From Macrostomum lignano (Eukaryota): DNA of 64,000 nt. The notes below the pieces were generated by a model. The model did no database searches. It was not told the origin of the DNA and saw nothing but the letters and a program-made list of their open reading frames with translations. The first letter of the stretch is position 1. Each line of letters opens with the position of its first letter. Below are positions 1 through 64,000 of the stretch, piece by piece. A program made the translations under genes and the position numbers. The stretch is from assembly GCA_002269645.1 (NCBI GenBank), contig NIVC01001051.1:248001-312000 (forward strand), read 5' to 3'.

Positions 1-358
1 CGGATGCTGGTCAGACCTTAGAGCAAAGAAATCTATCATTAATAATGCTAGCTGGCCTCCCCAAGCTACGTACAGCATGTCAGATACATGGTCAGCCCCA
101 AGGTATAGCAAAGATATGTGGCGAACAGCTACGTCCTAAATGTATATAGCTTAAAAGAACATAGCGAGAGATAAGCAGGAAACTTTGAACAGCAGAAATC
201 AACTAACCCGGAGATAAGGCTAATCTGCCGCCACCAGTACGTGAGCGCATGGCTTTCCAAACCAGCTCTTTGGAAATCGGGTGTCAGAAGGGCTCTGAAC
301 TTAACCTACTAACTTGTGTCTTTTAGCTGTCAATCTACAAGTCATAGCCGATGATAAA

Positions 359-1659
359 ACCGTGAGCGCTGAAGCGCTGACATCAGGTGTAAACGCCACG
401 GCCGGGACTGCCGCTGTCTCCGCTTAAGCAGCCGCCTCGAACAACAATGCAGTCGGTGCAAAGCGTACCATACCCTTCAGCAATTCGGTGGTCGTATCAA
501 AGTTAGCTCAGGATGGAACGGTCGTTGAAAGTATTTTGTATTGAACTCTCAGCAAATGGAAACTCGTATCATTGACAGTTCGGTTTAGCTCTATTTTCAG
601 TCAAATTTTTAACTTTGTTAAACTGTAACTCTTACTCTTGTTCTACTTTAAGCCATAACTTGTAAGCTTGCTCATGTATTGACTGCATGCCCATATGCAT
701 GCAGTAGTACTTCCAATCACCGTTAGTGAGGTTTCACAAGTCACCAATAGCCGCAACAGAAAAGCCATGCACTGACAAGCCATATCTAATTTTGGCAGAG
801 GTGGGGAGGGCGGGAGAAGGTGGCAGCAGAGAGCGGGAGTGTGGCGCCGGAGAGCGGGAAGGTGGCGGTAGAGAACGGGAAGGTGGCGCCGGAGAGCGGG
901 AAGGTGGTGGCATTGAGTGGGAAGGTGGCGGCGGAGAGCGGGAAGGTGGCGGTAGAGAGCGGGAAGGTGGTGGTAGAGAGCGGGAAGGTGGTGGTAGAGA
1001 GCGGGAAGGTGGTGGTAGAGAACGGGAAGGTGGCAGTAGAGAGCGGGAAGGTGGCAGTAGAGGGCGGGAAGGTGGCGGTAGAGAGCGGGAAGGTGGCGCC
1101 GGAGAGCGGGAAGGTGGCGGTAGAGGGCGGGAAGGTGGCGGTAGAGAGCGGGAAGGTGGCGCCGGAGAGCGGGAAGGTGGCGGTAGAGAGCGGGAAGGTG
1201 GCGGTAGAGAGCGGGAAGGTGGTGGTAGAGAACGGGAAGGTGGCAGTAGAGAACGGGAAGGTGGCGCCGGAGAGCGGGAAGGTGGTGGCATTGAGTGGGA
1301 AGGTGGCGGCGGAGAGCGGGAAGGTGGCGGTAGAGAGCGGGAAGGTGGTGGTAGAGAGCGGGAAGGTGGTGGTAGAGAGCGGGAATGTGGTGGTAGAGAA
1401 CAGGAAGGCTGCGGTGGAGAGCGGAAAAGTGGCGCCGGAGAGCGGGAAGGTGGCGCCAGAGTGGGGAAAGGTCTGACCAAACGATTGTCTTATCGCTCTA
1501 ACAATGTGGCTGAGTTTGCAATACCTGCATTTTTATATTTTAGTTAAAATAAAGCATAAATTGGCTTGTAGGTATTCTCTTCGTGAACTCTCGTTTTTGC
1601 GACTGTTGCTAAGTCTTGTGGAAATTTTGTTAAATTGGATTCTCTGAGTTCTTTACTTT
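359..1659 (+). repeat. Left arm of a long inverted repeat (foldback-like), partner 8356-9509
   Basis: accgtgagcgctgaagcgctgacatcagg at 359 is the reverse complement of 9481-9509; identity continues to ...gagttctttacttt (1659 / 8356). The arms differ mainly in minisatellite copy number. No TSD at the outer edges. Confidence 0.9.
818..1470 (+). repeat. 21-bp purine-rich minisatellite (gcgggaaggtggcggtagaga)n inside the left arm
   Basis: Direct tandem units; they generate the REREGGG / VESGKVA / PPPSRSL pseudo-ORFs. Confidence 0.95.
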
Positions 1660-2476
1660 CTTTTTTTCAAAGTGCCTCATTGTGCCAGTTTTTAGCATAG
1701 CAAGACAAAGAAAACATGTACGAGCGTACATCTATCTTCAGATGTTTCTTCGAATGTTAGAAAATGGATTGAAATTCGGGAGGGACTATTATCAATAGCT
1801 TATTCGTACAAAACTTTATCACGCCCAGCGCTATGCAATCATTGAAAGATAAGGTGAAATGTTTTAGTGTACTTTATAGGTGCCAATGCAAGTGCGTAGA
1901 GAGAAGGGATCGTTAGGACTGGGAGTCACCAATGAAAGTACAGAATCTATTCTGAATGGTTTCAATGTAATTGCTTACATGTGCACACAACGGACGTCCG
2001 CATGCAACTCCTGTCGTTCCTTGCATTTATTTGTACATTCATTCGACATTGTCTAGATATTTCGCTGTCCTCAGTTCTTTGCAAGACTAATTGATCCTAT
2101 ATAAGGAAGCTTTATGCACTGCACATGTGCTAGCTACATATAGTGGCTGCCTTTCCAGGACGCGAACTCAACGACTAGTGCAAAATGTATTGTACAATAC
2201 AATACGTGCATTAATTACACCTACAATAAAGCACAGTGCACGTACATATACTGTAGGTTTTGATAGGCTCGATGCGGCTCTTATAGCATCATTTACATGT
2301 ACATGTACATCTGCATCCATGAGCATTAGGGTACATTGACACTACATGAAGCATGCAGACTCACTGACTGAGCTGGCCTGATCCATGTGTTCGATTGGTC
2401 TACTCTACATTACATGTACACGCGCACACGTCCTTTGAGACTATTGTAGCGTTGCATCAATGAGCATCTGAGGCAT

Positions 2477-3300
2477 TTACTTGACTTTAGCTGGGGGCTC
2501 AGTGGGTCTGGGGGCGTTAACCTCCAGGGATTTTTCCCTGGAGGTTAACGATGCCTGGCAAAACAGTCATATGACCCAAAGGGCCATGTTCACCGCCCTG
2601 ATGACCCTGCGGTTGGGTCCAAGCAGGGCCCTGCATAGGGCGGACCGCCGCGCCGGATTGCCGGCAGTCGGGGGCGTTTGCCCACCTCTCCCTGCTTTGA
2701 AGCCACCCACTAGTTGATCCGAGTGGTGACAACAGCAATAGGGGTGGGGGCCACGGCCAGCAGGGGACCAGTAAAAAAACCGGCCGAGCCAGCCTTGGCC
2801 AGGCGATCGGCCAGCTCGTTGCCGGTTTTGAATTTGAGCGGAGGGCAGAGCGTGGACGGAATTCCGTTCGAGAGGGTCAGCAGGCCTCTCGCTGCTTCCA
2901 GGTCTCGCAGGCTGAGGTCGCCGGAGGATCCCTTTCTGAAGGCGAACTGCTTCTGGATGGGGCACCTGCGATAAGCAGACGGCGGGTGATTTTCATTGCC
3001 TCCCCTCTGACAAAGTCCAGGAAGGTGTTCATGCCAGCGAAGGGCGTAGATGGAGTCGCGCTCATGATATAGCTCGACAAGCGCGGCCTTGCACCCTGTT
3101 GAGAGCATCAAGAACCCCTTTCACCACTATAGGTCACTGTTCCAAATGAAGCCGGTGAATAAGATAGTCGGTCTCACAATGACAGTACGTGTAAGTCCAC
3201 CAGAGGCGGCGGGGTGAGGCCCCAGTAGCGCCGAAAGCTCTGCGGATGTGCGCGAGAGTCTCAAGAGCTTTGCGGGCTTTGGTTTTGACGTGTGGAGTCC
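2477..3300 (-). mobile_element. 5'-truncated, degraded R1/LOA-like (RNase H-bearing) LINE fragment
   Basis: Minus-strand pieces KARKALETLAHIRRAFG..RRLWWTY, VIVRPTILFTGFIW, LNRVQGRACRAI, SATPSTPFAGMNTFL (RT thumb region) and GNELADRLAKAGS..FTGP (RNase H C-terminus). Flanked by a 14-bp direct repeat AGCATCTGAGGCAT (2463-2476, 3301-3314). Confidence 0.7.
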
Positions 3301-3401
3301 AGCATCTGAGGCATGGCTCCAGTTCAGTACGACTAGTTTATACAGTCAGTCGCGTACTGCTTGATACATGTGCATAAACTTGAATTTATGCACGTATACA
3401 T

Positions 3402-6400
3402 ACAACAACAACAACAACAACAACAAGGTACTGCTCCCGCCGGCCACGCAGTAGCCAGAAAGGGGGGAGCAGTCAGAAAGCGCGTCTCTGGGCCATTGCC
3501 CTCAGGAAGTCGCATCCCCCTGCTTGGTCCGGGGCGCCAGCGTCACTCAGAAGTCGGTCAGGGTATCGCACCGTTCGCCCTTGGTCTCGCCTCCGCGGTC
3601 CCTGCAGCTTGAGCAGCAGCACGTCGTGTAGCGGCTCAGGACAGCGGGCCTCCGACCGGATGACGTGGCCAGCCAGTCGAAGTCGCCGCCCGCGCAGCAG
3701 GTCAGAAGGCCGCGTCAGGCGCGCCCTAGTGTAGAGCGCGGCGTTGGTCTCGCTGCCTGGGCCGCTGCGCACTCCGAAAGCCGCACGCAGCATTGCCGCA
3801 TGCGCAGCGTCCAGCTGCCTCTCCAAGGCGTCCGTCAGGGTCCAAGTCTCGGCGTTGTACAACAGGACAGTCTCGACGACTGCCTGAAACAGCCGAGCCT
3901 TGAGCCCGTCGTCCAGGGCCTCAGATTGGAGCACGGAGCGCACAGATCGAAATGCGGCCCAGGCCAGTCCTCGGCGTCTCTTCAGGTCGTCGGCAACGTC
4001 CGGCACGGAGCCGCCGAGGTACACAAAGCGCTCGCAGCGGGTAAGCATAAATGCATTCCCGGCAGCGTCTCGGTAATTGATCTCGGCCGGCAAGTCGGAG
4101 GGCACCGTGAACACTACCGTCTTCCGCGCGTTCAGCTTAAGGCCGACCCGCGACGCTGCCGCCGTCAGGCCATCAAGCAGCCGCTGGGCACCTTCAGCCG
4201 TCGATGAAAGTAGCGCGAGGTCGTCCGCATAGCCGAGAACGGAGAGCCGCTTCTCCGGGTGCCGCCGACTCGTGCGTCTTCTCAAAAGGAAGCCGTCATC
4301 CAGGTTGGGCAGGCCGGTTCCCAGCACCCAGTCCAGTGCCAGCACAAACAGAAAAGGCGCCAAAGTGTCACCCTGTAGCACGCCTGACGACGTGCTGAAT
4401 TGGTCTGACAGTCCATCTGGCGTCATCACCGAAGCGGTCGTGTCCTGGTACATCGCCATGATGGCGGAAATCAGTTGCTCCGGTACATTGTACGCACGAA
4501 GCACGAGAGGCAGCGCGCCGCGAGCCAGCGAGTCGAAGGCCTTGAGGAAATCAATGAAGATCACCACGAGACTTGACTGATGGATGCGCGCCTCCTCGAT
4601 GATGCGGCGGAGGGCTAGGATCTGCGTCACTGTGCCGCGATGTGGGCGGAACCCGTTCTGCTCAGTTCGCAGGAACTGGTCCAGCACAGGCTGTAACCGA
4701 GCCAGCAGCACCCGGTTGAACAGCTTCGCGGCGCAGGACATAAGCGAGATCCCCCTGTGCTCCTCCTTTCGTGTCGTGCCTGGCTTCTTCGGGATCGCGA
4801 CGATGTGCGCGGTTGTCCACTCGCGGGGCGCGGCATCTCCAGAAAGGAGACCGTTCATCACACGAGCCACCTCAATGGCGACCCTTGTGAGTCGCAGCAC
4901 CTCGATAGGCACCTCGTCCGGTCCCGGGGCGCGACCTCCCGGCGCATGGCGAGCGAACTGCCGAACTGCACAACGTCGTTGCTGGTCACTGGCTGGGTGT
5001 TGAAATCTTCCTGCGACGGCAGCGCCGTCTCGAGCGGCAGTGGCATCACTTCTGGCAGAGGCGGTGGCGGCGCGTTGACGATATCGGCGAAGAAGTCGCG
5101 TAGCTCATTTCTGCGCGCTTCTGGCGTGTTGCCGGTCAAGTTTAGCACCGTTTTCTTCTTGCGACCAGTCAAGGCGTTGATTGTCGGCCATACGAGCCGA
5201 TTCCGTTGGTCGAACCCTGCGGAGGTGACGCTTCGGATGGCATCGTCAACAGCGGCTTGCTGCCGCCTGACATAAACGTCTGACAGGGCTTTCTCGGCCT
5301 CTGCCGTCGGTCTCCTGGACCGTCGCAGCCTCTCGACTGTCCGCCTCGCCTCTTGAACCTCCTTGTCATCCGCCCAGACAGGGAGACTACGGGCTGCAGA
5401 TTTCATCAGTGGCAGAGTTTTGCTCGCTGCCGTCGCTACTGCCGCGCTAATTTCAGAGTAGTTACCGGTGCTCGCAGACTCTCCCAGTGCGGTGGCAAAC
5501 GCGTACGCGAACCTGCCGCGGGTGCTAGAATCTCGCAGAGCCCGGAAGTAGCGGCGTGGGGGTCGCTTGGGCGGCCTGTACAGCGGATCCCGGATGCGAA
5601 GGTTGCAGAAAAGCAGGCGGTGGTCGGATCGGATGGACAGCGGGGCCATCGTGTCGCAGTCTGTCACCCGACTGCGCTCGCGGTTACGAACAAGAATGTG
5701 GTCGAGCTGGGCCCGGCGCGTCGTGGCGTTTTGGCGCGCGTTCCGCTTTCTTCGCTTACAACCAGCAAAAGTCGCCAAACGAAAAGCAGGCTTGCGGAAG
5801 CGCGTGTTCGCCGACACCAGATCTTGCCGCGACATAAGGTCCGCAAGCGCACTAGAGTTGCCATTCTGGCGCGGGGACACGAACGGGGAGCGCTGGGACC
5901 TCTCCGCGACAGCGTTGAGATCGCCAAGCACCACCACAGTGTCACGCATTGCGACCGACTCGAGCTGCTCCGACAGGAAATCAAAGAACTCCTGCGCCTC
6001 ATGCTGATGGGCAGCTGTCGGTGCATACGCGCAGAACACCCGGGCGTTACGGCCTCGCAGTCTCACATCCACACGCAGAAGCCGAGGTGACACGGGGACA
6101 CAGCAGACACTCTGCTGCAGCCGCGGTCCGACTAGAGCGCCGACTCCTCCACGTCCTCGACTGTCCGCTGAGGTGAAAAACAGGGTCCAGCCGGCACCGA
6201 GATCCTCACGTTGGAGGCCGTCCTGCGTCACAATTGAAACTTCCTGCAGCATCACAATGTCCAGCTGCAGATCGGATGCCAGCTGCGCCAGCATTCCCCT
6301 CCTCCAAGCAGGTTTGAGAGTGCGACAGTTGAAGGTGGCAATTCTAAACGCGCTTCCTGGTACAGCTGGGGCCCGGACTTGTTGGGCCTCACGGTCTCCT

Positions 6401-6706
6401 GCGCTACCAGGCAGAACCGATTGGATAGGGGCCGGGTCAAGCAAACTTGCAGACTTGCGAAAACGACCTTTCAGCCGTCCTCGCCTGTTGCGCTCACGCC
6501 GCCGCTGGATGCGCCGGTGGAGACTTCGTTTGCCTCGCCGGTTGCCCTTCCTGCCGCTGTTAGCAGCCGCAGCGTCCGTGTTAGCAGAGCGCGGCTCACC
6601 GCTCTCACCTGGGCAAGCGCCAGCCAGATGGCAAGCGTCACCCGGAGGTCGCAGCATATTTGCACCGAAGTGCAAATTTAATAGAACTGAATAGAATTAT
6701 AATAGA
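3402..6706 (-). mobile_element. Full-length RTE-clade-like non-LTR retrotransposon
   Basis: Single APE+RT reading frame, (TTG)n 3' tail at 3403-3425, 10-bp TSD ACGTATACAT at 3392-3401 and 6707-6716. Confidence 0.9.
3473..6657 (-). pseudogene. APE endonuclease-reverse transcriptase ORF (~1060 aa) broken by one frameshift
   Basis: APE motifs TFNCRTL, LQEV, GDLNA, LDHILV, SDH; RT motifs QNGFR, FIDFLKAFDS, GVLQGDTLAPFLF, YADD, YLG. Removing an 8-bp tandem duplication (cgaactgc x2, 4954-4969) restores VVQFARHAPGGRAPGPDEVPIEVLR. Confidence 0.9.
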
Positions 6707-7699
6707 ACGTATACATGTATACACAAAAATACATGTCTTGTGTGTGCATGGCTTTTGTTTTATGGGTATTGGTGACTTGTGGAACCTCACATAACTGTGA
6801 TCTACGTACTACGTACATTACTACGTACTGCACGTATATATTTGCATCAATATATTGATGCACATATGCACATGCACATATGCATATATGGTACAGTACA
6901 TAAGCTATGAATAGAAATTACATGTACAGCATATACATGTACATGTAGTCAAGTGACTTGACTATATCTGCATGTACAAGTGATTACACATTGATCCCAG
7001 TAAAAACAATCAATCAAGGATGGACCTTGATGGACAAGGATGTGGACCTCCACATTGGAGACTCGATCTAAGCTGTGAACTGTGTTACGAGTATATTGAT
7101 GCAACCCGGTCGTGCAACGAGCGCGCACCGATTCCCAGGATCCGGTGCTGAAAAGCACTATACTGGGCAAGCCTCGTTCCCTATACATAGTCGTACTGCA
7201 AATAAAGCTACAAGTACATGTACAAGTTGGCGAGTTCCGCACAAGATCGTGACATGCAGTAAGTACGAGTACTGTTGTGTCAATATGCCTCAGATGCAAC
7301 GATACCATCAGTCTCAAAAGTATACATGTACATGTAGAACCATCGCACATGGTTCAGGTCAGCTCAGTCTGTCTGCATGTTTTCTGTAGTCGTCAATGTA
7401 CCCTAACGCTCATGGATGCAGATCTATATAATTCTAGAGCGACATCAAGTCGATCAACACCTACATGTGTAATGGTTTTATTCCTGTATATTGGACTATG
7501 ACAAATATTTTGCTGGGTAAAGGTATCGCTTTAATGTACGTTCGCTCTTTTTATAAATAAAGCGAGCACTGCCTCCACGGGGCCTTCGTTGAGTTTTACA
7601 CTGCCAAATACCGTGCGTTACACACCTTCATGTACATTTAAATGCTTTATTGTAGTAATCAAGGACTACTAGACTATATGTATATTCCAATGGTCCTTG

Positions 7700-8345
7700 G
7701 GTGCAACTGTGTCAGGTATTTACCCAGATGCCTCAACGCTCAATCGGAGACGCTATTCCGTAGCTATCGACCCGCGCGATGCCATCAATGACCACTGGAA
7801 CCGTGGTGAGCTCCACTTCTACACTACACTTCTAAAAACAAAATTATCCTTAAGTGGGAGCCGGGGCATGTGAGGATTCGAGGAAATGAGCTGACTGACA
7901 TTCTTGCATTGCAAAAGTTGGCGCCTCCGGCTCCTCTCTCGGGCCCGAACCCCTTTGTACTCTCTCAAGTCACGACTGCTTCTCCAGGCACCAGTACCTG
8001 CAGGGCAATAACCACCGCCATCTGCAACTCCGGAGACGCAACTTCGCGCATTCATGAGAGCCAGACTCAGTTACCTTTGGCCACACACATCAATTATCAA
8101 AGCGCGCAAACCTAAAAATCTTAATTAAGTTCATGCGCTACCTCCAGGCCACCCGCAGGGCTGAACTCTCCTTCCAGAGAGCAACATAGCTGATGGCGAC
8201 ACTGGGGGACCTCCCTAGTCCCTAGTCACCAACCCTTCGTTCATAGCGACGCGTCGGCCGTTCAGGGATTAGCGGAATGGGGGCCCGTGCCTTCCCACTG
8301 TGTCCCCTCCGGAACAGTCATGCAGCTGAGTCAAAGTCAAGAAAT
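7700..8345 (+). mobile_element. Second degraded R1/LOA-like LINE 3' fragment
   Basis: ELHFYT and IILKWEPGHVRIRGNELTDILA are RNase H remnants; it ends in aaagtcaag, like the 2477-3300 copy. Confidence 0.55.
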
Positions 8346-8355
8346 TATGAAAAAT

Positions 8356-9509
8356 AAAGTAAAGAACTCAGAGAATCCAATTTAACAAAATTTCCACAAG
8401 ACTTAGCAACAGTCGCAAAAACGAGAGCTCACGAAGAGAATACCTACAAGCCAATTTATGCTTTATTGTAACTAAAATATAAAAATGCAGGTATTGCAAA
8501 CTCAGCCACATTGTTAGAGCGATAAGACAGACGTTTGGTCAGACCTTTCCCCACTCTGGCGCCACCTTCCCGCTCTCCGGCGCCACTTTTCCGCTCTCCA
8601 CCGCAGCCTTCCTGTTCTCTACCACCACATTCCCGCTCTCTACCACCACCTTCCCGCTCTCTACTGCCACCTTCCCGCTCAATGCCACCACCTTCACGCT
8701 CTCTACTGCCACCTTCCCGTTCTCTACCACCACCTTTCCGCCCTCTACTACCACCTTCCCGCCCTCTACTGCCACCTTCCCGCTCTCTACTGCCACCTTC
8801 CCGCCCTCTACCGCCACCTTCCCGCTCTCCGGCGCCACCTTCCCGCTCTCTACCGCCACCTTCCCGTTCTCTACCACCACCTTCCCGCTCTCTACCACCA
8901 CCTTCCCGCTCTCTACCGCCACCTTCCCGCTCTCCGCCGCCACCTTCCCACTCAATGCCACCACCTTCCCGCTCTCCGGCGCCACCTTCCCGTTCTCTAC
9001 CGCCACCTTCCCGCTCTCCGGCGCCACACTCCCGCTCTCTGCTGCCACCTTCTCCCGCCCTCCCCACCTCTGCCAAAATTAGATATGGCTTGTCAGTGCA
9101 TGGCTTTTCTGTTGCGGCTATTGGTGACTTGTGAAACCTCACTAACGGTGATTGGAAGTACTACTGCATGCATATGGGCATGCAGTCAATACATGAGCAA
9201 GCTTACAAGTTATGGCTTAAAGTAGAACAAGAGTAAGAGTTACAGTTTAACAAAGTTAAAAATTTGACTGAAAATAGAGCTAAACCGAACTGTCAATGAT
9301 ACGAGTTTCCATTTGCTGAGAGTTCAATACAAAATACTTTCAACGACCGTTCCATCCTGAGCTAACTTTGATACGACCACCGAATTGCTGAAGGGTATGG
9401 TACGCTTTGCACCGACTGCATTGTTGTTCGAGGCGGCTGCTTAAGCGGAGACAGCGGCAGTCCCGGCCGTGGCGTTTACACCTGATGTCAGCGCTTCAGC
9501 GCTCACGGT
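8356..9509 (-). repeat. Right arm of the long inverted repeat; contains a shorter 21-bp minisatellite (8551-9050)
   Basis: Reverse complement of 359-1659. Confidence 0.9.
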
Positions 9510-9759
9510 GGCGGTACGTACCAACTATATATAAACTCGATGTGCACATAAACTGGTAAGAAGCTCGTGCTTGGATAGCTTTTGTGGGCGAACTCCGTGG
9601 GCGAGCCGCGCCAGAGACCATAGCAAAGGTGCCAATCGTACAGCAGCTGGGCTCCACCGGTAGTTTTCTCTGAAGAATAAATACGAGTATGTTTTCAATA
9701 AGCTGCACTATTTAGTATTATTACGAGACTACTTTAGCGGGAGGGGGCAAGAAGAGAAG

Positions 9760-10700
9760 AGGGGCAGGGTAAGGCAGACAGCAGGGAATAGAGCAGTGTG
9801 GCAGAGAAGGGTGGCAGAGCAAGATGGCAAAGCAGCGTGGCAGATGAAGGGGTAGAGTAATGAGTAGAGCAGCGTGCCAGAGCAGGATGGCAGAGCAGCG
9901 TGCCAGAGCAGGATGGCAGAGCAGCGTGCCAGAGCAGGATGGCAGAGCAGCGTGCCAGAGCAGGATGGCAGAGCAGCGTGCCAGAGCAGGATGGCAGAGC
10001 AGCGTGCCAGAGCAGGATGGCAGAGCAGCGTGCCAGAGCAGGGAGCCAAGCAGGGGGCAGAACAAGGTAGCAGAGCAAGGGGTAGAGCAGGGGGCAGAGC
10101 ATGGTGGCAGAGCAGGGTGGGAGAGCAGGGGGCAGAGCAGGGGGGCAGAGCATGGTGGCAGAGCAGCGTGGCAGAACAGGGAGCCAAGCAGGGGCAGAAC
10201 AAGGTGGCAGAGCAAGGGGTAGAGCAGGGGGCAGAGAATGGTGGCAGAGCAGGGTGGGAGAGCAGGGGGCAGAGCAGGGAGCCAAGCAGGGGCAGAACAA
10301 GGTGGCAGAGCAAGACGCAGAGCAGGTGGGCAGAGCAGTGGGGCAGAGCAGGATGGCAGAACACGGAACGGAAAGCAGGGAATAGAGCAGTGTGCCAGAG
10401 AAGGGTGGCAGAGCAGCGTGGCAGAGCAGGATGGCAGAGGAGGGGAAAAGCAGGGTGGCAGAGCAGGATGGCAGAGCAGGGGAAAGCAGGATGGCAGAGC
10501 AGGGGAAAGCAGGATGGCAGAGCAGCCTAGCAGAGCAGGATGGCAGAGCAGAGGGAAAGCAGGGTGGCAGAGCAGGATGGCAGAGCAGGGGGAAAGCAGG
10601 ATGGCAGAGCAGGGGAAAGCAGGATGGCAGAGCAGCGTGGCAGAGCAGGATGGCAGAGCAGGGGGAAAGCAGGATGGCAGAGCAGGGGAAAGCAGGGTGG
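9760..10700 (+). repeat. GA-rich minisatellite; 26-bp core gccagagcaggatggcagagcagcgt plus variants
   Basis: About 6.5 perfect units at 9866-10040, degenerate units on either side. Confidence 0.9.
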
Positions 10701-11065
10701 CAGGCGGGCGCCAGGTGGGCGCCGAAGGCAGCAGGGCGCCGGCGGGCGCCGAAGGCAGCAGGGCGCCAGGTGGGCGCCAGGCGGGCGCTGAAGACAGCAG
10801 GGCGCCAGGCGGGCGCCGAAGGCAGCAGGGCGCCAGGCGGGCGCCGAAAGCAGCAGGGCGCCAGGCGGGCGCCGATGGCAGCAGGGCGCCAGGTGGGCGC
10901 CAGGCGGGCGCTGAAGGCAGCAGGGCACCAGGCGGGCGCCGATGGCAGCAGGGCGCGAGGTAGGCGCCGAAGGCAGCAGGGCGCCGGGCGGGCGCCGAAG
11001 GCAGCAGGGCGCCGAGCGGGCGCCGAAGGCAGCAGGGCGCCAGGCGGGCGCCGAAGGCAGCAGGG
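10701..11065 (+). repeat. 28-bp GC-rich minisatellite ggcgccaggcgggcgccgaaggcagcag
   Basis: Period 28 (e.g. 10801 to 10829). Confidence 0.9.
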
Positions 11066-11976
11066 GCGCGCGCGGCCGGACCACACCCGAGGCAATCGAC
11101 AGTCAGTTGCCGCCGTAAGCCGGGTCGAAGCTCCTGCACAGAGGCTGGGGACGTTAGGCTAGCAGCAGCGGTGCTAACCTAGAAGTAGCTGCAGCGTGTG
11201 GCGCTGGTGGGTCCAACGCGGGGGGCGAAAGGCGGGACCACAGGAGCTACTGGGGGCGGGCTGACTGGGCAGATTCGTGCTGCGGGTACTGCTGTGGCTG
11301 CTGGACGGCGGTGCTGCGGGGCTGCGGTGGTGCTGTGCTGCCGTTGCAGTCGGCCAAGGCAGTTGGCTGCCAGGACCGCACAGGGCCGACCAGATAGGCC
11401 CTGCGTTCCGCGCTGGGAGTCGGGCTCACCAATGAGGCGGAAGGCCTTTTAGTTTCAATAGATGGAATGGCAACAAAGATGCTGCACTGCATTGCGCGTA
11501 TATTTATACAAGTGAAAATAGCGCGAGATTATTGAGGGGCCTAGGGAGGTGCGCACATGTGGTGTGGCGTGATTGGCTATGCCAACCCCCCCGGCCTTGG
11601 CTTAGCGAGCCAGCTAGCGCGGTGCGCCACCACCCCACCTCAACTAGATGGAGGTTGGCAGGGAGGGTTTCCAGTGTGGCTGCACTGGTGCTGCCGGTCA
11701 CGTAGTCTGGCCACCACAGGCTAATATATAACAAAATAAAGGGAAACTGGCATGAGCAAAGATTAGAAACAGCTAGGCTGAGGTTGGACTAAAGTTGGAT
11801 TAAAGTTAGATAGAAGATGGATAAGGTTGACTGAGGTTGGATTGAATTCGGATAGTAGATAGATGAGATTAGATTATGGGGCTAAGGTTAGATTAATATC
11901 ATTGATTAATGAAGTAAAACATTAGATAAAAAACAATGGAATGTTTTTTTATATCTAAAGATTTGAACATTTGAAC

Positions 11977-12207
11977 ATGACTGCCATTTTTGACCTAGGC
12001 TTTGAGATGCTGTCACACCTGCCTTACTTCAAGGGGTCACCTGCCAATTTCTATGCTGCTGGCATCAAGAAGTTGCCTGAGAGGTGGCACAAATGCATAA
12101 GCCTCAAGGGTGCCTATATTGAGAAGTAAGAAGAGTAGTGTTACATTTGTTCAATCTGTTAAACTGTTAAACACATTCAGTTGCAGATTTTCTAAACAAC
12201 CCTTGTA
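11977..12207 (+). mobile_element. Internally deleted mariner transposase C-terminal remnant with right TIR
   Basis: MTAIFDLGFEMLSHLPY//FYAAGIKKLPERWHKCISLKGAYIEK* matches the mariner C-terminal consensus; ends aaacaacccttgta followed by TA. Confidence 0.8.
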
Positions 12208-12828
12208 TAATAGGAGAAACCAACTAAATATAAACTATAATAAGAGAAACCAAGTATATAATGAATGTTTTTTTTAAATATAGGGCCTGTTTAACAAAAT
12301 TATAAAAAACAAAAAAATGTTTTATTGATTAAATCCTCTAACCAAAATGGATAAACAGCATTAAGAACAAAAGTTCATACAAGCTTGATTTTTCGCTCAT
12401 CTTACACATTTTTTGCACCCCTAAGCTGAATTTTTTGTCCCTTACATCCAATTTTTGCACCTTTGCTTAAAAATTTGTGCTCCTTATACTCATGTTGGCA
12501 CCCTAAACTTAAACTGCCCCCCAAAATGAAACTCTAGATCTACCACTGCTGGTCAATATTCAATTTATCATTTATGGCACTTAATTTTCCTGTGAACTGC
12601 CTCAGAAGTAGTAGCAGCTACTCATATCCCTGCATCCCCCTGTAAAAAATTCCTGGCTACACCCCTATTTATACATATATATAATCATCGACATCATATG
12701 ATGCAAATTATACAAACAAAATGGCATATAACAAATGGCATATGGCTTTACAGTAATCCATCCATCTATCCAATCCAATATCCATCCATCCATCCATAGT
12801 AGTCGCCTTTTAGCAGTTTGGAAGTGGT

Positions 12829-13185
12829 GCTAATCTGGGGAGCGGTGCTGATTTAAGGGAGTGGGGGCTAATCTGGGGAGCGGTACTGATTTAAGGGAGT
12901 GGGGGCTAATCTGGGGAGCGGTGCTGATTTAAGGGAGTGGGGGCTAATCTGCTGGATTAGGGCTAATCTGAGGGATTGGGGCTAATCTGGGGGATTGGGG
13001 CTAATCTAGAAGAAGTAGCGATGCGAATTTTTGCGGAGTGGTGCGAATCTGGAGAAGTAGTGCTAATCTGGGGAGGTGAAACTATCTGGGAAGCGGCGGT
13101 AATCTGTGGAGCAGTGCTAATCTGGGGGAAGTGGGGCTAATCTGGGGGTGTAGGGCTAATGTAGGAGAATTGTACTAATCTGGTG
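12829..13185 (+). repeat. G-rich degenerate array (gctaatctgggg core, 38-bp unit x3), probably inside a Helitron-like copy ending at CTAG 13432-13435
   Basis: Visible tandem units; downstream gccacccggagggggc hairpin followed by CTAG. Confidence 0.65.
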
Positions 13186-13435
13186 AGGATTTAAAAATAA
13201 CAAATAATCATAAAAGAACTATAAATGAATTGACATTGCAAAGATTCAAACATTAAGAAATGTAACTTTTTCGAACTTTTTAGTCTCAGTAAAATTGGTG
13301 TACAACTGCTTAGAGATTTGCTACTGCAGAACTGCTTGGAGATTAGTGTGATTTGCTGAGCGACTGTGCAAAACTGCTTATAGACAAGCGCTAAATTGCT
13401 AAGAAGCCACCCGGAGGGGGCAAAATGGCTTCTAG

Positions 13436-14976
13436 ATATACTAAATCTCTAATATTTGTATGCTTGTCCATAACGCTCTAGTCTTCTATCTATCTTCTAT
13501 CCAAATATACTAAATCTCTAAGGTTTGTATGTCCATAACGCTCTAGAGATTGCAATTCTTCACCGATTTTGATCGCGTTTTCGCCAAAAGATTCAAAATT
13601 GTCTGGAAAGAAGACGGTTAAAATTTCTTGTATCTGCTTCAATGCTAAAGGGATTAAATATTCGAAAAACTGTTTTAAATGGCCTTTTTCAATGCAAATT
13701 TTATCAGCCAGAAACTTCACTGCCAATTTTAATTGATTGCGCCAGAGCCAACTGATAAGAAAACTCACTCCGCTCCACTTAAAGGGGGGCAATAAAAAAA
13801 TTATTCTGGCTGCTGGCAGCCAGCTCTAATTAGCTAGTCTAATCTAAATATACTAAATCTCTAAGGTTTGTATGTTTGAATGCTTGCTTGTCCATAACGC
13901 TCTAGAGATTGCAATCTAAATATACTAAATCTCTAAGGTTTGTATGTTTGAATGCTTGCTTGTCCATAACGCTCTAGAGATTGCAATTCTTCACCGATTT
14001 TGATCGCGTTTTCGCCAAAAGATTCAAAACTGTCTGGAAAGAAGACAGTTAAAATTTCTTTAATCTGCTTCACTGCTAAAGGGATTAAATATTCGAAAAA
14101 CAGTTTTAAATGGGCGAATTCAATGCAAATTTTATCAGCGAGAAACTTCACAGTCAATCTTAATTGATTGCGCCAGAGCCAACTGATAAGAAAACTCACT
14201 GGACCCCACGTAAAGGGGGGCAATAAAAAATTATTCTGGCTGCTGGCAGCCAGCTCTAATTAGCTAGTCTAAATCTAAATATACTAAATCTCTAAGCTTT
14301 GTATGTTTGAATGCTTGCTTGTCCATAACGCTCTAGAGATTGCAATTCTTCACCGATTTTGATCGCGTTTTCGCCAAAAGATTTGTAATCAGCCTGGGAT
14401 TGTATGGTTAAAATTTCTTGTATCTGCTTCAATGCTAAAGGGATTAAATATTCGAAAAACTGTTTTAAATGGGCTTTTTCAATGCAAATTTTATCAGCGA
14501 GAAACTTCACAGTCAATTTTAATTGATTGCGCCAGAGCCAACTGACTGATAAGAAAACTCACTGGACCCCACTTAAAGGGGGGCAATAAAAAATTATTCT
14601 GGCTGCTGGCAGCCAGCTCTAATTAGCTAGTCTACATATACTAAATCTCTAATATTTGTTTGTATGCTTGTCCATAACGCTCTAGAGATTGCAATTCTCG
14701 ACCGATTTCGATCGCGTTTTCGCCAAAAGATTTGTAATCAGCCTGGGATTGTATGGTTAAAATTTCTTGTATCTGCTTCAATGCTAAAGGGATTAAATAT
14801 TCGAAAAACTGTTTTAAATGGGCTTTTCCAATGCAAAATTTTATCAGCGAGAAACTTCACAGTCAATCTTAATTGATTGCGCCAGAGCCAACTGATAAGA
14901 AAACTCACTGGACCCCACTTAAAGGGGGGCAATAAAAAATTATTCTGGCTGCTGGCAGCCAGCTCTAATTAGCTAG
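13436..14976 (+). mobile_element. Head-to-tail array of four ~350-430-bp non-autonomous Helitron-like units
   Basis: Each starts TC..ATATACTAAATCTC with a GTTTGTATG microsatellite and CCGATTTTGAT, and ends with hairpin CTGGCTGC-TG-GCAGCCAG then CTAG (13834, 14264, 14627, 14973). Confidence 0.8.
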
Positions 14977-17900
14977 TCCAATATACTAAAAATCCTATAT
15001 ACTAAAAATGGTCTGTCTGTGTCTATCTATCTATCTATCTATCTATGTGATCGATTAGAGAAAAAATGGCTGGACCGATTTTGTTCGAACTTGCACTGTT
15101 CGATCAGAAATTTTCCCGTGACGGTACATGCATCGTGGCTAAGAAATTGCTCGATGCTAAAGGCATTAAATATTCGAAAAACATGCTTTTTTGCAAAGGT
15201 CAAGCAAACTTTTCGACTTGAAATGCATTGTAAGAATGCTAGAGAAAAAACTTACTGGTTGAATTCTGATTCTGAAATAGATTGCATCATAACTGAATTG
15301 TAACTCCGACTTGAATTGGAAATGCAGTGTGAAAGCGTAGCACCAGACTTGATTTAAATTGCGTAACCATATTGTTAACTGATACCGACTGACTGAAAAA
15401 CTGATTATGTCATAACTGCTTCGTGTGATTTACTCTATGCTTGGATTTTAAAGTGTTGAATTATATAAGTGCAAAAGTTGATGTTATCAAAACGATGAGA
15501 GCTAGCCTAGAGGTGAACAAACTGAACAGCTAAATGCAGAGACGATGGTTCGAATTTTCATAGAGTATAATTTTTTTAATTAAAGCTTTTCAACGTCAGG
15601 AAAACTAAAAGACTTTTTAAAAAGAAGCGTCATGTAAAAAATCATAGAAGCGTCATGTAAACAATCATAGAAGCGCCATGTAAACAATCATAGAAGCGTC
15701 ATGTAAAAAAATCATAGAAGCGTCATGTAAACAATCATAGAAGCGTCATGTAAACAATCATAGAAGCGTCATGTAAACAATCATAGAAGCGTCATGTAAA
15801 CAATCATAGAAGCGTCATTTAAACAATCATAGAAGCGTCATTTAAAAAATCATAGAAGCGTCATGTAAACAATCATAGAAGCGTCATGTAAAAATCATAG
15901 AAGCGTCATGTAAACAATCATAGAAGTGTCATGTAAAAAAATCATAGAAGCGTCATGTAAAGAATCGTAGAAGCGTCATGTAAACAATCATAGAAGCGTC
16001 ATTTAAAAAATCATAGAAGCGTCATGTAAAAATCGTAGAAGCGTCATGTGAAAAATCATAGAAGCGTCATGTAAACAATCATAGAAGCGTCATGTAAACA
16101 ATCATAGAAGCGTCATGTAAAAAATCATAGAAGCGTCATGTAAACAATCATAGAAGCGTCATGTAAACAATCATAGAAGCGTCATGTAAACAATCATAGA
16201 AGCGTCATGTAAACAATCATAGAAGCGTCATGTAAACAATCATAGAAGCGTCATGTAAACAATCATAGAAGCGTCATGTAAACAATCATAGAAGCGTCAT
16301 GTAAAAATCATAGAAGCGTCATGTAAACAATCATAGAAGTGTCATGTAAAAAAATCATAGAAGCGTCATGTAAAGAATCGTAGAAGCGTCATGTAAACAA
16401 TCATAGAAGCGTCATGTAAAAATCATAGAAGCGTCATGTAAAAATCGTAGAAGCGTCATGTAAAAAATCATAGAAGCGTCATGTAAACAATCATAGAAGC
16501 GTCATGTAAACAATCATAGAAGCGTCATGTAAAAAATCATAGAAGCGTCATGTAAACAATCATAGAAGCGTCATGTAAACAATCATAGAAGCGTCATGTA
16601 AACAATCATAGAAGCGTCATGTAAACAATCATAGAAGCGTCATGTAAACAATCATAGAAGCGTCATGTAAAAAGCAATCATAGAAGTGTCATGTAAAAAA
16701 ATCATAGAAGCGTCATGTAAAGAATCGTAGAAGCGTCATGTAAACAATCATAGAAGCGTCATTTAAAAAATCATAGAAGCGTCATGTAAAAATCGTAGAA
16801 GCGTCATGTAAAAATCATAGAAGCGTCATGTAAACAATCATAGAAGCGTCATGTAAACAATCATAGAAGCGTCATGTAAACAATCATAGAAGCGTCATGT
16901 AAACAATCATAGAAGCGTCATGTAAACAATCATAGAAGCGTCATGTAAACAATCATAGAAGCGTCATGTAAACAATCATAGAAGCGTCATGTAAACAATC
17001 ATAGAAGCGTCATGTAAAAAATCGTAGCAGCGTCATGAAAAAATCATAGAAGCGTCATTTAAAAAATCATAGAAGCGTCATGTAAACAATCATAGAAGCG
17101 CCATGTAAACAATCATAGAAGCGTCATTTAAAAAATCATAGAAGCGTCATGTAAACAATCATAGAAGCGCCATGTAAAAAATCATAGAAGCGTCATGTAA
17201 ACAATCATAGAAGCGCCATGTAAACAATCATAGAAGCGTCATGTAAAAAATCATAGAAGCGTCATGTAAACAATCATAGAAGCGTCATGTAAAAAATCAT
17301 AGAAGCGTCATGTAAACAATCATAGAAGCGTCATGTAAACAATCATAGAAGCGTCATGTAAACAATCATTGAAGCGTCATGTAAAAAATCATAGAAGCGT
17401 CATGTAAACAATCATAGAAGCGTCATGTAAACAATCATAGAAGCGTCATGTAAACAATCATAGAAGCGTCATGTAAACAAGCATAGAAGCGTCATGTAAA
17501 CAATCATAGAAGCGCCATGTAAACAATCATAGAAGCGTCGTTTAAAAAATCATAGAAGCGTCATGTAAACAATCATAGAAGCGTCATGTAAAAAATCATA
17601 GAAGCGTCATGTAAACAATCATAGAAGCGTCATGTAAACAATCATAGAAGCGTCATGTAAACAATCATAGAAGCGTCATGTAAAAAATCATAGAAGCGTC
17701 ATGTAAACAATCATAGAAGCGTCATGTAAACAATCATAGAAGCGTCATGTAAACAATCATAGAAGCGTAATTTAAAAAATCATAGAAGCGTCATGTAAAA
17801 AATCATAGAAGCGCTATGTAAACAATCATAGAAGCGTCATGTAAACAATCATAGAAGCGTCATGTAAAAATCATAGAAGCGTCATGTAAACAATCATAGA

Positions 17901-20351
17901 AGCGTCATGTAAAAATCATAGAAGCGTCATGTAAAAAATCATAGAAGCGTCATGTAAAAAATCATAGAAGCGTCATGTAATGAATCATAGAAGCGTCATG
18001 TAAAGAATCGTAAAAGCGTCATGTAAACAATCATAGAAGCGTCATTTAAAAAATCATAGAAGCGTCATGTAAAAATCGTAGAAGCGTCATGTAAAAAATC
18101 ATAGAAGCGTCATGTAAACAATCATAGAAGCGTCATGTAAACAATCATAGAAGCGTCATGTAAACAATCATAGAAGCGTCATGTAAACAATCATAGAAGC
18201 GTCATGTAAACAATCATAGAAGCGTCATGTAAACAATCATAGAAGCGTCATGTAAACAATCATAGAAGCGTCATGTAAACAATCATAGAAGCGTCATTTA
18301 AACAATCATAGAAGCGTCATGTAAAAAATCGTAGCAGCTTCATGAAAAAATCATAGAAGCGTCATGTAAAAAATCATAGAAGCGTCATGTAAACAATCAT
18401 AGAAGCGCCATGTAAACAATCATAGAAGCGTCATTTAAAAAATCATAGAAGCGTCATGTAAACAATCATAGAAGCGCCATGTAAAAAATCATAGAAGCGT
18501 CATGTAAACAATCATAGAAGCGCCATGTAAACAATCATAGAAGCGTCATTTAAAAAATCATAGAAGCGTCATGTAAACAATCATAGAAGCGTCATGTAAA
18601 AAATCATAGAAGCGTCATGTAAACAATCATAGAAGCGTCATGTAAACAATCATAGAAGCGTCATGTAAACAATCATTGAAGCGTCATGTAAACAATCATA
18701 GAAGCGTCATGTAAACAATCATAGAAGCGTCATGTAAACAATCATATAAGCGTCATGTAAAAAATCATAGAAGCGTCATGTAAACAATCATAGAAGCGTC
18801 ATGTAAACAATCATAGAAGCGCCATGTAAACAATCATAGAAGCGTCATTTAAAAAATCATAGAAGCGTCATGTAAACAATCATAGAAGCGTCATGTAAAA
18901 AATCATAGAAGCGTCATGTAAACAATCATAGAAGCGTCATGTAAACAATCATAGAAGCGTCATGTAAACAATCATAGAAGCGTCATGTAAAAAATCATAG
19001 AAGCGTCATGTAAACAATCATAGAAGCGTCATGTAAACAATCATAGAAGCGTCATGTAAACAATCATAGAAGCGTAATTTAAAAAATCATAGAAGCGTCA
19101 TGTAAAAAATCATAGAAGCGCTATGTAAACAATCATAGAAGCGTCATGTAAACAATCATAGAAGCGTCATGTAAAAATCATAGAAGCGTCATGTAAACAA
19201 TCATAGAAGCGTCATTTAAAAAATCATAGAAGCGTCATGAAAAAATCATAGAAGCGTCATGTAAACAATCATAGAAGCGTCATGTAAACAATCATAGAAG
19301 CGTCATGTAAACAATCATAGAAGCGTCATGTAAAAAATCATAGAAGCGTCATGTAAAAAATCATAGAAGCGTCATGTAAAAAATCATAGAAGCGTCATGT
19401 AATGAATCATAGAAGCGTCATGTAAACAATCATAGAAGCGTAATGTAAAAAATCATAGAAGCGTCATGTAAAAAATCATAGAAGCGTCATGTAAACAATC
19501 ATAGAAGCGTCATGTGAAAAATCATCGAAGCGTCATCTAAAAAATCGTAGAAGCGTCATGTAAGAAATCATAGAAGCGTCATGTAAAAATCATAGAAGCG
19601 TCATGAAAAAATCATAGAAGCCTCATTTAAAAAGTAATGAAAGTGTCATTTAAAATATTAAGAAGCATCATGGTAGAATAAAAGAAGCGTCATGTCAGAC
19701 ATGAAGGGTGTCATGTAAAAATTAAATGAAGCTATAATGCTGTGCTGGGGAGAATTACTGAGATGTCAAGGCTCTCAGAGAATAACTTAGATTACGGGGG
19801 GGGGGTTTCTGAGATGTCAAAGCAATAGTCAGAGGCTATTTCAAAGTTCATGTACTTTACTCAATTTTTTATTGCATTCTTTGTTGGCTCGCCACGGGGG
19901 GGGGCGCTGATAAAAAAGCGTAATGTAAAAAATAAAAGAAGCTTCATGTCGAAGTTAAGAGATTCATTTGGGAATCCCTACGATGTCGAGGCTTGCAGGG
20001 AATCGCTATAATGCTGTAGTAGTGCTATAATGACTCTCAGAGAGAATTACTGAAATTTCAATGCTTTAGGGTTAGGTCAGGGTTAGGGTTAGGCTAGGGT
20101 TAGGGTTAGGCTAGGGTTAGGGTTAGAAGGTTGACAGATATTTTTAGATTTCCAAGGCTTATTGGGGGCATTGCTGAGATGTCAATGGGGGAAGTTGATA
20201 TGTTAAAGCTTGTGGGGGGGGGGAGTTATTGACATGTCAAGGCTTACAAGGTTTGACAGGAGATTTTTTAAGATTTCAAGGAAATATGTAGCTTATTAAA
20301 AAACGTGTATTGCATTTCTTTGGCTCCCCAACGGGGGGCGTAGATTGCTAG
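14977..20351 (+). mobile_element. Non-autonomous Helitron-like element carrying a 4-kb satellite
   Basis: 5' TCCAATATACTAAAAAT..GTCTGTCTGTG-(TCTA)n..GGACCGATTTTG; 3' ccccaacggggggc hairpin then CTAG at 20348-20351. Confidence 0.75.
15622..19630 (+). repeat. 23-bp satellite caatcatagaagcgtcatgtaaa, roughly 170 copies
   Basis: Contiguous tandem units with no spacers. Confidence 0.97.
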
Positions 20352-20387
20352 TCAAAACTATGTACCTATAGGAACCTTCGCTTAACT

Positions 20388-23300
20388 TCTATCTACATAT
20401 ACTAAATCTCTAATATTTGTATGCTTGAATGTCCATAACGCTCTAGAGATTGCAATTCTTCACCGATTTTGATCGCGTTTTCGCCAAAAGATTTGTAATC
20501 AGCCTGGGATTGTATGGTTAAAATTTGTTGAATCTGCTTCAATGCTAAAGGGATTAAATATTCGAAAAACATGCTTTTTTTCAAAGGTCAAGCAGCTCTT
20601 TCGACTTGAAATGCGCTGTAAAAATGCTAGAGAAAAAACCGACTGACTGAATTCTAACTCTGAAATAGATTGCATCACAACAAGTTGAAAACACTGTGCC
20701 AAGTTGAAAGACAGAAATGGCGTAACCATATTGCTAACTTTAATTGAGACTGATGCTGACCGCCTGAGTATTTGATTATGTCATAGCTGCTTCGTGTGAC
20801 TTTCACTCGAAGAGAATTTGTGTTAGTATTCGTGTAACGTCTTAGAGATCGAACCGATTGACCAATTTTAATCGCATTTTCCCCAAAACATTTGTAATTA
20901 TCTAGAAAGAAGACAGTTAAAATTTCTTTAATCGGCTTTAATGCTAAAGGTGTTAAATATTCGAAAAACGAGTTTTCCCAATGCTTTTAATGAGAGGGCA
21001 AACTAGGTTGAATTCTTGACTGGCTGAATTCCAATTCTAATTATGATTGCGCCACAACTGCGTACTGCATATTCTCGCTATAAACTGACTCTGAGCTTTT
21101 CAGCTGGAGGCAGTGTGCCATGCATTGCGCAGGCACTCTGGAGGGAGAGCGAAATCAGCCAGTGCATTTTAAAAGTATTGAAATGAAATAATGCTCAGTG
21201 GCTGCGTGTGTACATTCTTCTGACCTTGGCTGAATGGCTCTGCCGGCACCAAACCTGTGCACACTGAGCAGCCCATCACTGCTATGTATTTGACTGAATG
21301 TCGAAGCATATATGGCTGATTTTTGCGCCCTCCCTTCAGTAGGCGGAATAGCCGCAGTGTAGGCACTAGGACTAGGTTTAGGCTAGGCGTAAGGTCCAAG
21401 GTTCGAGTCCGCCTCGCCGGCCGATAATTAAAATTAAGTAAATTAGTTCATTTATAGCTTGCGCCTCAACTAATTGAATCATTTTTTATTAATTAGTAAG
21501 CCACACTCAATGAATTATTTTTGCTATGCAGCACAATATTTTTGCTATTCAGCACAAGTTGCTAAACAAATTTGATTTTGTCAATTTGAATTTGATTTGA
21601 TTTCAGCCAGTGCATTTTAAAATCTGATTCGTAAAAAAATTAATTCTGCTGCTTTACTGCTTTCGAATTGCAGACGATGCTGCTAAATAGCTAAACAGCT
21701 GAAGGTACTGCTAAATGCTGAGCTGCGCAAAAGACTGCCGATATGTATCGAAAATTGATTAGTGAGCCGTACTAAATGCTGAGCAAATTTTCAGATTACT
21801 GAAAGAATCATTGCTGAGAAGACTGAGGAGCCGGCCGAGAGGAGAACTGCAGACTGCTGAGGGGAACTGCAGATTGTCGAAGGGATCATTCATGCAAAAC
21901 TGCAAAGGGAAAAATTGCAAAAAACTGCTGAGGTAGTTTCTCTAGACTTGTGTATAGTGTATATGTGTGTATAGCAAAGCAAGTTTTTGAGGGGATAACT
22001 GCGACTGCTGAGTGAAGTATTGTAGTTTGCTGCTGGAAATGAAAGTTGTAGACGGCAAAGTGAATACCTGCAGGCTGCTAAGAGTATGACTGCAGTCTGT
22101 TTGCGCGATTAGAAGGGATAGCTAATTTCAGGTTGTTGTGGGGATAACTGCCGATTTCTGGGGGGGGGGGGGTTAATTCAAACTGCGAAGTTACTAAACT
22201 TCTAGAATAGTATAAGGTTTTTAGTAGAAGGTCGGCAGTTCGAGTCTACATTGAAGCAGCGAATTTATCTTTGTGACAATAATCATTGTTTCCGATGGGG
22301 ATTCATGCAAATTTTTAACATTATATTTTGTATATACTTTTGCTGGGGCTACGCTAAGCTTCAAGAGCAGCGCTTATCTGCTGCAAGTGCTAATTTGCAA
22401 AGGCTATTGCTAATCTGGGTGAGCAGCGCTAATCTAACGCATTCAATAAAATAATAAATTTAGCCTGCAAGTTGCAAAAACATTTCAAATGGTTTCGACT
22501 ATTCAGAAGCAATACATGTATGGCCTTAAGCAAAGATTAGAGGCCATCTGCTCACTGATTGTTGAAAACAGTGCTGGTAAACAATTACTAAACTTCTGGT
22601 GAAGCATTCCTAAACTGCTGGTAAAGCATTGCTGAAATGCTGGTGAACCATTGCTGAAATGCTGGTGAACCATTGCTAAACTGCAGAAAGCTATGATGAA
22701 ATATTGTAATTTTTTAATATAAACTTCTTTTAAAAAGAAGAAAACGCAACGCGAGAAAAAGCGAACAAGAATCATCATGTCAATTATAAAAGAAGCGCCC
22801 TGTCGAGAGTAAAAGTCTCATTGGGAATTGCTAAGACTGTTAAGACTGCTAAGAATATTGCTACGAGCATAATGCTGGTATGGCAAATTGCTGTGATATA
22901 TCAATACTCATGGGAGGATTTATAAGATCTCAAGGCACAAGGGAAATTGCTATAATTGTCATTCTGGGGAGAACTGCTTTGATTTCAAGATTCATTAGAG
23001 AAATTGCAGAAATAAATTGTTGAAATGCAAGTGCCAAGATATCAAAAGGTATCAAAAGTCACTCAATTTTCAGGCTCATGGGGAAATTACTAACATTTCC
23101 AAAGCTCATTGGGGAATTGCTGAAATTCTGCTGCAGGTTAAGGGTTAGGCTTTGGGTTCAATTATAGAGCGATAGTCGTGTCAATCATTAATGATCCATC
23201 GAGGAATTGCTAAGATTAAATGCTCTTGGGGCGAATTACTTAAATGCTTTGGCTCTATGGGGAATTACTGACAGGTCAAGGCTTCCGGTGAAATTTAGAT

Positions 23301-25036
23301 TTAAAAGCTTATGAGGAAGTTACTTTAATGCTGAGGCTCAAGGCTCATTGTCGAAATTGCTAACATGCCAAGATTCTCTTATGGGTTAGGGTTAGAGGCT
23401 TAGGGTCAGTTTTGGTTCAATCATAGATTAACCGCTGTCAACCATAAATTAAAGACTTGCTAAGATATCTAAGCTCATCGGGGAATAGCTGAGTTGTCAA
23501 GGCTTATAAGGGGATTGCTGAGTTATCAAGGCTTATAAGGGGATTGCTGAATTCTTGGGAGAGGGGAGTTGGGTTGTTGGGATGTCAAGGCTAATTACTG
23601 CGCTGGGAGAATTGCATAGATGTCGAGGCTGGAGTTTAATTGCTGCGATGTCGAGGCTTAATGGGGTTATTCCTGAGATGTCAAGGCTTACTGGGGAATT
23701 GCTGAGATGTTAAGGCTTACTGGGGAAATGCTGAGATCTCAAGACTTACTGGGGGAATTGCTGATATGCCAAGGCTAACTGGGGAAATTACTGAGATGTC
23801 AAGGCTTACTGGGGGAATTGCTGAGATCTCAAGGCTTACTGGGGGAATTGCTGAGATCTAAAGGCTTACTTAGATCTCAAGGCTTACTGGGGAAATGCTG
23901 AGATCTCAAGACTTACTGGGAAAAGTTTTGAGATCTCAGAGCTTACGGTGGGAATTGCTGAGATCTCAAGGCTTACTGGGGGAATTACTGAGATGTCAAG
24001 GCTTACTGGGAGAATTACTGGGATGTCAAGGCTTACTGGGGGGATTGCTGAGATGTCAAGGCTTACTGGGGAAATGCTGAGATGTCAAGGCTTACTGGGG
24101 GAATTGCTGAGATCTAAAGGCTTACTTAGATCTCAAGGCTTACTGGGGAAATGCTGAGATCTCAAGACTTACTGAGAGAATTTTTGAGATCTCAGAGCTT
24201 ACGGGGGGAATTGATGAGATCTCAAGGCTTACTGGGATCTCAAGGCTTACTGGGGGAATTGCTGAGATCTCAAGGCTTACTGGGGGAATTGCTGATTGTC
24301 AAGGATAACTGAGGGAATTGCTGAGATCTAAAGGCTTACTGGGATCTCAAGGCTTACTGGGGGAATTGCTGAGATCTCAAGGCTTACTGGGGGAATTGCT
24401 GAGATGTCAAGGCTTACTGGGGGAATTGCTGAGATCTAAAGGCTTACTGGGATCTCAAGGCTTACTGGGGGAATTGCTGAGATGTCAAGGCTCATGGACG
24501 ATGGCTGAATTGTTGGGGGGGGGGGGTGTTAGGTTGTTAGGCGATTGTCAGATAGTCAGGTAGTACGACTCAAGTAGCTCCTGTAATTCAGATATTGAAA
24601 AAGTACACACAAGTGATGCTGATTTCTGCTAATAGGAAATACCAGCGCATTCATTAAAGGTTTGATCCTTTGATTTAGGCTAATATAGAGAGAGGGTCTA
24701 AGGGCGTCAGGGATTTGCATATTGAGCTCTTGCTGCGGATCAGAATATGCCCCGGCCATTGACGATATCCATCAAGAGTTTGTGCTTGAAAGGATAAGCA
24801 CTATTTGCTGATTTAGAAAGGGTTTTGGGCTGATGAAGGAAACTTTTTTGGCTAATGAAAGTTTGGATTAATGGCAATTTATTTCTGCCAAAATGAGAAA
24901 AGGTATTTTTTGATTAATGGAAATCAATATTTTGGACGATTATAGTAAAGTTATTATAGTAAAGTTACTCTTGTGCAAAAATAAAAACCAATTGGTGTCA
25001 TTTTCAAGGCTCCCCAGCGGGGGGCTAAATGGCTAG
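20388..25036 (+). mobile_element. Non-autonomous Helitron-like element with a 30-bp array
   Basis: 5' tctacatatactaaatctc matches the 13.4-15 kb units; 3' ccccagcggggggc hairpin then CTAG at 25033-25036. Confidence 0.7.
23670..24490 (+). repeat. 30-bp minisatellite gctgagatgtcaaggcttactgggggaatt
   Basis: Tandem units; they give the LLRCQGLLGE pseudo-ORFs. Confidence 0.9.
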
Positions 25037-25727
25037 TCCAATATACTAAAAATGGTCTGTCTGTGTCTATGTGATCGATTAGAGAAAAAATGGCTCAACC
25101 GATTTTCTTCGAACTTGCACTGTTCGATCATAAATTTTTCTGTGACGGTACATGCATCGTGGCTAAGAAATTGCTCGATGCTAAAGGGATTAAATATTCG
25201 AAAAACATGCTTTTTTGCAAAGGTCAAGCAGCTCTTTCGACTTGAAATGCATTGTAAGAATGCTAGAGAAAAAACTGACTGGTTGAATTCTGATTCTGAA
25301 ATAGATTGCATCATCACAATAGGCTTTTATTTATCATTTGTGTACTGGCTGAATTTTGACACTGAATTGAATTACGTCACAGTATCGAAAACGCAGTGTG
25401 GAAGCATAGCACAATACTTGATTTATCTTGCGTAACCATATTGCTAACTTTAATAGACTGGTACTGACTTGCCTAAGAAATTGATTATGTCATAACTGCC
25501 TCGTGTAACTTTTACTCAATTGACTTGGTGTGAGTGTTGAATTATAAGTGCTACAAATTCATTTATAATTTCAATGAGAGCTAGCCTAGATGTAAACAAA
25601 CTGGATTGCTAATGCAGCTACCTGGGTTCGAATCTTAGTAGTGTATAAAATAATAAAAGTAGCATAATTTTTTTATTGAAAGCTTTTATTCAAAAACTAA
25701 TTAAAAAGACCTGGATTATGGATTATA

Positions 25728-26686
25728 AGCCAAGGATTATTGCACTTGATAAACCAAGGATTATTGCACTGGATAAGCCAAGGATTACTGCACTTGATAA
25801 ACCAAGGATTATTGCACTTGATAAGCCAAAGATTACTGCGCTTGATAAACCAAGGATTATTGCACTTGATAAGCCAAGGATTATTGCACTCGATAAGCCA
25901 AGGATTACTGCGCTTGATAAACCAAGGATTACTGCACTTGATAAACCAAGGATTATTGCACTTGATAAACCAAGGATTATTGCATTTGATAAGCCAAAGA
26001 TTACTGCGCTTGATAAACCAAGGATTATTGCACTTGATAGACCAAGGATTATTGCACTTGATAAACCAAGACTTACTGCACTTGATAAGCCAAGGATTAT
26101 TGCACTTGATAGACCAGAACTTACTGAACTTAATAAACCCCCTTACTGCACTTGATAAACCAAGGATTACTGCACTTGATAAGCCAAGGATTTCTGCACT
26201 CAATAAGCCAAGGATTACTGCGCTTGATAAACCAAGGATTACTGCACTTGATAAGCCAAGGATTACTGCACTTGATAAACCAAGGATTATTGAACTTGAT
26301 AAACCAAGGACTACTGCGCTTGATAAACAAAGGATTACTGCACTTGATAAACCAAGGATTATTGCACTTGATAAGACAAGGATTATTGCACTTGATAGAC
26401 CAGAACTTACTGCACTTGATAAACCAAGGATTACTGCACTTGATAAACCAAGGATTTCTGCACTTGATAAACCAAGACTTACTGCACTTGATAAGCCAAG
26501 GATTACTGCACTTGATAAACCAATGATTACTGCACTTGATTAACCAAGACTTACTACAATTGATAAACCAAGGATTACTGCACTTGATAAGCCAACGATT
26601 ACTGCACTTGATAGACCAAGGCTTACTGCACTTGATAAACCAAGGATTACTGCGCTTGGCAAACGAAGGATTACTGCGCTTGATAA
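25728..26686 (+). repeat. 24-bp minisatellite ccaaggattactgcacttgataaa, about 40 copies
   Basis: Tandem units; they give the KPRITALD pseudo-ORFs. Confidence 0.95.
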
Positions 26687-27079
26687 GCTTGGCTACATGT
26701 ATGGGATTCTTTCTATCTAGGGATGTTTGCTTTTTATGGATTCTTGCTAACTGGGTGGATGCTTGCTATCTGGGGGATGCTTGCTGTCTGGGTGGATGCT
26801 TCTACAATATCTGGGGGTGCTTGGTATCTGCAGGATGCTTGCTGTCTGGGTAGATGCTTCTACAATATTTGGGGGATGCTTGCTATCTAGCTGGATGCTT
26901 TTACAATATTTGGGGGATGCTTGTTATCTGCAGATGCTTGCTATTTGGGTGGATGCTTCTACAATATTTGGGAAATGCTTGCTGTCTGCAGGATGCTTGC
27001 TATCTGCAGATGCTTGCTATCTGGGTGGATGCTCCTACAATATTTGGGGGATGCTTGCTATCTGGGTGGATGCTTCTAG

Positions 27080-27913
27080 GGGTTTCCATGCATTTCGGTG
27101 CCCGTGCTTTTCGGTGCCCGGCATTTCGGTGCCCCAGATTGCTTTTCGGTGCCTCAATTTATGACGCCGAAATGATGATAATAAAAAAGAAATCCAATAA
27201 ACGTTCAAAACGTTCGATATTCCTAATAAAAGCAGTGTTCATTTTGTTAAGCTGGCACGTTTCCTAAATTTAGAAAAATCCGGTCAATTTAATTGCATGC
27301 ATTTGCTGTACAGTACGTAATCATGTAATATACAATACAATCTGGCGGCACTCAGCAAGCGTACCAGTGCTATGAAGACTTAGTTAGGTAAAGTTGAAAT
27401 CCATTAACGATGCTACATGTAGTTTTGATCGAAATTATGAAATGTGACAAGTCTACATGTATTTTAGTTAGTATTGATTTTTTGAATCACACGCGACCGA
27501 CGATCATGTTTTGTTTCATAAAACTGCCTAGGAAATGAAGTGTGTATTATTTGATGAGCTGAAATGATTGGACCATAATCTATAAGATTTTATTATAAGT
27601 GCATTTGGGGCATCAGTTTAAAATTTTGACGCGGATGAGACGCGGCAAGCGACATGAAGTAAATCGAATCGAGTAATTTCGAAAACCGTTTTTTTTAATT
27701 AAAACACCAGGTCAGCTTAACAAAATGAATAATACCTTGTTTTTTAAAGTAAGTAAGTACTGCAAAGACAAAGCACTCACTGCTAAATTATAAGGGCTCA
27801 ATTTCTATATTCTTGTTTCCAATTCCAATGTATAATTTGGGCACCGAAAAGCAAGCTGGGGCACCGAAATGCCGGGCACCGAAAAGCACAGGCACCGAAA
27901 AGCGTGGATACCC
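27080..27913. mobile_element. 834-bp MITE with ~80-bp TIRs built from TTTCGGTGCC repeats
   Basis: Left GGGTTTCCATGCATTTCGGTGCC vs right (reverse complement) GGGTATCCACGCTTTTCGGTGCC; 6-bp direct repeat TTCTAG at 27074-27079 and 27914-27919. Confidence 0.85.
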
Positions 27914-28203
27914 TTCTAGGTCTGCGGTCATTTCGTCTGCCGCCTTTTCGTCTGCCAAAGAATTTTAGCAGACGAAACGACTTTTTTATTTATGTTTATT
28001 TTCATTCACTTATTTAGTATTTTTTATGTAGGGAATTAAAATAAATTAGTATAAGCAAGTTTTAAGTATGTTTTCTTATTTATATTGATACATTTTGTTT
28101 TTCTTCATTCTCTACGAAACCTAACTAACCTATATAATACTTTCGACGCATCGATGCGAAGTTATTTTCTGAGAAAGTGGTGTTATCGATAATTTTTTTC
28201 ACC

Positions 28204-29468
28204 ATGGACGCATGCGTAATTTGTAAACAGACTGTACGACCCAGACAACATGCGCTACTGTGCGACTTGTGCAACAAATGGCAGCATCGGACATGCAATT
28301 CTGGTAAGTTAACAATGCGTATATCAGTATTTACGTATAGTATATAGTTTTGCTATATAGTTTTGTATTTAAACTTGTATTTTTGTATACTTTTGTATTT
28401 TGTATATATAATAGTATATTAATAGTAAGCGATTAACCTTTTAACCTTGCAGGCATTTCATTGACTAAGTATCGGCAGCTTATGACTGAGACGGACATAA
28501 CTTATGTCTGTAGTAAATGTAAGTCTGAAGCTGAGGCTGCCGCTGAGGCTGCCGCTGAAGCTGAGGCTGCCGCTGAAGCTGAGGCTGCCGCTGAAGCTGA
28601 GGCTGCCGCTGAAGCTGAGGCTGCCGCTGAAGCTGAGGCTGCCGCTGAAGCTGAGGCTGCCGCTGAAGCTGAGGCTGCCGCTGAAGCTGAGGCTGCCGCT
28701 GAAGCTGAGGCTGCCGCTGAAGCTGAGGCTGAAGCTGAGCCTGCCGCTGAAGCTGAAGCTGCCGCTGAAGCTGAAGCTGCCGCTGAAGCTGAAGCTGCCG
28801 CTGAAGCTGCCGCTGAAGCTGAGGCTGCCGCTGAAGCTGAAATGTTCAGCCTTCGACCAGGTGCCAGCAAGCGCGGAGGGGATCTACTGATCTCTTCGCA
28901 AGGATTCATCCTCGGACGCAATGGAGGAAAAGGGGGTTCAAGGTATTGGAAGTGCGTGACTCGCAATAGCGCAATAGCCTATGCTGCTGATCCTGTCACG
29001 CGTACGCTGTGCCGCCAACTGATGGCACTGCCTTACCTTCCATCGGGGCAGATGGAGGCAGCTTTCGAGCAACTGCGACCACAGGCGACGACACAGCCTT
29101 TAATGGAGCTGTGCAACTACGTCGACCAGACATGGCTGTCGCACCCAGTCTGGTCTGTGCAGTCGTTATCAGCCTTTCAGCAGATGGACAGGACGAACAA
29201 TGCCGTTGAGGGATGGCACTCGGGCCTGCGCAAGCGTGCTGGTGTCCGCATGAACGTTTTTGCCCTCATCGGTGTCCTGGCTGAACAGGCCCGCATTTTG
29301 GGCCTACAAATTCGACAGCTGGCACCTATTCCTGCTCCACGCACCGACAATGTCCGACACAGGCGCGATGTGGCGCTACAGGCTGCTTGGGCCGACTATG
29401 CAGCTCGCAAGCTGACCAGCTATGAGCTCCTACAGCGCTGTGGCAACAGTGCTGTGGCGCTGTCTTAG
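28204..29468 (+). CDS. Spliced PHD finger - (AEAEAA)n - partial FLYWCH - MULE transposase C-terminus (exons 28204-28303, 28453-29468)
   Basis: Exon 1 MDACVICKQTVRPRQHALLCDLCNKWQHRTCNSG, phase-1 GT..AG intron, then ISLTKYR..YVCSKCK completes a C4HC3 PHD. Followed by GGDLLISSQGF..YWKC and LMALPYLP, YVDQTWL, RTNNAVEGWH. Confidence 0.8.
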
Positions 29469-29573
29469 GCAAGTGTCTGTCGTAATGAATTACTGCCGAA
29501 ACAGTTTTTTTGACGTTTTGCTTTGTGACGTTAGTCGTTTTGTGACGTTTTTACATTTTTACATTTTTACATT

Positions 29574-30107
29574 TTACATTTTACACTTTGTGCATTTAAG
29601 CTACTTGTATTCGTGAATAAATTGCATATGAGTTTACATTTTCTGTGCCTACAATTTCGATTGCTCCTTACATTTTACACTTTGTGCATTTAAGCTACTT
29701 GTATTCGTGAATAAATTGCATATGAGTTTACATTTTCTGTGCCTACAATTTCGATTGCTCCTTACATTTTACACTTTGTGCATTTAAGCTACTTGTATTC
29801 GTGAATAAATTGCATATGAGTTTACATTTTCTGTGCCTACAATTTCGATTGCTCCTTACATTTTACACTTTGTGCATTTAAGCTACTTGTATTCGTGAAT
29901 AAATTGCATATGAGTTTACATTTTCTGTGCCTACAATTTCGATTGCTCCTTACATTTTACACTTTGTGCATTTAAGCTACTTGTATTCGTGAATAAATTG
30001 CATATGAGTTTACATTTTCTGTGCCTACAATTTCGATTGCTCCTTACATTTTACACTTTGTGCATTTAAGCTACTTGTATTCGTGAATAAATTGCATATG
30101 AGTTTAC
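29574..30107 (+). repeat. 94-bp tandem repeat, ~5.6 near-identical copies, inside the MULE
   Basis: cactttgtgc recurs at 29584 and 29678 and continues at the same period. Confidence 0.95.
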
Positions 30108-31390
30108 ATACACGAAAAAAAGAAAGTTGGAAGGAAACTAAACGGTTGGAGGTATTTGCTTCTGGCTTTGTGTATTTATATGCAACATATTAGCTCCGGA
30201 ACTTTCAGAAAAGTCCTAGCATTATAATAAATTATAATTAATAAGACATTTACATTACACTTCCATGCGAAGCTTGATGACATAATTAGTTATTCCGATT
30301 TATATATTATATATATTGGCAGACGAAACGACTATATCGTATATTGGCAGACGAAAAGGCGGCAGACGAAAAGGCGGCAGACGAAAAGGCGGCAGACGAA
30401 ATGACCGTCAACCTGCTTCTACAATATTTGGGGGATGCTTGCTATCTAGGGTGGATGCTTCTACAATATTTGGGGGATGCTTGTTATCTGCAGATGCTTG
30501 CTATCTGGGTGGATGATTCTACAATATTTGGGAAATGCTTGCTGTCTGCAGGATGTTCGCTATCTGGGTGGATGCTTGCTACGAGTATTAGGGGATGCTG
30601 GCTATCTGCGGTTGCTTACTTTTGGAGGGGGTGCTTGCTATCTGGAGGGATGCTTACTGTCTTGGGAATATTTTCTATTTAGGGGTAATGTCTATTATCT
30701 TTGTAAAAGTTATATTTTGTTGTATATTTGTTAATTTTAGAAAAAAAATAGATTCATAGCAAATATCATTGTCCGTGACAATTTTACATGAATAAGGTGA
30801 TTTTTAAAAGTTAAGAATTGGATTTGGTGTTTAAGAAAATGTGCTTTTTTAAATTGTTTTCAATTAACTATTTTTGCTCCGTGCTTATTGGGCGCCCCGA
30901 AGGGGGCCGCACTAGATTGCTAGTATAAAACTTAAAAGGGATCTAGGGGGTTAAGACAGCTACCCCAACATGACTAACCTTGGCTTCGCTTTCGCTATAC
31001 TAAAATGGTTTATTCTATTCTTCTTAGGCCCTATCATATAGGGGTCAGAGTCAGACAAGGAACATTTAGTGGGGTGTGACCGTGTGAATTATTGTGAATT
31101 TTTTGGGCGTGATTAGACCTAGCGATTAGGATCTAAATTTTTTTAATTTGATAACAATTAGGCCTATTTGAATAAGTACACTGTACACACAAAAACTAAA
31201 CCAATACTAAAATAAGATAGTTTGATATCGGCTATGGGTTCAAATGTAGCCAGTTTTAACGATCTATAGATCTGATTTTGAGAACGTATTGGTTTCCCGA
31301 CAGACATTCAGACAGACATTCAAAAATTGTTCAGTAAATGTTTAACAAAATTTTCTATTTAGTACGCAAGACAGTGTAAATTTTTAGACA

Positions 31391-32048
31391 TTTTTACGCA
31401 TGTCTCTGCTTTAAAAAGACACCTCAGACACACAAAAAGACGCTTCAGAAGCTGAGATATTCCCAAGCAACTGTTGTTACGCCGTTTCCTAATATACCGA
31501 ATACTGTATATAGTTAGTTTTTTTGAGAAGCCGCTACATCATCCCACTTTGGTCTTGCTGCATGAAATTTGCACAGCTGTTTTACGCATGTCTCTGCTTT
31601 AAAAAGACACCTCAGACACACACAAAGACGCTTCACAAGCTGAGATATTCCCTAGCAACTGTTGTTACGACGTTTTCCATGTACCGAATACTGTATATAG
31701 TAGTTTTTTGAGAAGCCGCTACATCGTCCCACTTTAGTCTTGCTGCATGAAATTTGCACAGCTGTTTTACGCATGTCTCTGCTTTAAAAAGACACCTCAG
31801 ACACACACAAAGACGCTTCACAAGCTGAGATATTCCCTAGCAACTGTTGTTACGACGTTTTCCATGTACCGAATACTGTATATAGTAGCTTTTTGAGAAG
31901 CCGCTACATCATCCCACTTTGGTCTTGCTGCATGGAATTTTCAAAGCTGTTTTACGCATGTCTCTGCTTTAAAAAGACACCTCAAACACACACAAAGACG
32001 CTTCACAAGCTGAGATATTCCCTAGCAACTGTTGTTACGACGTTTTCT
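31391..32048 (+). repeat. ~185-bp tandem repeat, ~3.5 copies
   Basis: acgcatgtctctgc at 31396, 31584, 31769, 31954. Confidence 0.9.
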
Positions 32049-32229
32049 AAAAATACCAAATGTTTTATTATTCCAATATTATTAAGACTATTATTGAAAT
32101 TATTACTATTAATAATGATAATAAGATGATTACGATCGTATTACTATATTCCTTTTATTACTATATATTAATATTACTGTTCTATTATTAACAGTAGAAC
32201 AGGGAACCCCCACCCCAGCTGACATTTTT

Positions 32230-32700
32230 TGATGCGCCGACACGGAGCAACGCGGGCGCACGAAATTCAAGAACACGGGCTTACTTTTTGCTACGCACCT
32301 TCTCGAACAAGAATCAAGTCGTCGCCAGCCCTTTGGACCTTCGAGATATTCGATGATTCTGCCTGCAGATGGTCGGATTTTCCCATAAGCGCCAGTGTAT
32401 TACACCCTGTGCGCCAATAACTGCTGACTCAGTGCAGCCTGCCAAGTCTCCAAATTTCGTCGGCACGTCTACCACATTGTGTCTGCATCAGATTTACTTG
32501 ACTTTGTTGGTCACTAGCCTTCACCCAGGCGGAGCTTCTGGACCTTCAACAAGTTGCAACAGGTGTCTACATGTATATGGACACGCTGTTCAAATTTCTC
32601 AGCTAGTTTCGCTGATCAAGCCTCGACAGAGTGGGCAAGCCTCAACTGCTGGACATCCTCAGCTAGTCTCTCGAGCATTCAGTTATCACCCGGACGCCGT
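32230..32700 (+). mobile_element. Possible degraded CR1/L2-type LINE 3' remnant
   Basis: Fragments SRTRAYFLLRTFS and FSASFADQASTEWASL..SASLSS loosely resemble the CR1/L2 ORF2 C-terminus; GC content is higher than the flanks. Confidence 0.3.
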
Positions 32701-32740
32701 CAGCACCTTCAACGGATTACAACAGCTGACTAGTCCCTAG

Positions 32741-32809
32741 TACATTTCCCTACTACTACACACAAACACACTTATAACCCATCGCCCGCGCCGCAGGCGC
32801 GAAGGGTCT
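32741..32809 (+). repeat. Left terminal inverted repeat (remnant), 62/69 identical to 58797-58865
   Basis: Manual alignment; the first 29 nt are identical. Confidence 0.9.
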
Positions 32810-32827
32810 TTTTTTCTGTTACTAAAA

Positions 32828-33193
32828 ATGAACCGAGTTTACAACTTTTCAGTAAGCGATACTTTTGAGACTGTTGCTAAAAATGCAGAGATAATAAAAC
32901 AGCACATATTGAATGGAATAATTGATGAAGTTTATTTAAAATATGACGACGGAAGCGAACTAAAACTTTATCCGTTAGAGTTGGATGGGCTGTATGATTT
33001 AGAACAAGAGGGTGAGTTAATATTTCAACTTGGAGATTATTTAAATTCCGAGGATTGGGAGGTTAGGTCAACAGATTCTGAATCAACAAATAGTTCTTAT
33101 GAAACTAGTTCCACCAGTGAACGAGCCGAGAGAACCCGAGGCCCCGCCAGGGGCCGAGGGCGAGTAAATAAGTTAGACTCCCATGCATTTTGA
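32828..33193 (+). CDS. Viral hypothetical protein (121 aa) with an I.NG.I..V.L..K.YPL module; 3' end possibly altered by an insertion
   Basis: ORF track; TAAAAATG start; module shared with 35653-36156. Confidence 0.6.
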   Translation: MNRVYNFSVSDTFETVAKNAEIIKQHILNGIIDEVYLKYDDGSELKLYPLELDGLYDLEQEGELIFQLGDYLNSEDWEVRSTDSESTNSSYETSSTSERAERTRGPARGRGRVNKLDSHAF

Positions 33194-35458
33194 AATTTCA
33201 CGTTTTTTCGCTAAAAAATGCTCCTGTTTTGCAACCACTGCATCGATTAAGTTGAGTGAGGTGTCGATCGATAGAAAACTTTTAAATCTATCGAATGAAT
33301 ATACTTTTAAGTGCAGAGATTTTATTACTGAGCCGTAAATTAAGTGGAAAGACGATTTTTTCAAAAGTGCTTCTGGGAGATCTTAAAATTCTGGTACACC
33401 TTACGAGATACGGCTTCGACATCTGAGGATCAAAGTTGTAAAACTAAATTTCCTACAAAATGGTATATAACGCTTTGATTTATTTCGGCATCTTTATTCA
33501 GTTTTGGTGGGTTTTTTAGGTAAAAAATTGACACTCATTTTATTATTGTGCCACTTTTTCCTACAAAGGTTTTTTAGTTTAGGCTTCAAAGCAGTGCAGT
33601 TGGGTGCGCAATGCAAAAATCTACAAGTGTCTAAAGTTTTGTTTCCCTACGATTCTGCAGTGCTGAGAAAATCGACAAAAATCGATTTTTCAAAAAATCA
33701 CATGACTTTCGCATTATTGCTCATTATAATTTTGAGAACATGGTGCGAATAAGCCGATTTCGAATTTCTATAGCATAGTTGCTGTACTATATTGGTTTAA
33801 ATTGCCGCCGTCTGATTTCGCTGCTTTCGGGTTGAAAAATCGATCAGAAATCGATAATTTGTGATTTTTGGCTGATTGGGTGCCAGAAAAATGGGTAATT
33901 AAATTTTTAAAAGAATGGTAGATCAAATGCGGATACTGCAACGAGTTGTACTAATGTCTGGCTAAAATTGACCAAGTTTTTGAATGTCTGCACCAAATGC
34001 TCATGTGTCAAAAGTGATTGGAAATCGATCAGAGTAGTGATTTTTTAATATTTTGCTTGAAATCAGGCAAAAAAACGCAATAGGACGGCATTATTTTAAT
34101 GACGGCTGATTTCCCACATAACGAGGCATATTTGTGTGCAATTTCTAGAGATTCGGTTCATTGGGTAAAAAATTATCGATAAAAAACTGAAAACTTGACT
34201 TTTTACTTTTATGTTAGTTCCGGGGCTATTTAAACTGGAAATGGTAGGAATTTTGCACTGAAACCAATGCACAGTGTTTCATATAGTTAATTTAACAAAT
34301 TTCTTGAATTTCATAACCATTCGATGTTTTTTTCATGTAAAAAATTCCTTTTTTGCACCAAAATTCATCACATTAAGCTGCATACCGCTTTGCATAATCT
34401 GCATTTGCATGCGATTGCTCGCATGGCTTTGGCGTTGGGCTGAGTTAGGCTGGTTAGAAAGGAAAGGAAGGAAGGAATAATCGTACATACAATGTACACT
34501 CCCGTCCCTTTTAACTGGGGTTGTGGCGTGTGGGCTTGGGCCGGAGAGGCGTCAATAGAGCTTCATTTGCTTCGCGCACAGACCAAGGAAAATTAGATCG
34601 ATAAACGGCGTCACGTGATTAGAATTTAGTGTTAAATTTAGCTCTTTAACTGCACGTTTGAATTGCAAGCCCAGTACAAAGTTTGGCGGGGGGAAGCTCC
34701 AAGTCACTACGTGTACAATCCTCCCCCTGACTAAAAGGTCAAGCGATACGGCTTCTGAAGTAGCTATGCTATGTACAGTGTTTTGGAAAGACTATTTATA
34801 GCTTTCTTTGCAACTCCGTTAATGGAGAAGAGGCTTAGGGTATCTTATTATTCTTAAGTGTACTATCTGATTGAGAGTACGAGGTTTATGTTCCACAAAA
34901 CTGGCCTGACTTTCCATTTCCAAGCACTTAAGCTGCGATGCTAAGAGGATCATGCGCCGAAACAACCAGCTTAATGAGGTGGTATAACCCTGCTACGCTC
35001 TGGATACTTTAGTTTAGAGTCATTAGACAATTTTTTTAGATCGAGGCCTTCGAGAAGTTCGAGGGCCTATTATAGAATATTCGATTCCAGCTCATGGCTG
35101 CGGGTCAGATCAGATGAGAGAAAATGAAAGAGAATAGAGAGAAGAGATAAGACTAAGAGGAGATAAGAGATAAGACGAGAGCTAGAAGCGAGAGGAGAGG
35201 GGGAGACTAGAGAGAGAGATTAGAGAGGAGGGAAACAGAACAGACAGGAGAGAAAATGGGAGAAGTAGAGATTTACATTTTTCTTGAGCTTCTCAAAGTT
35301 CTTTTTCATCGGTACAAAACTAGGTTTATCAAGTAGTATGAAGACCCACGTCTAAAAAGAAGCCCGTTCACTGGTGGCAAAAAGACGTGTGCGTCTTCAT
35401 ACTACTTGTGAATCGGATAATGAAAACGAAATTTTTATGTGAAAAATATAACTTAAAA

Positions 35459-35626
35459 ATGAACATAAATTATTCTTACATAGGAAACGTGCCAATTAAT
35501 GAACTTAAAGAAAATTTAAGTCTTGTTACAGTTGAACAATTGTTGATAATGATATTAGTAACTATAATAATAATAATATTGCTTTTGTTTGTTATAAAAA
35601 AATTATTACCTTGTTGCCTCAAGTAA
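35459..35626 (+). CDS. Small single-pass membrane protein (55 aa)
   Basis: TAAAAATG start; hydrophobic LLIMILVTIIIIILLLFVI followed by KKLLPCC. Confidence 0.5.
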   Translation: MNINYSYIGNVPINELKENLSLVTVEQLLIMILVTIIIIILLLFVIKKLLPCCLK

Positions 35627-35652
35627 GTATTATTTAAAATTTATCCATAAAA

Positions 35653-36156
35653 ATGGAATCAGAAATTGATCAAAGGTTAAAAGATCTAAAACAGAAGATA
35701 AATGATGGTTTAATAAAAATTGTACTATTAGAAGGAGAAAAAATATATCCATTAAAACCATCTGAAATTAAGCAACTACTATATAAAATTAAAAACACTA
35801 TTGTAAATTTTGGTCGTCATCTTAAAGATGATGTTATTGCTTTGGTTACATATTTGAATAATTATCAACTACCTACACAATCAAATCATTATCCAACGAG
35901 ATTTAAGATTGATCTTAATCTTAAATATAAAGAATATTCTACTCCAATAAAAACTATTATCACAGATCAATTACCCCCATATAATAAACAAGATCTACCC
36001 AATTATCTCTTTGATAAGGTTGTAGATATCAAAAATATGATAATAAATGGCTTAATAAAATACGTAGAAATTCGAGGAGTAAAAATATACCCATTAACCA
36101 CAGATGAAATTAAAGATCTAAAAAACGAATTCCCAAAAAACATAACAAAGCCATAG
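35653..36156 (+). CDS. Viral hypothetical protein (167 aa) with two internal repeats
   Basis: KINDGLIKIVLLEGEKIYPLKPSEIKQL and MIINGLIKYVEIRGVKIYPLTTDEIKDL. Confidence 0.65.
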   Translation: MESEIDQRLKDLKQKINDGLIKIVLLEGEKIYPLKPSEIKQLLYKIKNTIVNFGRHLKDDVIALVTYLNNYQLPTQSNHYPTRFKIDLNLKYKEYSTPIKTIITDQLPPYNKQDLPNYLFDKVVDIKNMIINGLIKYVEIRGVKIYPLTTDEIKDLKNEFPKNITKP

Positions 36157-36435
36157 AAGTTCATATTAGTGAATATTTGAATAATAATGAACAAAGACAT
36201 AATCTAGATTTTTATATCTTTTTTATTCATAACAATCTTGAAGAAATAACTGAAACTTTCAAATAGTCAGATTATAAACCATTAAAAAATATGTTAACAG
36301 ATGAAGAATTAAAAAATGAACTTGCAATTAATGATATGAATATTTAAAAAAAAATTAGCTTCAAAAACTTTATTAACAGAAGATAAAAAATTAGCTTCAT
36401 ACCATTCAAAAACTTTATTAACAGAAGATAAAAAA

Positions 36436-37707
36436 TTAAACTAACATTAATTGGTTCTCATAAAACGAACCCAATATTTCTTCACCATCTTTATCAGCAA
36501 TGATATAGGTTGTAGGATTTGTATTTAAAACTTTACTAACAGTAAATTTCTCACTTATTTTCCAATATCCTTTTCTTCCCTTTTCAAACTTATCTTTCCA
36601 TTTATAGATATAAACAGAATCACCAACTTTAAAAGGTTTAGTTTTCTTTTTTTCGAATTCTCCAAAAGTAACTTTAACTTTTTCAGGATTGTTATAAGCG
36701 TGTTGTGGAGTCATATTTATAGCCGAATGAAATGAATTATTATAATCTTTCGCTACGTCTGGTAATATTTTTACCCACTTTTGGTTACCATTAAGACTAA
36801 ACTGAAACCATAATTTCTTACCTAAAGTTCGATTAAATCTTTCAATCAGTGCGTTTTTGCTTTCGCCATAAATAGAATAAATTTTATTAATATACTCACC
36901 ATTTGCGCCCTTTATCCTTTCTTTTCCTTTCTCAAAATGATATAATCTATACATATGTGGATTGTAAAATTCCTTTCCTTCATCAACACATAAACGTTCA
37001 CTTTTTTCTCCAATACTTCTAAAAGCAGAAGCAACCTCCTCTCCATTTTTGGATTTCAAAGGAACAGCCCACGCATATCGAGTAAAACCATCTAATACAG
37101 TTAAAATATATTTATATCCCCAATCGGACGGCATTGCCATTAAATCAGCATACCAAATTTCATTCTTTTTAAAGTTCATGATCTTTCGATAAAATTTCGG
37201 TTTTCGGTATTCTTTGTGAAGAATCTTTGCCTCATCATAACTTAACCCACCACCACTTAATAATAAACATTCTACACAATTATTTCCATGCTGGTTGTAA
37301 TTAATTCCTAAACCAAATTTAACTTTAGACTGCAAAATCTTTTTAACCATCCACCAAGTTAATCTTTGGCTTACCGACAACCCCTGTAAATTATCTAATC
37401 CTTCAATCATTTTTCTATCGGCTTCATGCTTTAATCTTAATGCTTCCTCAGGAGAGTTCTTATCAGCATCTCTGTATGCTAAGTCATGATAATATGCTAA
37501 CCAATCAATACCGTTAATGGGAATCGAATCTGATTTTGGAGTGTCATCAGGATTTAACCTTAAATCCAACCGAGTCCCGGGACCTGCATAGGAATAACCT
37601 GGAATATGTAATTCATTCGTATACCGCCCAGTAGTAAAGATAGGCGGTAAGCTTGTTAATCCTTTCTGAACATCCAATAATCCACCTTCAAACACAAGTT
37701 GGTTCAT
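36436..37707 (-). CDS. INT: Parvovirus-type phospholipase A2 domain fused to a retroviral-like (DDE) integrase, 423 aa, intact
   Basis: PLA2 motifs GYSYAGPGT, PINGIDWLAYYHDLAY, HEAD. Integrase motifs LHKEYRK, IWYADL, YILTVLDGFTRYAWAVPLKSK, VDEGKEF, IERFNRT, and C-terminal GSFYENQL. Confidence 0.92.
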   Translation of the reverse strand: MNQLVFEGGLLDVQKGLTSLPPIFTTGRYTNELHIPGYSYAGPGTRLDLRLNPDDTPKSDSIPINGIDWLAYYHDLAYRDADKNSPEEALRLKHEADRKMIEGLDNLQGLSVSQRLTWWMVKKILQSKVKFGLGINYNQHGNNCVECLLLSGGGLSYDEAKILHKEYRKPKFYRKIMNFKKNEIWYADLMAMPSDWGYKYILTVLDGFTRYAWAVPLKSKNGEEVASAFRSIGEKSERLCVDEGKEFYNPHMYRLYHFEKGKERIKGANGEYINKIYSIYGESKNALIERFNRTLGKKLWFQFSLNGNQKWVKILPDVAKDYNNSFHSAINMTPQHAYNNPEKVKVTFGEFEKKKTKPFKVGDSVYIYKWKDKFEKGRKGYWKISEKFTVSKVLNTNPTTYIIADKDGEEILGSFYENQLMLV

Positions 37708-59132: not shown

Positions 59133-62100
59133 GACTTGTCTGACACTAACATTAAGCATGAGTAGGTCTTACATGAGATTATTCCTTGCCCTAGTCTCCT
59201 AATAATTGAATGTGGCATGATATATCATAGCCCTATGTAGGGAAATTATTGATTTGACAATTTTTACCTTAAAATATAGGAATATAGGAATATAGGAAAA
59301 CTAGATCTAAGTTAACTAGCTAGGCCTATTTTAAAACAATACCAGAATAGAATTAATCATAGTAGGCCTAGGCTAGGCATAGTAAAGCTAGCTAGCTGTT
59401 GTTAGGCCTACTAGGCTAGCTTTAGTTTAGTATGATAATGATAACTTCCATTATAGCTAAAGGCTAAGGTTATAACTTATAAGTTATAAAATAATATACT
59501 TGTTAAACTACTTTTTTGTTGATAGTTAATTAGTTAGAAGCCCATCCGATCCTTTTCTTAAGCTTTGTCGAATTAGTAGTTCTAGCACTAGCAGTATATG
59601 TCAACTGTCTGCATAAAACCTTGGCTTAGGAAATTCTAAAACGAGTTGCATATAGTGATATAATTACTTAAAATATCTAGATTTAACAGATTAAAGCCTA
59701 AATAAAGTATAAATACACCTATTTATGGAGCTTCTGAGGCTCAATGTAGTGCATGCTTCTTTAAAACAGTCGAGTAAAACACTTTTTTGAAGGCAAGTAC
59801 TGATAAATACATGTAAACAAGCGGGCCTTCAAATAATTTTACAATATTTACGAGTGTTGCGTCTTGATACAATAGTAACTTTTAGTGGACCTTGCATCGG
59901 AGATTCTGACACCGTAACTTAATGTGTAGATTTGCTAAGCTGGTTACTTTCAGTAGGGTAGTTGTTGCCACTACCGTAATTTATGTATTATGGAACAATT
60001 CAGTCTCGGAGCTTTCTATGAGCTGAGAACTTTGGTTTTTTTATGCCCCATGGGCAAATGACTCAAGAAATACTATGGCTTTGGTTCAACAAATAAATAT
60101 TAGGAAATTCAAGTTTATTAAGTTGCATTATTATTTAGCAGGCTGGATAAATTGAAAAATTACTTAATCGACTCTACACTATGAGGATGAGATAGGAAAG
60201 AGGAAGGGTAAGCCAGCGCATGCAGAAAATCATGTTGCATCGCGTTTAAATATACCAAAGGAATAATAGTTCACAAATTGGAGCATCAACTAGGCATAAA
60301 CATGGAAGCAAATTCACACAAAGGGGCATATCACGGGGTGGCATTAAACACATAGAGAAACAAAAACTACGGCTCTCGTCCAGTGTCGGGTAAGCAAATG
60401 CATAATGAGGGAAACCTGCAAATTCAATGTCAGGAGTGACATCACTCCAAATAATAGAAAAAACAAAATTTCAACCCTAGCATGCAAAAATTCAAAATTG
60501 AAAAGTTCGCAAATTAATTACTTAGTGGCAATGCCTGCCGTATAACAATAAATGACCTTTTTATGTTGTGACAATAAATGACCTTTTTTCATTGTGTAAT
60601 AGACCCTTTTTGACAGATAATTTGGTTGATTTTTTCTACTTTTTTAGTGACAATATTCACTATTCACAGTGGAAAATTGATACATGCAAAGATTTGTTTA
60701 AATGCCTTTTTACAAGCTTAAAAACCTGGAAAGTAGAAAATTTATGCTTAAGAATGAACCTTTACTATCTTTTCTTCTACTTTACAATAACTCTTTTATG
60801 TGATTCTATAAAGTGCATGCCAGGTGTATTTTCTTAGGAATGATGCACACCAACTGTGCATGCCTATTTTTGGTGTGCAAGGCTGATGCATGGCCAAATT
60901 TTTGGGCATATATTACAATACTACAAGATCCAAAGTATGGTATACATAGACCTTTTCTTCTTGATTTAAACAAGTCCAAATCAATAAAATTGGTTTAGAA
61001 TAAAAAATGTAATATATTTAATACACTTTTTTGTTAGCATTCTTTTGTTTTATATAGCATTATCCTTACAAGAATTAGGACTTTCAATATATATTCCCCC
61101 TTAAAAGATGGCAAAAAAAAGTTAAATTTTTTCTTAAAATTAGTTTAAAATTGGACCTCTTCTAAGTGCAATATTGTAGCATCAAGTCTTGTATTTTTAG
61201 GAATATAGCTTATATTCACTTATTGTGTTACAATTATTAATATTTTACTAAATTTTCAAAGTCACTTCAAATAAGTACTGCAAGGCATTGAAATGTAGCA
61301 TTAAAAGTTATAGAAGCATAGGCCTAGCCTATATTCCTTTTTGTCATACAATCATCTAAATAATAAAATTATACATAGGTGATTACAAGATGAAATTAAA
61401 AGAGCTTTGTTGGTTTTGAATTAAAAACATACTAAAAGTAGAGTTTTATTAGAGGGATTATATCACAAAATTGAATAGATTAGTATGGTCCCAAATTTGC
61501 AGTTTAATTATGTTCATTCTATGGAAACAGAATCCTAGTCTATGTCAAACAATATATCTTCATCAACAATCTATAGGGTTGAGAGCAAAATTATTCATTA
61601 TGATAAGCTTATGCACCCCCTCACTTTTGTCTTACAATCTACTCTTAATATAAAAGATATATCTATTTCACTTGGGGGATCATTAAATGAAAGTGAGGGG
61701 GAATAGAAGTAGATGCAATAATTAAAGTAAATCTCCCTTTCTTGCTTCTGCAGAATGTCTAAAATTTCAAAATAAAATTTTACAATAATCCTTTCAATAC
61801 AACCTTTACTATTAATATAATTGTAATTTGAAACCAATAAAGCTCTTTTGGTTTTATCTTACAATCACCTACAAATAATTTTACCATTTAAAATAAATAT
61901 AAAACATTTTTTAATATACTAAAGTGCCTTTTTGAATCTTTTTAATGGGGATTGTAAAATGAAACTTGACTTGCTTAGAGATTGTAAAATGAAAGAATGC
62001 CTTTTTGTCTTACTCTTAGCCCATAGTTTAGATAGTATATTAGTATATACTGGATTTAATGCCAGAAAAATGAGACCTCATTTGCACACTAAAACTACAA

Positions 62101-64000
62101 AAATGTGTCATTGACACAATGTTTCCACTGTGTCATGTCTACTAGGATATATGCTAATGTATGCTAAAAAAATAGCAAGTATCCTTGTTGTATGCCAAGA
62201 AATCCCAGTATACATGTTGCTATCCAAACTATAGCTAATGGCTCTTGGCTTATAATTCAATTCATTTTTTCAACTTTATATCTAGGCCTAGCCAGTGGGA
62301 TGGGCATAGTACATGCAGTTTAGGCTACTGGTTTGTATTATTACTAAGGATTCTATTAGTGGAGTTTACTGGTTTGAGATTTTGGTAGTTCGCTGCCACC
62401 AGGTTCCTGCTGTTCCCTAATTCTAGCTTTAGGTTTAAAGAACTGAGTCAGGACACTGATAAAGTTAGTTAACACAAGTTTAATAAGAGAAGAAAATTAA
62501 TTGTTACAGTACAAAAGTTGGTTTGCTACTATATTAACTCCTTATTTTCCCTGTGCTCTGGGCAAGACTCCTAATTAGTTTTAGAGGCAAGATTCCTGTG
62601 TGCAAGCCTAAATTATATTCCTTTTTTTACCTCCCCTTCTTATCACTTCTTTCCGTGAAATTTCTAAGTTAAATTCCAGAGGATAGGAGATGCTTTTCCA
62701 AGAGCCCAACTGCTCTGTACTTCTAAAAGAACCCCAAAACTAGCAAATTTCCCCCACTCTAATTATTTCCCCTAGCTAAAACTACTGACAGTAGGCAAAA
62801 AGCATATTAAACCCACAATAATTCCTGTTCCTAAAATTATGCCCTACTACACCAGGCTATGCTAGCCTATGATATTTTTTTAATAAAATTTGTGTGGAAA
62901 GCATTTTTATATAAAATATTATACCTATGTCTAACTTTTTCTACAAATTAAAACTATATGCAACTTGGAATTGCTTTGGTCTTGCTTTTTGTTTTCTTAT
63001 TTATAATGACTAATATTTTTTGTTTTTTTTAGCAATCAAATAATGGCCTCTATATGTATATAGACCTAAATATATATTTTATGTTATAATTAAATATTTT
63101 ACTGTCTTTAAATATAATTATTTAAGCAGGTTATTGCTTTGCTTCTTCTAGACTAAGCTATACTATATCACCTTGTTTTTAGCGTAGCCATGTCAAAAAG
63201 TCAAAGACTATCTAAAGTTTTTATGGATTTTATGAAAAAAAAGTTATTAAGTAAAATAAAAAGACTTATATAAGTTTAAAATTTAAAGAGAATTTCCATT
63301 CCCTTAGCTAAAAACTATATGGAATATATGGTCATAGTAGATAAATTCAAATTATTGCATTTTAACCTATACCAAGAAAATTAAATTGAGTTTTTTGTCC
63401 TATAATTCAAAAGTGCATTTTCAATAAGGCCAAGTATAACTATGGAACTTGAAGGCTTCATGCTAGAAATAGCAACTAAAATGGCATTTTTTTCAAAACC
63501 TACAAAAAAATTTGACTTAAAAATCGAGTTGAACGTATTGTCTTTAACAATATTTCATATGTTCAAATATATCAATTTCTTAGAATGCATTTTATTGCAC
63601 AAGTAATCTACTTATAATCAAGACAAGATCTAAAGTGCACAGGTACCCAATAAACAGCCTTGGCAATAGCTGTTATAAAAATCTCTATTTTTAAGTTAAC
63701 TTTATAAAGGCTTTAATAAAACTTGTACAATTTTTTTTTCTATTGGTAAATCCCCAGTGTTCATATCTTAATGCCTTTTTTTCTGGCTTGATTTTTTCAA
63801 GCCAAATTTCTATGGCCAGAAACCAGAGGAAAAAACTCTATCATCGGGTCTCCCAGTCTCAGAGTGGCTTTAATGCTTGCAAAGTTCGAACCAACTTGGA
63901 AAACTATTGCACAAATAACTGGAACATATTGAAAATGTGCTCAACAATGGGCAAAATTGGTAGCTAGTGAGTCTTCACCGATTGCAAAAAGATGAGCTTC

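Follow-up and report, generated by a model that had tools for sequence, protein, structure and literature searches.

The window, a stretch of 64,000 nucleotides, contains a gene that joins a parvovirus VP1u-type phospholipase A2 (PLA2) to a retroviral-type integrase in one reading frame. Comparison of its copies and homologues indicates that the fusion is conserved and under purifying selection. The fusion recombines known Polinton parts; the more surprising result is that the PLA2 calcium loop is a site of group I introns. From the sequences and by analogy with mavirus, we consider it probable that the gene encodes a packaged PLA2-integrase precursor that is cut at Gly-x/Gly sites, with intron splicing coming first in most copies. 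One precursor would load PLA2 and integrase 1:1 into the capsid, and the protease would trim it at G9/L10, L133/G134, and G153/G154. The PLA2 would then help the particle to cross a membrane and the integrase would insert the genome, leaving a 6-bp target duplication. Most copies have a group I intron at the calcium-loop codon, and its self-splicing would have to precede all of these steps.

A conserved PLA2-integrase fusion gene

The fusion gene (36436..37707, minus strand) is an intron-less allele encoding 423 aa, delimited by its open reading frame, Pfam matches, and comparison of copies. The initial annotation had described a single unbroken frame joining the two enzymes, and this was borne out, with the YAGPG, HDLAY, and HEAD motifs all found. 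The VP1u-type PLA2 domain (aa 32-110; 37378..37614, minus strand) includes the YAGPG loop, H74-D75, Y78, and D97, and matches PF08398 over aa 32-110 with 33.1 bits (cut-off 23.9). H74, D75, Y78, and D97 were present in 30 of 30 own-genome copies and 28 of 31 homologues. The Tyr of the calcium loop is often Phe and the residue before it His, Met, or Asn. By these features the N-terminal half is a parvovirus-type PLA2, with phospholipase activity predicted. The integrase half (36439..37230, minus strand) comprises D188, D242, and E289 followed by a C-terminal beta domain. Its match to PF00665 (rve; aa 180-247, E 7e-7) scored 29.9 bits, below the cut-off of 32.6. The DDE triad is kept in 28 of the 31 aligned homologues, and the remaining three are truncated. 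An AlphaFold model of the fusion, built from the 31-sequence alignment (mean pLDDT 80.5), matched the foamy-virus (PFV) integrase in Foldseek with E 1e-14. Both halves were recovered by profile and structure searches under the names first given to them, the PLA2 above its Pfam cut-off and the integrase through rve and Foldseek together. The integrase half is accordingly modelled as a DDE triad in an RNase H fold.

A search of the same genome scored 99 of 2018 candidate copies, with identities of 89-100%. Ninety of the 99 had no stop inside the match, although best hits favour intact copies. We retrieved 60 loci, and 52 sister loci remained after the removal of eight duplicates. The linker was readable in 49 of these and PLA2 and integrase were in one frame in all 49, a count that, like all copy counts given here, is inflated by redundant haplotypes because host genes occur in three to four near-identical copies. 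A second family (family 2, 57% identity) is likewise fused. Outside this genome, nine proteins matched the PLA2 half, and both Pfam families were detected in seven of them. In 20 of the best 150 cluster representatives (50% identity), the match starts no later than aa 57 and continues into the integrase; most other representatives among the best 150 are unfused integrases. The 31-sequence alignment consisted of the query, eight of the nine matches, and 22 of the 150 representatives, picked for reaching the PLA2 part; both Pfam families were matched in 24 of its 31 proteins, and P0027 lacks the PLA2. Pairwise dN/dS among 25 distinct copies was 0.05 in the PLA2 (after codon 44), 0.07 in the linker, and 0.09 in the integrase, values from copies chosen as best hits in which recombination could carry an older signal. 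The initial annotation had raised the concern that the fusion is a lost stop of one copy. This artefact was ruled out by the fused sister copies, the fused family 2, and about 20 further, unrelated clusters with the same arrangement.

Other arrangements of the two genes were also observed. At one IMG/VR locus (L110), PLA2 and integrase are neighbours but differ in frame, and a further six loci have a PLA2 without an integrase match. In the homologue P0009, the PLA2 is joined instead to an N-terminal adenain-like protease region, which shows that virion genes other than the integrase can also acquire the PLA2 module.

Stand-alone Polinton PLA2 genes have been described (PMC8502044, PMC5803895, PMC3671162, bioRxiv 2026.06.19.733378). 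In animal Polinton/Maverick elements, as in the adintovirus PLA2X and the Sf-Maverick CAP, a VP1-like PLA2 accompanies pPolB, rve, ATPase, and adenain, as it does here, and a membrane role has been proposed for it (PMC8502044, PMC5803895). The PLA2 described there is a separate gene, with a pX-like tail in PLA2X, whereas in the present element it forms the N-terminal domain of the integrase protein. The words 'fused' and 'fusion' are absent from the main text of PMC8502044, and its supplementary maps could show a fusion. The accessible parts of papers on nematodes, coral, entomopoxvirus-PLV, and mosaicism mention neither the fusion nor Polinton introns of the kind described below. A literature search, covering mainly the main texts of open-access papers, returned no report of the fusion or of group I introns in animal Polintons.

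Group I introns at the calcium-loop codon

The window copy has an empty insertion site at codon G42/P43 (37581..37582, minus strand), where most sister copies carry an intron of type A, B, or C. Three of the 99 scored own-genome copies match from residue 1, and the others begin at residues 42-45 because the insertion follows codon G42; the junction is spanned by 3 of 40 scored matches. Introns were found in 49 of the 52 sister loci, 46 of type A (about 300-333 nt) and three of type B, and a search for type B yielded 23 complete copies and one partial copy. The window copy is a rare intron-less allele. The initial annotation had missed that most copies are split by group I introns.

When introns were scanned alone, type A matched RF00028 in both of the two loci scanned, with 62.3 bits in L010 and 60.0 bits in L038 (cut-off 50), and type B with 38.3 bits, under the cut-off, at E 2e-8. 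Whole-locus Rfam scans missed types A and B, and scans of short stretches recovered RF00028. In a hand-set P1-P9 model of 25 type A rows, 97.7% of cells were paired. Eight pairs had changed on both sides, and four of these eight represent one P2 swap. None of 500 shuffles was as high, a control that is inflated by the relatedness of the rows. The U.G at the 5' junction (P1) and all P7 pairs, the G-C of the guanosine site included, were kept in 25 of 25 type A rows, and P7 varies among types A, B, and C by compensatory changes. P9.0 adjoins the last intron base and the insertion is in phase 0. Based on RF00028 and the complete P1-P9 core, the inserts are group I introns, with self-splicing predicted. 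From the P2, P2.1, and P5abc extensions, we presume an IC1-like subgroup. A spliceosomal intron was ruled out, as the insert has a group I fold and no GT...AG ends at its in-frame junction, and read-through of the 303/333-nt inserts was ruled out by in-frame stops.

A genome search with RF00028 scored 28 loci with 72-91 bits, all of them in family 2 (about 57% identity). The type C introns of this family (836-895 nt) occupy the same codon site as types A and B, and their last base was G in all 27 loci that could be parsed. Within the P2.1 loop they contain an ORF with its own TAAAAATG start that matches PF09553 (Eco47II-like) above the cut-off. This ORF is full length in 13 of the 28 loci, has a dN/dS of 0.36, and is a candidate homing endonuclease. 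Among the top 30 family 2 loci, 28 could be parsed, of which 17 contain the intron and 11 do not. The splice-site base is C, not T, in all 11 intron-less loci. In the intron-bearing copies of the fusion gene, the exon sequence directly preceding the site is highly variable (HIPGYSYAG, HLPSMNFTG, and others), a pattern that a nearby nuclease target would produce. We propose that the introns derive from giant-virus-type introns and spread by homing into this strongly conserved codon, with endonucleases like the Eco47II-like type C ORF as the driving force. Alleles that lack the intron and differ in junction sequence would then be unconverted or resistant.

The ends of the introns bear on whether they splice. 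The last base of type A introns is A in 34 of 46 copies and the usual G in 12 (five indel-shifted rows were set by eye). The 3' boundary of type B is ambiguous: in 23 of 23 complete type B introns, the canonical Pro-Gly codons were not recovered in frame at the 3' junction, and splicing at the best-paired 3' end would remove two residues from the calcium loop. Together with the intron-less alleles of the two families (3 of 99 copies in the first, 11 of 28 loci in family 2), the terminal A and the odd type B junction favour the possibility that the fusion functions as proposed and most intron copies (A-ending type A and type B) are non-splicing passengers that depend for their movement, in trans, on copies with no intron or with a G-ending one. 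We regard this as unlikely, though a serious competitor, as the ribozyme core is intact and covarying among these copies. In the A-ending type A group, P7 is unchanged and both exons are constrained, with purifying selection on exon 1 (0.24) and exon 2 (0.05-0.09), and the ATG context is kept. Across the intron-bearing copies, exon 1 has likewise kept its ATG, with a dN/dS of 0.24. A Coxiella rRNA intron is reportedly a precedent for A-ending group I introns. The type B integrase has a dN/dS of 0.26, a value probably inflated by ungapped comparison. For one A-ending copy, contigs from 4 of 20 runs covered the intron and both unspliced boundaries and contained no exon joint; no run with matching sequence was listed as RNA, the RNA status of these four is a guess, and their contigs show presence only.

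The nearest relatives of the introns, by core motif, appear to be in giant-virus genes, and a transfer from giant-virus introns would be the direction that this suggests. The two-part core motif matched three metagenome loci. Two of these are introns in RNA-polymerase large-subunit genes with GIY-YIG-like ORFs, and the third lies beside an endonuclease VII/HNH-like ORF with 31% identity to a window ORF at 37688-38185. At least 120 IMG/VR loci also matched the motif, many labelled as giant-virus MAGs, including 26 by RNA polymerase motifs and 10 by capsid motifs, with 84 unassigned; none of these at least 120 loci had a PLA2-integrase beside the motif. An AAAATG start was found in 11 of 15 genes. 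AAAATG resembles poxvirus-type starts; it is weak evidence because it may be an AT-rich translation context.

The window ORF (37688..38185, minus strand) is a free-standing endonuclease VII/HNH-like ORF that overlaps the start of the fusion gene. It was present in 39 of 52 copies, including all three intron-less copies, and co-segregation of the gene with the intron was thus rejected. A word search returned no homologue for it and Pfam no match. It is homologous to an ORF that runs into the group I intron of L119.

Giant-virus group I introns, for example in the Bodo saltans virus RNA polymerase, likewise interrupt conserved codons of essential genes, occur with and without homing endonucleases, and share the core motif with the Polinton introns (PMC5871332). 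They differ from the introns described here, which lie in elements of animal chromosomes, target a PLA2 calcium loop, encode an Eco47II-like PD-(D/E)xK nuclease in place of the HNH/GIY-YIG cargo, and in many cases end in A (PMC5871332). Group I introns of protist PLVs are similar in matching RF00028, in their size (309-376 nt), and in lying in endogenous Polinton-like elements (PMC12220804). As that source describes them, they are limited to a few groups of protists and interrupt a short gene that lacks annotation and precedes the capsid gene; they differ in having no animal host and no defined endonuclease (PMC12220804). A 2013 review described nuclear group I introns as confined to rRNA genes of eukaryotic microorganisms (PMC3679873). 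The present introns belong to the same ribozyme class and differ in lying in a protein-coding gene of an animal nuclear genome (PMC3679873, PMC9223047).

Dozens of intact group I introns in a protein gene of animal Polintons widen the known range of these introns and would connect it with giant-virus intron pools. They also provide a natural series for ribozyme work, G-ending and A-ending, with and without cargo. Because intron-plus and intron-minus alleles occur in one genome, splicing and homing are directly testable. More tentatively, and with somewhat less than even confidence, we suggest that animal Polintons carry working mobile ribozymes acquired from giant viruses, that the A-ending ones splice, and that through a homing nuclease of restriction-enzyme type co-resident Polintons attack one another's PLA2-integrase genes. 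If this is true, the elements would meet giant viruses as virophage-like particles, and group I self-splicing would act on protein-coding genes in animal chromosomes.

Two features of individual introns were noted separately. A GC-rich double-hairpin unit of 30-33 nt with compensating stem changes has been inserted repeatedly, both within introns and where the PLA2 gene begins: between P5c and P5a in the introns of L013, L016, L017, and L008, at about 1345-1380 in L038, and at 1600-1630 and 1700-1730 in L150. The unit recalls the mobile double-hairpin elements of fungal mitochondria. In L007 (1177-1400), unrelated sequence stands in place of exon 1 and the 5' portion of the type A intron.

Candidate protease sites in the fusion protein

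The linker reads KVKFGLG...LLLSGGGLSY, with L150-S-G-G-G154 inside it, and is predicted to be disordered, with a pLDDT below 50 for residues 134-152 in the AlphaFold model. At the N terminus, F6-E-G-G/L10 (37678..37692, minus strand) is a candidate GG/X site before the PLA2 at which cleavage is proposed, and a similar GG, GS, or GN precedes the PLA2 domain in many homologues. K130-F-G132-L-G134 (37306..37320, minus strand) is a G-x-G that closes the last PLA2 helix and is the best-conserved candidate GX/G site. G132-x-G134 was found in 24 of 31 aligned homologues, and two more have GG. The P4 residue of this putative cut is mostly Lys (17 of 24), in contrast to the adenoviral Met, Ile, or Leu. 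A linker motif H140...C144-x-x-C147 (37267..37290, minus strand) is common to the homologues P0001 and P0002 and family 2. The second linker candidate, L150-S-G-G/G154 (37246..37260, minus strand), is a clade-restricted (M/I/L)xGx/G site. Own-genome copies read LSGGG in 31 of 52 cases and LSGSG in 18 of 52, so that all 49 readable copies fit this pattern. The same position reads IHGKG in P0001, LYGSG in P0002, and IYGKG or IYGNG in 24 of 28 family 2 loci. At 150-154, four lineages have (I/L)xGxG, and none of its x positions is constant among them.

Across the alignment, a motif at the LSGG column was present in 3 of 31 fusion proteins, in addition to family 2. The adenain consensus occurred within the linker region of 7 of 31 wider-family homologues, versus 2.5% by chance. 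One adenain-type motif is expected in about 2.5% of 39-aa stretches, and a single motif in 423 aa is unremarkable. LSGG gains weight as a site because it lies within the linker and is kept in close relatives. The initial annotation had proposed LSGG as the protease site. The expectation of a conserved GG or GxG in the linker was correct for G132-x-G134 (24 of 31) and incorrect for the LSGG position. LSGG itself is not conserved across the family, since LSGS replaces it in 18 of 52 copies, but the site fits the adenain consensus in close relatives.

The element encodes an adenain-family cysteine protease (43086..43520, plus strand; H64, D79, Q109, C116), as the annotation had assumed. A profile of this protein and 12 relatives matched adenain (1AVP) and ASFV S273R at E 1e-3, and the four residues are invariant. 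The adenain motif (M/I/L)xGx/G is cited in bioRxiv 341131, and the mavirus protease is described as cutting at GG/X and GX/G (PMC6048507). From the motifs together with the mavirus precedent, we infer that the two linker sites and the N-terminal GG/L site are protease cuts, and the fusion is likely to be cleaved by the element's own protease. In mavirus, the integrase (MV02) and a lipase-like hydrolase (MV13) are both found in the virion, and the protease MVP splits MV13 at a candidate GK/G (PMC6048507). The mavirus enzymes differ in that they are encoded by separate genes, the lipase has a different fold, and the host is a protist (PMC6048507).

Part of the same evidence can be read as a fusion that is never cleaved, in which the PLA2 remains on the integrase as a tag for packaging or membrane targeting and the glycine motifs have a structural role. 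In the model, a long helix terminates at G132-x-G134, which may cap it; P4 of this motif is usually Lys, and the linkers of some homologues are only 12-20 aa long. We judge this reading improbable, as (I/L)xGxG is kept in four lineages within a low-confidence and variable linker, the mavirus protease cuts GX/G (PMC6048507), and such motifs are found again in the core-like ORFs of the element, as repeated xG[S/K/D]GL and GG(L/I). More doubtful still is the initial version, with LSGG/G as the single maturation site. It fits the adenain consensus (bioRxiv 341131) and is located in the low-confidence linker, but 18 of 52 copies read LSGSG and the site is missing from 28 of 31 aligned proteins, compared with the presence of G132-x-G134 in 24 of 31. 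Whether animal Polintons form infectious particles, and where their genes are expressed, are long-open questions. A conserved PLA2-integrase precursor that is cleaved at the Gly-x/Gly sites would be a concrete substrate for the element's protease, and argues for a particle stage.

The Polinton in the window and its sister elements

The fusion gene lies inside a Polinton that extends from about 32741 to 59132 and contains later insertions. The window copy is decayed, with broken capsid, ATPase, and PolB genes and a missing outer left end. The major capsid protein gene (39027..40505, plus strand), assigned by position and homology to sister copies, has a premature stop, and the A32-type packaging ATPase (41337..42046, plus strand; PF04665 weak, E 0.01) is broken. 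A probable minor capsid (penton) protein (42121..42906, plus strand) was named from size and synteny. Pfam gave no match for the capsid genes, whose names rest on size and synteny. The protein-primed PolB (47756..51062, minus strand) is in three pieces due to a frameshift and a stop, and is in one frame in a sister copy (C77). Part of a core-protein-like ORF with repeated xG[S/K/D]/G-L motifs was found at 51831..52277 (minus strand). Two further core-protein-like ORFs with pX-like GG/(L/I) motifs (57128..58124, minus strand) were split off by a later insertion. The left terminal inverted repeat (TIR) is a remnant (32741..32809) that lacks its outer part. The right TIR (58797..59132) ends in ACTACT and contains an internal inverted copy of the terminal ~85 nt.

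Both ends were present in four of the seven sister regions retrieved. These four elements are 17-19 kb long with TIRs of 306-380 bp that are 95.6-99.7% identical. Exact 6-bp target duplications were found in three of the four, and that of the fourth is imperfect. Based on its sequence features, the element is a Polinton/Maverick, with PolB and rve, capsid, ATPase, and protease genes, TIRs of the form AGTAGT/ACTACT, and a 6-bp duplication. The assembly contains 33 collagen IV C4 matches and 140 innexin matches, which point to an invertebrate animal host. Of two other host markers, COX1 yielded a weak, broken match, and the erythrocruorin linker yielded none, which is uninformative. It is extremely improbable that the fusion is an accident of the window copy or that the elements are a protist contaminant, as the descriptions of PLA2 as a stand-alone Polinton gene and of group I introns in protist PLVs (PMC12220804) might suggest, given that all readable copies and many unrelated clusters are fused, that contigs C10, C13, and C23 carry both innexin genes and these elements, and that three of four two-ended elements have exact 6-bp target duplications.

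Several other features of these elements were observed. In the TIRs (58849-59132 in the window, and at both ends of the elements on C3967, C77, and C629), the terminal ~85 nt are repeated in inverted orientation ~270 nt inward, and each end could therefore fold as a long hairpin. One core-protein ORF of the Polinton is split by a 4.9-kb insertion (52278-57159), which has TIRs of 214 nt (96%) and is flanked by an 8-nt target duplication, and two further insertions (~33190-35400 and 40515-41310) are missing from sister copies. A 555-aa ORF (43544-45211) combines repeats of 19 aa with a discoidin (F5/8 type C) domain (E 5e-10). No other gene varies as much between sister copies (33-86% identity), and it is probably a fibre or receptor-binding protein. 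The PolB contains a recombination endonuclease VII-like domain (49430-50656; PF02945, E 6.5e-8). Two adjoining Polintons in opposite orientation, both with type A introns, were found in one region (G000:C629:19501-49500; L075-L077).

Elsewhere in the window, a separate 9-kb element (359-9509) has inverted repeats of 967 nt (95%) and a GC-rich interior. An ORF with an Ala/Glu repeat is followed by a FLYWCH/MULE-like transposase remnant (28482-29468), named by eye. A tandem array of about 155 units of 23 nt occupies ~15500-20000.
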